This document shows positions 1 to 64,000 of a DNA stretch of 64,000 nt, one piece after another; positions within the stretch are counted from its first letter, which is position 1, and the number at the start of each line of letters is the position of its first letter. The notes beneath the pieces were generated by a model. The model worked only from the letters and a program-made list of their open reading frames with translations. It did not search any database and was not told where the DNA came from. The position numbers and the translations under genes were made by a program. The stretch spans positions 96,001 to 160,000 of the IMG/VR virus record IMGVR_UViG_3300030060_007423; one strand, written 5' to 3'. The stretch comes from a virus.

Positions 1-558
1 TACAGATGGTTTGAGAATGGCGACTATAATGTCAACATTGTTGGAATCAGAAATTCTGAAACGGGTAACACAGTTACAAACAAATTTGATGACAAAATAA
101 CAATATCATTCAAGTGCGATGGCGAATGGGAATTTTATTGTTATGATTGTACAACAGACCCAGGAACACATTGGGTAGAAAACATAATGAGAAAGGAAGG
201 AGTTGCTGTATTAAAACCAGGGCAATATCCAGGTTCTCATAAAATCAGATTACATCAGGGAAGATATGAAGCATTGGGACAAACAAAAAATGTCACAGTG
301 TATCGTGATAATAATCGTGATGACAAGTATGACTTAGATGACAATAATACACAAACAGGATTATTTGGAATCAACATTCACAGAGCTACAAAATGGGGTG
401 GAAGAAAATCTAGCCAAGTAGATAAGTGGAGTGCAGGTTGCCAAGTAATTGCTGCTAATGATGATTGGCATGAATTTTTAGATATATGTAGAGTTGCACG
501 TGACAAATGGAGCAATAGTTTTACATATACGTTAATTGAATCAAAAGACATAGTATAA
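1..558 (+). CDS. L,D-transpeptidase (YkuD)-like cell-wall enzyme, 5'-truncated by the window
   Basis: Frame 1 is open from base 1 (YRWFENGDYNVNIVGIRN...TTDPG). C-terminal GINIH...WSAGCQV matches the His...SxGC catalytic motif. Confidence 0.6.
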   Translation, partial: YRWFENGDYNVNIVGIRNSETGNTVTNKFDDKITISFKCDGEWEFYCYDCTTDPGTHWVENIMRKEGVAVLKPGQYPGSHKIRLHQGRYEALGQTKNVTVYRDNNRDDKYDLDDNNTQTGLFGINIHRATKWGGRKSSQVDKWSAGCQVIAANDDWHEFLDICRVARDKWSNSFTYTLIESKDIV

Positions 559-905
559 TGAAATTACAAGATATACTTACAGAAAAGAACAAGGGACTCT
601 GGGCAAACATCCATGCTAAAAAGAAGCGTGGTGAAAAGTCAGACCCTCGTTCTAAATCTTACCAAGACGCAAAAAAAGCTGGTGAGAAACTTGCAAAACA
701 AAATGAAGAACTAACAGAAGCTGAAATGGACAAACAATTTGCAAAAGAATTTGAGTCCAACTGTAAAGCATTTATTAATCATATAAAACACGAACTAAAA
801 ACAGCTGAAAGTTCTGATGCGATGGTACTAAGAAAAATGCTAAAAGCTTTACTAGTAGTTTCAGGCTATCCAAAATTAATGTCTAGAATCGTAGGAGAGA
901 AATAA
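558..905 (+). CDS. Putative internal head/cargo protein
   Basis: N-terminus MKLQDILTE; basic GLWANIHAKKKRGEK module. Confidence 0.6.
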   Translation: MKLQDILTEKNKGLWANIHAKKKRGEKSDPRSKSYQDAKKAGEKLAKQNEELTEAEMDKQFAKEFESNCKAFINHIKHELKTAESSDAMVLRKMLKALLVVSGYPKLMSRIVGEK

Positions 906-1144
906 TGAAATTAAAAACAATAATATCACAAAAAGCTTTTGCACCTGAAAAGGAAACAAATGAAGCGGCACCTAAAATGAGAAAGAACCCAGAGGCTGAA
1001 AAAATTGACAAAATATATAAGGCAGCATACCTTCTAAAAAAAGGTGGTTCCGGTAATAGATACGCAAAAGAATTTGAAAAGGCTAAAAAGAAAGCACTTA
1101 AAGCTTTAGCAGAAATGCACCAATACGCTAAGATAGGGGTATAA
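905..1144 (+). CDS. Small basic protein, putative head cargo
   Basis: MKLKTII start; AGGAG upstream; translational coupling. Confidence 0.55.
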   Translation: MKLKTIISQKAFAPEKETNEAAPKMRKNPEAEKIDKIYKAAYLLKKGGSGNRYAKEFEKAKKKALKALAEMHQYAKIGV

Positions 1145-1146
1145 TC

Positions 1147-1623
1147 ATGAAATTGAAAAACATTATAAATGAAATTTCTACAAAGGCTGGACTTAATGAT
1201 GTAATCAAAGGAAGAACAACTTCTATTGAAGGAATTAAAATGTCAAAAGAAATGGCAGAAAATTTAATGTATTGGATTACAACTTCTCCTTATGGTAGAA
1301 AATATGGTAAGCATATCTTAAAGGGTAGAATTGCTTCATTGATTGGACCAGCTAATGCAATGGGATTTGGTGATAGACTTAAAGGAAAATTAAAAGGCGA
1401 ATGGAAAGCTATTGTTGCAAAGCATGGACCTAAGAGAGAATCTGTTAATGAAAGATTAAGTCTTGCAAATGCAAAAAGAATGGATGGACTTCATAATATG
1501 AAAGCAATGAAACAAGTCATTATTGGTGCAAAGGTAATACAGAAAGATTTGTATGATGAAGGATTTGAAAATGATGAAATTCTAGAATTTTTAATGGATA
1601 GAATTAGACGAGCTGCATTTTAA
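1147..1623 (+). CDS. Putative internal head/cargo protein
   Basis: MKLKNIINE start; internal ESVNE linker. Confidence 0.6.
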   Translation: MKLKNIINEISTKAGLNDVIKGRTTSIEGIKMSKEMAENLMYWITTSPYGRKYGKHILKGRIASLIGPANAMGFGDRLKGKLKGEWKAIVAKHGPKRESVNERLSLANAKRMDGLHNMKAMKQVIIGAKVIQKDLYDEGFENDEILEFLMDRIRRAAF

Positions 1624-2012
1624 TGGATAAGTATATCTACAGGGCAAAATTAGATAGGGTAGTTGATGGTGATACTATTGATGCTCTTATCGATGTAGGT
1701 TTTGATATATGGGTTAAGAAAAGAATCAGATATATGGGAATTGATACTTGGGAAAGTAGAACTCGAGACCTGGATGAAAAGAAAAAAGGATTAGCTGCAA
1801 AGGCTAGAAATAAACAACTATTAGATGAAGTATCCAGTAAGCCTGGATACTTTAGATTAAAATCTTACGGAGTTGGTAAATATGGTAGAGTACTTGGTGA
1901 GATTTTTATAATGGACAGTGAAGGTAAGCAATATAATATAAATGAACAACTTAAAGCCGAGGGACATGCTTACGAGTATCACGGCGGCAAAAAACAAGTA
2001 TTCAAAGGATAA
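1623..2012 (+). CDS. SNase/thermonuclease-family nuclease
   Basis: VVDGDT, RxRxxGIDTxE and KYGRVLG motifs. Confidence 0.85.
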   Translation: MDKYIYRAKLDRVVDGDTIDALIDVGFDIWVKKRIRYMGIDTWESRTRDLDEKKKGLAAKARNKQLLDEVSSKPGYFRLKSYGVGKYGRVLGEIFIMDSEGKQYNINEQLKAEGHAYEYHGGKKQVFKG

Positions 2013-2017
2013 AAGAA

Positions 2018-2332
2018 ATGGCAAAAAAAGTAAAAAAGGCTGTAAAGAAAACAGCAAAGAAAGTTGTAAAAAAAGTTTTAGATTCAACAACTATCGATGA
2101 AAAAATTATTGAAAACATAGACAAGAATAGAAGTCTATATAATTTAATCTTATGTTACATTAAATGTTATGGTGGCTATTTATTGGCAGTAGGTGCTGGA
2201 TGTACTTATGGTGCAAACATTTGGTGGGGATTAGCATTAACCGTTGGTGCAGGTGCATGGGCATATTGGCAAGTATGTAAATGTAAAGCTTGTAAAACAA
2301 ATATGCCAGGTGGTACTTGTTGTAATGAATAA
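2018..2332 (+). CDS. Membrane protein with basic N-terminus and Cys-rich tail
   Basis: Hydrophobic segments; CKCKAC...CC C-terminus. Confidence 0.55.
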   Translation: MAKKVKKAVKKTAKKVVKKVLDSTTIDEKIIENIDKNRSLYNLILCYIKCYGGYLLAVGAGCTYGANIWWGLALTVGAGAWAYWQVCKCKACKTNMPGGTCCNE

Positions 2333-2564
2333 GTTAGTATTAATATTTATGATACTGACATTGAGTTCATGTATGGTATCACAGAAAGCATACGATACAA
2401 AATGTGCAGAATATGATGCACAAATAGTTGAGCTTGAAAGTAAAGCTCGTGGCATGGAAATGAAAGAACAACTTTTAAGAGAAAAATTGCATAATGTAAT
2501 TACAGAACTTAAAAAATTAAAAGATCCAAACAACCAGCCACCACACGACCCAGCAAACGACTAG
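2325..2564 (+). CDS. Lipoprotein with coiled coil
   Basis: Start re-set to MNKLVLIFMILTLSSC (lipobox LSSC). Confidence 0.65.
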   Translation: MNKLVLIFMILTLSSCMVSQKAYDTKCAEYDAQIVELESKARGMEMKEQLLREKLHNVITELKKLKDPNNQPPHDPAND

Positions 2565-2573
2565 GAGAAAAAA

Positions 2574-2879
2574 ATGATTAAATTGTCTAAAATATTAAAT
2601 GAAGATGGCTATAAAGGATTATTAGATGATATTCCTGGAGCAAAAGTATACACTGCATCTGGTGGTGGAACTGCTGAAACACAATCAACCAAAAAGATTT
2701 GGGATGATGGAACACCTGTTCTTAAGTATATTGCAAGAGCACCTAAAAAGACAATTAAGTTACCTAGAAAGTTTAAGGTTGTTGATGATACAAAATATGG
2801 CTGGTGGTACTTTCAGATTGGAAATGTTTGGCATGGAATTGACAAAGACAAATACGGAACACCACCGTTTGAATATTAA
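2574..2879 (+). CDS. Putative internal head/cargo protein
   Basis: MIKLSKILNE; AGGAG SD. Confidence 0.6.
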   Translation: MIKLSKILNEDGYKGLLDDIPGAKVYTASGGGTAETQSTKKIWDDGTPVLKYIARAPKKTIKLPRKFKVVDDTKYGWWYFQIGNVWHGIDKDKYGTPPFEY

Positions 2880-2895
2880 ATAAAGGAGAATTGTT

Positions 2896-3045
2896 ATGAT
2901 AAATTGGATAAACGGCTTTGATGCCGGAAATAAAAAAGAAAAGTACTACATTGAATTTAGAGTAGGTACTTTTACAGTATTAGAAATGAAGTGGGAATCT
3001 AAGAAATTTAGATTTATGATATTTAATTTGGGATTTGAAATATGA
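2896..3045 (+). CDS. Small hypothetical protein (49 aa)
   Basis: AAGGAG SD; MINWINGF...LGFEI; overlaps next start. Confidence 0.55.
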   Translation: MINWINGFDAGNKKEKYYIEFRVGTFTVLEMKWESKKFRFMIFNLGFEI

Positions 3046-6000
3046 AAAAGTTATTATTTTTATTGCTATTATTACCATCGGTTATATTAGCACAAAACAG
3101 TTGGATAAACATACAATTATTAACAGATGACTATCCAGAAGAAACTTCTTGGACTATAACACCTCCAGGTGGTTCTCCAATTATTGCTCAGTCTGATTCT
3201 ATAATGACAGACTTAACATTATATGATACAACAATTGCTGTAGGTGGAACTATAGTTGTTAATTTATACGACGAGTATGGAGATGGTTTAGGTGGATTTA
3301 ATGGTTCACCAGAAGGTTGGTTTTTAATTCAAAATGATTGTCAAGATACATTATTATATGTGGCAGGAGATTTTGGAGCTTTATATACTGACACTTTAAC
3401 AATAGCACCTTGTGCACCTCCAGTATCTGGATGTACTGATGTAAATGCTACCAATTATGATTCACTCGCCACAGCCGATGATGGTTCTTGTACCTATCCT
3501 CCATGTGGCGGTTTAGTTTTTAGTAATGCATATCAACAATGTCAACCAAATGGTCAAGCATTGGCTATATTTGAATGGGAAACAGATGCATACAATCCAA
3601 CTTGTGAAGTAGTCAAAGTATGGATTAGCAATGAAAACGGTTTAGGACCATTACAGTTTCCAGGTTCATGGCCATCAGGAGGACCTCATAACTTTGCATT
3701 TAATGCAGGTCCAGGACAAATGCCACCAAATTGGTCAGAAGAGTTTTATTGTCAAGTAGAATTTGCAGATGGTTCATTATCAGATACTATTGCATACACA
3801 CCAACACCATGTATTCCAGGTTGTACTGACCCAACACAAATAGCATATAATCCTTGGGCTACAATAGATGATGGTTCATGTAGTGGAACAACTTGTGACA
3901 CAAATACACAATATCAAATATCCATTTCAATAACATTAGATAATTGGCCAGGTGAAACAAGCTGGCAATTTGTTGATGGTTTAGGTAATACATTTGACTA
4001 TCCAGTAGGAACATATGATTTTAATGATATAGGACAAACTTATACTTACGCATTCTGTGTAGACCAAAATGCAGCTTTTGAAATGATTATCAATGATGAT
4101 TATGGTGATGGTATGGCTGGTTCAACATCAGGTGGAACAATGGATGGTGAAATTTTTATATATGATTGTTCAGGAGATACTATTTGGTATATGGACAATC
4201 CTGGTTTTGGAACTGTATTATATTCAGGTCCACAAACAGCAACACCTTGTCCTACTATTCCAGTAATAGACGGATGTACAGATGATGATTATGTTGAGTT
4301 TAATCCTCAAGCAAATAATGATGATGGTAGTTGCTTAACATTACATACTTACGGTTGTACAGACCCAGCAGCGTTTAACTATGATCCTTCAGCAACTATG
4401 ATGGACTTAACACCAGATTGTAATTACGAACTATGGATTGGAGATGCTGGCGGTGATGGTTGGGGTAATTCATTTATAGGTGTATATCAAAATGGTATTA
4501 ATCTTGGAACATATACAATGGGACCAGGTAATTATCAACAAACCTTTAATGTAATTTTAGACCCAGGAGTTCCAGTAGAAGTATTTTATTTTGAAGTAGG
4601 TGGACCACAACAACCACCAGAAGAGGTACAATTTCAAACTTGGCATAATTCATTTAAGTTAACAAATGCAGATGGTGTTGAACTAATGTATGAAGGACAG
4701 AATCCATTTGCAAATAATGGTCAAGGAGCACTTCAAGGATTTGGAGCACCATTCTTTACAAAATATGTAGCAGTTCCATTTTGTGGAAATACTTGTATTC
4801 CAACAGTATTGGGTTGTATGGACTCATTATCTGTAAACTTTGACCCAAATGCAAATGTAGATGATGGTTCTTGTATTCCTGAAATTTTAGGATGTACTAA
4901 CCTTTTAGCATTTAACTATGACCCAAATGCAACTTTGGATGATGGTTCATGTATTCCAGTTGTAAATGGATGTATGGATTCATTGGCATATAATTTTAAT
5001 CCTTTAGCTAATACACCAGATGGAAGTTGTGTATTTTTAGGATGTACAGATAATTTAGCTTGTAATTATGATGCAATTGCAAATGTAGATAATGGAGGTT
5101 GTACTTACCCAGCTCAATATTACGATTGTTATGGAGCATGTATAAATGATACTGATGGTGATGGTGTTTGTGATGAGTTGGAAGTTTTAGGATGTACGGA
5201 TCCATTATCAACTAATTTTAATCCTGCAGCTACAGATGACGATGGTACTTGTATACCAATTATTTATGGATGTACTGACCCAACAATGTATAACTATAGT
5301 GTAACTGCTAATACAGATGATGGTAGTTGTGTACCGTACATTTATGGATGTACTGACCCAACAATGTTTAATTATGATGTAACTGCAAACACTGACGATG
5401 GTACATGTATACCTATTGTTATTGGTTGTATGGATGTAACTATGTGGAACTATGATCCTTTAGCTAACACATCATCAGGAAATTGTATTCCATTCATATA
5501 TGGTTGTATGGACCCAACGATGTTTAATTATGATCCGTTGGCGAATACAGATAATGGTACATGTGAGCCATTTGTTTATGGATGTACTGACCAAACTGCA
5601 CTTAACTTTAACCCATTAGCAAATACTTTAGATAATAGTTGTTGTTATATTGCAGGATGTACTGACGCATCAGCACTTAATTATGATCCAGACGCATGTT
5701 ATGATGACAATTCATGTATAACAATTGTAACAGGTTGTACTGATGTAACGGCTTACAACTATAACCCAGCTGCAAATGTTTCAGATTCAAGTTGTTTATA
5801 TGATGCAGGTTGTTATGGTGGACCAGGAGTTCCATATTGGTTGAATGATGGATGTTATGCTTGGGTAATTGATGTTGATGATTATTGTTGTACAAATGAT
5901 TGGGATGTAAACTGTCAATCAATGTATGATTATTGTGAACAAGGTTGGCCAGTGTCAACTGAAGAATTATCTGGTTCAGGTACAATATTGGTATATCCAA

Positions 6001-6191
6001 ACCCAACGCCAGATGTATTAAATATTGATACACGATTAGATGTTGAAGTTGAATTATATGATATGATGGGAAGAAAACTTATCGTAACAACTGATAAGAG
6101 AATAGACATATCTAAATTTGATTCTGGAGTATACAACATGATAATTATATACGACAACCTTAGATTTAGTAAAAGGGTAATAAAACAGTAA
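3042..6191 (+). CDS. Secreted Cys-rich repeat protein with T9SS type A C-terminal sorting domain
   Basis: Signal peptide; about 16 GC[TM]D..AxNYDPxANxDDGSC repeats; C-terminal VYPNP...YDMMGR...SGVY...KRVIKQ. Confidence 0.85.
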   Translation: MKKLLFLLLLLPSVILAQNSWINIQLLTDDYPEETSWTITPPGGSPIIAQSDSIMTDLTLYDTTIAVGGTIVVNLYDEYGDGLGGFNGSPEGWFLIQNDCQDTLLYVAGDFGALYTDTLTIAPCAPPVSGCTDVNATNYDSLATADDGSCTYPPCGGLVFSNAYQQCQPNGQALAIFEWETDAYNPTCEVVKVWISNENGLGPLQFPGSWPSGGPHNFAFNAGPGQMPPNWSEEFYCQVEFADGSLSDTIAYTPTPCIPGCTDPTQIAYNPWATIDDGSCSGTTCDTNTQYQISISITLDNWPGETSWQFVDGLGNTFDYPVGTYDFNDIGQTYTYAFCVDQNAAFEMIINDDYGDGMAGSTSGGTMDGEIFIYDCSGDTIWYMDNPGFGTVLYSGPQTATPCPTIPVIDGCTDDDYVEFNPQANNDDGSCLTLHTYGCTDPAAFNYDPSATMMDLTPDCNYELWIGDAGGDGWGNSFIGVYQNGINLGTYTMGPGNYQQTFNVILDPGVPVEVFYFEVGGPQQPPEEVQFQTWHNSFKLTNADGVELMYEGQNPFANNGQGALQGFGAPFFTKYVAVPFCGNTCIPTVLGCMDSLSVNFDPNANVDDGSCIPEILGCTNLLAFNYDPNATLDDGSCIPVVNGCMDSLAYNFNPLANTPDGSCVFLGCTDNLACNYDAIANVDNGGCTYPAQYYDCYGACINDTDGDGVCDELEVLGCTDPLSTNFNPAATDDDGTCIPIIYGCTDPTMYNYSVTANTDDGSCVPYIYGCTDPTMFNYDVTANTDDGTCIPIVIGCMDVTMWNYDPLANTSSGNCIPFIYGCMDPTMFNYDPLANTDNGTCEPFVYGCTDQTALNFNPLANTLDNSCCYIAGCTDASALNYDPDACYDDNSCITIVTGCTDVTAYNYNPAANVSDSSCLYDAGCYGGPGVPYWLNDGCYAWVIDVDDYCCTNDWDVNCQSMYDYCEQGWPVSTEELSGSGTILVYPNPTPDVLNIDTRLDVEVELYDMMGRKLIVTTDKRIDISKFDSGVYNMIIIYDNLRFSKRVIKQ
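4810..5800 (+). repeat. Tandem ~26-aa GCTD-NY-DDGSC coding repeats
   Basis: Periodic GGATGTACTGAC/GGTTGTATGGA DNA units. Confidence 0.85.
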
Positions 6192-6601
6192 TGAAAAAAT
6201 TTATTAATTGGCATAAGCTTACTATAGGTAAATTACAAAATATCTTGAGAATAGATTCATATCAAACTTTATGGATAAGTTTTGTTAAGGGATTATTTAT
6301 AGGGTATTTACTATGTATGCTTACAAGTTGTGCACTAACATATGAAGCACCACATAAATGCGAATTAATGCTAAGAGGTGAACCTTGCTTAACCAGCCAT
6401 GTATGCTGTAATCCACCTCAGACATATCATTATGAAACATATCCAAATTACTATAATTGGTGGTGGCTAACACGACCAAAGCATACTACTAATTATGTAA
6501 TTGTAAAACCAAATAATAAACCTACATATAATGGTCATAGACCAAATTGGAATAATAAGCCTAATAATAAGCCTAATAAAAATAGGAGTAAAAGAAAATG
6601 A
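6191..6601 (+). CDS. Membrane or lipoprotein with NNKP-repeat tail
   Basis: Hydrophobic segment ending LTSC; AATAATAAGCCT tandem repeat. Confidence 0.55.
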   Translation: MKKFINWHKLTIGKLQNILRIDSYQTLWISFVKGLFIGYLLCMLTSCALTYEAPHKCELMLRGEPCLTSHVCCNPPQTYHYETYPNYYNWWWLTRPKHTTNYVIVKPNNKPTYNGHRPNWNNKPNNKPNKNRSKRK

Positions 6602-7677
6602 AAAAGTTACTAATCATACTATGTATGTTACCAGCATTTATGTTTGGTCAAGAAGTTAAAGACAACAAGTTTGAAAAAATACAGAAAAGTCTTAAAAAGA
6701 CATTTAAGTTTGCAACATTTTATGGAGCTGTGAACGGTGGTAATTCAGTATCAGATGTAGATGTATTTAGTGTTACAAACGGATTACAAACAAATACAAT
6801 CCAAACTCCTTTTGATTATTCACTTACAGCTGGTGTAAGAAAGATTGCTAGGTTAGGCTACGAAAATAGAGCTAACACATTTTATAATGGTACCGAGAAT
6901 AGTTTTAGTGATGCTGCAACAATTGGTAGGGTTAGTGGCTTTGAATTTCTATTTGAGGCTGACTACAGAAGACAACAAGGTCAAAACTTTTTAGACCAAA
7001 ACCACTTTTTAAGATATGTTGCAGATAGATATATTGTTAAAGTAGAGTATTTACAAGATGGTTTTGCTGATATACAATATTTTGAAGCTTCACAGAGATT
7101 TAGACAAAAAGTAGGAAACAAATTATCATTTAATATTGGTGCAGTACAAAGATTGTCTGAACCTTATGGATATGACCCATTAGAGGAATGGATGTTATCA
7201 AATGGTAATTTACATTATACATCCCTTGCTATTCAAGAAGGATATACAGTTCAATTTGATGGTCAAGGTGGTGAAACATATTATAACCCATCAGGACAAG
7301 TAGTTGCGGAAAATACACAAATATGGGAAGGTGTTGTTATACCTACTGTATTGTCAGATTATACAGAAAAGAAGAGAAATCAACTAGACCAAACATTCCA
7401 ATACTCAGTAGTTGTTGGTTTTGATTTCTATCATTTTACAAAAGAATTTTGGTTACATTCATGGGGTAATGTAATGCCATATCATTATGATGATGGTGGT
7501 GAATTTAGTTATCATGAATATAATGGTGGACAATGGGTAGACTATTCAGGTGGTCTTATATTTGGATATTATGTTATACCAAAAAAATTAGGGTTATTTG
7601 TTGAAGGAAAATACAATAAGTACTGGAATCGTAATTGGCATGATTTCAGCTTTGGACTTAACTACGTAATATTTTAG
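6598..7677 (+). CDS. Putative outer-membrane beta-barrel protein
   Basis: Signal peptide; alternating beta pattern; C-terminal FGLNYVIF (BAM-type signal). Confidence 0.7.
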   Translation: MKKLLIILCMLPAFMFGQEVKDNKFEKIQKSLKKTFKFATFYGAVNGGNSVSDVDVFSVTNGLQTNTIQTPFDYSLTAGVRKIARLGYENRANTFYNGTENSFSDAATIGRVSGFEFLFEADYRRQQGQNFLDQNHFLRYVADRYIVKVEYLQDGFADIQYFEASQRFRQKVGNKLSFNIGAVQRLSEPYGYDPLEEWMLSNGNLHYTSLAIQEGYTVQFDGQGGETYYNPSGQVVAENTQIWEGVVIPTVLSDYTEKKRNQLDQTFQYSVVVGFDFYHFTKEFWLHSWGNVMPYHYDDGGEFSYHEYNGGQWVDYSGGLIFGYYVIPKKLGLFVEGKYNKYWNRNWHDFSFGLNYVIF

Positions 7678-7687
7678 GAGTTTACAA

Positions 7688-7978
7688 ATGGCAAAGGAAT
7701 TAAATGAAGATTCAGGTTTTAAGGTTAGTATAAAAACTTTAATAGCAATTGGATTCGCAATGGCAACAATCATAGGGATGTGGTTTGCTCTTCAAGCAGA
7801 TATTGAAGAGGCAAAAGAATTACCAGTTCCACCACCACCTGATGTTACCAGGATGGAATTTGATATGAAAGATAAGAACATACGTCTAACTATCGAGAAT
7901 ACTCAAGAAGATGTTGAAGAAATAAAAGAAGATTTGGATAGGATTGAAGAAAAAATTGACGAATTAAACAGGAGATAA
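7688..7978 (+). CDS. Single-TM coiled-coil protein
   Basis: TM helix, PVPPPP linker, acidic coiled coil. Confidence 0.65.
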   Translation: MAKELNEDSGFKVSIKTLIAIGFAMATIIGMWFALQADIEEAKELPVPPPPDVTRMEFDMKDKNIRLTIENTQEDVEEIKEDLDRIEEKIDELNRR

Positions 7979-7981
7979 GTT

Positions 7982-8335
7982 ATGAAATTTATTAAATTGA
8001 TTATAGTTATGTTTATGATGTTACCACTTATTAGTTTTGGCCAAACGTTAAAGCTTGGTAGTGGTGTACAAGTAGTTCACTTCAACGCAAATTGGAATTC
8101 AGCAAATGATGTTAAGTGGGTTAAAGGTTTAAGTGACTGTAAAATAAAATCATGTGATATAGCTACAGATACTAAAGCACAAAATAAATGGGAAATAGTA
8201 GTTGTACCAACAATTATAATTTTTAATGATGGAGAAGAGGTTAAAAGATTTCAAGCAGATATATCTTTTGCCATGAAGGCAACCCAAGAGGAGGTTCAGG
8301 AAAAAATAGATGAAATATTAATGGAGGGATTCTAA
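7982..8335 (+). CDS. Exported thioredoxin-fold protein lacking CxxC
   Basis: Signal peptide; VHFNANWN in place of WCxxC; VVPTIIIFNDGEEV cis-Pro motif. Confidence 0.7.
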   Translation: MKFIKLIIVMFMMLPLISFGQTLKLGSGVQVVHFNANWNSANDVKWVKGLSDCKIKSCDIATDTKAQNKWEIVVVPTIIIFNDGEEVKRFQADISFAMKATQEEVQEKIDEILMEGF

Positions 8336-8556
8336 TGTGGAAATTATTCAAAGACGAAAATGATATAAACGAAAAAGCTATTGTTGGCTTTGCATCTTTT
8401 ATCTTAATGGTATTATTTGCAATTTGTGATTTAATTACTGGATGGTGTGGTATGGAACTTGTAATAAATGAAGTAATATATAATTCATTTGTTATTGTAA
8501 CATTAGGTAGCTTTGGTATAAGTTCAATAGAAAAAATCAAAGGCAATGGAAAGTAA
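8335..8556 (+). CDS. Two-TM small membrane protein (possible holin-like)
   Basis: Two hydrophobic helices; basic C-terminus. Confidence 0.5.
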   Translation: MWKLFKDENDINEKAIVGFASFILMVLFAICDLITGWCGMELVINEVIYNSFVIVTLGSFGISSIEKIKGNGK

Positions 8557-8942
8557 TGATTAAATTAACAGATATACTATTTGAGTATGTAACAAAGAGT
8601 GACATGCGTAGTATTGAAAACTATGCAGATAAACTTTTTGCAGCAGCAGGTATTGATGTTGATTTTACACGTCACTTTAGACAACGTGTTAATGATGAAA
8701 GAAATATAAAACCAATTACAGCAGCAGAACTAATAGGTGTATTTAAGAGGACATGGAAGAAGTACGGAAAAAAACTACCAGAATTAACGGCAAATGCTGA
8801 AGCTGTAATAAAAGACATGAGAAGTGATATAAATATGCCATTTGTATTTACACAAGATAAAGGTGGCGAATTGGATTTAATTGCTAAAACCATAATGAGA
8901 AAGAAAAACTTTCGAACAACAAATAAAGTATTGGATATATAA
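8556..8942 (+). CDS. Putative head cargo protein
   Basis: MIKLTDILFE; FTRHFRQRVND...KTIMRK. Confidence 0.6.
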   Translation: MIKLTDILFEYVTKSDMRSIENYADKLFAAAGIDVDFTRHFRQRVNDERNIKPITAAELIGVFKRTWKKYGKKLPELTANAEAVIKDMRSDINMPFVFTQDKGGELDLIAKTIMRKKNFRTTNKVLDI

Positions 8943-8944
8943 TT

Positions 8945-9418
8945 ATGACAAAATTTAATGACGCAAAATGGAGAAGAGAAATATTAGAAGGTAAGCACCA
9001 ATTAAACGAGTTTACTGAATATGGTTTTGACCCTAGAGAAATGCACCAGAGAAATTCTGAAAACCCACAAAAAGTTGTAAGTGCATTAAAGAAAGCAGGC
9101 TTTTCAAAAATAAACCTTGGTAAAGCTCAAAAACAAGTAAGAAGTTTGGATATGAATAAAACTCGAGGCGTTATGTTTGTTCATGTACAATATCACGTTA
9201 TTGAAGGAAAGGACGGAAAGAAATACTTTATACATCAATCACAATATCATCATAGAGATTTTGGAACAGGTGGTGTAAATCTAACAGCAGTGTATGTAGA
9301 GGAGAGACCTAACTATCCAGATAAAGGTGGTGAAAAAGAAATAGGAAGAGCAGTTTTTCTTAAAGATGATTTCTTAGACGGTTTGAAAAAAGTTAATGTA
9401 TTGAAACGGGCTTCATGA
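8945..9418 (+). CDS. Hypothetical protein (ILE/LNE sites)
   Basis: Long ORF in operon. Confidence 0.6.
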   Translation: MTKFNDAKWRREILEGKHQLNEFTEYGFDPREMHQRNSENPQKVVSALKKAGFSKINLGKAQKQVRSLDMNKTRGVMFVHVQYHVIEGKDGKKYFIHQSQYHHRDFGTGGVNLTAVYVEERPNYPDKGGEKEIGRAVFLKDDFLDGLKKVNVLKRAS

Positions 9419-10116
9419 TTAAACTTGTTGACATATTAACAGAAGGTGTATATGACCCAGGTATATTTAAGGCTGTGTTCACAGCTGGTGGACCTGGTAG
9501 TGGAAAGTCATATGTTGCATCTACATTATTTGGTATGCCAGAAAAAATGCCATTTGTTTCTGCAAAGGGACTAAAATCTGTTAATAGTGACAAGTACTTT
9601 GAAACATATTTGAAAATGAGTGGACTATCTCAAGATATTGCAAAGATGACACCAGCAGAATATGAACAAGCTATGGAAATAAGAAAGAAGAGTAAAAAAG
9701 TTAGAGATGCTGCTCTTAAGAATTATATAAATGGAAGACTTGGTTTGCTAATTGATGGAACTGGAAAAGATTATTCAAAAATAGCAAAACAAAAAAGTAG
9801 ATTGGAATCTGTTGGCTATGATTGTTTCATGGTGTTTGTAAATACAGATTTAGAAGTTGCACTTAAAAGAAACCAAAAACGTGAAAGAAAAGTACCAACT
9901 GATGTTGTAAAGAAAGGTTGGTCAGATGTACAAAGTAATGTTGGAAAGTTTCAAAGTTTATTTGGTGCAAGCAATATGTTAATTGTAGATAATAGTGAAT
10001 ATAAAGACTTTGGAAAAATTGTTAAGCGTGGTGCAAATTCATTTATTTCTAGACCTTTACAAAATCCAAAAGCAAAGGCATGGATTAAAAAAGAATTGGA
10101 GTTGAGAAAATCATGA
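9415..10116 (+). CDS. Zeta-toxin/AAA_33-like P-loop kinase, putative head cargo
   Basis: MIKLVDILTE; GGPGSGKS Walker A; LIDGT; RNxxRxR lid. Confidence 0.75.
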   Translation: MIKLVDILTEGVYDPGIFKAVFTAGGPGSGKSYVASTLFGMPEKMPFVSAKGLKSVNSDKYFETYLKMSGLSQDIAKMTPAEYEQAMEIRKKSKKVRDAALKNYINGRLGLLIDGTGKDYSKIAKQKSRLESVGYDCFMVFVNTDLEVALKRNQKRERKVPTDVVKKGWSDVQSNVGKFQSLFGASNMLIVDNSEYKDFGKIVKRGANSFISRPLQNPKAKAWIKKELELRKS

Positions 10117-11456
10117 GTAAATTATTAAATGAAATTAAAAATATGATACACCAAGAATTGAATGAAATCAGAAAAGGTGATTATGTTGATTCAATGGGTG
10201 AAGTTGGATTAGTTAATAAGGTTAAAGGTCAAGTGGCATATGTTAAATTTCCATCAAAGCCAGGAAGCTTTCATCCTATATTGGCCTCATCTCTAAAAAA
10301 AGCTGGTAAACATAAAGGTAAAGACTTATATTCAGAAGGCAAATTAAATGAAAATGTTAGAATGCCAGCAAAGGATTGGATAAACATTAGATTAGTACAA
10401 ATGCTACTTAAATCTGGTGACTTAAAGAAATACAAATCAGTATTACAAAAAGCTCAAGGACAAGATGGCAAAAAAGCTATTGACATGATATATAAAAAAA
10501 TCGTATTACCTTTACATAAAGCTATGAAAATAGACCCAACTAAAGTAAAAGATTTACGAAGTTATATAGCTAAGTATGGTGAAGATAAATTTACAGATGC
10601 TTGGAATAAACTTTATAAACAGGGTGTAAGTGGAAGTTATCTCTATGCACTTGCAGGAACTATATTTCAAGGTATGGAAAGATATGATTATGTTTCAAAA
10701 CCACTTGGCTTAACAGAAGCATCTACACCATCATTACCTTCTGAAGTAAAAAGATACATGGAAAAGTTTTTATCAGCAATTAAAGGTGCAAATCTAAATC
10801 GCCAAAAACAAAAAGTTTTATTGGCTGGATTGATAGAGGCATTAGGAATAGACTCTGGTGAATTGATGATGTTAGTAAACAAAATCAAAAAAGGACTTAA
10901 GACTGAAGATAAAGAAGAACAAGATGAAGTTGGATTGCAAATGCCATTCGTAATGGTTTCTTCTGTAGATGAAGGCAAATTAAATGAAAGTATGATTGGT
11001 ATAAAAACTAAAGCAAACTTCAAACCTTTACAACTTAAAGGAGCATTGGAAAGAGCTGGAATTAAAGGTTTTCAGATGAATAGATTATCTGTGACTCTAA
11101 CAGCATTAAAATTAGATAAAAAATACTTTAAGAAAGCTAAAGAGATTGTTGATAAGTTAGGACTTTCTGTTATGATGGCAAAAGAATCTGTAAATGAAGC
11201 TACTAATCTTTGGAAACACTTCGATGCAAAGATGAAATTACAAGATACTATTATGGACCTTGAATATGATATGAAAATGATAACTAAAGATATAGCTCAA
11301 CTTCATAAAGATATGGAACAAGAGGCAGAACCAGAAGGCGGTCCTAAAGCTACTAGATATGGTAGAGACATCGAAAAGAAAGAAAAAGAATACAAAAAGA
11401 AAAAAGCTGAGTTCAAAAAACTTATGGCTAAATTGGATAGAATGGAACAATACTAA
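10113..11456 (+). CDS. Modular polyprotein with EGKLNE/ESVNE linkers
   Basis: Repeated LNE/LTE/VNE linkers separating unrelated segments. Confidence 0.65.
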   Translation: MSKLLNEIKNMIHQELNEIRKGDYVDSMGEVGLVNKVKGQVAYVKFPSKPGSFHPILASSLKKAGKHKGKDLYSEGKLNENVRMPAKDWINIRLVQMLLKSGDLKKYKSVLQKAQGQDGKKAIDMIYKKIVLPLHKAMKIDPTKVKDLRSYIAKYGEDKFTDAWNKLYKQGVSGSYLYALAGTIFQGMERYDYVSKPLGLTEASTPSLPSEVKRYMEKFLSAIKGANLNRQKQKVLLAGLIEALGIDSGELMMLVNKIKKGLKTEDKEEQDEVGLQMPFVMVSSVDEGKLNESMIGIKTKANFKPLQLKGALERAGIKGFQMNRLSVTLTALKLDKKYFKKAKEIVDKLGLSVMMAKESVNEATNLWKHFDAKMKLQDTIMDLEYDMKMITKDIAQLHKDMEQEAEPEGGPKATRYGRDIEKKEKEYKKKKAEFKKLMAKLDRMEQY

Positions 11457-12682
11457 TGATTAGTTTGGTTGACATAGTAAACCTTAATAAATTGGTGTAT
11501 TCAGAAGACATCAAAAAGAAACATTTGGATGTAATAAATAATCCATCTCCTCTTTTTGAAAAATTTGATTTAACACAATGGATGGGAACTCCTCCTCCAC
11601 AAAATGGTAGTAGAACAACATTTAAGGAAATACTTCAGATAGATAGTATTCCAATGGATAGTGAATTTATTCATAGTGGTGATAAAACTATAAAATATTT
11701 TGAAAATTGGTTTATTGAAAATACATGTGGATGTAATCATACATTTCCAAAAGCATATATAAATAAAATAAAAGATGCAACAAGACCTTTAATTCTAAAG
11801 TTAAAATATCATTATAATCGTCCAAGACCTATACAGGTTGCAGAAACACATGGATTAAAGTTTCATGAAGAACCATTGGAGAGTGCAAAAACTCCAGCAT
11901 ATCCAAGTGGACATGCAACACAAGGAATGTTAATAGCTATGGTTCTATCTGAAATGTACCCAGAACATACTGGTGAATTAATGAATTTAGGTACTGATGT
12001 TGCAAACTCAAGAATGGTTGCAAAGGTACATTATCCATCTGACACAAAATTTGGATGTGATTTAGCAAAAGCATTATTTAATCATATTAAACAAAATTCT
12101 AATATGAAAGAAAATATTGTAGAAAATAAAATTGTCAAAACCAAAAAACTTACCCTTAAGAATTTATTATCAGAAAATTATGATTTAGACAATCATCCAA
12201 AAAAGAAATGGATAAAGCAACAACTATCTTCAATAGATAAAAAAATAATGGAGTATTTGTTCAAACAGTACAAAGCAGTTTACTCGGCAGAAGGAATGGA
12301 CTTATCAGCGTTTAGTGCAAGTGAATTACAAAGTAGTTACCAAGTAGTAATGTTGATTGATGTTGACAAAGATCCTATGCCAGATGCATTTATATTTACA
12401 AGAGGTAATCGTGTAAAGTTATTAGCAACTGATGGACAAGGACCAAGTAAAAGTGCTGTAGTTAAAAAAGTTGTTAACATGGTAAAATCAGAAGGATACA
12501 ACTTAGAAGCTAGTAAAAAAATGAATGACATTATGATAGGTAAAGGCGCACCTGTTATAACTGATAAAAATAAAATTGAAAAAATGGTAGGACCAAAATT
12601 TATAAAACACCTTGACAATGGATATTATGAAAGAAAACTTAAAAAAGGTGGTAATGTTGTAAAAAGAATGTATGGGAAATAG
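11456..12682 (+). CDS. PAP2/vanadium-haloperoxidase-family phosphatase fused to a second module
   Basis: KxxxxRPRP, YPSGH and SRxxxxxHYPSD motifs; internal LTLKNLLSE. Confidence 0.8.
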   Translation: MISLVDIVNLNKLVYSEDIKKKHLDVINNPSPLFEKFDLTQWMGTPPPQNGSRTTFKEILQIDSIPMDSEFIHSGDKTIKYFENWFIENTCGCNHTFPKAYINKIKDATRPLILKLKYHYNRPRPIQVAETHGLKFHEEPLESAKTPAYPSGHATQGMLIAMVLSEMYPEHTGELMNLGTDVANSRMVAKVHYPSDTKFGCDLAKALFNHIKQNSNMKENIVENKIVKTKKLTLKNLLSENYDLDNHPKKKWIKQQLSSIDKKIMEYLFKQYKAVYSAEGMDLSAFSASELQSSYQVVMLIDVDKDPMPDAFIFTRGNRVKLLATDGQGPSKSAVVKKVVNMVKSEGYNLEASKKMNDIMIGKGAPVITDKNKIEKMVGPKFIKHLDNGYYERKLKKGGNVVKRMYGK

Positions 12683-12684
12683 AT

Positions 12685-13962
12685 ATGGCTAAAATAAAAA
12701 AAGGTAGTATTGTAATACCTAAAATCGGTGTACACAAAGGCGAAAAGCACACTGTAATTCATGACTTTGGAAATGGTACATATAATATACAACCAATGGG
12801 ATTTAGAAACAAATACCACTTAGGAGCAGCTGGTGCAAAGGCAAGTGACTTAAAATTGGTTAAAGAAGACAAAGACATTGGCCATCAAGATGATGAACCA
12901 AACATGTTAAAATCCACTGCATTGGAAATAATGGAGTATGGTAAAAAACTTATGGATAAGTTAGATAAGTATGATGATATGGAAGAAGAAGTTGATTTTC
13001 CTAATTGGTGGCAATCAAAGCTTATTATATCAAAAGAATATCTACAAAAAGCTTATCACTATCTAGATTCTGAAGAAAAAACTAAAGAAGATAAAGTAGA
13101 TGAATCAACAGAAACTGATGAGCTAAAAGTATTACTACGTGATTTAATACAGAAAGAAATGGAAGAAAGAGCCGTAGTATCTAAAATACCATCAGCTTAT
13201 GGATATGACGAAGATGTAGCAGGAATATCTGTTAATGGTTCAGATGTTGAAGAATCAACAAAAGAGTATGGTAAATCTCTCAAAAAAATAGCATTGGATA
13301 AACAATTAAAAATGTTATCTAAAAAAGATAAAGAAACATTGTTAAAAATTGCAAAACTAATGGGTAAAGAAAAACTCAAAGAAGTTATTGAAAAAGCCAA
13401 TAAATTAAATGAAGCAAACAAGTACCCAACAGTTTCAAACAAGTTTAAGAACGCATTAGACAGATTACCAGAAAAACATTTTCATAGAAAAGGTGTAAAG
13501 GCATTAATCAAAAAACTAAAAGAAAAAGACCCAGAAGCTGCAATGGCATATACAATGGCCGCATTTGGTTGGATGAAGAATATGAAAGAAGGGTTTGCTA
13601 GTTATGCACAGCAAAAAGCAGCATACGCTAGTGGATACAAAGGCAAAGGAAAGAAAAAAAGAAAAAAAGAATCTATGGCTAGTCACCCAGTTGTTAAACA
13701 AGGATTTGCAATAGGTAAAGCTAGTACTGTTGGTGGTGAGGAAATGTCATCTGCATCTGGAATATCTGATAGTGATGAAGACCCAACAGATAATCATTCT
13801 AAAAAAGTTAAAGAAATTGTAAAAGCTGAACTTAAAAAGGCAGGTCTTGAAGATGATTATAATATTTTAGATGTAATCACATCCTTAGGTTTAGAAAATA
13901 CAAATGAGTCAAAATTTATTAAAGTAGTTAGGGAAGAAATAAATAAACAGTTGGAGTTGTAA
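12685..13962 (+). CDS. Modular acidic/basic polyprotein
   Basis: Multiple VKE/LNE/VEE linkers. Confidence 0.6.
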   Translation: MAKIKKGSIVIPKIGVHKGEKHTVIHDFGNGTYNIQPMGFRNKYHLGAAGAKASDLKLVKEDKDIGHQDDEPNMLKSTALEIMEYGKKLMDKLDKYDDMEEEVDFPNWWQSKLIISKEYLQKAYHYLDSEEKTKEDKVDESTETDELKVLLRDLIQKEMEERAVVSKIPSAYGYDEDVAGISVNGSDVEESTKEYGKSLKKIALDKQLKMLSKKDKETLLKIAKLMGKEKLKEVIEKANKLNEANKYPTVSNKFKNALDRLPEKHFHRKGVKALIKKLKEKDPEAAMAYTMAAFGWMKNMKEGFASYAQQKAAYASGYKGKGKKKRKKESMASHPVVKQGFAIGKASTVGGEEMSSASGISDSDEDPTDNHSKKVKEIVKAELKKAGLEDDYNILDVITSLGLENTNESKFIKVVREEINKQLEL

Positions 13963-14684
13963 TGGTTTTAAGAATGACATTTAGTGGTAGCCAGCAAATC
14001 ATTGAAGAAGTCTGTGAACATTGTGGTGAAAAGATTGAAGATGTACAACACAGTGAAATAATAGTACAGAAAGATACTGACAAGCGAAGATTGAGAATGC
14101 AGGATAGGGATGGACAGAGAAGAGAACTATTTAAGAAGGCAGATAAAATTGCAGGTATAAAGGCATCAGCATCTGCACAAGGAATGTATGATAGAGCTAT
14201 TGATGGAGATGACTTAAAGTATAGTGTACGTGCAGAAAGAATGTGTAGTTCAAGTGATGGCACAACTACTCAATTTTGTTATAGGGTTACAAATCCAAAA
14301 TTTTTAGCAAAGACTAAGGCAGATGGAACAAGTCTTAGTGCTAGTTTTTTTGATCCAAATGAACCATTAATAAACGAAACCGGTTCAAAGGTTGGATTAG
14401 ATAGGCGAGGAAATGTTGTTAGATTAAAAGAGGAAACTAAAGAAGGTGGTAGTAGAAGACAAAAGGGAGCCTTTGGAGTTACTTGGTTTGCAAATTTAGA
14501 TGCTAGGCGACAAAAAACTGTGTTGGAACAATATCGTGGTTGTAGCTACATGTTAAGATTAGGTGCACAACAAGCAAGTGCTGAAGATGTCCCAGGATTT
14601 CAAAAAGGTGAAATGGGTGAAGGATTGGCAACATTTAGATCTTTAGAAGAATTTAAGTTAGCACACAGTAGATACTGTAGTTAA
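13962..14684 (+). CDS. Hypothetical protein
   Basis: 240-aa ORF; carries FSGS, ASAS, LSAS and ETGS motifs. Confidence 0.6.
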   Translation: MVLRMTFSGSQQIIEEVCEHCGEKIEDVQHSEIIVQKDTDKRRLRMQDRDGQRRELFKKADKIAGIKASASAQGMYDRAIDGDDLKYSVRAERMCSSSDGTTTQFCYRVTNPKFLAKTKADGTSLSASFFDPNEPLINETGSKVGLDRRGNVVRLKEETKEGGSRRQKGAFGVTWFANLDARRQKTVLEQYRGCSYMLRLGAQQASAEDVPGFQKGEMGEGLATFRSLEEFKLAHSRYCS

Positions 14685-14696
14685 GAGGAAATAATT

Positions 14697-15029
14697 ATGG
14701 AAAAAATATTATATAGAAATGAAAATTTAAGACTTGAAATATACGAGACGGCTGAACCTATATTGTTTACTGAGGCTGAATATCAAGGTCGTAAAGTTAA
14801 ACTTAACAAGATAATGCAAGGTGATGCAAAAAAGTTTAAGGTATATGTTAAAAATCCAAAGGGAAATGTTGTTAAAGTAAACTTTGGACAAGGTGGTGAT
14901 GCTAAAGGTGGAACTATGCGTATAAGAAAAAATAACCCAAAGGCCCGTAAAAACTTTAGGGCTAGATTTAATTGTGATACACCAGGACCTAAACACAAAG
15001 CAAGGTACTGGGCATGTAGAACTTGGTAG
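14697..15029 (+). CDS. Basic phage protein (KVNFG...FRARFNC...ARYWAC family)
   Basis: Resembles a motif I associate with large-phage proteins; LFTE site. Confidence 0.6.
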   Translation: MEKILYRNENLRLEIYETAEPILFTEAEYQGRKVKLNKIMQGDAKKFKVYVKNPKGNVVKVNFGQGGDAKGGTMRIRKNNPKARKNFRARFNCDTPGPKHKARYWACRTW

Positions 15030-15038
15030 GAAATTATT

Positions 15039-15734
15039 ATGATAAAACAAACATTAAAAATAATTGAAAGAATTGGTTCAACTACATGGTCTGGGTATAC
15101 AGAAAAAGGTCGCTCATTAGACAATACTGTAGGTGGACAGCCAGCTGGCAAATCTCTTAAGAGACGTGTTGCAGATAATACAGTACCTGACCATGATGGA
15201 AAATCTGCACCGTATGGTTCAGCATATAAAAAAGTAAAAGACTTAGATGAGATGAGTGCAACTGCCAAAAAACATGGTAAGTTTGGTCTTACAAATGTAC
15301 CATTTCCAACTGAAGAACCAAATGAGTTTGCATATTTAGATTTTGTAAAGTATGTTAAGAAAAATGAAAAGAAAATCATGAAAGCATTATCAAATGTTAG
15401 AGGTGAAAGAATGTTTAAGGCAATTGAATCTGTATGGTCTAACTGGGATGATAAAGCAAATAAAGGAGCTTTTTCAAATATTCGTGGTAATAAGTTTGGT
15501 AGAGCATTAGTCTTAATGTTAAGAAAAGACGATTTAGTTTTTCAAAATACTGGAAACAAAATAACTAATCTAAAAGAAAAATATAATATTAGAAAGCAAT
15601 CTTGTACACAATCTGATGGAGACAAAGGAAATACAGTTTTATATTATACAACTAAAAAGGGTAAAAAACGTAGTAATTGTCATACATCAAAAAAGAATGC
15701 AAAAGACCAGATTGCAGCAATAGAGGGACCATAA
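15039..15734 (+). CDS. Putative head cargo polyprotein
   Basis: MIKQTLKIIE; LDE and LKE linkers. Confidence 0.6.
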   Translation: MIKQTLKIIERIGSTTWSGYTEKGRSLDNTVGGQPAGKSLKRRVADNTVPDHDGKSAPYGSAYKKVKDLDEMSATAKKHGKFGLTNVPFPTEEPNEFAYLDFVKYVKKNEKKIMKALSNVRGERMFKAIESVWSNWDDKANKGAFSNIRGNKFGRALVLMLRKDDLVFQNTGNKITNLKEKYNIRKQSCTQSDGDKGNTVLYYTTKKGKKRSNCHTSKKNAKDQIAAIEGP

Positions 15735-15736
15735 TC

Positions 15737-16273
15737 ATGATAAAGAAAACATTACAACTTTTTGAAGATAAAAAATCATCCAGTGCAGATCCAAAAAAAT
15801 CACCAGAATATTACAAAGGACTTTCTGCAAAAGAAAAGAAAGAAAGATCAAATGTAATTGCACGTAGAAGTAAAATGGACGATGATGACCCAGAAGCATA
15901 TGCAAAATTTAGAAGTGATGCTGGTGAAAAAACTAAACCATCAAAGCATACTAATAAATTCAAACAAATGTTTGGTGAAGAAAAGTGGAATACTCTTAAA
16001 GAAGTATATGAAATGGCAAAAGGCCTAAATGAAATGAGTGCTGCTGTAAAAAAAGCATTAAAGAAAAAAGCTGATAAATCTGGAATGCCTTTAGGTGTAC
16101 TAAAGCAAGTATTTAACAGAGGAATGGCTGCATGGAAAACTGGACATAGACCTGGTGCAAGTCAACAACAGTGGGGATATGCAAGAGTAAATAGTTTTGC
16201 AACAAAAAGTCCAGGTACTTGGGGTAAAGCAGATAAAGATTTAGCTAAAAAGGTTAGAGGAAAAAAGAAATAG
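15737..16273 (+). CDS. DUF5824-like basic protein, putative head cargo
   Basis: Start re-set to MIKKTLQLFE; KTKPSKHT; RGMAAWKTGHRPG..QQWGYARVNSF. Confidence 0.65.
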   Translation: MIKKTLQLFEDKKSSSADPKKSPEYYKGLSAKEKKERSNVIARRSKMDDDDPEAYAKFRSDAGEKTKPSKHTNKFKQMFGEEKWNTLKEVYEMAKGLNEMSAAVKKALKKKADKSGMPLGVLKQVFNRGMAAWKTGHRPGASQQQWGYARVNSFATKSPGTWGKADKDLAKKVRGKKK

Positions 16274-16965
16274 TGATTAGCCTTAAACAAATATTAGAAG
16301 GTAGCAGTAATACTTCAACATACACAGCCGATAGTGGTGAACCTGATACAGGATTTTTACCAGGTGGAAAGGCAAGACGTCTTGGTATGAGAAAGGGTAA
16401 ACCTGAACCTTGGTTTGAAAATGGAGGATACACACAGGTTGATTTTCCTAAAGGTGATTACATATATGGAAAAAGAACACGAGCCGAATTTAGTGTAAAG
16501 AAACGAAACGTTAGAATGGTTGTAAAATTAAAAGAATCAAATAAACCATTGAACGAAAGATTTATTGTTGAATCATCAAAATCTGAAATTATGGATGTAG
16601 TCAATACAGTATATCCATATATAGTAAAAGATTTAGGTGGAAGAGCCGTAAAGGTTGAAGTACACAACAATATTTACAAAAGACTTGGTGCTGTTGGTGA
16701 AGAAGATTTAATGGTTGATAACAATCCTTATGGTGAATATGATTGGGATAAAAGAAAGATATATCTATACGCATCAGCAATAAAGAATACTGAACAAATA
16801 ATTAGGTCATTACTACATGAACATACCCATACATTACAGAGTAGAAAAAAGTTCAAAGCTGGATATGATAGTGGAAAATATGATTACAAAACTCATCCAT
16901 ATGAAAAAGCTGCAACACAAGCTGAAAGAAATTGGAAAAAATATTTGAAGTACCTAAATGATTAA
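16273..16965 (+). CDS. Zincin-like metallopeptidase, putative head cargo
   Basis: GTG start MISLKQILE; LLHEHTHxLQ...PYEKAA. Confidence 0.7.
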   Translation: MISLKQILEGSSNTSTYTADSGEPDTGFLPGGKARRLGMRKGKPEPWFENGGYTQVDFPKGDYIYGKRTRAEFSVKKRNVRMVVKLKESNKPLNERFIVESSKSEIMDVVNTVYPYIVKDLGGRAVKVEVHNNIYKRLGAVGEEDLMVDNNPYGEYDWDKRKIYLYASAIKNTEQIIRSLLHEHTHTLQSRKKFKAGYDSGKYDYKTHPYEKAATQAERNWKKYLKYLND

Positions 16966-17479
16966 ACTAAAAGACATATTACATGAAGGTATTACTCTCA
17001 GTATATTTGACTTTGATGATACATTGGCAAAAACTGATAGTTGGATATATGTTATTAAAAATGGACGAGAAGTAAAAAGATTAGACCCGGCACAATTTGC
17101 AACTTATACTCCAAAGGTTGGTGAAACATTTGATTTTAAGGATTTTGATAAAAAACTAAAAAACCCTAAAATCATAAAGAAAAACGTTGATTTATTACGT
17201 AAACAACTAAGTAAAGGTGGCAGGAAAGTGACTATATTAACTGCCAGAAGACTTGGTGCACCCATAAATTCTTTTTTCAAAACTCTAGGTATTCAGCCAT
17301 ACATTGTACCATTAGGTGATGCAAATCCACAAAAGAAAGCAGATTATATAGAAAAGCAAATAAGAAAAGGAAAGTATAATCCTATATACTTTATGGATGA
17401 TAGTCCAAAGAATATCAGAGCAGTTGACTCACTAAAAAAGAAATATCCTAGAATCAAACTAATAACCAAGCTTGTATGA
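16958..17479 (+). CDS. HAD-family phosphatase, putative head cargo
   Basis: MIKLKDILHE; FDFDDTL, ILTAR, K and FMDD motifs. Confidence 0.8.
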   Translation: MIKLKDILHEGITLSIFDFDDTLAKTDSWIYVIKNGREVKRLDPAQFATYTPKVGETFDFKDFDKKLKNPKIIKKNVDLLRKQLSKGGRKVTILTARRLGAPINSFFKTLGIQPYIVPLGDANPQKKADYIEKQIRKGKYNPIYFMDDSPKNIRAVDSLKKKYPRIKLITKLV

Positions 17480-17482
17480 TAA

Positions 17483-17851
17483 ATGTCAGATATAAAAATC
17501 ATAAAACTAGACACTCATGCTCAAGGCCTTATTGGTTGGATTGCAGTACAGAATGACCACACTTTAGGGCATATATTCATGTCCGTTGAACTCGAAATGA
17601 AAATAAAGTTTTTAGATGCTTGGGTACATGAGGAGCATAGGAGAAAAGGTATATTCAGAAAATTGTGGAATACCAGGTGGTCATTTGTTCAAGAAAATTA
17701 TAATGGCTATAAAGTATACGCATGGGCATTACCAAAAAGTTTGCCACTCCTATTAGAAAAGGGCTTTATAGAGGGTGACACTTGTGTATATGTTGAAAGG
17801 CAAGTTGAAGACTTGAAGCCTCCTGGAGAGCAATGTTTTGTCTCTTGTTAA
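17483..17851 (+). CDS. GNAT acetyltransferase
   Basis: WVHEEHRRKGIFRKL acetyl-CoA motif. Confidence 0.75.
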   Translation: MSDIKIIKLDTHAQGLIGWIAVQNDHTLGHIFMSVELEMKIKFLDAWVHEEHRRKGIFRKLWNTRWSFVQENYNGYKVYAWALPKSLPLLLEKGFIEGDTCVYVERQVEDLKPPGEQCFVSC

Positions 17852-17958
17852 AGAAAAATTAAGAAATAGCATAATAAAGTGTATAAATGCTATTAGCATA
17901 GCTTAAATAAATCTCCATATTTTACTTTATATTAGTTGAATTTTATATTTATTAGTAT

Positions 17959-18204
17959 ATGAAAGTAATAACTCATAGATTCAAAAGAAGTGTAGCGGAT
18001 GATAGTGATATTGTCTACTTAGTAAATTTAGTAGATTTCACTGGCAGACCGCTTGAAAGTTATATTGCAGAAACAACAGAAGAAAGAAATAATAAGTCAA
18101 ATAGTTTATTAAAAAGACATAATGTCAATGTTGTACAACACAATCAAGGTTTTAGTATTAGGACAGAAAATTCTACAGAGATTGTAGATAATGTTACTAT
18201 CTAA
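17959..18204 (+). CDS. Hypothetical protein
   Basis: ORF directly after ATATTTAT motif. Confidence 0.55.
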   Translation: MKVITHRFKRSVADDSDIVYLVNLVDFTGRPLESYIAETTEERNNKSNSLLKRHNVNVVQHNQGFSIRTENSTEIVDNVTI

Positions 18205-18339
18205 ATAATCAATATTTTATGGTATAAAATTTTTTTAATTCAAGATTTTTAGTTATATTTATAACTTAAAGAAATAACTCCACTATTAGGAGCTATGCAT
18301 ACAATTTAGAATAGAGGTTAGAAAAAAAGAGGAAAATAC

Positions 18340-18753
18340 ATGAGAAATTTAATTTTAACAATTGCTTTAGTATGTGGATTAGTTTTCACATCACAAGCAC
18401 AAAACGCTAAAGGCGACTGGTATGTTGGAACTGGTGATATTGCTAATATCGCTTGGACTGACTGGGCAATAAACCCAACAATTGGATATGCAGTACATGA
18501 CAACCTTATGGTTGGCGCATCTGTATCACAAGCAAATGAAGAAGCTGATTTAGATATGGATTTCCACGCTAGATATTTCTGGAACGGATATTTCGGATAT
18601 GTAGCGACTGATGGACTTAGCACTGATGGCATGCTATTAGGTGCTGGTAAAATGTTTACACTACGAAAAGGTGTCTATGTAGACCCTAAAGTAGTATATA
18701 ACTCAGGAGATAAGACAACGAACCTACAGTTAGGTTTCGGTCTTACATTTTAA
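18340..18753 (+). CDS. Small outer-membrane beta-barrel protein (Bacteroidota type)
   Basis: Signal peptide; AQNAKGDWYVG; C-terminal LGFGLTF. Confidence 0.75.
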   Translation: MRNLILTIALVCGLVFTSQAQNAKGDWYVGTGDIANIAWTDWAINPTIGYAVHDNLMVGASVSQANEEADLDMDFHARYFWNGYFGYVATDGLSTDGMLLGAGKMFTLRKGVYVDPKVVYNSGDKTTNLQLGFGLTF

Positions 18754-18814
18754 TTATTAATTAAACCCTCTAATCTAAATTATTTTATTAACATTAACAA
18801 AGAAGGAGAAAACA

Positions 18815-19039
18815 ATGGATTCAGTAATTAAATACGTAACAGGTTTTTTTGGTGGATTGTTATCAATTATGATGGCAGTTTTACCAGTTACTATCGTTTG
18901 GCAAGTATTGACAGGCGGAAATGTATTTGGAATGGATGTTGTTGCTAATTTATCTGCTCTTGTAGAATCACTAGGTAATGGTGGTTTTGTAGGACTAGTA
19001 GTATTGGTAATAATTGCGTCATTCTTTACTAAGAAATAG
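18815..19039 (+). CDS. Small membrane protein
   Basis: Two hydrophobic helices; AAGGAG SD. Confidence 0.65.
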   Translation: MDSVIKYVTGFFGGLLSIMMAVLPVTIVWQVLTGGNVFGMDVVANLSALVESLGNGGFVGLVVLVIIASFFTKK

Positions 19040-19062
19040 TTTTATTTGATAATAATCTAGTT

Positions 19063-19099
19063 AAACGGCTCTGAAGAAATTTGGAGCCGTTTTATTTTT
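19063..19099 (+). terminator. Intrinsic terminator
   Basis: AAACGGCTC/GAGCCGTTT stem followed by T-rich tract. Confidence 0.8.
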
Positions 19100-19128
19100 A
19101 TTTGTCAATTATTTTTGTTATATTTATT
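19096..19128 (+). promoter_or_regulatory. Bacteroidota sigma70-like promoter
   Basis: TTTGTCAA...GTTATATTTA; near-identical architecture at ~43180 and ~62470. Confidence 0.6.
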
Positions 19129-19544
19129 AAAAAGAAAATCAAACTATGGAAACAATAGCAATTATTTTATTTGGAGCAGCTTGCTTCGCAATGGGAATGT
19201 ATGTAACTACTCAGATAAGTTCATGGATAGACAGTAGGATACAACATAAAAAGTTTATGAAAAACTTGGAAAACTTTGATAAAGACAAAGATGGAAATAA
19301 AAGCGTTTAATAAAGGATTAAAGGTTATAAGTAGTTGTAAGAATTATTCTCAAATTAGAGGAGCTTATAATTATGTACATAACTATAGAATCTTGTTTGG
19401 TAAAACAAAATTATGGAAAGACCTCTATAATTTTTGTGGTAGAAAACGAGAAATGTTAGGAGACTATGATGGAAGATAAGTATTGGGTAACAACAACTAC
19501 AGCTGGTGATTACGAAGTTGTATATCATATAGTGGAGAATTAAT

Positions 19545-19763
19545 ATGGGATTTCATAAAAGATATATTAGTAATGACCAAATAATGAAAATGTATACCAA
19601 TGATGGAATGCAAAAGGTTTATGATTGGTATACAAAAGGTGTTGACGCATTAATTACAGAGACGGGCCTTGCATCAGATGTTGGAGATTTAATAGGAACA
19701 AATGATGACTGGAATAAAATGTCAATATTAATATCAACAGCTGCAATTAAACAGGCAAAGTAA
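19545..19763 (+). CDS. Hypothetical protein
   Basis: ORF in operon. Confidence 0.55.
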   Translation: MGFHKRYISNDQIMKMYTNDGMQKVYDWYTKGVDALITETGLASDVGDLIGTNDDWNKMSILISTAAIKQAK

Positions 19764-20278
19764 TGTCAGATATAGTTAGGAAGAGACATAGTAAAAGACC
19801 ACTTCTTCAGGCAGAACTTGAAGTTGCAATGAAAAATAGCAAATCAAATAAAGGTGCAGCTAGATTTTTAGGAGTATCGTATAACACATATAAAAAATAT
19901 GCAAAGTTATATACAGATGAAAGTGGTACTACTCTTTTTGACAAACATCGTAACTGGTATGGAAGAGGTATTCCAAAAGTTAGAGACTTAGGAAAGATTC
20001 CATTGGAAGAAATACTTGAAGGTAAACATCCAACATATCCAAGATGGAAACTTAGAGAGAGATTAGTTAAGGCTGGATATTTGGAAGGTGCATGCCAAAA
20101 TTGTGGATATTGTGAAACACGAATCACTGACGGGAGAAGTCCACTGCTTCTAGAATTTAGTGATGAAAATGTAAATAACTTGAAGGTAGATAATCTATAC
20201 GAATTATGTTATAATTGTCACTTTCAATTAATAGGTGGATTAAATCAGAAAAAATCAAATAAATTACATGGAATTTAA
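19763..20278 (+). CDS. HTH plus degenerate HNH/Zn-finger protein
   Basis: AARFLGVSYNTY HTH; CQNCG...NLYELCYNCH. Confidence 0.65.
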   Translation: MSDIVRKRHSKRPLLQAELEVAMKNSKSNKGAARFLGVSYNTYKKYAKLYTDESGTTLFDKHRNWYGRGIPKVRDLGKIPLEEILEGKHPTYPRWKLRERLVKAGYLEGACQNCGYCETRITDGRSPLLLEFSDENVNNLKVDNLYELCYNCHFQLIGGLNQKKSNKLHGI

Positions 20279-20289
20279 TAGAATTAGTT

Positions 20290-20895
20290 ATGAATAAAAT
20301 AGATAGAAATAAATTAAATCCAAACAAGGTTGTTGGATTTACAGCAGGAAATTTTGACCTACTACATCCAGGTTATATTTATACATTTGAAGACGCAAGA
20401 AAACATTGTGATCACTTCATTGTATTTTTACAGAGAGACCCTTCAGCAACACGGTTTACTAAATATAAACCTGTGATACCATTGTATGAAAGATATAGGG
20501 CATTGATGTCAATACAATATATTGATGAAGTATACATTTATCAAACTGAGGAGGAACTTTATGAATTAATTAAATTCTTCAAACCAGATGTAAGAATCCT
20601 TGGAGAAGATTATATTGGTAAACCTTGCACAGGAGATGATCTTCCTCCAAAAATTATTTATACAAGTAGAGCTCATGGTTGGTCAACAACTAAGTTAAAG
20701 GATTTAATTACAAAGCAAACTGTAAAACAAAATCCAGATATACTTAATAATGAAAAAGATGAAGAAGACATGAGTGATGAGGTTGATAGAGAAGCAGAAT
20801 GGTTAATTGACCAACATAATAGAAATAGACCAGCTGAAGAACATATTGATAACATTGATGATTTGCCACAGAATAATCAAGCATTTGGAGATTAA
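20290..20895 (+). CDS. Glycerol-3-phosphate cytidylyltransferase-like protein (TagD/RfaE-II fold)
   Basis: GNFDLLHPGY, LGEDY and WSTT motifs. Confidence 0.8.
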   Translation: MNKIDRNKLNPNKVVGFTAGNFDLLHPGYIYTFEDARKHCDHFIVFLQRDPSATRFTKYKPVIPLYERYRALMSIQYIDEVYIYQTEEELYELIKFFKPDVRILGEDYIGKPCTGDDLPPKIIYTSRAHGWSTTKLKDLITKQTVKQNPDILNNEKDEEDMSDEVDREAEWLIDQHNRNRPAEEHIDNIDDLPQNNQAFGD

Positions 20896-20897
20896 TT

Positions 20898-21221
20898 ATG
20901 AAACATCCGTATTATGACAGTGATAGAAAAAAGAGAACAGAAAGATTTGCAATGGCAGCATGTTCCTTTAGCATAATTGGAATAGTTATCTTAATGATAG
21001 TTGCTTCATTCCTAAATTCTTGTAAAGATGCTCCAGAACCAACATTAGGCGATTTTCTTTCAGGTGATGAAAAAAATTTATTAGATACATTACAATCTAT
21101 AATACCAAATGGTGTTGGAATAATTGAATATGAAGATGGTACATGTGATAGTATAAGATACACTGAATCTGATGAAGATGTAAAGTGGATTGGAAATGAT
21201 GGGGTAGAGTTTTATGATTAA
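20898..21221 (+). CDS. Membrane or lipoprotein
   Basis: TM segment ending LNSC. Confidence 0.5.
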   Translation: MKHPYYDSDRKKRTERFAMAACSFSIIGIVILMIVASFLNSCKDAPEPTLGDFLSGDEKNLLDTLQSIIPNGVGIIEYEDGTCDSIRYTESDEDVKWIGNDGVEFYD

Positions 21222-21371
21222 AAAGACATGGGCAAACATATTATTTGTTTTAGCTTGTATTATAACAATACCAGTAGCAATAGGAATGACAGTATTTTTA
21301 TGGGTACTTGGTTCAGTTGCAATAGTATTGTCATCAATATTAACAACAATAGAAACATTAAGGAATAAGAA

Positions 21372-21590
21372 ATGAAAGTACATATTTACATACATAGAGA
21401 TGATGCAGCCACTGAAACTCTTGACCCTAAAACATATTGCATAAATCAACCTCCACAATACACTGAAGGTAAAAGTGATTATGTAATGGTTTCAATAACA
21501 ACAGACGAGTTTTGTGAGTTGGAAGATATGAGAGGTGATGCGACAGTTCAGGGCGACATATTAGATTCTGAAAAGCTACAGAATATTTAA
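21372..21590 (+). CDS. Hypothetical protein
   Basis: ORF. Confidence 0.5.
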   Translation: MKVHIYIHRDDAATETLDPKTYCINQPPQYTEGKSDYVMVSITTDEFCELEDMRGDATVQGDILDSEKLQNI

Positions 21591-21640
21591 CAATAGATTA
21601 ACATTAGATTAATATAATTGTAGCATATTTTCTATATTTA
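21587..21640 (+). promoter_or_regulatory. Three 11-bp-periodic TTAA(C/T)A repeats upstream of a TATATTTA element
   Basis: TTAACA at 21587, TTAACA at 21598, TTAATA at 21609. Confidence 0.5.
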
Positions 21641-21645
21641 TTAAT

Positions 21646-21723
21646 ATGGAAACCAAAAAACTTGATATAACTCCTGCAATTTATGTAACAATAATGATTG
21701 TTGTATTCCTATTAGCACTCTAA
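21646..21723 (+). CDS. 25-aa hydrophobic peptide
   Basis: METKKLDITPAIYVTIMIVVFLLAL directly after promoter. Confidence 0.45.
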   Translation: METKKLDITPAIYVTIMIVVFLLAL

Positions 21724-21724
21724 T

Positions 21725-21805
21725 TGTTAATAACTTTTTTAGCTTTTTTTAGAAAAAAGTCTCCCAAAAATTTTTTTTTCCCAATAATTCTAGTTATATT
21801 TATAT
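21725..21805 (+). promoter_or_regulatory. Repeated early-promoter cassette, copy 1
   Basis: TGTTAATAACTTT...TTTCCCAA-N6-TAGTTATATTTATA. Confidence 0.8.
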
Positions 21806-21830
21806 ATAAATAATTGATAATACTAAAACT

Positions 21831-22286
21831 ATGATAATATACATTGACTTAGACGGTGTACTTGCTGACTTTCAAAAGGCTGCATCACAACATCCAGATT
21901 ATGGAACAAAAGGTTTCAGACCAGATTTAACATTAGATTTTTCTAAATTTGATATAATTCCTGGAGCAAAAGATGCGGTAAAACAAATACTAGATATGGG
22001 ACATGATGTTTATATTGCAAGCACGGCTCCTTGGGACAATCCAAATGCTTGGACTCAGAAGAGAGAATGGGTAGGAAAAAACTTTCCAGAACTAAAAAGA
22101 AAAGTATTTTTAACTCACCACAAAAACCTGCTTAAAGGTGACATTCTTATTGATGATTCAACATACAGAGGACAAACTGAGTTTGAAGGAGAATTTATGA
22201 AGTTTGACCCTAGCATTGGTTACGATTGGGATTTCATGGTTAAGTCAATTGATAATATGACTAAGTTGTTAAAAATAATTTGTTAA
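21831..22286 (+). CDS. 5'(3')-deoxyribonucleotidase (NT5C, HAD)
   Basis: IDLDGVLADF, ST.PW, K..W and LIDD motifs. Confidence 0.88.
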   Translation: MIIYIDLDGVLADFQKAASQHPDYGTKGFRPDLTLDFSKFDIIPGAKDAVKQILDMGHDVYIASTAPWDNPNAWTQKREWVGKNFPELKRKVFLTHHKNLLKGDILIDDSTYRGQTEFEGEFMKFDPSIGYDWDFMVKSIDNMTKLLKIIC

Positions 22287-22350
22287 TAACTTTTATAAAA
22301 AAGTTGTGAAAATAGTTTTTTTTCCCAATAATTCTAGTTATATTTATATA
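22281..22350 (+). promoter_or_regulatory. Early-promoter cassette, copy 2
   Basis: Same motif set as copy 1. Confidence 0.8.
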
Positions 22351-22382
22351 TAACAAATTGGTAATAATAATAAATACTAAAT

Positions 22383-22724
22383 ATGAAAATAGATAAATCT
22401 ATCGCTACAAAGTTCAGAGCAGACTTTCAGAAAACTGTTCAAAAGTTAGAAAAAAAATACGGAATGAGAATCTCTTTAGGTAACATTCGCTATGATTCAG
22501 AAGAATTAAAGAGTACTTTGACAGCAATATCTGTTAAAGGTGGTGGTACCAAAAGACTTTCAATGTCTGATATATTTATTGGTGACAAGGTTTTGATTAA
22601 CCACAGAAAAACTAAAGGTCAATCATTTGAAGTTACTAAGAAAGCAATCAAGAATGTACAAGTTCAAAACACAAAAACTGGTGAAAGGTTTACTGTAGCG
22701 CCAAGTTTATTAATTAAAATATAA
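22383..22724 (+). CDS. Hypothetical early protein
   Basis: ORF behind promoter. Confidence 0.65.
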   Translation: MKIDKSIATKFRADFQKTVQKLEKKYGMRISLGNIRYDSEELKSTLTAISVKGGGTKRLSMSDIFIGDKVLINHRKTKGQSFEVTKKAIKNVQVQNTKTGERFTVAPSLLIKI

Positions 22725-22727
22725 TAT

Positions 22728-24008
22728 ATGAAAGAATTAAAGCAGTTTATAGATGAAATGAAAAATACTTCTTCACTTAATGAAAAGAAGAAGATTATTG
22801 AAAAGTACAAAGACAATAAATTTATTATGAAGGTTATACAATATACTTATGACCCTTATAAGAAATACAATGTCACAAGTAAAAATTGTAAAAAGCTCTC
22901 TCATATTTGTGATGAAGATTGTGGATTTGTAGATTTGTTTGAATTGTTAGATGATTTAGATAATAGAACTTATACAGGACATGATGCAATTGCAATGGTT
23001 AATGGATATATCTTTCAGAATTCAGATTATGAAGATGTAATTTTTGGTATCATTGACAGAAATATTGAGATTCGTGCAAATGCCAGTGTATTCAATAAAA
23101 TAATTCCAGGACTTGTACCAACATTTGATGTTGCATTAGCAACTAAATATGAATCAAGATTTTGTGATTTTGATAATGAAGAGTGGTATGCAAGTAGAAA
23201 ACTTGACGGTGTAAGATGTATTGTTAGAAAGGATGGAGATACTATTAAAGCTTACTCACGAGCTGGTAATGAATTCACAACTTTACAAAAAGTATTGGAT
23301 GATGTAAAGTTAATGCCTGGTGATTTTGTATTAGATGGTGAGATTTGTATGATGGATGAAAATGGCAATGAAGATTTTCAAGGTATCATGAAACAAATCA
23401 AAAAGAAGAATCATACTATTGAAAATCCAAAATTTGTTATATTTGATTACTTAAGTCTTAGTGAATTTGATAATAAAACTAGCCAAATGATTTTATCAGA
23501 AAGACTTAATGAACTCAAAGGAGAAATTCCACATGATGGGTATTATGATTACTTAACTTTACTTCCTCAGCAACTTGTAAATAGTGAAGAAGAACTTTTA
23601 GAGATGACAGCTGAAGCTGAAACCAATGGTTATGAAGGAGTTATGTTAAGAAAGAATGTTGGTTATGAAGGTAAGAGAAGCAAAAATCTTTTGAAATGTA
23701 AAAAATTCCATGATGCAGAATATAAAGTTATGGGAGCTACCAATGGAGATATTAGAATTATTGAAGATGGAAAAGAAAAGACAATAAATTGTTTGAGTAT
23801 GATTACAATAAATCATAAAGGAACTCAAGTTGGTGTTGGTTCAGGATTTAATTTTGACCAAAGAAAAGAATTTGGAAAGGATCACAGTAAAATTTTAGGT
23901 AAGACAATTACCGTACAATATTTTGAAGAAAGTAAAAATCAATTTGGAGAATACTCATTGAGATTTCCAGTAATTAAACATATATTTGAAAATGGAAGAA
24001 ATGTCTAA
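22728..24008 (+). CDS. ATP-dependent DNA ligase
   Basis: KLDGVR, LDGE, FD, EGVMLR, GSG and SLRFP motifs. Confidence 0.95.
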   Translation: MKELKQFIDEMKNTSSLNEKKKIIEKYKDNKFIMKVIQYTYDPYKKYNVTSKNCKKLSHICDEDCGFVDLFELLDDLDNRTYTGHDAIAMVNGYIFQNSDYEDVIFGIIDRNIEIRANASVFNKIIPGLVPTFDVALATKYESRFCDFDNEEWYASRKLDGVRCIVRKDGDTIKAYSRAGNEFTTLQKVLDDVKLMPGDFVLDGEICMMDENGNEDFQGIMKQIKKKNHTIENPKFVIFDYLSLSEFDNKTSQMILSERLNELKGEIPHDGYYDYLTLLPQQLVNSEEELLEMTAEAETNGYEGVMLRKNVGYEGKRSKNLLKCKKFHDAEYKVMGATNGDIRIIEDGKEKTINCLSMITINHKGTQVGVGSGFNFDQRKEFGKDHSKILGKTITVQYFEESKNQFGEYSLRFPVIKHIFENGRNV

Positions 24009-24009
24009 T

Positions 24010-24528
24010 ATGAAGATAGCATACCTACATGGATTAGAAAGTAAAGTTGGTGGACCAAAAGTAGATTGGTTAATGAGTCTTGGTCATAAAGTTATATTTC
24101 CAAAAATGGACTATAGTGATGTAAATGAGTTTAGAGATACACTCCACCTTTTAGAAATGTATAAGCCAGATTTAATTATTGGTTCAAGTATGGGTGGTTG
24201 GTTTGCATGGAATATTGGAAAGATATTAAAAGTTCCAGTATTATTGTACAATCCTGCAATACTTGCACCTACATTAATTGATGTACCATTATGGGACAGT
24301 AAAGTATTTTTGGCATTAGGTACAAGTGATGAAGTAATAAATCCTAATCAAACAATTAAGTTATTGAACATGATTGATAAACATGATTTCAATATGAACA
24401 ATGTTTGGAAAGGTCCACATGGACATCAAACTCCACTCGATGTATTTCAATCAGCATTTTTATATTTTCAAAACAATATAAAAGCAAATATTAATCTATA
24501 TAAAAGACATAAACATGATAAAATATAA
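24010..24528 (+). CDS. YqiA-like alpha/beta hydrolase
   Basis: YLHG, GSSMGG, NPA, D and H motifs. Confidence 0.85.
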   Translation: MKIAYLHGLESKVGGPKVDWLMSLGHKVIFPKMDYSDVNEFRDTLHLLEMYKPDLIIGSSMGGWFAWNIGKILKVPVLLYNPAILAPTLIDVPLWDSKVFLALGTSDEVINPNQTIKLLNMIDKHDFNMNNVWKGPHGHQTPLDVFQSAFLYFQNNIKANINLYKRHKHDKI

Positions 24529-24820
24529 AGGAATTGCTCCACCAACATTTATGGAATTAAATGGTAAAAATTATTTAATGCCAGGTTTTACAGAAGTACC
24601 ACATTCGTGCGGTGTACACAACTGGAATGATTACATTGTTTGGGAAAGAATTGAAAGTAAAGATTCTCCAAGTGATAAGTGGACAGTTGAAAGTTCATCA
24701 ACAGCTGGAATATTTTACACTGTGAAAAAAGTTGGAGAAAATTATGAATGTGATTGTCCTGGCTATAGGTTTAGAAGAAAAGAATGTAGACACATTAGGG
24801 GAATAAAAGAGTCAGTATAA
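24515..24820 (+). CDS. SWIM zinc-finger protein
   Basis: CDCPG.....ECRHI. Confidence 0.75.
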   Translation: MIKYKGIAPPTFMELNGKNYLMPGFTEVPHSCGVHNWNDYIVWERIESKDSPSDKWTVESSSTAGIFYTVKKVGENYECDCPGYRFRRKECRHIRGIKESV

Positions 24821-24857
24821 ATCACAAATTGAATGTATAACTTAATATTTATAATAA

Positions 24858-25169
24858 ATGGAGAACTTTAATATGTTTAACTTTAATTCAGATAATGACA
24901 AATATGACGAAGTTGATTTACAAGATATCTTATATCAACTAAGAGGTGATGCAATGGAAAGAGGATTTGAAATTGTAATGGAAGAAGGAATTTCTGGATT
25001 AAGAGACTTAGGAAGTAATAAACCAAGGTTAATAGTAGAAAAAATGATAAAGTACTATTCACAGCCCGACATTGAGGAATATGAAAAGTGCGCCGAACTC
25101 GTTAAATTGTTACGTAATGACAAAATCAAAGAAGCAACGCTACCACAGAACATATCTAAAACTAGCTAA
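24858..25169 (+). CDS. Hypothetical protein with UVR-like motif
   Basis: EEYEKCAEL. Confidence 0.55.
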   Translation: MENFNMFNFNSDNDKYDEVDLQDILYQLRGDAMERGFEIVMEEGISGLRDLGSNKPRLIVEKMIKYYSQPDIEEYEKCAELVKLLRNDKIKEATLPQNISKTS

Positions 25170-25539
25170 AGAGTGGTCCAAACTTTCTCATGCAAAGAGA
25201 ATGCAAGTTGGAGCCATTATGGTTAAAGATGGAATGATAATTTCAGACGGGTACAATGGTACTCCATCAGGATTTAATAATTCTTGTGAAGATAGTGAAG
25301 GCAATACAAAACCAGAAGTATTACATGCAGAGGCCAATGCAATACTTAAGTGTGCAAAACATGGTACAAGTTGCGAAGGTGCAACATTATACATCACATT
25401 AAGTCCATGTCAAGATTGTGCAAAATTAATTCATCAAGCAGGTATTAAAGAAGTAATCTATGAAGATGAATATAGATATGGAAATGGCTTAGAATTCCTA
25501 AAAAAATGTGGTGTCAATGTTAAAAAAATAGCAAAATAA
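25117..25539 (+). CDS. dCMP deaminase
   Basis: GYNGTPSG, HAEANA and PCQDC motifs; start re-set to MTKSKK. Confidence 0.92.
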   Translation: MTKSKKQRYHRTYLKLAKEWSKLSHAKRMQVGAIMVKDGMIISDGYNGTPSGFNNSCEDSEGNTKPEVLHAEANAILKCAKHGTSCEGATLYITLSPCQDCAKLIHQAGIKEVIYEDEYRYGNGLEFLKKCGVNVKKIAK

Positions 25540-25593
25540 TTTTTTTATATCAAAAAAAATGGTTATATTAATTAAAAATTTAGAATAAAAGTT

Positions 25594-25968
25594 ATGATAA
25601 ACGAGAGAAGATACGAACAGTTTAAGAAGTACAAAAGAACAGTATTAAGAATGTTTCCACATGCAGAGACAAAGATAAGACCAAATGGCAAATTTACTGT
25701 TGAAGATGGCTTTGGTAGATGTATATTAAGACATTACCCTGATGTTGCAATGTGTGACAATATTTTCAATGCATGGAAAAATATTACAATTGTAAAGCAT
25801 TGGGATAGAATTGAACAACGAAACATTAAGAAGTCAAGAATTGATGTTAAAAATGTTGTAGGAAATACATCAAACATGCCAAGAAAAGAAGGCTGGGAGT
25901 ATCAAGATAATAATATATCAAATACTGGAGAAGTATATGATGAAGCAAATCAATATTCAAACGATTAA
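25594..25968 (+). CDS. Hypothetical protein
   Basis: ORF behind promoter at ~25540-25572. Confidence 0.6.
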   Translation: MINERRYEQFKKYKRTVLRMFPHAETKIRPNGKFTVEDGFGRCILRHYPDVAMCDNIFNAWKNITIVKHWDRIEQRNIKKSRIDVKNVVGNTSNMPRKEGWEYQDNNISNTGEVYDEANQYSND

Positions 25969-25985
25969 AAATAGGAGAAATAGTT

Positions 25986-26201
25986 ATGAAAATGTATTAT
26001 GTAGCAAATGTAAGGTTTACAGACGATAGTCGTAAAGGTGCAAAACAATTTACCAAAGAATTTTTAGTAGAAGCAGTAAGTATCACAGATGCTGAAACAA
26101 CTCTCACAAAAGCATTAAGAGAGGAAGGTACTGTTTTAGACTTTGAGGTCAGAGGTATAAGAGCAAGTAGAGTTGAAGAAGTTTATGCAAAACCTGAATA
26201 A
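25986..26201 (+). CDS. DUF4494-like protein
   Basis: EFLVEAVSITDAE motif typical of Bacteroidota DUF4494. Confidence 0.6.
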   Translation: MKMYYVANVRFTDDSRKGAKQFTKEFLVEAVSITDAETTLTKALREEGTVLDFEVRGIRASRVEEVYAKPE

Positions 26202-26308
26202 TAGAATTGAAATAGAAATGTCAAATGTAACTGTTAAAGATTTTAACAATTGGCATGAAGGACTAAGTCCAATAGAATTATGGATGTATAATAAATTAAT
26301 AAATAAAA

Positions 26309-26695
26309 ATGGCAAAGAAAAGTAAATATCAGAGAAGACGAGCTATCGAATGTAAGATAGTCGAAAAGAGTAAAAAGAATCCAGGTTATTGTAAGTATGA
26401 TATTACAATACAGGAATTGGATGGAAAAGTACATACTCAACCAGCTTATGGTACAGATATGCAAGATGCATTATCCAGATTAATGAATACAGAAAGAACA
26501 ACAAAGATAGAAAAGAAATTAGAGAAAAATCCTTTAATATTCTTTCTTATGTGGTTAGGACTTATGGCATTGCCAGTTATATGGCATGGTGATATAACAT
26601 ATACTCCTTGGTTTATATTGTATATGTTTGCTAGTTTTGCTGCAATGTTTTTATTCGCAGGATTGTGGCAAAGTTATTTGGAAAAGGGAAAGTAA
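26309..26695 (+). CDS. Membrane protein
   Basis: Two C-terminal TM segments. Confidence 0.6.
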   Translation: MAKKSKYQRRRAIECKIVEKSKKNPGYCKYDITIQELDGKVHTQPAYGTDMQDALSRLMNTERTTKIEKKLEKNPLIFFLMWLGLMALPVIWHGDITYTPWFILYMFASFAAMFLFAGLWQSYLEKGK

Positions 26696-27009
26696 TGAAT
26701 TATGTTCCAATACCTAAAGGTGCTGAGCCACCAATGTTGAGATTTGAAACGGATATGGAGTTTCATCAAGAATTATCAAAGTATGAACATGAAATTCATA
26801 TTAGAACATTATATGCAATTCAATACGCATATGATACAAATTTTGAAGATGATGTAACAATTGCATTTATGAATGATGAAGAGACTATACTAAGTGTACC
26901 AAAGGATTGTTGGAAAGAAAATCTAGAGAATACACTTAAGTATTTTATTGATATAGAAGATTACAAAAAATGTAAAGAAGTACAACAATTAATGGATAAA
27001 GTAAAATGA
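26695..27009 (+). CDS. Hypothetical protein with UVR-like C-terminal motif
   Basis: YFIDIEDYKKCKEV. Confidence 0.55.
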   Translation: MNYVPIPKGAEPPMLRFETDMEFHQELSKYEHEIHIRTLYAIQYAYDTNFEDDVTIAFMNDEETILSVPKDCWKENLENTLKYFIDIEDYKKCKEVQQLMDKVK

Positions 27010-27311
27010 AATTGGATATTAACAAAATTGATTTAGACCAATTGGCTCATGATTTTAGAATGGAAAGTATAAAGTGGTATGATAAAGAATACTTTATATG
27101 GTTTGTCAAATCAGTGGTATTATGTAGAGATGTAAAGCAAACAGGTGTACCGTTTAGGCGAATGTACAAGAATGCTAATAACTTTATGTTAGTTAAAGAT
27201 AAGAATACAGCTCTTCTTGATTATAGAAATAAAGGTCAAGATAACTGGGATTGTATACCTACACATCTTTTACATGGTGAAAAATATTATTTGTGTTGGA
27301 CATATGAGTAG
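27006..27311 (+). CDS. Hypothetical protein
   Basis: Coupled ORF. Confidence 0.55.
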   Translation: MKLDINKIDLDQLAHDFRMESIKWYDKEYFIWFVKSVVLCRDVKQTGVPFRRMYKNANNFMLVKDKNTALLDYRNKGQDNWDCIPTHLLHGEKYYLCWTYE

Positions 27312-27582
27312 ACGGGATAGATTTTATATTGTAATTAAGTGGCATTACAACCCAACAACAAATGAAGTAGGTAAAAGAAAAAAGCTACCAGTGTTGATGA
27401 TGGATTCAGATGGTAACCCGTTAGAGTTTGATACATTAACATCGGCAGAAGAATTTACAGAGATTATGAACTTCAATACTAATCAAGGATTTCATTATGA
27501 GATACGAGAATTAGGAAAGAAGTACTTAAAGGTCAATAACAATAGTAGTAACAATGATGGATTTGATGACAGGTGCGGCTGA
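27304..27582 (+). CDS. Hypothetical protein
   Basis: Start re-set to MSRRDRF. Confidence 0.55.
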   Translation: MSRRDRFYIVIKWHYNPTTNEVGKRKKLPVLMMDSDGNPLEFDTLTSAEEFTEIMNFNTNQGFHYEIRELGKKYLKVNNNSSNNDGFDDRCG

Positions 27583-27624
27583 CCCCCGCCCGGCCCGGCG
27601 AAGTTCGCACATGCGATGTCGCAC
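27576..27624 (+). repeat. GC-rich element, left copy of an inverted pair
   Basis: CGGCTG-C-tract-GCGAAGT..CACATGCGATG..GCAC; reverse-complement match at 34119-34166. Confidence 0.75.
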
Positions 27625-27698
27625 ATCAAACCCTAACCAGAAAATTGCCTTTACAAGTTATCAACAACTTTACAAGGCCAGACAAGGAGCAACAAATT

Positions 27699-27920
27699 AT
27701 GGCATGGGAAGATTTTTGGTGGGATATAACAAAAGAAATAGAAGAGTTGGGAATCAAACGAGATTTTGACAAACAACTCAAAAAAATGGATATGCAAGAC
27801 AAACACAAGTATCGTGACACACGGGACAGATGGAGTTATGCACTTGACAAAGTAAAGAAGAGATTATATGCAAAGCAAAATGGCAAGAAAACACGTAAAG
27901 ATGGCAACAACAAATCATGA
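27699..27920 (+). CDS. Hypothetical protein
   Basis: AAGGAG plus MAWEDFWW start. Confidence 0.6.
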   Translation: MAWEDFWWDITKEIEELGIKRDFDKQLKKMDMQDKHKYRDTRDRWSYALDKVKKRLYAKQNGKKTRKDGNNKS

Positions 27921-28051
27921 TATAGAACCTTGGGCGAAAGTCCTGATGTTGGAAATCGACCAGTTATTAAAGCGTGATAATAGAGATGTAACAGCCAGTG
28001 TTAGGAAAGACCTGACACGTTTTATAGATTATATAACAAACGGAGACAAAA

Positions 28052-28294
28052 ATGGAAATGACTAAACAAATTATGGACGCCTTGTTGGCAAAGTATGAAG
28101 CAGACAAAATGAGAGCATTCGCTAATCTTCAAAATTATTTGACAAACCCAGCAGGTATTGGAGAACATCCAGATATAGTTGCGGAATGTGATAAACTAGT
28201 TAGTGATATTGATGATGCGATTGGCAAGATAGATACATTAAGACAATTATTTAGTAGTGGTGACCAGGGTGAGCAAAAAGAAGGCAATGAATAA
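28052..28294 (+). CDS. Conserved phage protein (YLxNPAGIGEHPDI family)
   Basis: Motif I associate with T4-like marine phage proteins. Confidence 0.65.
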   Translation: MEMTKQIMDALLAKYEADKMRAFANLQNYLTNPAGIGEHPDIVAECDKLVSDIDDAIGKIDTLRQLFSSGDQGEQKEGNE

Positions 28295-28307
28295 TAGCGA
28301 TAGATAA

Positions 28308-28712
28308 ATGACAGAGAAACAACCAGACAAATTTGTAATACCAGATTGGTGTGTAGCTACATATGATTGGAATAGACTAGATATACGGATAGAATACGAG
28401 GAAGGTATGGTATATCAGTTTCATGGCGTACATCCAGATAGATGGACACAATGGAAGCAGGCTGATGATCCCCTATTCTATTATTATAGACACATCATGA
28501 CGTGTAGATGGACCTGTGAAAGCCATCCCAACTGGTCTCCTGTGTCATTACCGGTAGAAGTGGCAGGAAATGCCAGTGAATCCTCTAGTCAAAGTGATAG
28601 TGAAGCACAAGAGAATCAAATGGCTGAAAAAACTATGAGTGTGACTAGGAAGGAGCCCATTTCTGGCAGTCTGGATGATACTCATGAGCACGACACAAGT
28701 GTGGCAAAGTAA
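28308..28712 (+). CDS. KTSC-domain protein with low-complexity tail
   Basis: YD...L.IEY..G.VYQF.GV....W......YY..HI pattern. Confidence 0.55.
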   Translation: MTEKQPDKFVIPDWCVATYDWNRLDIRIEYEEGMVYQFHGVHPDRWTQWKQADDPLFYYYRHIMTCRWTCESHPNWSPVSLPVEVAGNASESSSQSDSEAQENQMAEKTMSVTRKEPISGSLDDTHEHDTSVAK

Positions 28713-28804
28713 TCGTTAGATAGACTATCCGGCATGGCTAGACTCACGATAAGAGTGATGGATGGTATGTCAGATTTGCCACTGGTCGTGCCACATTGTC
28801 ATGG

Positions 28805-28858
28805 AAAAAAGTTGTGAAAATATTTTTTTTTCCCAATTATTCTAGTTATATTTATAGT
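28805..28858 (+). promoter_or_regulatory. Early-promoter cassette, copy 3
   Basis: AAAAAAGTTGTGAAAATA...TTTCCCAA...CTAGTTATATTTATA. Confidence 0.75.
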
Positions 28859-28885
28859 ATAATAATGGTTAAAAAATATAATACT

Positions 28886-29062
28886 ATGAATGAAAAAAAT
28901 CACTTAGAAAATCTTTATGACGTTTATCTTTACTGTCCATCTATCGACTCTGCAAAGGTCTGTACTGTGGAAGCAACTCACTACACTAATGCTAAGACAA
29001 AAGCTTTGGATATGTATCCTGGTTATGTATTGCTTGAGGATCAACTGTCTACACAATGTTAA
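28886..29062 (+). CDS. Small early protein
   Basis: Start re-set to MNEKNHL after promoter. Confidence 0.55.
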   Translation: MNEKNHLENLYDVYLYCPSIDSAKVCTVEATHYTNAKTKALDMYPGYVLLEDQLSTQC

Positions 29063-29137
29063 TAACTTTGACAATATTGTTAATAACTTTACGTAAAAGT
29101 ATAGCATAAAACCCAATAAATCTAGTTATATTTATAA
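29057..29137 (+). promoter_or_regulatory. Early-promoter cassette, copy 4 (two TGTTAATAACTTT boxes)
   Basis: Boxes at 29057 and 29078; CCCAA...CTAGTTATATTTATA. Confidence 0.75.
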
Positions 29138-29187
29138 TATAATTGGTTCGGATAGAAATTAAAAATTAAAACAAAAAAACGTCGCTT

Positions 29188-30393
29188 ATGAAAAATGTAA
29201 TCTTAAAAGCTGGTCTTAACGAGAGTGGTAAACCAGTATTGACTGACAAGGTTGGCAATCAGTTTGAATGTCCTGTAAAGGATAAAGCCAACAAACAAAA
29301 ATTAACGTGGGCTGTTAAAAAAGAAGCCTATGTAAAAGTAATAATGAAGGAGGGCGGAGCCATGTCCTACTCAGTATCTAATAGTAGTACTGAAAAGGAT
29401 TGGACTAAAGATGCCACGTCTATATTGACAGACCAGTGGTTGAATAAACCTGCTGCTAATGTACCTGCTGAACAGGCTGAGGTAATGGCATTCATTCAGA
29501 AATCTCCTGAGTTAAAACCAGATACTCTTAAGATGCAAGACCTTAAATGGAAATATCTTGTTAGGTCTGCAATGAGAGGTAAAAATATTATGATGACTGG
29601 TCCTGCAGGATGTGGTAAAACTATGGCAGCTAAAACTGTTGTGAACGCATTAGACAGACCAGAATTTTATTTCAACCTTGGGGCAACTCAAGATCCTAGA
29701 GCTACCTTAATTGGTAATGTCCACTTCAATAAAGAGAGTGGTACGTTCTTCTCTGAATCAATGTTTGTGAAAGCAATACAGACTGAGAATGCTGTAATAC
29801 TCATGGATGAGCTTTCACGTGCTCACCCCGAGGCTTGGAATATATTAATGACTGTATTAGACGAAGGTCAGAGATACTTAAGGTTAGATGAAGCTGATGG
29901 CTCTCCAACTATTAAAGTAGCTCCAGGTGTAACATTTATCGCTACTGCCAATATAGGTAATGAATATACAGCGACAAGAGTTATGGACCGAGCGTTATTA
30001 GACAGGTTTATTATTGTAGAGATGGATACTCTAAATGCTTCTGAGGAGTTTGAGTTGTTAACAAAACTATTTCCTAATGTGGATACTAAAACAGTTAACG
30101 CCATATCTGAAATTGCTCATGCTACTAGAGTTGAGGTTAAGAGTGAAGTTGCGAGAATCTCTACTTCTATTTCTACCAGAGCTTGTGTTGAAATGACTAG
30201 CCTTGTTTACGACGGGTTTAGTTTAACAGAAGCTGCTGAGGTTATTATGTATCCACAATACGATGATGCGGGTGGAGCTGATAGCGAAAGAACATTCGTA
30301 AAACAACTTGTACAGAAATTCTGTGACGATGGTACCGATGAAGATTTATTCAACACTGAAGATGTTGACGGTGCTGATGACAACCAGCAATAA
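29188..30393 (+). CDS. MoxR/CbbQ/CobS-type AAA+ ATPase
   Basis: GPAGCGKT, LMDELSR, IATAN and DRALLDRF motifs. Confidence 0.92.
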   Translation: MKNVILKAGLNESGKPVLTDKVGNQFECPVKDKANKQKLTWAVKKEAYVKVIMKEGGAMSYSVSNSSTEKDWTKDATSILTDQWLNKPAANVPAEQAEVMAFIQKSPELKPDTLKMQDLKWKYLVRSAMRGKNIMMTGPAGCGKTMAAKTVVNALDRPEFYFNLGATQDPRATLIGNVHFNKESGTFFSESMFVKAIQTENAVILMDELSRAHPEAWNILMTVLDEGQRYLRLDEADGSPTIKVAPGVTFIATANIGNEYTATRVMDRALLDRFIIVEMDTLNASEEFELLTKLFPNVDTKTVNAISEIAHATRVEVKSEVARISTSISTRACVEMTSLVYDGFSLTEAAEVIMYPQYDDAGGADSERTFVKQLVQKFCDDGTDEDLFNTEDVDGADDNQQ

Positions 30394-30409
30394 GCGACGA
30401 TTGCTAAGA

Positions 30410-30445
30410 AGGGGGGTGGACATTTAGAGCCATCCCCTATTCTAT
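30410..30445 (+). terminator. GC-rich hairpin, probable terminator
   Basis: GGGGTGG/CCATCCCC stem. Confidence 0.55.
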
Positions 30446-30525
30446 TGTTAATAACTTTGTTAATAACTTTAGAAAATAACTATGAAATAATTTTTATTTC
30501 CCAACAATAATAGTTATATTTATAT
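30446..30525 (+). promoter_or_regulatory. Early-promoter cassette, copy 5 (two boxes)
   Basis: Boxes at 30446 and 30458; TTTCCCAA...TAGTTATATTTATA. Confidence 0.75.
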
Positions 30526-30557
30526 TATAAATAACGGATTAAACTAATAGAGATACT

Positions 30558-32567
30558 ATGACAAATTATTCAAGCTTTTGGTTAGATGACAATTTTGACA
30601 ATGACATTGACATTCTGACAGGTGAATCAATCGTGAAACCTGGTAAGGACCTCATCAAGCTAGCCGGTTATCAAAGAGCAATCGCTAACTTTGTTAACAT
30701 CGTAACAGGTAAACACGTTCCTGTTAAATTCAAACAAAATGGTAATAGCTATACTGATGGCAAATCTATCGTGATTAGCTCAAGTCTAAAGGACAAGGAT
30801 TTCGACCCTGCTGTTGGACTTGCTCTTCACGAAGGTAGCCACATATTGTTGTCTGACTTTCAATTCCTTAAAGACTTAGAGAGCCACATACCTGCTGACA
30901 TTACAAATACAGTAATGATTAAATATGATTATGATAGATACAACGCTAACTATCATATCTTAAATAATCTAAAAGATTTGTTAAACATTGTTGAGGACAG
31001 ACGTATTGACAACTACGTGTTTAAGTCTGCTCCTGGTTATAAAGGTTACTACCACTCAATGTATGACAAATACTTTAACTCTAAAATTATAGACAAAGGA
31101 TTGGCAAGTTCTGAATTTAGAATCCCAACCTTTGAAGCTTATATGTTCCGTATCTGTAACATTACTAATAACCATAGAGACCTCAACGCATTACCTGGTC
31201 TAAGAAAGATATGGAATCTAATGGACTTAAAGAATATCGGTGATGTAAAGAGTACTGAAGAGGCCTTTCAAATTGCTTGTGAAATATATAAAGTAATTGA
31301 AGAAAACATTGAGGCTCCTAAACCAGAGGATAATGATTGTGATGGCAATTGTGATGGTGATGGTAATGAACAACAAACTGAGAATAGAGATGGCGGTACT
31401 CCTAAAACACCAGAAGGAGAATCTGATGACGATGGTTCTACTACAACAGGTACTGATTGTACTAATGGTAATACCACATCAACTATTGACTTAGAGGATT
31501 TAACTGACAAACAAAAACAACAGTTAAAGAAAGCTATTCAAAAGCAAAAGAGTTTCCAGGATGGAGATATTAAGAAAGGCGGAATGAGTAAGAAAGATGC
31601 TAGTTCATTAAATGCTATTCAGCAAGGAGATGTTGAGGTTACTAATGTTGGTAATGGAGTAGACGGATGGAGAAAGACTAGTGGTGGTACTAACTGTATT
31701 GTTATTAATGGTATTACTAAAACATTGATTGATGAGAATCCATTTGACGTGTTTATCAACAAAGACTGGTATGGTAGTAGAATGGAGCAGTTTCAACACT
31801 CTGTAGACAAAGGACTTGTATTAGGACAAAAACTTGGTAGAAAGTTACAGGTTAGAAACGAGGAGAACAGCCTTAGATACACACGATTGAATACAGGAAA
31901 GATAGATAAAAGATTGATTGCTAGTTTAGGCTATGGTGCTGAGAGTGTATTTGAACAAGTATTTACTAGCAGCCATAACGATGCCAACGTACATATCTCA
32001 GTAGATGCTAGTGGTAGTATGAGTGGCCGTAGATATAACAAGGCTATGACTACCTGCGTGGCTATAGCTAAAGCAGCCAGCATGGTTGGTAATCTAAACG
32101 TTCAGATAAGCTTCCGTACTACAGTGGAAAGTGGTGGCACTAACACACCATGTATAGTGATAGCGTATGACTCTAGAAAAGACAAGATCGTAACGATTAA
32201 ATCACTATTCAAATACTGTGTAACTCTAGGGACAACACCAGAAGGACTATGTTTCGAGGCCATTCAAAAACACATGGTACAGAGCAATGGTAGTATGGAT
32301 AGCTACTTTATAAACCTCTCAGATGGAGAACCTTATTTTGAGAACCGAGATATTCAATATTGGGGCCAGACAGCTGCTAGCCATACCGCAAAACAAGTGA
32401 AAAACATGCGTGGTGGTGGTATAGAGGTACTGAGCTACTATATAGATGGTGGTAGCGACGTTAGTGCCCAATTTAAGACTATGTATGGTGCCTCTAGCGC
32501 TAGTATAGATACAAACAACCTTACCCAACTGGCCACTACTCTAAATAAATTATTCCTTGGCCAGTAG
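30558..32567 (+). CDS. CobT-like vWA (MIDAS) protein with N-terminal HExxH domain; partner of the MoxR ATPase
   Basis: LHEGSH, NIVEDRRI, DASGSMS, TPEG and LSDG motifs. Confidence 0.88.
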   Translation: MTNYSSFWLDDNFDNDIDILTGESIVKPGKDLIKLAGYQRAIANFVNIVTGKHVPVKFKQNGNSYTDGKSIVISSSLKDKDFDPAVGLALHEGSHILLSDFQFLKDLESHIPADITNTVMIKYDYDRYNANYHILNNLKDLLNIVEDRRIDNYVFKSAPGYKGYYHSMYDKYFNSKIIDKGLASSEFRIPTFEAYMFRICNITNNHRDLNALPGLRKIWNLMDLKNIGDVKSTEEAFQIACEIYKVIEENIEAPKPEDNDCDGNCDGDGNEQQTENRDGGTPKTPEGESDDDGSTTTGTDCTNGNTTSTIDLEDLTDKQKQQLKKAIQKQKSFQDGDIKKGGMSKKDASSLNAIQQGDVEVTNVGNGVDGWRKTSGGTNCIVINGITKTLIDENPFDVFINKDWYGSRMEQFQHSVDKGLVLGQKLGRKLQVRNEENSLRYTRLNTGKIDKRLIASLGYGAESVFEQVFTSSHNDANVHISVDASGSMSGRRYNKAMTTCVAIAKAASMVGNLNVQISFRTTVESGGTNTPCIVIAYDSRKDKIVTIKSLFKYCVTLGTTPEGLCFEAIQKHMVQSNGSMDSYFINLSDGEPYFENRDIQYWGQTAASHTAKQVKNMRGGGIEVLSYYIDGGSDVSAQFKTMYGASSASIDTNNLTQLATTLNKLFLGQ

Positions 32568-32799
32568 AGGGTACAGGCGACTCGCCACAGGCTATCTAAG
32601 GCCGTGTAGTGAACTAGCCAAAGAAAAAATCTGCAAGTGAATGCAGTGGGACTATTTCTTGTTAACAGCAAGATATGTGTGTGTAGCATTGTGCATTAGT
32701 CCATCTTTGTACAGGAGACGATTTTTTCTTGTATATAAGTGATAGTAGTAGAAGAGTGTTTAACACTATAAAAGTATAAATTAATTAAATATAGATAAT

Positions 32800-33195
32800 A
32801 TGAAAGACAACACAGAGAAATGGAAGTATAGTTATCCATATCAGACAAGGATAGCAACTATTGAACAGGAATATGGTGAACTAGGACAACAGGTACCTGC
32901 AGGATTCTACTTCAGGGATGGCGAGATAATTCGAGCTCTGCTCGATTTTGTGAAACAAAGTGGACCCTGTACATGGACTGAAATGAGCATGGAATACCAC
33001 TACCTGTTCACAAACATGGAATATCATCCAGTCAATCACCGTGGTGGTAGTTTCAGTAGTGGTCACTATCGTAGCCTAATGACACCAAGACGTAGAAGGA
33101 TAGGCAATGGCAATTATGAATATATCCGTAAAGGAGATGATGGTCTATACCGATACCATACACATGCTCTGGGTTATAGTGGTGTTAATTGTTAA
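32800..33195 (+). CDS. Hypothetical protein
   Basis: ORF. Confidence 0.6.
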   Translation: MKDNTEKWKYSYPYQTRIATIEQEYGELGQQVPAGFYFRDGEIIRALLDFVKQSGPCTWTEMSMEYHYLFTNMEYHPVNHRGGSFSSGHYRSLMTPRRRRIGNGNYEYIRKGDDGLYRYHTHALGYSGVNC

Positions 33196-33246
33196 TAACT
33201 TTTTCATCAATAATTTTTATTTCCCAACTATTATGGTTATATTTAA
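33190..33246 (+). promoter_or_regulatory. Early-promoter cassette, copy 6
   Basis: TGTTAATAACTTT...TTTCCCAA...GGTTATATTTA. Confidence 0.75.
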
Positions 33247-33271
33247 TTATCAAATAAAAACAAACTAGATT

Positions 33272-33826
33272 ATGTCAGCTATCTGTAAATCATGTCAGTG
33301 CACTATTCCTGCTGGTCGGGTTAGTCTTGGCTATAATGTATGTGTTGATTGTAGTACCGAAGAGGCAGTGGCCTGTGTAGATATTACATATCACAAAACT
33401 GGTAATACTATTCAAATAACAGACCAAGACACTGCTAGGCGAATCAATAAGTTGGCCTCACGTAGTGGTTATGGTATCATGCGTGGCCTTCGTGGTGGCA
33501 AGTCATCAACTGACAAGACTACTCTGTCCACTACTCCTCGCAATGCTAAACCATTTCGTGAATACACTCATAGTGACCTAGAGCGTGTCCTTGAGGTTGC
33601 TATTGATTGGATGGAGATGGATTCCCGTGACCGTGCCATTGCGCATGTCGAGAATGCACTATCTAACAAAATGATTAGTGGTATACAACGCCGACGCATT
33701 ATGGAGATACTTGCAACCATGTTCCCAGAACCTGTAGTTGAGGAGTCAAGTACTGTACAGGAAACAATAGACCCTGAAATCGAATTTACATTTCGTAACT
33801 GGCGTAATAGTAGAATCTATAAATAA
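33272..33826 (+). CDS. Protein with N-terminal DksA/TraR-like C4 zinc finger
   Basis: CKSCQCTIPAGR......CVDC. Confidence 0.6.
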   Translation: MSAICKSCQCTIPAGRVSLGYNVCVDCSTEEAVACVDITYHKTGNTIQITDQDTARRINKLASRSGYGIMRGLRGGKSSTDKTTLSTTPRNAKPFREYTHSDLERVLEVAIDWMEMDSRDRAIAHVENALSNKMISGIQRRRIMEILATMFPEPVVEESSTVQETIDPEIEFTFRNWRNSRIYK

Positions 33827-33953
33827 AACTATATGAAAACAATAATTGGCAAAATCAAATCATGGCATGCCTACTGGGTATGGATTGAACAGGAAAAAAT
33901 AAAAGCTGCTATACATACGTGTAGTGGTACAGGTTTATATTAAAAACAAGATT

Positions 33954-34115
33954 ATGATTAACTATTTACTTTGTGGATTTATATTCACACTAACTATGGA
34001 ACTTATTAACTCACAACTCAGGTTGAATGTTGACTGGCCAATGCGGACGTTAATGGTCCTTGCATGGCCGTTGTGTCTGGTTGTTTGGTTGTATCACTTC
34101 ATAAAGGAATTGTAA
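33954..34115 (+). CDS. Small membrane protein
   Basis: Hydrophobic; LAWP. Confidence 0.5.
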   Translation: MINYLLCGFIFTLTMELINSQLRLNVDWPMRTLMVLAWPLCLVVWLYHFIKEL

Positions 34116-34118
34116 TGG

Positions 34119-34166
34119 GTGCCGCATCGCATGTGAGACTTCGCAGGGGTGGTGGCGTGGCGGCCG
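34119..34166 (-). repeat. GC-rich element, right (inverted) copy
   Basis: GTGC..CATCGCATGTG..ACTTCGC-G-tract-CGGCCG. Confidence 0.75.
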
Positions 34167-34172
34167 TGAAAT

Positions 34173-34246
34173 GGACCAGTAGCTCAGCTGGATAGAGCAA
34201 CAGCCTTCTAAGCTGTAGGTCATAGGTTCGAATCCTATCTGGTTCA
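34173..34246 (+). tRNA. trnR: tRNA-Arg(TCT)
   Basis: GGACCAG/CTGGTTC acceptor stem; D arm; anticodon loop CTTCTAA; GTTCGAATC T loop; CCA not encoded. Confidence 0.95.
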
Positions 34247-34394
34247 CAAAGGATAAATTATATGGTAGAATTTTTGAAACATTTTTTTGGAGTATGTGGA
34301 GAACCACATCCCAGTGTACTAACTATCCTAATGGGTACGCCTGTTGTGGGATACATAATTTACAATATAAGACAATATATAAAAGGAAAGAATA

Positions 34395-34634
34395 ATGACA
34401 GATAAGCAATGGAGAAAGTTTGGCGAGATACAATATCTTAGAGGACGACTAGATGAAATGTTTAAGATTGATACTTTACTGGATTTTGATATGAGTGGTA
34501 TGAGAAGAATAGATGCAAGGATTGCAAAGTATATGGACAAACTCAAATCAGTAGATGAAATGACTTATGAACTATATTTGATAGAGCGTGATAATATATA
34601 CCATAAGATACGTAAATTAACAAAGGATTGTTAA
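34395..34634 (+). CDS. Hypothetical protein
   Basis: ORF. Confidence 0.6.
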   Translation: MTDKQWRKFGEIQYLRGRLDEMFKIDTLLDFDMSGMRRIDARIAKYMDKLKSVDEMTYELYLIERDNIYHKIRKLTKDC

Positions 34635-34710
34635 TAACTTTTTTACATATTATATGAAAATAACTATGAAAATATTTTTATTTCCCAAATATTCTAGTTA
34701 TATTTATATA
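34629..34710 (+). promoter_or_regulatory. Early-promoter cassette, copy 7
   Basis: TGTTAATAACTTT...GAAAATAACTATGAAA...TTTCCCAA...CTAGTTATATTTATA. Confidence 0.8.
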
Positions 34711-34746
34711 TAAATAAATAACTAATACTAATTAAAAAATAACACT

Positions 34747-35274
34747 ATGCCTAGAACTAAAAAGCCTAATGAAGTAATTTACGGAATTGAAATTACTAAA
34801 CCTCATTCATCAGAAATGTATTCTCACAACCACATGGTTGCTGACGAAATGAAAGCCAATATTCTCAACAAATGGAATGCTTTGATATATGGAATTGACC
34901 CTGAAACGGATTGGGAAGATTTTGCAGATAATGAAAGTACTGTTGAGCTTCAAAAATTAGTTTGCTTTTCTGGCTATGGTAGCGGTTATACTTTAGGTGA
35001 TGTAGATAAAGAGTTTAGAAATGAACTGGAGAATATGCAGAACTATGCTATTCACGAAGAATACTCTTACGGTTGTTTTTCAGGACTTCTACCTAGAACT
35101 AGTTTTATGATGGTTGGTCACGGTTGGTCAAAGCATGACTACCACAATAAAGGAGCGGAATCTAATCTTTCTCCTCATGCACCTGTTCCATGTTCAAAAG
35201 AATTGGATATTGAAATGGCAACTGAATCTGAAAACTTTGAATTTTTAACTGGCGAAGCCTTAATAAACCACTAG
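34747..35274 (+). CDS. Hypothetical early protein
   Basis: ORF behind promoter. Confidence 0.65.
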   Translation: MPRTKKPNEVIYGIEITKPHSSEMYSHNHMVADEMKANILNKWNALIYGIDPETDWEDFADNESTVELQKLVCFSGYGSGYTLGDVDKEFRNELENMQNYAIHEEYSYGCFSGLLPRTSFMMVGHGWSKHDYHNKGAESNLSPHAPVPCSKELDIEMATESENFEFLTGEALINH

Positions 35275-35279
35275 GAGAT

Positions 35280-35942
35280 ATGAATGAAACACCGTTTACA
35301 AAAACACTACAGAGAATAACAGAAGCTGAAGAACATTATGGAGAATGGATTGCTCCAAACTTACAGGCAGATGGTTGGACAGGTACATATAGTCTTGCAG
35401 TTGACCAAATATCAAAAGACATACCTCAAACTAAAAATGGTTGGAATTGGTCAAATATACTTGCAGATAGTAAAGGTCGTGGTGTAGAGTTGGCAATAAA
35501 GGTTAAAGAAGATGGTTGGGGTAAATGGGAATACCATCCACATGTTGAGAGTGTAAAGTATTATATTGCCAAGTTAAAACAAAAAGGTATAAAGGTTTAT
35601 GACTGGCAAATCATTAATGATAGCTGGGCCGTAAATGCATTAGAACGTTTAGGGCTTGAAGAAGTAACAAGGTGGTGTCAAGAAAAGGGTGGTACTCTCA
35701 GGTTCAAAGACCCTCACATGGTAAACTATAAAACCTATTACACATTTCATATAAGAACTGGCTATGTTCGTAGAACACAACATGGACCTAATCCTTGGGG
35801 TAGTGGAAAACGGTGGACATGTTATCAAATTGCTGGTACTAACAGAAAAAAGATATATAATAACTTTCCAAGAATGGTTCACAAAGCTTTAAGGTCTATT
35901 GAAAGATACCAACAAAATAACTGGGATACATTAGATATATAA
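35280..35942 (+). CDS. Hypothetical protein
   Basis: 220-aa ORF. Confidence 0.65.
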   Translation: MNETPFTKTLQRITEAEEHYGEWIAPNLQADGWTGTYSLAVDQISKDIPQTKNGWNWSNILADSKGRGVELAIKVKEDGWGKWEYHPHVESVKYYIAKLKQKGIKVYDWQIINDSWAVNALERLGLEEVTRWCQEKGGTLRFKDPHMVNYKTYYTFHIRTGYVRRTQHGPNPWGSGKRWTCYQIAGTNRKKIYNNFPRMVHKALRSIERYQQNNWDTLDI

Positions 35943-35957
35943 TTAAAAATAATAAAA

Positions 35958-36341
35958 ATGGTAAAAAAGAAAAAGCATAAATTCAAAATAGGCGACAACG
36001 TAACATTCAAGTTCTTTGATGGTGGTACATACACTGGCGTTGTTGACAAGCTTTCATATATGGGAGAGCTTACAGGAAATGTAAACTATCAGTTACCACA
36101 AATTAGAGTAGCTGTTAAAAATAAAAATGTCAAGTACCCTTACACTTATTATCCCATTAGCGAGCATTATGTACTTAAACGCAATGGAAAGGTTAACCCT
36201 AATGCAATCAACCTTCCAAGCAAAGATAATAAGCCCAAGAGGAAGGCTAGTAGTAAAATTGCAAAGACTAATAATAAGTCTGAATTGCAACAAGCAATCG
36301 ATAAACAAAAAGAATTCTTAAATCACAATTATGAAAACTAA
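35958..36341 (+). CDS. Hypothetical protein (FKIGD SH3/KOW-like start)
   Basis: ORF. Confidence 0.55.
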   Translation: MVKKKKHKFKIGDNVTFKFFDGGTYTGVVDKLSYMGELTGNVNYQLPQIRVAVKNKNVKYPYTYYPISEHYVLKRNGKVNPNAINLPSKDNKPKRKASSKIAKTNNKSELQQAIDKQKEFLNHNYEN

Positions 36342-36711
36342 ATTAGAAATACATAAAGGTGTACACGTCAAAAAAAGTAAAGGTAGAGGTTGGGGTGTAT
36401 TCACTAGTGAAAAAATAAATAAAGGAGATATTGTAGAGGAGTGTATTATTCCCTATGATGTTTTACCTATTGGTTCAACTGCATTACCAAACTATAGATA
36501 TGTTTGGCCAAACCGTACAAATTATACTGCATATTGTATAGCGCTAGGCTTTGGTTGTATATACAATCACAATGAAGAAAGTCCAAATATTGATTGGGAC
36601 CTTGACCCTGAAGAAAGAATAATGCGGTTTACAGCAATAAAGGATATTGATGCAGGTGACGAACTAATGTTTGACTATCAATCTCCAGTATTAAACTTTG
36701 AAACTAAATAA
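36331..36711 (+). CDS. SET-domain lysine methyltransferase
   Basis: GRGWGVFT, YNH...PN and DI.AGDELMFDY motifs. Confidence 0.88.
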   Translation: MKTKLEIHKGVHVKKSKGRGWGVFTSEKINKGDIVEECIIPYDVLPIGSTALPNYRYVWPNRTNYTAYCIALGFGCIYNHNEESPNIDWDLDPEERIMRFTAIKDIDAGDELMFDYQSPVLNFETK

Positions 36712-36712
36712 T

Positions 36713-37222
36713 ATGTCAAAGAAACAAAATTTAATTAAATATATTAATAGTACACATGATGTATTTGAGCTGGGTACTATAGTTGAACAAAAGTCAAGTG
36801 ATAACTTAGATGTTGCATTTGAACAGTTAGATGATACGTATAGTAAAAAGGTATTACTGAATTCATATAATCATATGGGCCAACTAAATTTACCTGCAGC
36901 TACGCCAGGAGTATATCGTTTATCATATTATGGTGTAGTATTCTATATTGGTTCTAGTACTAAGGATATGTCAAATAGAACAAATAGTCATAAACTGGAT
37001 ATTGAAAGAAAAGATAAAAAGTTTAAGTTTGTCTGGGATATTGCAAATGACAAATTAGAGCCAGAAGGTCTAATGGTTGAATATAGACCAACGACTAATT
37101 TTATGGCACCAGCATTTGAACTGTGGTCAATTATTAAACATCAGCCTGCATGCAATAGCTCTGGTACATCTAAAACAGCAGCTGATAAAAAAAATGATGA
37201 TGGGAGTGAAAAAAGTTCGTAA
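36713..37222 (+). CDS. GIY-YIG nuclease-like protein
   Basis: PGVY...FYIGSS....R...H...E...P..N. Confidence 0.7.
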   Translation: MSKKQNLIKYINSTHDVFELGTIVEQKSSDNLDVAFEQLDDTYSKKVLLNSYNHMGQLNLPAATPGVYRLSYYGVVFYIGSSTKDMSNRTNSHKLDIERKDKKFKFVWDIANDKLEPEGLMVEYRPTTNFMAPAFELWSIIKHQPACNSSGTSKTAADKKNDDGSEKSS

Positions 37223-37323
37223 ACCTAGCTATAATCCCATGAGAAATGGTTATATTGAATAAATCAATAAACAATTGCATTTATCAAATATATTATTTAC
37301 CAAACTTATAAAAATTATAAAGT

Positions 37324-38322
37324 ATGATTAATTATGGATACGCTTGTATTAACCTAGAGTTAAGAAAGCAAAAAATTACAACTAATCGTGGAATGATTAG
37401 AAGAACCTTCGACGCAAAGGGTCTACCCTATGTATCTGAAATAGCTATAAAAAATATTACTGACCAATTAAAGATTGTACAATGGAATATCGAAAATGGT
37501 ATTAGTGTATATCGAATGTCAGGTAGTTTATTTCCGTGGATGAGTGAATATGAATTTTCTGAATTACCCGAGTACGATACTATTAAATCTATACTTGCTG
37601 AAACAGGTAAGTTAGCTATGGATAATGGACAAAGACTATCCTTCCACCCTGGACAATTTTGTGTTCTTTGTTCACCTACACCAAAGACTGTTGACAATGC
37701 AATTATTGAACTGGATAGACATTCACAAATAATGGATATGATGGGATTACCAATATCACCAGCTGCAAAGATTAACATACATGTTGGTGGTGCCTATGGT
37801 GATAAAGAATCAGCACTTAAACGTTGGTGTAAAAATTTCAAAAGATTAGAACCAAATACTCAGAAACGTTTAGTTGTTGAAAATGACGACAAAGCAAGTA
37901 TGTATTCAGTACAAGATTTATATGAAGGTGTACATAAGGTTATAGGCATACCAATTACATTTGATTATTATCATCATAAGTTCTGCACAGGTGGATTGAC
38001 AGAGGAAGAAGCGCTAAAGCTAGCTGCAAGTACCTGGCCAAAAGATATAAGACCATGTACTCATTATTCAGAATCTAGAAGATATGAGCAGAAACTTATG
38101 ATGGAACAAATATGTGAACGTAATGATATTCCATTTAAGGCATTAGAAGAAACGCCAGACGAATGGCCTACATTATCTAATCACCTTAAGGAATTCAAAA
38201 AAACTAAAGAGCAAGCACATTCAGATTATATATTGGAAAAACCAGATTGCTATGGTTTGGACATTGACTGTGTTGTAGAAGCAAAAGCAAAAGAACAATC
38301 AATTATTAATTTTATTAACTAA
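37324..38322 (+). CDS. uvsE: UV-damage endonuclease UvsE/UvdE
   Basis: GYACIN, RLSFHPGQF, NIHVGG, VENDD, FDYYHH, HYSE, AHSD and EAKAKE motifs. Confidence 0.93.
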   Translation: MINYGYACINLELRKQKITTNRGMIRRTFDAKGLPYVSEIAIKNITDQLKIVQWNIENGISVYRMSGSLFPWMSEYEFSELPEYDTIKSILAETGKLAMDNGQRLSFHPGQFCVLCSPTPKTVDNAIIELDRHSQIMDMMGLPISPAAKINIHVGGAYGDKESALKRWCKNFKRLEPNTQKRLVVENDDKASMYSVQDLYEGVHKVIGIPITFDYYHHKFCTGGLTEEEALKLAASTWPKDIRPCTHYSESRRYEQKLMMEQICERNDIPFKALEETPDEWPTLSNHLKEFKKTKEQAHSDYILEKPDCYGLDIDCVVEAKAKEQSIINFIN

Positions 38323-38354
38323 GACCGGCTTGCAGCCCAACTGCTAAATTAAAG

Positions 38355-38669
38355 ATGGCAAGAAATAAATATCGTAGACAGCCTTGGAAAAAACAACAGA
38401 AAACAGTTCATAACCAACACAAACCATTTAATCCTGGTAAGTATGGTAAACTATGGGCATCAATGAATTGGGAGTGCGAATGGGGTAGAACACCTCAAGG
38501 AGATGCACAAGGACCAGTTATTGGTAAATTATGTATTGGAGGACAACAGTTTGAATTAACATGGACAGAATGTAACAGATTAATTGAAACTTTAACCGAT
38601 GCAAAACACCAACATAAAGTTGGAACATCAATGGGGTTTGAAAGAGGACACGGAACTTATAGAGGCTAA
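38355..38669 (+). CDS. Hypothetical protein
   Basis: ORF. Confidence 0.6.
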   Translation: MARNKYRRQPWKKQQKTVHNQHKPFNPGKYGKLWASMNWECEWGRTPQGDAQGPVIGKLCIGGQQFELTWTECNRLIETLTDAKHQHKVGTSMGFERGHGTYRG

Positions 38670-38693
38670 TATTTATATAAAAGGAGAAGCGTT

Positions 38694-38939
38694 ATGGAAA
38701 TTGTATTATCAATATGTTTAGGTTTAACTTTAGGTTTTGTTGGTTCATATTTTTACATGAATAAAAAACTAACAAATATGGAATCTGAATTTGAACAGTT
38801 TAAGTTTGACAAAGCATTTATTGTTAAATGTTTAAGAGATGAATTAAAAAAAGTTCAACCTAAACCAAGAAAGAAGTACTATTCAAAAAATGGCAAAAGC
38901 AAATCAACACGTAAAGAAGGTAACCGAAAGACTGCTTAA
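38694..38939 (+). CDS. Small N-terminal TM protein
   Basis: AAGGAG SD; TM helix. Confidence 0.6.
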   Translation: MEIVLSICLGLTLGFVGSYFYMNKKLTNMESEFEQFKFDKAFIVKCLRDELKKVQPKPRKKYYSKNGKSKSTRKEGNRKTA

Positions 38940-39219
38940 TGCGTCTGAACAAATAGACGACTTAAAAAGTGTTGGCGGTAGTGATGGACTATTTAAGGCA
39001 ATTACAAATATGGGTGAAAAGAATCTAGACTATATGGAAAAAATTGAATCAATAGAAAGACTAATGATTACAACAGAAAGTTTAGATTCTGACATTCATA
39101 AAAATGTTATTGTAAGTTCAAAAGAATATTTATTACAGAATGGTACATTAACCAAAAACATGATGTTGAGCTTAAACCAAATATATACATATTATAAAAA
39201 CATGCGAGGTAATATATGA
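38890..39219 (+). CDS. Hypothetical protein
   Basis: ORF. Confidence 0.55.
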   Translation: MAKANQHVKKVTERLLNASEQIDDLKSVGGSDGLFKAITNMGEKNLDYMEKIESIERLMITTESLDSDIHKNVIVSSKEYLLQNGTLTKNMMLSLNQIYTYYKNMRGNI

Positions 39220-39407
39220 TGATAATTCCAGAACAATACAAAAATGATTTGGATAAAATATATGAAAGAACTAAAAACTCTAATGAAAAAATGTTAATGG
39301 AATTCAAAAAGTATTTTATGAATGTTGAACCAAAGGAGTTAAATTCAGACTGGGCATGGGTAGCAACACAATGTTATCATGTATATAAAAATAAATCTGA
39401 CCGCTAG
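39216..39407 (+). CDS. Hypothetical protein
   Basis: ORF; 3' end overlaps the tmRNA acceptor piece. Confidence 0.5.
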   Translation: MMIIPEQYKNDLDKIYERTKNSNEKMLMEFKKYFMNVEPKELNSDWAWVATQCYHVYKNKSDR

Positions 39408-39625
39408 TACTTATGTCAGCTGCATTCTTGGACCCGGGTTCGAATCCCGGCATCTCCACTAAAACCCATTATGATATGGGGATGACACGGATTTGACAGG
39501 ATGATAAGAGCATAAGGAAGGTCACCGCAACAACTGGCGAACAAGTTGAAATGGCGATGGCAGCGTAGTACGCTCCCTGACCCGAACGGTATAAAAGAGG
39601 TCATGTCGTAAAAACCTCGGAGGAT
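39397..39625 (+). ncRNA. ssrA: Circularly permuted (two-piece) tmRNA, tag (A)GEQVEMAMAA
   Basis: T arm and 3' acceptor strand (CCGGGTTCGAATCCCGG CATCTCCA, 39433-39458) precede the 5' strand GGGGATG (39478); G3.U70; tag ORF at 39536-39568. Confidence 0.9.
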
Positions 39626-39643
39626 GGTAGGTAAACTATAATT

Positions 39644-40387
39644 ATGAGCATAGAAACAAAATATTTTTCAATTGACGATTTATATAACGTAGATAACAAA
39701 TCTTCGTTTTGGAAATTTATAGAGGGCGAAGTAAAAGTTGCTTTAAGTAAATCTTCAATGTCAAGTTCAAAAAAAGCAGATGCTCTTAATCTATTTAAGA
39801 AACAATATATTAAAAAGTTTTTTATAAGACATACTAAATCACCAAGTGATTATAATAAACCTTGGGATTTAGATAAATATGACCTAGAGTCAATTAAAAA
39901 TAATACAGATGGTCAATGGGCACCACCACCTAATGCTGATGACTATAGGTTTGATTTAGAAAATGCTCAATATGTAATTGAAAAATTTATATGGATGCAA
40001 ATACACCCAGATGATAGAAGGGATTTATTTGATAATGATATTGATAAATTTGATGACTGGGTTGTAACATTATCTGAATCACAAATAGATGAAGTTGTAC
40101 AAAAAATTCAAAATGGTGAAAGACTAGGTGATCTTGATTATGAAAGTATAAAGGATTCACTATATGAACTTGATGATGGTACAATCAGAGTATTTAAGAT
40201 AGACGGATTAATGATTATGTCTTCACTAAATAAAGATTCGCTGGAAACAGCATGCGTAAAAATCTTTATGAAGAAAGGTATAACATTTAAGTATAGAACA
40301 ACTGAAAACTATAAAGGAAAAACTGTACACTCCTATATATTTAGGATTGACGGACGTAATGACAATAAAAATGACAATATGTCATAG
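39644..40387 (+). CDS. Hypothetical protein
   Basis: 247-aa ORF. Confidence 0.65.
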   Translation: MSIETKYFSIDDLYNVDNKSSFWKFIEGEVKVALSKSSMSSSKKADALNLFKKQYIKKFFIRHTKSPSDYNKPWDLDKYDLESIKNNTDGQWAPPPNADDYRFDLENAQYVIEKFIWMQIHPDDRRDLFDNDIDKFDDWVVTLSESQIDEVVQKIQNGERLGDLDYESIKDSLYELDDGTIRVFKIDGLMIMSSLNKDSLETACVKIFMKKGITFKYRTTENYKGKTVHSYIFRIDGRNDNKNDNMS

Positions 40388-40495
40388 TTACTATAGTTTG
40401 CACAGTTTTTTCAGTATATTAATTAAAGGTTATATAATGGTTATATTAAGTGTACTGAGTAGGCACAAAATTAAAATTATCTAAGGAGATTAATT

Positions 40496-40930
40496 ATGGG
40501 AAATTATTTTTTACATGAGCGGTTGTTTCCAACCGACTTATTTTTCAAAAACTTTTTTGATACACAAACTGAGTTTCAATCGTTTGCAGATGTTAAGCCA
40601 CAATATCCAGTTGATATTATGGTAACAGATTATGCACTAACGTTTGATATTGCATGTGTTGGTTTGGACAAAAAAGATATAACATTAGACGTTACTGATA
40701 ATACCTTACGGGTTATCTATGAAAAACCAAACATTGAATCAAATCCATCTGATGAAGATGCAGGTGAATATATCCATAGAGGTATTACTCGGAAGAGTTT
40801 TAATATGGGTTGGAAAATTGCACCACGGTATGATTTGAGTCAAATAGAAGCAGTTATGAAAAACGGATTGTTAAGTATAACAATTCCATTGTTTGAAGAA
40901 GCAAAACCAAAAACAATTAAAATTAAATAA
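40496..40930 (+). CDS. hsp20: Small heat-shock protein Hsp20
   Basis: YPVDI, YIHRGI..KSF and A.MKNGLLSITIP motifs; C-terminal IKI. Confidence 0.92.
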   Translation: MGNYFLHERLFPTDLFFKNFFDTQTEFQSFADVKPQYPVDIMVTDYALTFDIACVGLDKKDITLDVTDNTLRVIYEKPNIESNPSDEDAGEYIHRGITRKSFNMGWKIAPRYDLSQIEAVMKNGLLSITIPLFEEAKPKTIKIK

Positions 40931-40961
40931 ATAGTGTTTTACTCAGTACACTTTTTTTATT

Positions 40962-41195
40962 ATGAACTATAGAATATTCAAACATAATAACAAGTTATAT
41001 AAGGTATTAAGAGAAATACCACAAAGCAATTGTGACCCACGACTATATGGTATCAATTCAAATGATTTTATGAAGGTATTACATGTTTGGAAGGAATGGT
41101 GTTTAGCAGACCATGTATTACGAACTGCTAAAGGGGAAGAAATAGTATTTTTACTATGTGAAACAATACAAGAAGCTGAAATAATATCAGAATAA
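40962..41195 (+). CDS. Hypothetical protein
   Basis: ORF. Confidence 0.55.
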   Translation: MNYRIFKHNNKLYKVLREIPQSNCDPRLYGINSNDFMKVLHVWKEWCLADHVLRTAKGEEIVFLLCETIQEAEIISE

Positions 41196-41404
41196 ATTGT
41201 ATTGTTTTTATATTTATTAAATAAAGGAGAAAGTTATGAGATATAAGCAGAAAGTATCTGAAAATCTTGACAAGGCAACGCAAACCATGTCAACAGCAAT
41301 TAAGGCATTAAATAATAATAGTGTAACGAGGGAAGAGGCATTGAGAGTATTAAAACAATGTCAACACAATATATTGGAGGCAAGCAAATTTGTATCATTA
41401 GAGA

Positions 41405-42583
41405 ATGAAGGCTAGAATATTTCCATTTATTATTGCATTGGCTGCTTTGGCAGTGTCAGGCTCAGCGGCGTTTTACTCAGTCTTTGGATTGAGTAAATTG
41501 TTTGCAGGTGCTAGTACACAAGTTATAATAATGGCTGGTAGTCTTGAATTTGCCAAACTAGTTTGTGCTTCACTATTATATCAATATTGGGGTATTATAA
41601 ATAAGTGGTTACGATTTTACTTATCTGTAGCAGTATTTGTTTTAATGGTTATAACTAGTGGTGGTATTTACGGATTCTTATCAGGAGCATACCAAGAAAC
41701 GGCAACCAAGTCAGAATTCCTAGATAAGTCATTAGCTGTATTGCAAACTAAACAGGAAAGGTTTGAAGAACAAAAGACAGACCTTACTCTAGAAAAGACA
41801 CAACTAAATACAACCATTTCTGATTTAAGAACATCATTATCAAATCCAACATCAGTATCATATTGGGATGAAAATTCTCAATCAGTAATTACAACAACAT
41901 CTAGTTCTACTAGGAGAGCATTACAATCAGAATTAAAAACCACAATTGAAGATAGAGATAATATAAATCTAAAATTGGAAGCTGTAATGGATTCAGTAAT
42001 GAGAATTGATACAGAACTATTAGATTTAGAAATTGGTAATGAAGAACAAAGAGAACTAGGACCACTTAAATACCTATCAGAAACTACAGGGAAAGAAATG
42101 GGACAAGTTGTTAATTGGTTTCTACTTTTAATAATATTTGTATTTGACCCATTAGCAATTGCAATGGTTGTTGCAGCTAACTTTGCATTTGCACAAGTAA
42201 AAAAACCTAAACTAGTAGAAGATGACGGTGATGAGGTTGTTGAGGTTGAACCAACACTATTCAAAGATGAAGTTGTATGTGATAAACCACCAGGGTTAGA
42301 ATATGATACACCATATACGTTAGATGAAATAAAAGAAAAGTGGGAAGCAGCAGAAAAGGAAGAAGTTCAGAAAGAAGAAACTGTTGAAATACCTGTTAGT
42401 GAAATAAAGAGATGGCGTGAAGATGGTACTGATAACCTTTATGGTGAAGACACAATATCAGACAAGAGACTAATAGAACTATCTCATGCAAACGATATAG
42501 ACACTGATGAAATTATCAGATTATTAAATGAAGGCGAAAGAGCCACAGTTATAAATTTATTAAAACAAAAAGGACGGTTATGA
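41405..42583 (+). CDS. Multi-TM coiled-coil membrane protein
   Basis: FYSVFGL, LEFAKL, GIYGFLS, ELGPLKY and IFVFDPLA segments. Confidence 0.7.
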   Translation: MKARIFPFIIALAALAVSGSAAFYSVFGLSKLFAGASTQVIIMAGSLEFAKLVCASLLYQYWGIINKWLRFYLSVAVFVLMVITSGGIYGFLSGAYQETATKSEFLDKSLAVLQTKQERFEEQKTDLTLEKTQLNTTISDLRTSLSNPTSVSYWDENSQSVITTTSSSTRRALQSELKTTIEDRDNINLKLEAVMDSVMRIDTELLDLEIGNEEQRELGPLKYLSETTGKEMGQVVNWFLLLIIFVFDPLAIAMVVAANFAFAQVKKPKLVEDDGDEVVEVEPTLFKDEVVCDKPPGLEYDTPYTLDEIKEKWEAAEKEEVQKEETVEIPVSEIKRWREDGTDNLYGEDTISDKRLIELSHANDIDTDEIIRLLNEGERATVINLLKQKGRL

Positions 42584-43176
42584 AAAACAATAGAACACCA
42601 AAAATACGAGGCGCAAAAAAATCTACATATCATAGAATAACTAAAGAACAACAAAAAAAGTTTGATAGTGAATGTGAACATACTATTGAATATAGAAAGG
42701 GTTATAAGTGGAACCAAAGACCTGATGCAATATACAGATATATGACGTGTAAAACTTGTGGTCAATTTGAACTAGTTGGTGAAACCGCAACAGCAGTGAC
42801 ATGTCATGAATGTGTTAATGAACTAGTTGAACCGCCACAATATAAATCAGTTAAAAAATCTGATAGACCAGCTGGGTGGCATTTTATGAAAGAATTTGTA
42901 GATAAGGATGGTACTGTTTATCATAGAGGAAAAGAACAACCAAAACTTAAAGGAACTCTTGAACCAACAACCATTGAGCCTAAGAAAAGGTTGACAAAGA
43001 AGGAGAAAGATAAACTTAAGCAGCATGCATCTTCACAAATCTTTGACCTTAAAAAACAATTGAAAAAAGCAAGGTGGAAAAAAGATAAGCGTAAGCTTAT
43101 GAGCGAAATAAAGTACCACACAAGAGTACTTAACAATAGAATCCCTAAAGATTATCAAGAAAAAATCTCTAAATAA
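42580..43176 (+). CDS. Basic zinc-ribbon protein
   Basis: CKTC...CHEC; RPAGWHFMKEFVDKDG. Confidence 0.6.
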   Translation: MKNNRTPKIRGAKKSTYHRITKEQQKKFDSECEHTIEYRKGYKWNQRPDAIYRYMTCKTCGQFELVGETATAVTCHECVNELVEPPQYKSVKKSDRPAGWHFMKEFVDKDGTVYHRGKEQPKLKGTLEPTTIEPKKRLTKKEKDKLKQHASSQIFDLKKQLKKARWKKDKRKLMSEIKYHTRVLNNRIPKDYQEKISK

Positions 43177-43241
43177 TTTTTTATTGTCAATTATTTTGGT
43201 TATATTAAAGTATAATAACTAAAAAGCAATAGACAAGAATT

Positions 43242-43502
43242 ATGAAAAAAAGATTAATACACTTCTTTGGACTAATAGGAATAATATCGGCATTGTTCGT
43301 ATTAGGTTCAATTGTAATAATTATTCCATCAATTCCAATAAAAATATTTTGGAATCAAGTAATATGTAGTTTAACAGATGCTAGTGAAATGAGTTGGACA
43401 ATAGCCATTATTTCATCTGCATGTTTATGGTGGTTGTGGTTAATCTATGAAGCGGCTACAACAAAAGTTTGGAGTGAAGAAAAGAAACGATGGACAAAAT
43501 AA
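43242..43502 (+). CDS. Membrane protein
   Basis: Hydrophobic helices. Confidence 0.55.
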   Translation: MKKRLIHFFGLIGIISALFVLGSIVIIIPSIPIKIFWNQVICSLTDASEMSWTIAIISSACLWWLWLIYEAATTKVWSEEKKRWTK

Positions 43503-43720
43503 TTTACATTAGAGGTACGTATTCCAAAGAAGTCCAAAAAATTGAATTAGATGTTACTGAAAATCTAGATGTTGATGACTTTAAGAGAGTATGTAAAAGG
43601 TTAGCAAGTGTTTTAGGATATAGTCCAGAAAGTATTAGTGAAGCATTTGATAATGAGCCAAGAGAATCTAAAACACCAATAAAGAAAATATTAAAAGATG
43701 ACTATAAGCGACAAAAATAA
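43490..43720 (+). CDS. Hypothetical protein
   Basis: ORF. Confidence 0.55.
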   Translation: MDKIIYIRGTYSKEVQKIELDVTENLDVDDFKRVCKRLASVLGYSPESISEAFDNEPRESKTPIKKILKDDYKRQK

Positions 43721-44345
43721 TTTATACGACGAGCCTGTAACAAAGGAGACTCCGAAAAAAGAAAAGGAATCTGAACCAAAGGTTGTATCAATAGATAACG
43801 ACCAAATTTTATATCGTGAAATAGATTATGCTATGGACATTGGTGATAGTGTAATTTATCTTTGTGGTGAAATAGGTGACTTTGCTTCTTTTGATTTTAT
43901 GACACGGTGTAGAACAATTCTTAAGACCCGTGAAGAGAATGATAACAATCCAATTAATGTAATATTGAATTCACCAGGTGGTGACCTATATGAAATGTTT
44001 GCAATCATAGATTATATGTCAACATTAAATGTGGATGTAAATATAATTTGTAGAGGCCAAGCAATGAGTGCAGCAGCAATGATACTCGCATGTGCAACAG
44101 GCCAAAGAATAGCAAGTAAACATTCAACAATAATGTTTCATGAAGCGTCCGCATTTCAAGTTGGTAAACATTCAGACATACAGGCAGCGGCAAAGTATCA
44201 AGATATTCTAGAGAACAATTGTAATATCTTACTAGGTGAAAAAACAAAAAAAGATTCTAAGTGGTGGTCTGAAAAAACAAAAACAGATATGTTCTTAACA
44301 CCAAACGACGCATTAGAATTAGGTATAATCGATAAAATAATATAA
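43698..44345 (+). CDS. clpP: ClpP-family protease subunit
   Basis: NSPGG; AMSAA (Ser), MFHE (His) and DMFLTP..ALELGIIDKI (Asp). Confidence 0.9.
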   Translation: MTISDKNNLYDEPVTKETPKKEKESEPKVVSIDNDQILYREIDYAMDIGDSVIYLCGEIGDFASFDFMTRCRTILKTREENDNNPINVILNSPGGDLYEMFAIIDYMSTLNVDVNIICRGQAMSAAAMILACATGQRIASKHSTIMFHEASAFQVGKHSDIQAAAKYQDILENNCNILLGEKTKKDSKWWSEKTKTDMFLTPNDALELGIIDKII

Positions 44346-44346
44346 T

Positions 44347-44943
44347 ATGAAAAAATCAACACAAGTATTTTTAGCAATAGCTTTAGCAATGTTAACATCA
44401 GTATATATAATAATAACTACTGTGTCATATGAAAAAGATATTGAAAAATTAAATGAAGAAATCTTTCACTTAAAAGATGAGGTACAAACTCTTTACGTAG
44501 ACTTAGAATTTGACCATTCATATATAACCGAATTGGAATCACAATTAGATTCAATACATGCAAGGTTTATGATATTTGATTCACCACCAGGTCGTGACGT
44601 TATAGATATATTAAATGCAATTGTACAAGTAGAAAGTGGAGGTGATCCATCTGCCCATGCTAAAGGTGAAGATGCTGTTGGAATTTTACAAATAAGAAAG
44701 TGTATGGTTGATGATGTAAACAGGATATTAGAAAGGCAAGGTATTTCCAAAAGATTTACATATATAGATAGATGGGATATTATAAAGTCATATGAAATGT
44801 TTAATATCTTTTGTGATTATTATGGACTAACAACAGCTGAAGAAATGGCTAGGTGTTGGAATGGTGGTCCAAGAGGAATAAACAACCCTGCAACATTAGG
44901 GTATTGGGATAAAGTAGAAAATATATTAGATATTAACTCATAG
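44347..44943 (+). CDS. Membrane-anchored lysozyme-fold muramidase or lytic transglycosylase
   Basis: N-terminal TM; AIVQVES, AVGILQI and ARCWNGGP motifs. Confidence 0.75.
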   Translation: MKKSTQVFLAIALAMLTSVYIIITTVSYEKDIEKLNEEIFHLKDEVQTLYVDLEFDHSYITELESQLDSIHARFMIFDSPPGRDVIDILNAIVQVESGGDPSAHAKGEDAVGILQIRKCMVDDVNRILERQGISKRFTYIDRWDIIKSYEMFNIFCDYYGLTTAEEMARCWNGGPRGINNPATLGYWDKVENILDINS

Positions 44944-44953
44944 GGAAAAGATT

Positions 44954-45730
44954 ATGAAATTAACAGAAGAACAATTATTACAGAATTGGAATGACTTAAT
45001 GTCAGTCATAGACAAAACATTTGAAGGTGAAAGAAAAGACAAGCTTACAGAAATGTATAACTATTTTAGAGACAGAATGATGTTTGCACCAGCTTCAGGA
45101 TTCGAACACTTACACAATTGTTTTATTGGTGGATATGTAGACCACGTATTAAGGGTTATGAAATGTGCTGAACAAAATTATATGTTATGGAAAGAAATGG
45201 GTTCAGATTGTTCAGGATATACAATGGAAGAATTAATGTTTGTTGCTCTTAATCATGACTTAGGTAAAGTTGGTGATTTAGAAAATAATTATTATGAACC
45301 ATGTACTAGTGAATGGCACAGGAAAAATCAAGGAAGACTTTATGATTCAAACAAATCTATAGGTCATCACATGCCTGTACCACATCGGTCAATATTTTTA
45401 TTAAATCATTTTGGCATAACAATGAGCCAAGTTGAAATGATTGGTATATTAACACATGATGGTTTATATGATGATGGTAACAAACCGTACTTTATGAACT
45501 GGGCAGATGAAAAAAGTCTTAAGACAAACCTACCACTTATAATGCACCATGCAGACCACATGGCATCTAGGATTGAATATGAAAGATGGAAATCACATAA
45601 GCCTGTTGTAAATGTACAACCTAAACCAAAAAAGAAATCATGGTCAAACCCATCAACTGCACCAAAAGTTTCAACATCAAATCAATCAGCACAAGATATG
45701 TTTAAGAATTTATTTGGAGACGATAAATGA
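44954..45730 (+). CDS. HD-domain phosphohydrolase
   Basis: H...HDLGK...H...HDG...HHAD. Confidence 0.85.
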   Translation: MKLTEEQLLQNWNDLMSVIDKTFEGERKDKLTEMYNYFRDRMMFAPASGFEHLHNCFIGGYVDHVLRVMKCAEQNYMLWKEMGSDCSGYTMEELMFVALNHDLGKVGDLENNYYEPCTSEWHRKNQGRLYDSNKSIGHHMPVPHRSIFLLNHFGITMSQVEMIGILTHDGLYDDGNKPYFMNWADEKSLKTNLPLIMHHADHMASRIEYERWKSHKPVVNVQPKPKKKSWSNPSTAPKVSTSNQSAQDMFKNLFGDDK

Positions 45731-45999
45731 TAACAACAATAGTAATACTTTCAATTATAGTTTGTGCACTCATATATTCAAATATTAATATGTTGAAAAA
45801 ATATGAAAGGTTAGAGGATTATGTAGATGATGCTGATGCATGGATTGATGGTTTACAAAAAACATTAACTGATTTAATTAAGGACTGGGACAAGGTTGAT
45901 AGTAAAGGTGCATTTAAGTCAGACGATGAAGTTGGTACTACATATGAACAAATAAACAATCTTGTTAAAAAATTAAAAGATGGATTCGGAGATAAATAA
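45727..45999 (+). CDS. Small N-terminal TM protein
   Basis: TM helix; FKSDDEVG. Confidence 0.6.
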   Translation: MITTIVILSIIVCALIYSNINMLKKYERLEDYVDDADAWIDGLQKTLTDLIKDWDKVDSKGAFKSDDEVGTTYEQINNLVKKLKDGFGDK

Positions 46000-46682
46000 T
46001 GGGAAGAAAGCGAAAAAGAAAATTGTATTTTACAGAAGATACTGAACGTGCAATAATTGAATACAATAAATCAGATAGTTATGCTTATAGGAACAAAATT
46101 TATAATAAAGAAATCCATCCTGCATTTGAAAAGTTAGCAGAAAATATGATTCATACATTTAAGTTTTATTATTTTGATGTACCATATAGAGATGTTAAGC
46201 ACAATGTAGTAACATTTCTAATTGAAAAAATGCCTAAGTATACTGAAGGAAAGGGCAAGGCATTTTCATATTTTAGTATTGTTGCAAAAAACTGGTTAAT
46301 TCTAAATAACAACAATAACTATAAAAAGATTAAAGCAAAGGCACCAGTCACAACTATAGATACTAGGCGTAATGTTACAAATGAAATTATACGTCAAGAG
46401 GAAATGGAAGCAAAGCATGACTTTATGGAATACTTTATAAGTTACTGTACAAGAAATGCAAACAACTTAGTATCAAAAGAAAGAGACTTAAAGGTACTTT
46501 ATGCATTACTTGAAATATTTAGAAAACGTGATAACATAGAGAACTTTAATAAAAAAGCACTATACATAATGGTTCGAGAAATGACAAATGTTAAGACAGG
46601 TTATATTACTCGAGTTGTAAATGTTCTAAAAGCAAAGTACATTGAATTGCACAATACCTACAGAACTGGGACAAGATTCTAG
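45999..46682 (+). CDS. T4 gp55-like late sigma factor
   Basis: Sigma region-2-like KY...KAFSYFSIVAKN; located before structural operon. Confidence 0.65.
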   Translation: MGRKRKRKLYFTEDTERAIIEYNKSDSYAYRNKIYNKEIHPAFEKLAENMIHTFKFYYFDVPYRDVKHNVVTFLIEKMPKYTEGKGKAFSYFSIVAKNWLILNNNNNYKKIKAKAPVTTIDTRRNVTNEIIRQEEMEAKHDFMEYFISYCTRNANNLVSKERDLKVLYALLEIFRKRDNIENFNKKALYIMVREMTNVKTGYITRVVNVLKAKYIELHNTYRTGTRF

Positions 46683-46704
46683 TTGTATTTGATATTTATA
46701 TTAG

Positions 46705-47076
46705 ATGGAAAAGGATTTAGAAATATTTAGTGGAAAAACATTCTCTGGTTTACTCAAAGACATTTATACAAATGCAAAAGCCAAAGAACGACAAATTGAC
46801 ATTTTAATTAAAGAATTAAAACCGTTGATAAAAAATATTGGCGATGCAACAGTTATCGTTCCACTTATAAAAGACTACTTAGATATTGCAGTAAAAAATG
46901 ATGATCACTTAATTAAGATGGCTGCAATTGTTCAACGTGCTACACAGCGAACAGAAGCTGGTGAATCCTTAATTTTAACTGATGAGGAAAAGAAACAACT
47001 CCTCGAAGAAGTTGAAAAAATTGAAGAAAATATAGAGGATAAATCAAGTGGCAAAGATACTAAGACACGGGTATAG
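46705..47076 (+). CDS. Hypothetical helical protein
   Basis: ORF after ATATTTAT motif. Confidence 0.65.
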   Translation: MEKDLEIFSGKTFSGLLKDIYTNAKAKERQIDILIKELKPLIKNIGDATVIVPLIKDYLDIAVKNDDHLIKMAAIVQRATQRTEAGESLILTDEEKKQLLEEVEKIEENIEDKSSGKDTKTRV

Positions 47077-48109
47077 AGGAGCAGCTTCCGAAGGTAACCA
47101 AATAAAAACAGGAGCCTCCGGAAAACTTATTGAACATACAGGTGAAATTATTTTTGCATATGTACAAGACACTATTCTTGACCCATCAAATCCAAAGTTT
47201 CATTTAGAAGATAAGACCACATCAGTTGGTACAATACAATGTATACCTCTTAACCAAGCAACAACAACTCAGACACAGCGTTCTATTGAAGCAAGACCTC
47301 TCAATGCAAACATAAATAGATACCCAGTTAAACATGAAATAGTTTTAATTATTAAATGTATTGAAGGAGGTACAGTTGGTAACACTCGTGAAGACTATTT
47401 TTATATAGGTACAGTCAATGCATTAAACAGTCCAAACTATAACGGAGGTAATTCATATTTACCAGAACAAGACTTTAAGTGGAAAGGTGAAGACGGTGAA
47501 ACATTTGAACCTGTTGATGCAATAGTTAAATTATTACATAACGATGGTGATGTTGTATTTGAGGGAGGTTTTGGAAATGCAATAAGATTAGGTAGTACAG
47601 CACAAGAACCATCATCAGCAAACCAATGGTCTTTGGATGGTGCAGATGGTGATCCAATAATTATAATAACAAACGGATTTAATGGTACACCTATTGAAGG
47701 TACTGATGGAAAAGTAATTATAGAAAGTGTTGATGACGACTCTTCATCTATGTATTTTACAGGAGGCCAGTCAATACCATTGTCATTAAGTAATAATTTA
47801 CCAACAGGCATTGACCCAACAAATTCCTTTGTTGGAAATCAAGTTGTAATTAATAGTGATAGACTTGTATTTAATGCAAGAGGTGATAGTGTTATATTGT
47901 CAGGTGCTGCACAAATTGCACTATGTACCCCTGAATGGAAAGTTGATGTTACATTAATGATGGACGCAATAAAAGCAATTGCAACTGAACTTGATGCACT
48001 GTGTACAGGTAAAGCAACTCTTACAACGGGTGTTGGACCAACAGGACCTGGAACAAATGCAGGAAATACAACTAAGATTTTATCAGACTTAGGAATGTTG
48101 GAACAGTAG
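47048..48109 (+). CDS. Baseplate hub/spike (gp5-like) protein
   Basis: GDVVFEG.FGN.IRLGS and QVVINSDRLVFNA segments; C-terminal TGVGPTGP; baseplate context. Confidence 0.55.
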   Translation: MAKILRHGYRGAASEGNQIKTGASGKLIEHTGEIIFAYVQDTILDPSNPKFHLEDKTTSVGTIQCIPLNQATTTQTQRSIEARPLNANINRYPVKHEIVLIIKCIEGGTVGNTREDYFYIGTVNALNSPNYNGGNSYLPEQDFKWKGEDGETFEPVDAIVKLLHNDGDVVFEGGFGNAIRLGSTAQEPSSANQWSLDGADGDPIIIITNGFNGTPIEGTDGKVIIESVDDDSSSMYFTGGQSIPLSLSNNLPTGIDPTNSFVGNQVVINSDRLVFNARGDSVILSGAAQIALCTPEWKVDVTLMMDAIKAIATELDALCTGKATLTTGVGPTGPGTNAGNTTKILSDLGMLEQ

Positions 48110-48118
48110 GAGAATAGT

Positions 48119-48664
48119 ATGCCAGTTATTTGGCCAGGATTACAATCAGGTTTTACAAGTTTTTTACAAGGGCAAAGTGCAGCTGGCTTAGAGGATACTG
48201 CAAAAGAAATTGCAAAATTATATCATGATGCTGTTCAACAAGCAATGCCAGCAGTGGCACCAGGTGCAACAGTTTTAGGTCTAGACCCAAAGCCAATAGA
48301 GGATGGATTTTTAGATTCATTTCAACAAATTTTTGATGCAGAAAAAGATCTAGGTCCTGCAGGTTATTCTCTTGCTGCACTGGGTGTTGTAAATTACTGG
48401 ACAGGTAAAAGTCTAAAACCAACCCCACCACCTGGAATGACTGCAACAATATCACACACAATAACAATGGGAGGAGCTCCCTCTCCATTAGACGTACAAA
48501 TATATTCGGCATTTAAGGCAATGAGTGAACCTGCTGTTGCATCAGCATTAGTAGGAGCTTTCACTGCACATATAGCAACAGTAATGGGACTATGGACAGG
48601 AACAATGCCAGGACCTTCAGGAGTTATGCCGGCTCCACCCATTCCTTGGGTTGGATTAATGTAA
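48119..48664 (+). CDS. Putative virion structural protein
   Basis: Operon context. Confidence 0.5.
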   Translation: MPVIWPGLQSGFTSFLQGQSAAGLEDTAKEIAKLYHDAVQQAMPAVAPGATVLGLDPKPIEDGFLDSFQQIFDAEKDLGPAGYSLAALGVVNYWTGKSLKPTPPPGMTATISHTITMGGAPSPLDVQIYSAFKAMSEPAVASALVGAFTAHIATVMGLWTGTMPGPSGVMPAPPIPWVGLM

Positions 48665-48720
48665 TTTCTATTGTAGATAGATATTTATAATAGAAGTAAA
48701 TAAAGTTTAGGAGTTATCAT

Positions 48721-49182
48721 ATGAAAGCAAGTGATTTAGTTAAAATCATACGAAAAGTTGTAAAGGAAGAAATTTCTTTAGCAATACGAAAAGAGTTAAG
48801 ACCAATAATTAAAGAGGTCAAAACAAAAGCCGTTAAAAGAGTAGCTAAAAAGCCAGTAAGTAAAGTTCAATCTAAAAGTTTTACTTCTGATAATACATTA
48901 AATAGTATACTAAACGAAACGGCTCAACAAATAGCAAGTGAAAATGGTTCAGACTGGCCAACAATGGGTAATGGTCAAATGACTTCTCAAGATGCAAGAA
49001 ATGGATTAGCATCACTAATGGGAATGAATGATCCAAACCAAATGTTTGGTGGTCAACCATCAGCACAACAAATGATACCTGATGATAGGAAAGGTGCACC
49101 TGTACCTGAAGCATTAGAAAAAGCATTAACTAGAGATTATTCAGAATTAGTTAAAGCAATGGATATTAAAAAGGGAAAATAA
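48721..49182 (+). CDS. Hypothetical virion-associated protein
   Basis: VVKEE, ILNET and ALTRDYS segments. Confidence 0.55.
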   Translation: MKASDLVKIIRKVVKEEISLAIRKELRPIIKEVKTKAVKRVAKKPVSKVQSKSFTSDNTLNSILNETAQQIASENGSDWPTMGNGQMTSQDARNGLASLMGMNDPNQMFGGQPSAQQMIPDDRKGAPVPEALEKALTRDYSELVKAMDIKKGK

Positions 49183-49185
49183 TAA

Positions 49186-49623
49186 ATGCCATACGAAGTA
49201 CCAGGAGAAAATTTATTAGACCAACAACCTGACGTTGCTGTTGGAATATCTTTGCCATTAAATACAGATGGTGATTTTGGTGCTACGTATACAACAGTAC
49301 AACAAGCTCATAGTAATTTAATAAATCTACTAATGACAATAAAGGGTGAAAGACCCATGCAGCCTGAGTTTGGAACAGATTTACACAAGTTGTTATTTGA
49401 ACCTAACACTCAAGAATTAAGACCAAGAATAGAACATACTATAAAGGATGCTGTTAAAACATGGCTACCATATATTAATATAGTAATGATTGAAATAACA
49501 ACAAAGATAGATTTGTACCAGGTGTTTATTAAAATAACATATCAAGTTAATCCTAGTCAACAACAAGACATAGTTGAGATTGGAGCTAACTTGGCAACTG
49601 GTGGATTGGCACCAGCGTACTAA
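49186..49623 (+). CDS. Baseplate wedge gp25-like protein
   Basis: NLINLLMT.KGERPMQPEFG..L...LFE...WLPYI. Confidence 0.9.
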   Translation: MPYEVPGENLLDQQPDVAVGISLPLNTDGDFGATYTTVQQAHSNLINLLMTIKGERPMQPEFGTDLHKLLFEPNTQELRPRIEHTIKDAVKTWLPYINIVMIEITTKIDLYQVFIKITYQVNPSQQQDIVEIGANLATGGLAPAY

Positions 49624-49635
49624 TAGGAATTAAAT

Positions 49636-51519
49636 ATGTCGTATACTAATAACACACCAACAGGAACAAAAAATATAAAGTATTTGAACAAGTCATTCAG
49701 TGACTTCAAAAATAATCTTATACAGTTTGCGCAAACATATTATCCTGAAACATACAATGACTTTAATGAGTCTTCACCAGGAATGATGTTTTTAGAAATG
49801 TCAGCATATGTTGGTGATGTGCTATCTTATTATTTAGATTATCAGTTTAAGGAAAGTTTAATTCAACATGCCGAAGACGCTGGAAATGTATATAGGGCAG
49901 CGGAAGCATTAGGCTATACACCAACAGTAGCAGCCGCATCTACAGTTAACTTAGATGTTTTTCAATTATTACCTGCAACAGGTAGTGGTGATACTGTTGG
50001 ACCGGACTGGAGATATAGTTTAATTGTTGAAGATGGAATGAGAGCAGTTTCAACAGAAAATGGAACACCTTTTACACTTAATACACCAATAGATTTTAGG
50101 TCGTCAGGTTCAAGTCAAACTGAGGTTAGTGTATATAGTGTTGATGCAAACGGTGCACCTGATTATTATATACTTAGAAAACAAGCAAAGGCAACATCAG
50201 GTGAAATTAAAACATTTGATTTTCCAGTTGGTGCAGCTCAAAGAAGTCTTAGAATTTTAATGCCATCTGAACCAATAATTGAAATAACAAAATGTACAGA
50301 TAGCGACGGTAATGTTTGGACGTATGTACCTTACCTTGCACAAGATTTAACATTTGAAGAAGTACGTGTAACAAATGCTGTTGACCCAGGGTTAGCTGAC
50401 CAGTCAACAAATACACCATACCTATTAAAATTAAATAAAACAACAAAAAGATTTACATATAGAATAACAAGAACAGGAAGATTGGAATTACAATTTGGTT
50501 CAGGAACTGGCGAGCCTGATGAAACATTAGTACCTAACCCTGAAAATGTTGGTTCAGGTGTACCTGGTTCAGTTACACAATTGGATAAATCATTTGACCC
50601 TTCAAATTTTATATATACTAGAACATACGGTGAATCACCTGTAGAAACTACATTGACGGTTGAATATATTGTTGGTAATGGAATAGCCTCAAATGTAGCA
50701 GCAAATACAATCACTGGTGTTGAAAATGCAATATTAACAAATAATGAAGAAGGAATCAATACGGCATTATTAGATACTGTTAAAGGTTCAGTTGCATGTA
50801 CAAATCCAGAACCAGCGGCAGGTGGTAAATCAGCAGAGACTCTTGATGAAGTAAGAAACGCTGCACTTGCAAATTATGCTGCACAAAATAGGGCTGTTAC
50901 TAGGGAAGACTATATTACTAGAGTTTACTCTATGCCTAATAGATTTGGTAGTATTGCAAAAGCATATATAACACAAGACACACAAATAACACCACAAGGT
51001 GGAACACAGCCAAACCCTCTTGCACTAAACCTGTATGTATTAGGATATGATAAAGATTTTAAGTTAACAACATGTAATTCTTCAACAAAGGAAAATCTTA
51101 GAAATTATCTATCACAATATAGAATGTTGACAGATGCTGTAAATATTAAGGATGGGTACATTGTAAATATTGGTATTGATTTTCAAGTAATTGCATTACC
51201 AACATATAATGGAAGGCAAGTTGTTTTACAATGTATTGACAGATTAAAAACATATTTTGAAATTCAAAAAATGCAATTTAATTCTCCAATAATTATTAAA
51301 GATATAATAACAACTCTAGCACAGACTGAAGGTGTACAATCAGTATTAGGCGAACCAGTAGTAACAAACAAATATAGTGTAAGTGATGGTTACTCTGGAA
51401 ATAGATATGTTATAGAAAGTGCAACAAGAAACGGAATTATTTACCCATCACAAGACCCATGTGTATTTGAAATTAAATACCCAGATATAGATATTCGTGG
51501 TCAAGCATCATCATATTAG
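49636..51519 (+). CDS. Baseplate wedge gp6/J-like protein
   Basis: DFNESSPG.MFLE..AYVGD and GG...E...AQNRAVT.EDY motifs. Confidence 0.9.
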   Translation: MSYTNNTPTGTKNIKYLNKSFSDFKNNLIQFAQTYYPETYNDFNESSPGMMFLEMSAYVGDVLSYYLDYQFKESLIQHAEDAGNVYRAAEALGYTPTVAAASTVNLDVFQLLPATGSGDTVGPDWRYSLIVEDGMRAVSTENGTPFTLNTPIDFRSSGSSQTEVSVYSVDANGAPDYYILRKQAKATSGEIKTFDFPVGAAQRSLRILMPSEPIIEITKCTDSDGNVWTYVPYLAQDLTFEEVRVTNAVDPGLADQSTNTPYLLKLNKTTKRFTYRITRTGRLELQFGSGTGEPDETLVPNPENVGSGVPGSVTQLDKSFDPSNFIYTRTYGESPVETTLTVEYIVGNGIASNVAANTITGVENAILTNNEEGINTALLDTVKGSVACTNPEPAAGGKSAETLDEVRNAALANYAAQNRAVTREDYITRVYSMPNRFGSIAKAYITQDTQITPQGGTQPNPLALNLYVLGYDKDFKLTTCNSSTKENLRNYLSQYRMLTDAVNIKDGYIVNIGIDFQVIALPTYNGRQVVLQCIDRLKTYFEIQKMQFNSPIIIKDIITTLAQTEGVQSVLGEPVVTNKYSVSDGYSGNRYVIESATRNGIIYPSQDPCVFEIKYPDIDIRGQASSY

Positions 51520-51531
51520 GAGTATTAGAAA

Positions 51532-52659
51532 ATGATATTTAGTACATTTCCACAAAAAGATGCAACGCTTTACGAAGCGACAAGAAGTATGAATACAGGC
51601 CTAGACGCAATTCTTGAATTGACTAAGCATGGCCAAACTTCATCATCTTTACTTGCAAGCGGTTCCGTATTTAACACACGTATTCTTTTACAATTTGATT
51701 TATCAGAAATATCAAGTTCAATAACTGCAGGCACAATAGGTGCTGATGCAAAATATTATCTAAACTTGTACACATGTGAAGCAAATGATATAGCATCAGA
51801 GTATGCAATAACTGCTCACCCAGTTTCAGAATCTTGGACTATGGGTACAGGCAAATATTTTAACGACCCGGCAACAACAGATGGATGTAGTTGGAAGTAT
51901 AGAATAAGTGAGGATGACGGTACAGAATGGAGACAAACTGGATTTACTGTAGGAACAACAGGTTCTGATAATGCGTTTCAATCTGAGCCAGGTGGTGGTA
52001 CATTTTATACAAGTTCAATATGTAGTCAATCATTTAGTAATGAAACATCAGATGTTCGAATGGATGTGACTGATATTGTTAAGCAATGGATAAGCGGCTC
52101 AATAGAAAATAATGGATTCTTAATTAAGAGAAGTGGTACAGGTGCAACTTCACAAGAATTTGACACAACGCCATACGGTAGTCTAAAGTTTTTCTCAAGT
52201 GATACAAATACAGTATACCCACCAAGATTAGAAGCTGCTTGGGATGATAGCTCTCAAGTAACATCAAGCTTAAGTGAATTAACTGAGGATGATATATTGT
52301 TATATATGAAAAACAACAGAGGAACATATAAGCAAGAAGCAAAGGCAAAATTTAGAGTTACTGGAAGAGAAAGATTTCCTGTTGCAACATATGCAACGTC
52401 ATCCGAAGCATTAACTGTTAAACATTTACCAACCAGTTCTTACTATTCTGTAAAGGATGCTCATAGTGAAGAAACTGTTATTCCTTTTGATACTGGAAGT
52501 ACAAAAATAAGCTGTGATAGTTCAGGAAACTATTTTAAGCTTTGGATGTCAGGATTACAACCAGAAAGATATTATCGATTTGTGTTTAGAGTTGACCGTG
52601 ATGGTGGAAATAGAATAGAATATTTTGATGACAATTATATATTTAAGGTAGTGAGATAG
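51532..52659 (+). CDS. Virion structural protein (DNRLRE-like)
   Basis: KDAT.Y, RILLQFD, DVT.IVK.W...NNGF.IK and F.S.D...PRL motifs. Confidence 0.6.
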   Translation: MIFSTFPQKDATLYEATRSMNTGLDAILELTKHGQTSSSLLASGSVFNTRILLQFDLSEISSSITAGTIGADAKYYLNLYTCEANDIASEYAITAHPVSESWTMGTGKYFNDPATTDGCSWKYRISEDDGTEWRQTGFTVGTTGSDNAFQSEPGGGTFYTSSICSQSFSNETSDVRMDVTDIVKQWISGSIENNGFLIKRSGTGATSQEFDTTPYGSLKFFSSDTNTVYPPRLEAAWDDSSQVTSSLSELTEDDILLYMKNNRGTYKQEAKAKFRVTGRERFPVATYATSSEALTVKHLPTSSYYSVKDAHSEETVIPFDTGSTKISCDSSGNYFKLWMSGLQPERYYRFVFRVDRDGGNRIEYFDDNYIFKVVR

Positions 52660-52671
52660 GAGTAAATAGTT

Positions 52672-54018
52672 ATGCCAAGTTTAACTCAACTTTTAGGAGC
52701 CTCCCCAACAATAACAACCAATATGTTTGGGTTTCCACAGTGGCTAGGTGGAAAAGGATCATCCAATGCTTGGTATGGTACACCTCCTACACCTCCAATA
52801 CCGGAATCAATTGTTAGAGCATACAATGTAACAACGACCTTTGCAACGGAAAGTTATACTGCTCGTGAAACGGCTGAGCTCGTTAATACAATGGGAGTAG
52901 CAAGAACAGATGGAGTAGGTTCAAATTCAAATGGTGAACCAAACCCAGGACATGGTGTAACGGCACAAGGTGTTGTAATTTCACGTGAAAATGATGGCGG
53001 TGTTTTCAAAATACCAAATGAAAAAGTTTTCTTTGAAAGAACATCATATGCAAATGTATTGGATACTTCTTTCAAAGAATTAAAGCCAGATATTCCAGCT
53101 ATTGAGGCACCTGATGAACCTCCATTTTTACCACCGGTTATGAGATTACGAACCGACGTTGGTGGTGACCCAAAGCCAAGTGGTATTATTGTATATAATG
53201 GAAGATTTTGGGTATTAGGTGAAGACAAGGGTTATTGGGAAAGTACAATTCCAACGTCAACAGGAAAAATGATTGTTGAAGCTGGAGCGTTTGTTGTATT
53301 ATCAGCAGATGCTTGGAGTTATAAAACTGAAGCAGGCCAGGAAATTCGAGATGACTTAACATATGAATGGGTAATTGACGGAACAGTTGTATCAACTGAA
53401 CGTGGTTTAAGAATGTTTGATATTTGGTCTCAAGGTCATGCAAAACCAGGTACTGGTATATTTAGACTTAGTAATGATCCATTTTCACCAAAGTCATATG
53501 ACATAACATTAAAGGTAACAAATAAAGTTGGTACGTCAGTATCACAAATAGGAATAATTGTTTTAGGTGGGGAAGATTCTAGTGGAAATTATATTGACAC
53601 AGAAGACTTTATACCATACCAGGATAGAACCGGATTCTATATGAATTTCTATGATAGTACAAGAATCTCAGCACCATACACTGGTACACCTGTTGGTGAT
53701 GAAGGATTATTTGAAGTTGTTGTAACTGATGAGCTTTTATATTATCCTAATCAAACAGCAAATCTTTTACCATACACTGGTCCACCGCAATTTAATTTAT
53801 CAACAAATGGAACAACTGACTTAGGATCATTTGTTCGTGACCAAGATGGTGTATATTGGTATTGGTCTGGTATCCCAGCAATACAAACAACATATTCAAC
53901 AGGTGGAGGTAATTATGCAATTGCAACAAAGGGTGCAGGTAAAGGTACAGGTGTAGGCGGCGGTGATTCATTCTGGTGGAATGAAGGTAGTGACGCAACT
54001 AATTATAATTTATGGTAA
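52672..54018 (+). CDS. Virion structural protein with Ig/PKD-like segment
   Basis: LTYEWVIDG...YDITLKVTN.VG. Confidence 0.55.
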   Translation: MPSLTQLLGASPTITTNMFGFPQWLGGKGSSNAWYGTPPTPPIPESIVRAYNVTTTFATESYTARETAELVNTMGVARTDGVGSNSNGEPNPGHGVTAQGVVISRENDGGVFKIPNEKVFFERTSYANVLDTSFKELKPDIPAIEAPDEPPFLPPVMRLRTDVGGDPKPSGIIVYNGRFWVLGEDKGYWESTIPTSTGKMIVEAGAFVVLSADAWSYKTEAGQEIRDDLTYEWVIDGTVVSTERGLRMFDIWSQGHAKPGTGIFRLSNDPFSPKSYDITLKVTNKVGTSVSQIGIIVLGGEDSSGNYIDTEDFIPYQDRTGFYMNFYDSTRISAPYTGTPVGDEGLFEVVVTDELLYYPNQTANLLPYTGPPQFNLSTNGTTDLGSFVRDQDGVYWYWSGIPAIQTTYSTGGGNYAIATKGAGKGTGVGGGDSFWWNEGSDATNYNLW

Positions 54019-54029
54019 TGTATTAAAAC

Positions 54030-57000
54030 ATGCAAGATATATTTGGAAATAGAATACTAAAGTATACAGACGATAACATTAAAGTTATTCGTTCACTTGT
54101 CTCTACATCTCAGTTTGGTGAATATGCAAACACTGAAACATCTGGGTCATTAACAGACACAACACCTGACTATATCTTAACAAAAGTTATTAGTGAAGGT
54201 GAAGTATTAGAATCATTTACTGATTTACCATACCAAGTTGTTGAAGGTGAAATACAAGTTGACTTAGCTACCCACTTAAGAAATAAAGGCTATTCAACTG
54301 GAATGTTTGATATTGAAATGTCATTTCATAGAAACGTTGTTGGTTCAAATCTTGATGAAACTGAAGTGGGTACAAATGATAATAAATTATTTGTAAAGGA
54401 AATATCTCAAAAGAGATTGGAATTAAGACTAAATCCAGTTGCATATTCAGAATTAATATTTGATGAACAGATTGCATTTGGAGATTATGATCCAGTTACA
54501 TCTACAGCAAACACAGTATCAAATCCAGCCCAACCAGAGGAAGGTGCTGGACAAGAAAGTGTTGAAGGAACACCACTAACACAAACTATTGACTTTGAAT
54601 TAAACATTGGCGGATATGTTTTACCAATAATAAATAAAGTATTGGACTATATAGCAAATCCAATATCACCATATGATTTATTAATAAAACTTGAAGACAA
54701 ATTACCAGCCGAAATAAAAAAGAATGAAGTTTGTTGGGTATCACGAACACTTGCTGAAAAATTTACAACAAGTATAATTTTAGAATCAACAGCAGAATCA
54801 TCTGAACCATATAATCAACTAGGTCCTGCAAACTTTACGGTGCGAACAGGAACTGTTAGAGGTTCATCAACTGGGTTTGAATCATTTGATGATTTACTTG
54901 GTGCAGAAGATGAACAAAAAACAAGAATAATAAACGAATACTTAAGTGGAAGTTTACAAGGCATAGACCTTGCAATTGACCACAGGAAATATGAAAACTT
55001 TATACAATTTAGTTCAGCCGAAGAAAGACTTAGAAGTTTTGTACATAAGCTACAACAAATTGAATACTATGATACAAAAATTGCAGCAGTTTCAACAGAC
55101 TACCAAACAATAACTGCATTCACAGCATCAACTGATGTAACAGGTTCTGATTTCTTTTTATCCAATAAGGCAAAGTGGACAAACAAACGAAATGAAATTT
55201 TAGGTACATTTGACCATTATGATAGATACCTATATTACGAATCATCTTCATATGAATCATCTTCATTTGGAGAGTTTACACCAGCAACCTGGCCAAAGGA
55301 TAATTCAACAAAACCATATACCCTTGCACCATCTACTTCTTCAGCTGCACTAGAGTGGTTAGGAAATATACACAGTTCAGATGGTGAAGGAAAGGGACAA
55401 CTACATTCAGCATCATTATTTGATAATGAAAATCCAGCTGCACTTAGAAGTACAATTCCGCAATACCTAATAAATGATCCAGCAAATGATTCATATAAAT
55501 TATTTGTAGACATGGCAGGTCAACATTATGATATATTATTAAATTACATTAAAGGTTTAGGTAAGCTACATGATAGGGATGAAGGTTTAACAACTGGATT
55601 GTCAAAAGATACAATAAGTGAATTACTATCATCATATGGGTGGAATCCACAATTAGGATTTAATGTTGATGCACTTTGGAAATATGTTCTAGGTACAGAT
55701 AATAGTGGTAGTTATCAGGCAACAGAACCTGATGGAACATCTGTTATATTCAATCAAAGTGAGTCATTACCTAGAGACGAAATAAGTAAAGAAATCTTAA
55801 ACAGACTTCTGAACAATTTACCATACATTTATAAAACAAAGGGAACAGAGAGAAGTATAAGGGCTCTAACAAACTGTTATGGTATCCCAGATACTATTTT
55901 GGATATAAATGAATATGGAGGTCCTAGCCGTGATAAAACTGTAAATGTAAAACATAAACGTAAAAAGTTTTCATATGCACTACAGTTTGATGGTGATGAT
56001 TCTCAAATTAGTGTTCCTTGGCACCCAGTGACAGGTAGTGATGGATTTTCCGGATGGCCAGTACATCAAGAAATTAGAATCAATTGTTCAGGCTCTAGTG
56101 TAAAAAGAAATCAATCAATTCTTGCAACATCCATGAGTTCAGATACTGGATTTAGAACATTAGATACATTTTCAACTTCAAGTGCAGGTTGGAATCTTTG
56201 GATGGAACATACAGGTTCATATAGTGCAAGTAGTGACTATGGCCGATTACATTTTTATATTACAGGTAGTAATGAAACAGGCGATTCAGCAGCAACTGCA
56301 TCTTTTACATTTGATACAGCTGCACAAGGTGGTAAGATTACATTCACTTCACTTAAAGCTGATGCAGCAACATCAAGAACAAAAACATATATTGCAATGA
56401 CATCTTCAGTTGTGAATGGTTCAGTTGCAAGTGGAAAGGTACAGTTTTCAGCATCTGCAACATTAGGTGAAATGGCAAATAACTTTGCAGCTGCCGTGAC
56501 ACATAGTAATGGTCATGGTAATAGAATCTCAACAACCGTTGCTGGTGCAAAGGTAACATTGACCCAAGCCTTTTCAGGTTCAGCTGGGAATTTTCCAATA
56601 TCACAATCAGATAATTTTAATGGTATCGTTGCTGGAAATGTACCTGCAGCATTTGTTGCTGGAAAAGATTTACCTGGTAGAATGTTAAGTGCATCAACTG
56701 ATTGGATACCTTTATATAATGGTGATTGGTGGAACATTGGACTAAATACTACAACTGGAATTGAAACACATACAACACGTTCAGGTGCACCAAACGTTTC
56801 ATTCCAAATAACTGCAAAGCTGGCAGCCGACCATGCAGATGGTAAAGTTACGCATAGTGGAAGTGCTGAAATAAGTTTAACCCACATAACATCTCAAAGT
56901 TATCTTAGAGCTTGGACATACAATAAGAGCATAGCAACAAATAATGAAAGTGCAGTTTTTATTGGTGGTGTAAATGATAGTGAATGGGTATCACATGGAA

Positions 57001-58784
57001 TTCTAAATAAATTTTCAGGTTCTATGCAAGAGTATAGTCAATACACGGAAAGACTAGAAGATGATATATTAGACATTCATACATTGGCACCATCTGCAAT
57101 TGTTGGAAATCATTATACATCTTCATATGATACATTGATTAGAAGATTTCCAATGGGAACCGACTTAAATAATTTGAATCATAATACATTTACAATTATA
57201 TCATCAAGTCATCCACAACAATCAAATACAACATATGTAGGATTAGGGTCATCTGTATTTACATCACACGGTTCAGCATCAGGATTTACAGACACTGATA
57301 ATTATGAAACTGTTGATGAATACTATTTTACAACAATGCCAGATATTATTGGTGAAAGACCAATATCTCATAAAATAAGAATTGAGGATAATACATTAAC
57401 TTCACAATCACTTCAACCAATATTCACTGGAATAAGTGTTGAAACTAGTTCTTTTGATACTCACCCGGTTGATTCAAATAGGTTAAGCATTGGACTTAGC
57501 CCTTCACAAAACATAAATCTTGATATTGCATATCAGTTTGGTAATCTTTCATTTGATGATTTTGTTGGTGACCCACGTGACGAATGGAAATCTGAATATA
57601 CCACATTATCAACCGTTCAAGATGCATACTTCAAAAAGTTTAGTGGTGCATACAATGTAGGTGCATTTAGTAGATTATTAAAATTCTTTGATAAATCTTT
57701 ATGGCAACAAATTGAAAACTTAGTACCTGCAAGAGCAAATACATTTGTAGGTTTAATTATTGAACCAACAATATTGGAAAGGTCAAAGGTTAAAAGAACT
57801 AAACCTTCATTTGAACACTTATATTATACAGCATCAGTTTCTGTAAGTTGTATTCATACAGCAACTGTACCATCAACAACTACAGTGACAAATAGTGGAA
57901 GTTTATCAACGGCTGCATTTAGTTCACTTGATGACAACATAGATATGTTTGTAAATGATAGTGGTCATAGTTATAAAACACAAGGTTCAATATATAAGTA
58001 TGGTGTTAACACAGGTAGTGGAGCATATGAAACGACACAATCTGTTGAAATGTATGGAGTATTAACATCCGTTACAAGTTCAAGAGTTTCTGAAACATGG
58101 CAAGATTTAGACAAGTTTTTCTATCACCCGTCAAGTTCAGGACAAGATAGACATATAGAAGCAGCATATAGTGCAGCTGCTGATAATTTCTATTCATCAT
58201 CTAGAAAATTTGCAGAAGTTCAAGATTATAGACCAAGACAAATTAAAAATTTATATTATGAAGGTGTTAAAATTTTTAGTGAACTTGTAGGACATGCAAC
58301 ATCATCAGGTACAGGTTCAGTATATCTTACGTTCCCTTCACACGTTGCGTCAGGTTCAAGATATGCCGAATCAACACAAGTACCAGATGGTCAACCAGTT
58401 ATTGAAATATTTACTGTAAATCCAAACACGGTTGTTGTAGGTGGAACACCAGGACAAGTATCACAGGTACCATCGGCAGTTAACAATCTTAACCTTGCAA
58501 ATCTTACAATGGCACCTCCGTCAATAACTTTGGCAACAGGTAAAGGTGGTATTGCAGGTGTAACTGCTGCCGTGAAAGGTGCAACAAGTGCTGTAGCAAA
58601 TACGGTTTCAGTTGTTAGTGTTGCACCGGCTCCACCAAGTCCGTATGTTCCTATTGCAACACCGGTTAAAACAGCAGGTTCATCTACATCAACATCTGCT
58701 AAGTCGTCAACGTCAACAGTATCAACAGCTGCTAAGTCGTCAACACCTTCAGCACCAGTTTCATACGCTAAAGGAAAGAGTTAG
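54030..58784 (+). CDS. Large baseplate/tail structural protein (1584 aa)
   Basis: NLPYIYKTKGT..SIR.L..CYG (gp7/P2 gpI-like); LamG-like segments; S/T/A-rich tail. Confidence 0.7.
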   Translation: MQDIFGNRILKYTDDNIKVIRSLVSTSQFGEYANTETSGSLTDTTPDYILTKVISEGEVLESFTDLPYQVVEGEIQVDLATHLRNKGYSTGMFDIEMSFHRNVVGSNLDETEVGTNDNKLFVKEISQKRLELRLNPVAYSELIFDEQIAFGDYDPVTSTANTVSNPAQPEEGAGQESVEGTPLTQTIDFELNIGGYVLPIINKVLDYIANPISPYDLLIKLEDKLPAEIKKNEVCWVSRTLAEKFTTSIILESTAESSEPYNQLGPANFTVRTGTVRGSSTGFESFDDLLGAEDEQKTRIINEYLSGSLQGIDLAIDHRKYENFIQFSSAEERLRSFVHKLQQIEYYDTKIAAVSTDYQTITAFTASTDVTGSDFFLSNKAKWTNKRNEILGTFDHYDRYLYYESSSYESSSFGEFTPATWPKDNSTKPYTLAPSTSSAALEWLGNIHSSDGEGKGQLHSASLFDNENPAALRSTIPQYLINDPANDSYKLFVDMAGQHYDILLNYIKGLGKLHDRDEGLTTGLSKDTISELLSSYGWNPQLGFNVDALWKYVLGTDNSGSYQATEPDGTSVIFNQSESLPRDEISKEILNRLLNNLPYIYKTKGTERSIRALTNCYGIPDTILDINEYGGPSRDKTVNVKHKRKKFSYALQFDGDDSQISVPWHPVTGSDGFSGWPVHQEIRINCSGSSVKRNQSILATSMSSDTGFRTLDTFSTSSAGWNLWMEHTGSYSASSDYGRLHFYITGSNETGDSAATASFTFDTAAQGGKITFTSLKADAATSRTKTYIAMTSSVVNGSVASGKVQFSASATLGEMANNFAAAVTHSNGHGNRISTTVAGAKVTLTQAFSGSAGNFPISQSDNFNGIVAGNVPAAFVAGKDLPGRMLSASTDWIPLYNGDWWNIGLNTTTGIETHTTRSGAPNVSFQITAKLAADHADGKVTHSGSAEISLTHITSQSYLRAWTYNKSIATNNESAVFIGGVNDSEWVSHGILNKFSGSMQEYSQYTERLEDDILDIHTLAPSAIVGNHYTSSYDTLIRRFPMGTDLNNLNHNTFTIISSSHPQQSNTTYVGLGSSVFTSHGSASGFTDTDNYETVDEYYFTTMPDIIGERPISHKIRIEDNTLTSQSLQPIFTGISVETSSFDTHPVDSNRLSIGLSPSQNINLDIAYQFGNLSFDDFVGDPRDEWKSEYTTLSTVQDAYFKKFSGAYNVGAFSRLLKFFDKSLWQQIENLVPARANTFVGLIIEPTILERSKVKRTKPSFEHLYYTASVSVSCIHTATVPSTTTVTNSGSLSTAAFSSLDDNIDMFVNDSGHSYKTQGSIYKYGVNTGSGAYETTQSVEMYGVLTSVTSSRVSETWQDLDKFFYHPSSSGQDRHIEAAYSAAADNFYSSSRKFAEVQDYRPRQIKNLYYEGVKIFSELVGHATSSGTGSVYLTFPSHVASGSRYAESTQVPDGQPVIEIFTVNPNTVVVGGTPGQVSQVPSAVNNLNLANLTMAPPSITLATGKGGIAGVTAAVKGATSAVANTVSVVSVAPAPPSPYVPIATPVKTAGSSTSTSAKSSTSTVSTAAKSSTPSAPVSYAKGKS

Positions 58785-58871
58785 TGGTGAATGAATATAT
58801 ATACAATAAAAAGAGATAAATTTAGTTGACAATTATATTTATACTATATAGAAATACATTAGGGGATACAA

Positions 58872-59588
58872 ATGGGATATTTAGATAATACATCAGTAAC
58901 AGTAGACGCCATCCTTACAAAGAGAGGACGAGAACTTTTAGCTCAAGGCGATGGTAGTTTTAACATAACAAAGTTTGCATTGGCAGATGACGAAATAGAT
59001 TATAGGCTTTATGATTTTTCTCATACAAATGGGTCAAATTATTATGGTGAAGCAATTGAAAGATTGCCATTATTAGAAGCATTTCCAGACGATGATGCTG
59101 CAATGAGGTATAGACTTGTTACCCTAACAAAAAATACAACACAAATTCCAATTGTTGGTGCAGGTGGTGCAACAGCATATACTGTAAATTCTGGACAAGG
59201 TACATTAACAATATTAAATCCAACAACTACAAATGGAGTTGACCCTACATATACTGCAACAGTAAGTGATACAAATGTATTAACAATTGAAGCATTAGGA
59301 ACTGTAGTTTCTCAACCTGCAAATATGGGAACAGATACAATGGGTAATCCTGTTTCATATGCAAAAGGATCATCAAAGGGTGCTGCCACAATTACAGGTA
59401 CAACAAACGCTGTGCCAGTAACAAATACAGTTGTAACAGGTACAGGTGTAAGTGTACAAGGTACACAGTTTAGATTAACACCAGTTTATAATGCAGTTGA
59501 GGATAAAGTTGCTTCTGTAACAATAACTGGAAATGCAACAGGCGGACAAGTAGTTGTTACATTTACAGTGCTTAAGGCAACAATATAA
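58872..59588 (+). CDS. Virion structural protein
   Basis: MGYLDN...DAILT.RGRELLA...ITKFALADDEIDY. Confidence 0.65.
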   Translation: MGYLDNTSVTVDAILTKRGRELLAQGDGSFNITKFALADDEIDYRLYDFSHTNGSNYYGEAIERLPLLEAFPDDDAAMRYRLVTLTKNTTQIPIVGAGGATAYTVNSGQGTLTILNPTTTNGVDPTYTATVSDTNVLTIEALGTVVSQPANMGTDTMGNPVSYAKGSSKGAATITGTTNAVPVTNTVVTGTGVSVQGTQFRLTPVYNAVEDKVASVTITGNATGGQVVVTFTVLKATI

Positions 59589-59603
59589 TAAGGAGAGAAC
59601 AGA

Positions 59604-60668
59604 ATGTCATTTAAGTTTTTTGACCCAGTAAGTGATATAGTAACAGACATAGCATCTGCAACAGTAACAACAGGACTATTTGGTCCAGGTGATAGTGCAA
59701 GTCTTGGCTTTATGACTCAAAGTTTAACACAAGGTGATGCATCTGCATCGTACTTGGCAGTTTATCAAAAAAATCCATCTTTGGATGATTCAGCTGTACA
59801 ATTTTCAATTGCATTTGGTCATAGAGCTGGAAGTGGTTCTGTAAGACAATCTGGTGCAACTAAAGGCTTTTCACCAACAAGAGCAATATTTCAACAGTAT
59901 GCTAGTTTATTAGAAGATGCTCCATCATCAACAGCTGATACTGATATATATGGTGGCTCATTTACATGGGGTACCTCAAATGCTGGTGGTAATGGTGATA
60001 CTGAATTTACATCTTCGTTTTTCATAGCATATAATCGTGCAAGATATAAACAAAATCTTGAAGCAAAAAGTTTTCAACTTTGTTTAAGTGGTTCAGCATA
60101 TAATGTTGGAGGTTTAAGATTAATGGCTGATACATCTACAAAGTATACAGCAAATGGATTAATAAGATTTCCAATTAGGAGTGGTTCAGAAGATAGCCCA
60201 GTTGGAACAACACGAGCTTACGGTTGGATATATCCAGAAGTTGGTGTAGTTGTTTTAGACCCAGGTTCAATTAATGCATCATGTTCAATTGCAACTCCAC
60301 ACACAGACAATACAGATGATGGTGTACCATTAAAGGTATTAAAGGCAATACAATCAGGTTCAGGACAAATGACAAATGCACCTCACACGATGCAACAAAG
60401 AGCTGAGGAATCTGTAAAGAGTACATTCTATTTTGTTCGTGCAAACAACGGTGAATTTAATTATAGTCAAAACCCGTCGTTTTCAACAGGGTCAACTGGT
60501 GGAGGTTCATTAAGATATCCTGAATTTATATCAAACCCGTCTACTTACATTACGACAATTGGAATGTATAATGATAATAATGAACTTATTGCAATTGCGA
60601 AATTAAGTAAGCCACTTGAGAAAAGTTTTAACAGAGAAGCTCTTATTCGTGTAAAACTAGATTATTAA
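59604..60668 (+). CDS. Virion structural protein
   Basis: C-terminal YITTIGMYND.NEL.A.AKLS.P...VKLDY. Confidence 0.65.
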   Translation: MSFKFFDPVSDIVTDIASATVTTGLFGPGDSASLGFMTQSLTQGDASASYLAVYQKNPSLDDSAVQFSIAFGHRAGSGSVRQSGATKGFSPTRAIFQQYASLLEDAPSSTADTDIYGGSFTWGTSNAGGNGDTEFTSSFFIAYNRARYKQNLEAKSFQLCLSGSAYNVGGLRLMADTSTKYTANGLIRFPIRSGSEDSPVGTTRAYGWIYPEVGVVVLDPGSINASCSIATPHTDNTDDGVPLKVLKAIQSGSGQMTNAPHTMQQRAEESVKSTFYFVRANNGEFNYSQNPSFSTGSTGGGSLRYPEFISNPSTYITTIGMYNDNNELIAIAKLSKPLEKSFNREALIRVKLDY

Positions 60669-60689
60669 TACACTAAAGGAGGAAATTGA

Positions 60690-62045
60690 ATGTCAGTATT
60701 TAAGGACATACCCTCCGAAGATGTAAGTATAACAACTTATCTCTCTCATAAAAATTGGGAAATAAGTAGTTCAGTAGCAAGTTCATCTTATGGAGTCTTA
60801 ACGTTTTTAGCAAGAAGTGGTTCATTTGGAAAGGCTGAAAATTATACAGCACAAGGTACCACTAATACATACTATAATAAATTAGTTTGGGACTCTATCA
60901 ATCATCAATTCTATAACCCTCACAGAATAACACCAGAGTTTTTAGGTGTTGGTCAAGCATCGGCAAGTGGACAAGGTGACTTAGAATATTTAGATGGCTT
61001 TTTACCAAACACTGTAACCTTTTTGCAGGAATCTGCATCTGTCCTATCTATACCTCAACAATTATATGGTGATGAAATTAAAAAAGGAAGTTTATCTTTA
61101 GAGTCAGGTTCAGTAACACTTAGTGATGTTGACGGTAAAATCATGAGTGCATCTATTGAAGTTGGGGATATATTCTATAAACGAGGAATGGTTGTTATCA
61201 CACACCCATCAGCATCTGTACAAGATACACTTAATACTTACAATTTAAGATTTAAGGCTAGTCATCCAATTACACAACGTGAATATACTTGCAGAATTAT
61301 GGACAATGAATATAACCATACATTCAATCCAACTGCTAGAAATATTGATAATTTTGTTAGAACACGAGATGATTCTCACGTAACTGCTGGTACTAAAATA
61401 GATTTAGATTTGGCAACACCAATATTTGGAACAACTATTTTTGGAGATAGTGGGTCAATAAATAATATTGGAGAAAGAACAGCTATTGGTGATCTTTCAT
61501 TACAAACTTCATCAGGAAGTACTTCATTAAAAATTGCTACGACTGGAAATTCAACCGCATTCTTTATACCATTTAATACAACATATAATGATGCAGCAGC
61601 ATTTCCAAACACAAAAGAAACGCACTACGCATTAAGATTTAATTATGCTTATGGTAGTGGTAGTTTTAAGGTTAGATTAATTTCAAAATCAGGTGGACCA
61701 GTTGATACACTATTAACATTAACAGGTAGTAATAATGGAAATGAAATTACAACAACATTTACATCATCTGAAAATCACCTTTCATCAATAAGATTTGTAC
61801 CACAACAAAGTGGGTCATATGGTTTAATAGACAATGTTAAACTTGAAGAGATAACTCCAAACTCAACACAAGAGCGTTCAGAAAAATTAAAAGGGTTTAC
61901 ATCAAGTTCAACATGGACCCCATACATAACTTCTGTTGGTTTATATAATCCTTCAAATGAATTATTGGCTGTAGGTAAACTTGCAATACCTACAAAAAAA
62001 TCTATGGATTATGACATATCAATTGTTGTTAGGTTTGATTTATAA
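60690..62045 (+). CDS. Virion structural protein, paralogue of 59604
   Basis: C-terminal PYITSVGLYN..NELLAVGKL..P...VRFDL. Confidence 0.65.
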   Translation: MSVFKDIPSEDVSITTYLSHKNWEISSSVASSSYGVLTFLARSGSFGKAENYTAQGTTNTYYNKLVWDSINHQFYNPHRITPEFLGVGQASASGQGDLEYLDGFLPNTVTFLQESASVLSIPQQLYGDEIKKGSLSLESGSVTLSDVDGKIMSASIEVGDIFYKRGMVVITHPSASVQDTLNTYNLRFKASHPITQREYTCRIMDNEYNHTFNPTARNIDNFVRTRDDSHVTAGTKIDLDLATPIFGTTIFGDSGSINNIGERTAIGDLSLQTSSGSTSLKIATTGNSTAFFIPFNTTYNDAAAFPNTKETHYALRFNYAYGSGSFKVRLISKSGGPVDTLLTLTGSNNGNEITTTFTSSENHLSSIRFVPQQSGSYGLIDNVKLEEITPNSTQERSEKLKGFTSSSTWTPYITSVGLYNPSNELLAVGKLAIPTKKSMDYDISIVVRFDL

Positions 62046-62062
62046 ATAATAGGAAATAAGTT

Positions 62063-62467
62063 ATGGCTTGGAGAAGCAAATCAAAAGTTCGTCAGAACGC
62101 AATAAAGCATGGTTATAGAAGTGGGTTTGAACATAAAGTTGCAGACCAACTAACTGAATCCAAAACAAAATTTGAATATGAAACTACAGTTATTGGTTAT
62201 ATTAAACCACAAACAAATCATACATATACAATAGACTTTACATTGCCAAATGGTATACTTGTTGAAACAAAGGGAAGGTGGGTATTGGAGGACCGTAAAA
62301 AACATTTACTAATAAAGGAACAACATCCAGAATTAGATATACGAATTGTATTTCAAAGTGCAAAAGGTAAAATTAGAAAAGGTAGTAAAACAACATATGC
62401 TGATTTTTGCGACAAGCATGGTATAATTTGGGCAGAAAAAGAAATTCCAAAATCTTGGCTCAAATAA
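62063..62467 (+). CDS. T7 endonuclease I-like Holliday junction resolvase
   Basis: YRSGFE, YT.DF.LPNG..VETKG and DRKKHLLIKEQHPELDIR motifs. Confidence 0.9.
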   Translation: MAWRSKSKVRQNAIKHGYRSGFEHKVADQLTESKTKFEYETTVIGYIKPQTNHTYTIDFTLPNGILVETKGRWVLEDRKKHLLIKEQHPELDIRIVFQSAKGKIRKGSKTTYADFCDKHGIIWAEKEIPKSWLK

Positions 62468-62501
62468 TTTTATTTGTCAATAATTTTAGTTATATTACTA
62501 T

Positions 62502-63428
62502 ATGTCAAATTCAGAACTCAAAAGCTTATTAAATTCAGTATTGGGATATGGGCGGAATCTTAAAAACAATGAAGTTTCCCACCAATGCCCATTTTGTAAT
62601 CATCGTAAAAAGAAATTACAAATTAACCTAATGTCTCAACTTTGGCAATGTTGGGTATGTGGTGAAAAGGGACGAAAACTTGTTTCACTATTTCGAAAAC
62701 TAAAATTATCTTCTTCATATTTTGATAAACTTTCAGGTATACTTGGAGAAAGATTTGAGGGTACTAATAACATAGCTGAAAAATCAACTGATGTAAAACT
62801 TCCTATAGAATTTACAACATTTTTGGAAGGAAACAAACGAGACCCAGAATTTCGACATGCATTAAAATATTTAACAAAAACTAGGGGGTTAACATTAAAC
62901 GATATTGTAAAGTATAATATTGGTTATTGTGAAAAAGGTCCATATCGTGGAATGGTTATTATACCAAGTTATGATAAAGATGGAAATCTAAACTTTTTTA
63001 CAGGCAGAGCATACTATCCTAGTGCAACATTCAAACATAAAAATCCATCTGTGTCAAAAGACATAATTGGTTTTGAATTGTATATAAATTGGGATTTACC
63101 AATAACTATTGTTGAAGGAGCATTTGATGCTATAGCAATAAAGAGAAATGCAGTTCCACTATTTGGAAAAATAATATCAGAAAAACTAAAGCTAAGAATA
63201 TTTAGTGAAGGTGTTAAGGAAATAAATATTGCATTAGACAATGATGCAAAAAAAGATGCAATTAGAATTTCTGAATATTTTATCAACAATGGAATTACTG
63301 TAAACTTTATTGAAATGAATAATAGTGATCCTAGTGAAATAGGTTTTTCAAAAATGATGGATATAATAGACAAATCAGAACCCTTAGATTTTAGAAAAAT
63401 TATGGAGTATAAACTATATGACCGTTAA
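62502..63428 (+). CDS. DNA primase (Zn finger plus TOPRIM)
   Basis: CPFC...CWVC, VEG.FD, LDND and DP motifs. Confidence 0.85.
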   Translation: MSNSELKSLLNSVLGYGRNLKNNEVSHQCPFCNHRKKKLQINLMSQLWQCWVCGEKGRKLVSLFRKLKLSSSYFDKLSGILGERFEGTNNIAEKSTDVKLPIEFTTFLEGNKRDPEFRHALKYLTKTRGLTLNDIVKYNIGYCEKGPYRGMVIIPSYDKDGNLNFFTGRAYYPSATFKHKNPSVSKDIIGFELYINWDLPITIVEGAFDAIAIKRNAVPLFGKIISEKLKLRIFSEGVKEINIALDNDAKKDAIRISEYFINNGITVNFIEMNNSDPSEIGFSKMMDIIDKSEPLDFRKIMEYKLYDR

Positions 63429-64000
63429 AGAAATTGAACTTCCATTTGAAAAAATAAATAATATTGTACACATAGCAGACGTACATATTAGAAATTATAA
63501 AAGACACCGTGAATACAGGCAAGTATTTAGAAAACTATATAAAAAATTAAGGTCTACTCCAAAGGATACTTTAATCTATGTTGGTGGAGATATTGTTCAC
63601 ACTAAAACTGATATAAGTCCAGAACTTGTACAGATGGTTAGTGATTTTTTCAATACACTTGCAAACATACGACCAACAATTGTTATAACTGGAAATCATG
63701 ATGCAAATCTAAATAACAAGTCAAGAATGGATTCTCTTACACCAATTGTTAAAAATTTAGATAATCCAAATTTACATTACTTAAAAGATTCAGGTGTTTA
63801 TGTTTTAGGTGATTGTGCGTTTACAGTTATGTCCGTATTTGATGACCCATCTGATTATCTTAAATCATCTGCAAGTCCAAAGGGTAAAACAAAAATTGCA
63901 CTATATCATGGAACGGTTCACAATTCAGAAACTGATATTGGATATGTTGTTGACAATTTAGATGTTGAATTAAAAAAATTTACTGGATATGATTATGTAA
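63418..64000 (+). CDS. SbcD/Mre11 (gp47-like) metallophosphoesterase nuclease, 3'-truncated
   Basis: HIADVH, GGDIVH, GNHD and YHG motifs; open to window end. Confidence 0.88.
   Translation, partial: MTVKEIELPFEKINNIVHIADVHIRNYKRHREYRQVFRKLYKKLRSTPKDTLIYVGGDIVHTKTDISPELVQMVSDFFNTLANIRPTIVITGNHDANLNNKSRMDSLTPIVKNLDNPNLHYLKDSGVYVLGDCAFTVMSVFDDPSDYLKSSASPKGKTKIALYHGTVHNSETDIGYVVDNLDVELKKFTGYDYV

Follow-up and report, generated by a model that had tools for sequence, protein, structure and literature searches.

The hsp20 gene of an uncultivated ocean phage is enclosed by two complementary arms, one at the start of its leader and one just past its stop codon, and covariation among related loci shows that the helix formed by these arms is under selection as a structure of the sense-strand RNA that closes the transcription unit. 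Comparison of the loci further showed that the helix travels with a self-contained module comprising a promoter-like motif, the 5′ arm, an open leader with a Shine-Dalgarno sequence, the gene or genes, and the 3′ arm. Regarding its function, our best reading, and one that we consider reasonably probable, is a 5′UTR-3′UTR closing helix that would control the fate of the mRNA, closest to that of the Bacillus subtilis hbs mRNA, from which the effect is argued by analogy.

The 64,000-nt stretch analyzed here (hereafter, the window) comprises bases 96001-160000 of the IMG/VR record IMGVR_UViG_3300030060_007423 (170.8 kb), has a G+C content of ~32%, and holds essentially all of its genes on the + strand. 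A T4-type baseplate wedge gene and a DNA ligase are present in the window, and the source virus is placed in a clade of marine myoviruses, the nearest cultured relatives by baseplate protein being the Flavobacterium phage vB_FspM_immuto (42%) and the Microcystis phage Mel-JY01 (47%). The product of the enclosed gene is an Hsp20/alpha-crystallin protein (Table 1), and a DNA search of cultured phages with its locus returned zero matches. At the protein level, no match was obtained among cultured phages at 1e-10, with just 25–33% matches to the Hsp20 of cyanophage, Pelagibacter-phage, and Methylophilales-phage. The ORF following hsp20 begins with an ATG at 40962. We also noted a two-piece (circularly permuted) phage tmRNA two genes 5′ of hsp20 (39409-39568, or 39367-39659 via ARAGORN; Rfam RF04321, 65.6 bits; tag GEQVEMAMAA), and a tRNA-Arg (TCT) at 34173-34247 (73 bits).

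Table 1. Features of the hsp20 module and of the two other bracketed genes in the window.
Feature	Position	Strand	Description
ATATTAATT	40416..40424	+	Degenerate copy of the promoter-like ATATTTATA; putative promoter function
TATAAT	40433..40438	+	-10-like hexamer, 9 nt 5′ of the 5′ arm; read from sequence
5′ arm of closing helix	40448..40466	+	14-nt core (40448-40461) plus GGCAC
Leader	40467..40495	+	A/U-rich, essentially unstructured; strong Shine-Dalgarno AAGGAG at 40483-40488, outside the helix
hsp20 gene	40496..40930	+	144 aa, the "loop" of the closing helix; Pfam HSP20 PF00011, E 3e-12
3′ arm of closing helix	40934..40953	+	GUG, bulged U, UU, 14-nt core (40940-40953); begins 4 nt past the stop codon
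T tract	40954..40958	+	Abuts the helix; T7 at 40952-40958 including 40952-53, with 5 beyond the arm
MoxR-type ATPase gene	29188-30393		AAA_5
137-aa protein gene	18340-18753		No Pfam match; imperfect complementary flanks at 18303-18319 / 18764-18781

An earlier note on this DNA, made from the sequence alone, had described a perfect 14-bp reverse complement bracketing hsp20, extended by GGCAC/GTGTT and followed by a T tract, and each of these elements was recovered. At exactly the coordinates described, AAGTGTACTGAGTA (40448-40461) matches TACTCAGTACACTT (40940-40953) at 14 of 14 positions, the extension is real at the RNA level through two G·U wobbles (G40462/U40939 and G40463/U40938), one bulged U (U40937), and the pairing of CAC (40464-66) with GUG (40934-36), and the T tract is present. 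The extended helix comprises ~19 bp with an energy of ~-25 kcal/mol at 37 °C. Upon folding of the putative full-length RNA (40445-40960), the closing helix appeared in both the MFE and centroid structures (z -3.65), and the predicted mean pair probability of the 14 core pairs was 0.95–0.97 at every temperature from 10 to 65 °C. The note had also proposed that the 3′ arm can alternatively form a local AGTGT/ACACT hairpin; this hairpin is present but of low stability (-4.9 kcal/mol, z -1.0), with 32 of 200 shuffles folding equally well.

The leader lying between the 5′ arm and the start codon showed no more structure than its shuffles when folded alone (-4.3 kcal/mol, z 0.27). Its Shine-Dalgarno sequence stands about 17–22 nt beyond the helix and is unpaired in the closing helix, and the ATCTAAGGAGATTAA block with the strong Shine-Dalgarno is kept in all lineages. 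In the predicted fold, GGAGA (40485-40489) of the Shine-Dalgarno region pairs weakly with UUUUU (40508-40512, codons 5-6) in a manner resembling a fourU thermometer, which may reflect just Phe/Leu codons in an A+T-rich genome.

On a single sequence, arms such as these are not significant, since a perfect inverted repeat of at least 14 bp with a spacer of at most 600 nt occurred in 34% of the dinucleotide shuffles of the window (mean 0.38). The window by itself therefore proves nothing, and the significance of the arms lies in their placement and in the relatives. As for placement, the hsp20 pair had the top score (35) among the 588 gene-flank pairs of this genome, the maximum of 2000 far-pair controls being 34, and hsp20 was the top outlier (z -5.8) of a duplex-energy scan covering 192 genes. 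Each arm is single copy in the entire 170.8-kb genome, by which a repeated element was rejected, as was membership of the PeSL, dispersed repeat, or MITE classes. Near-matches to the arms with up to 3 mismatches numbered 12 in the window (8.7 expected), and a scan of IMG/VR with the 14-mer gave mostly single chance matches.

Across the 192 genes, no excess of flank complementarity was found beyond the few bracketed genes (8 rank-0 genes vs. 6.2 expected), and near and far flank pairs shared the same score distribution. Given this, bracketing is a property of a few modules and not a general system, and the "system" proposed in the earlier note does not hold in the genome-wide sense. One further candidate, a bracket around the upstream gene 39644-40387 (AAACTATA/TATAGTTT, 39625-39645 / 40380-40402, followed by T6; z -2.9), was rejected as probably due to chance, given it is not kept in the one clear relative (L347); a wider look gave two usable loci.

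Protein-guided searches returned 6, and then 80 viral and 59 metagenome hsp20 loci, for a total of ~140 relatives, all of which appear marine. Using the 88 loci with distinct flanks, we looked for complementarity between the leader (-110 to -18) and the 60 nt that follow the stop codon. The longest perfect Watson-Crick run reached at least 10 bp in 58/88 loci (66%; 6% in cross-locus controls) and at least 12 bp in 39/88 loci (0.7% in cross-locus controls), with a run length of 11 at most in the reversed control. More than ten unrelated arm sequence families occupy the same positions, with the 5′ arm 41–80 nt before the ATG and the 3′ arm 1–21 nt past the stop codon; examples include AAGTGTACTGAGTA, AACGTACTAAGTGGGC, AATACAGGCAGGTT, GGTGGACTGGA, CACTGCGGGTTGG, CTGCGGGCCAGT, CAGTAGGTTGGGT, ATACCGGATGGGTATTT, ACCTTAGGGCG, and GTGAAACCTTAGG. 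The 5′ arm of the window is identical or nearly identical in several relatives (L128-L131, L208, L209, L212, L213, and L237), and other lineages carry a different 5′ arm, always with a matching 3′ arm. Many lineages have just 10–14 perfect pairs, and several families have helices of ~19–27 bp.

The earlier note had inferred end-to-end pairing of the hsp20 mRNA and named covariation of both arms across phage hsp20 loci as a means of checking it. This covariation proved to be massive and, together with an asymmetry in the wobble pairs, bears out the inference. With each arm aligned separately within families, 24 double changes were compensatory vs. 4 that were pair-breaking (the arm families overlap phylogenetically, and these counts are not independent events), while among one-sided changes, subject to the same overlap, 23 were kept as wobble pairs vs. 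16 that were broken. Family A, to which the window belongs, and family B are linked by three compensatory changes. In a strand-symmetric count of transition-type mismatches within the helices, G·U outnumbered A·C by 26 to 7, where composition predicts a ratio of ~1.1:1 (p = 0.003). The selected structure is therefore that of the sense-strand RNA, and not of the DNA or the antisense strand. In these uncultivated ocean phages, the arm sequence has turned over completely more than ten times while compensatory changes preserved the end-to-end architecture, which constitutes unusually strong natural genetic evidence that end-to-end closure of the message is selected.

Approximately ten loci at first seemed to be without a 3′ arm. 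Eight of these (L210, L221, L159, L244, L198, L200, L227, and L239) carry a DUF2061 gene after hsp20 (PF09834, Pfam E 2e-22; absent from the window), which encodes a 68–79-aa membrane protein and lies inside the helix loop. In all eight, a 3′ arm belonging to the same arm families as those of single-gene loci is found 2–5 nt past the DUF2061 stop codon, or +221 to +231 from the hsp20 stop codon. Given this placement, the helix encloses the transcription unit and not hsp20 as such, following the unit when a second gene is added. At least 19 different gene families are found upstream of the module and at least 11 downstream of it, and the similarity of the window to three relatives (L001, L003, and L004) starts ~24 nt before the 5′ arm and stops at the last base of the 3′ arm. 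As similarity is confined between these limits, the helix marks the edges of a self-contained expression module, which is compact, portable, and directly testable in a reporter. In two of these relatives, the gene right after the hsp20 module (L001, 2899-3600; L003, 3474-4181) encodes a protein of ~235 aa with paired Cys motifs, which by eye looks like an HNH-type endonuclease and would fit a hyperplastic, shuffled region.

In 45 of 61 unique loci (4% background), the 45 nt preceding the helix contain the promoter-like ATATTTATA with at most one mismatch, separated from the helix by 1–24 nt (modes of 7 and 14–15 nt). Within the window, 16 of the 20 copies of ATATTTAT are intergenic and upstream of genes, and the ATATTTATA motif forms the core of an ~80-nt repeated intergenic element. 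Because it is intergenic, precedes genes, and forms the core of a repeated element, ATATTTATA is very likely the promoter of this clade. Three distant relatives (L203, L207, and L257) have TGTATAAT 6 nt 5′ of the arm. A promoter-like motif this close to the helix would place the 5′ arm at or near the 5′ end of the transcript, probably within a few nucleotides of it, and transcription starting ~7 nt past the TATAAT hexamer would put the arm at the extreme 5′ end.

In the reading we favor, the arms would pair in the sense transcript such that the ~19-bp helix links the beginning of the hsp20 leader with the 3′ UTR immediately after the stop codon, closing the whole unit (hsp20, or hsp20 and DUF2061 in some relatives) into a panhandle. 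The helix would act in cis on the fate of the message, most likely by burying the 5′ end or leader and the 3′ end in duplex, where both would be shielded from 5′-end-dependent and 3′ exonucleolytic decay, and the open leader would be insulated from flanking sequence wherever the module lands. By analogy with hbs, protection of both ends of a short, heavily translated message is the most likely effect. The next ORF begins 4 nt past the T tract, too short a distance to accommodate a promoter. Read-through by at least some transcripts is therefore required in the window, and the RNA need not end physically at the 3′ arm. Processing of such read-through transcripts at the closing helix by host RNase III would be a compatible addition.

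Pairing between the 5′ UTR and 3′ UTR is established for the hbs, icaR, and hok mRNAs (PMC5737220, PMC3868564, PMC9841398), and the description of the hsp20 arms in the earlier note as a previously unrecognised arrangement was therefore overstated. In B. subtilis hbs, a 14-bp 5′/3′-UTR pairing modulates or limits RNase Y cleavage in the 5′-UTR (Braun, Durand & Condon 2017, PMC5737220; reviewed in PMC7821165), as demonstrated by mutagenesis and RNase mapping (PMC5737220), and this pairing is not conserved in close relatives (PMC7821165). The hsp20 arrangement resembles that of hbs in its long-range pairing between UTRs, in its short, monocistronic, and strongly translated mRNA, and in its strong, unoccluded Shine-Dalgarno sequence downstream of the pairing. 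As in hbs, the complementary leader and 3′ UTR segments of one gene (40448-66/40934-53) lie outside the ribosome-binding site, and natural compensatory changes indicate that it is the pairing, and not the sequence, that matters. Unlike hbs, the hsp20 helix is known from covariation across more than ten arm families, occurs on a DNA phage as part of a shuffled module, and may enclose two genes.

In Staphylococcus aureus icaR, the two UTRs of a single mRNA pair with each other, forming a duplex that is an RNase III substrate (PMC3868564). The likeness to hsp20 lies in this pairing within one mRNA; however, the icaR 3′ UTR masks the Shine-Dalgarno sequence and represses translation (PMC3868564), whereas the hsp20 Shine-Dalgarno sequence lies outside the helix and is not the target of its 3′ arm. 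The 5′ end of the hok mRNA likewise pairs with the 3′ end of the full-length molecule (fold-back inhibition, tac/fbi), locking one conformation (PMC9841398). The type I toxin hok remains silent until 3′ trimming occurs and is under antisense RNA control (PMC9841398), in contrast to hsp20, for which we found no antisense partner or alternative pairing. In T4-like phages, PeSL promoter-terminator cassettes are regulatory motifs that bound shuffled modules in hyperplastic regions (PMC2839356, PMC4122927). A PeSL is a direct repeat that is present in multiple copies and bears a local stem-loop, whereas each genome has a single inverted pair of hsp20 arms, the sequence of which is lineage-specific. 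Our searches of the literature for phage hsp20 stem-loops or phage mRNA panhandles found nothing relevant; end-pairing is known for a few bacterial mRNAs, and we found no published report of a case in a DNA phage.

Paired flanks are also a feature of rRNA processing stalks, which enclose rRNA, and of phage T7 RNase III sites, which are local intergenic hairpins. The hsp20 flanks resemble the former in enclosing a functional RNA, and a hypothetical cleavage by host RNase III could either excise hsp20 from a polycistronic RNA, as at an rRNA stalk, or trigger decay, as in icaR and the sib retroregulation of phage lambda. We regard such negative control or processing as unlikely. RNase III needs a duplex of about two helical turns, a length approached by the helix in the window (~19 bp with one bulge) and by those of several families (~19–27 bp), although the range among relatives extends from 27 bp down to 10 bp and many lineages offer just 10–14 perfect pairs. 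The read-through demanded in the window is likewise compatible with processing, as is the RNase III site made by 5′-3′ pairing in icaR (PMC3868564), but a search for a phage-encoded RNase III found none, and the long-kept strong Shine-Dalgarno sequence and open leader argue for high expression and against silencing. The earlier note had described the stem as terminator-like, and a loop-sized intrinsic terminator, in which the 3′ arm and U tract would terminate transcription only if the far-upstream 5′ arm were free (a conditional terminator or insulator), would account for the T tracts seen in part of the group: at least 5 T within the 7 nt after the helix occur in 19 of 52 unique stems (6.6% expected), including the window and families B and C. 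No adequate local hairpin precedes the T tract in the window, or, by inspection only, in families B and C. Such a terminator is nonetheless improbable as the function of the helix. The description suits approximately one-third of lineages and fails for the rest, given about two-thirds of stems are without a T tract and in some lineages (L006 and L199) the 3′ arm is followed further on by an ordinary hairpin terminator; termination cannot be the function that all lineages share. A loop-sized terminator may still operate in some of them. In the window, read-through is also needed for the downstream ORF, and an intrinsic terminator with a ~480-nt loop is, to our knowledge, without precedent. An ordinary intrinsic terminator was rejected for the window as well, where the U tract is present but the AGUGU/ACACU hairpin (5 bp, 10-nt loop) is weak, as noted above, and was uncalled by a terminator scan.

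Small heat-shock genes are classic targets of RNA thermometers (ROSE, fourU), and with hsp20 as the bracketed gene, the earlier note had suggested that the pairing may be temperature-sensitive, the end-to-end helix melting on heat shock and thereby altering hsp20 expression. The predicted stability of the helix from 10 to 65 °C (a pair probability of ~0.96 throughout) means that simple melting cannot make it a thermometer, its Shine-Dalgarno sequence and AUG lie outside the helix, and similar bracketing is seen at genes unrelated to heat shock; we therefore consider this suggestion highly improbable. Much the same low standing applies to a DNA-level element, whereby the arms would be protein-binding sites, or would serve a mobile hsp20 cassette as its terminal inverted repeats or recombination sites. 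The arms do lie at the limits of a module that recurs in many genomic contexts, but they covary without the conservation of sequence expected of a protein site or transposase end, and the G·U excess over A·C is strand-specific. There is, moreover, one pair per genome with no further copies, and by eye no target-site duplication at 40442-47 / 40954-59.

The earlier note had listed three genes in the window as enclosed by inverted repeats, and all three have lineage-specific arms at fixed positions in their relatives, which suggests that the closing of ends is not peculiar to hsp20. The MoxR-type ATPase gene is bracketed by a perfect 10-bp pairing of CGTCGCTTAT (29180-89, overlapping the ATG) with ATAAGCGACG (30390-99, overlapping the stop codon). 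Among its relatives, 24 of 60 unique loci (3.9% in cross controls) can pair the start region (-20 to +10) with the bases immediately past the stop codon through a run of 10 bp or more, with ~10 different arm sequences. In the gene encoding the 137-aa protein, the arms of relatives lie at -36 to -48 and +16 to +21 and differ in sequence by lineage (CGAAAGCATGTT, AATGAAGAGC, AATTAGAGAGCTC, GAGAGCATT, and GCGCGATG). No excess of G·U was found in the stems of these two genes (G·U vs. A·C of 1 vs. 3 for MoxR and 5 vs. 7 for the 137-aa protein). With the 5′ arm over its start codon, the MoxR gene is the closer match to icaR in the window, and its pairing looks like occlusion of the start codon by the 3′ end. 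This suggests repression and not protection, and one mechanism may not fit all three genes.

A broader proposal would have certain accessory genes of this clade (hsp20, the MoxR-type ATPase, and the 137-aa protein) expressed as closed-loop messages, in which the ribosome terminating at the stop codon would open the helix and so couple termination to renewed initiation or to the loop-sized terminator. We consider this rather doubtful; if true, it would represent a bacterial-virus counterpart of the eukaryotic closed-loop mRNA combined with a portable expression module.

Some other inverted matches around genes in the window proved to be spurious, owing to the partly palindromic core of the promoter repeat (TATTTATA/TATAAATA). 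The AT-rich matches at 21800/22341 and 29129/30520 are direct copies of this repeat and were rejected as gene-closing stems. The ~80-nt intergenic repeat itself lies at 19071-19150, 21747-21826, 22291-22370, 28799-28878, 30467-30546, 33190-33269, and 34651-34730, and also at 29112-29143. Its layout, a small AACTTTT..AAAAGTT hairpin followed by a T run, CCCAAT, and then TAGTTATATTTATA, is like that of a PeSL promoter/stem-loop cassette.
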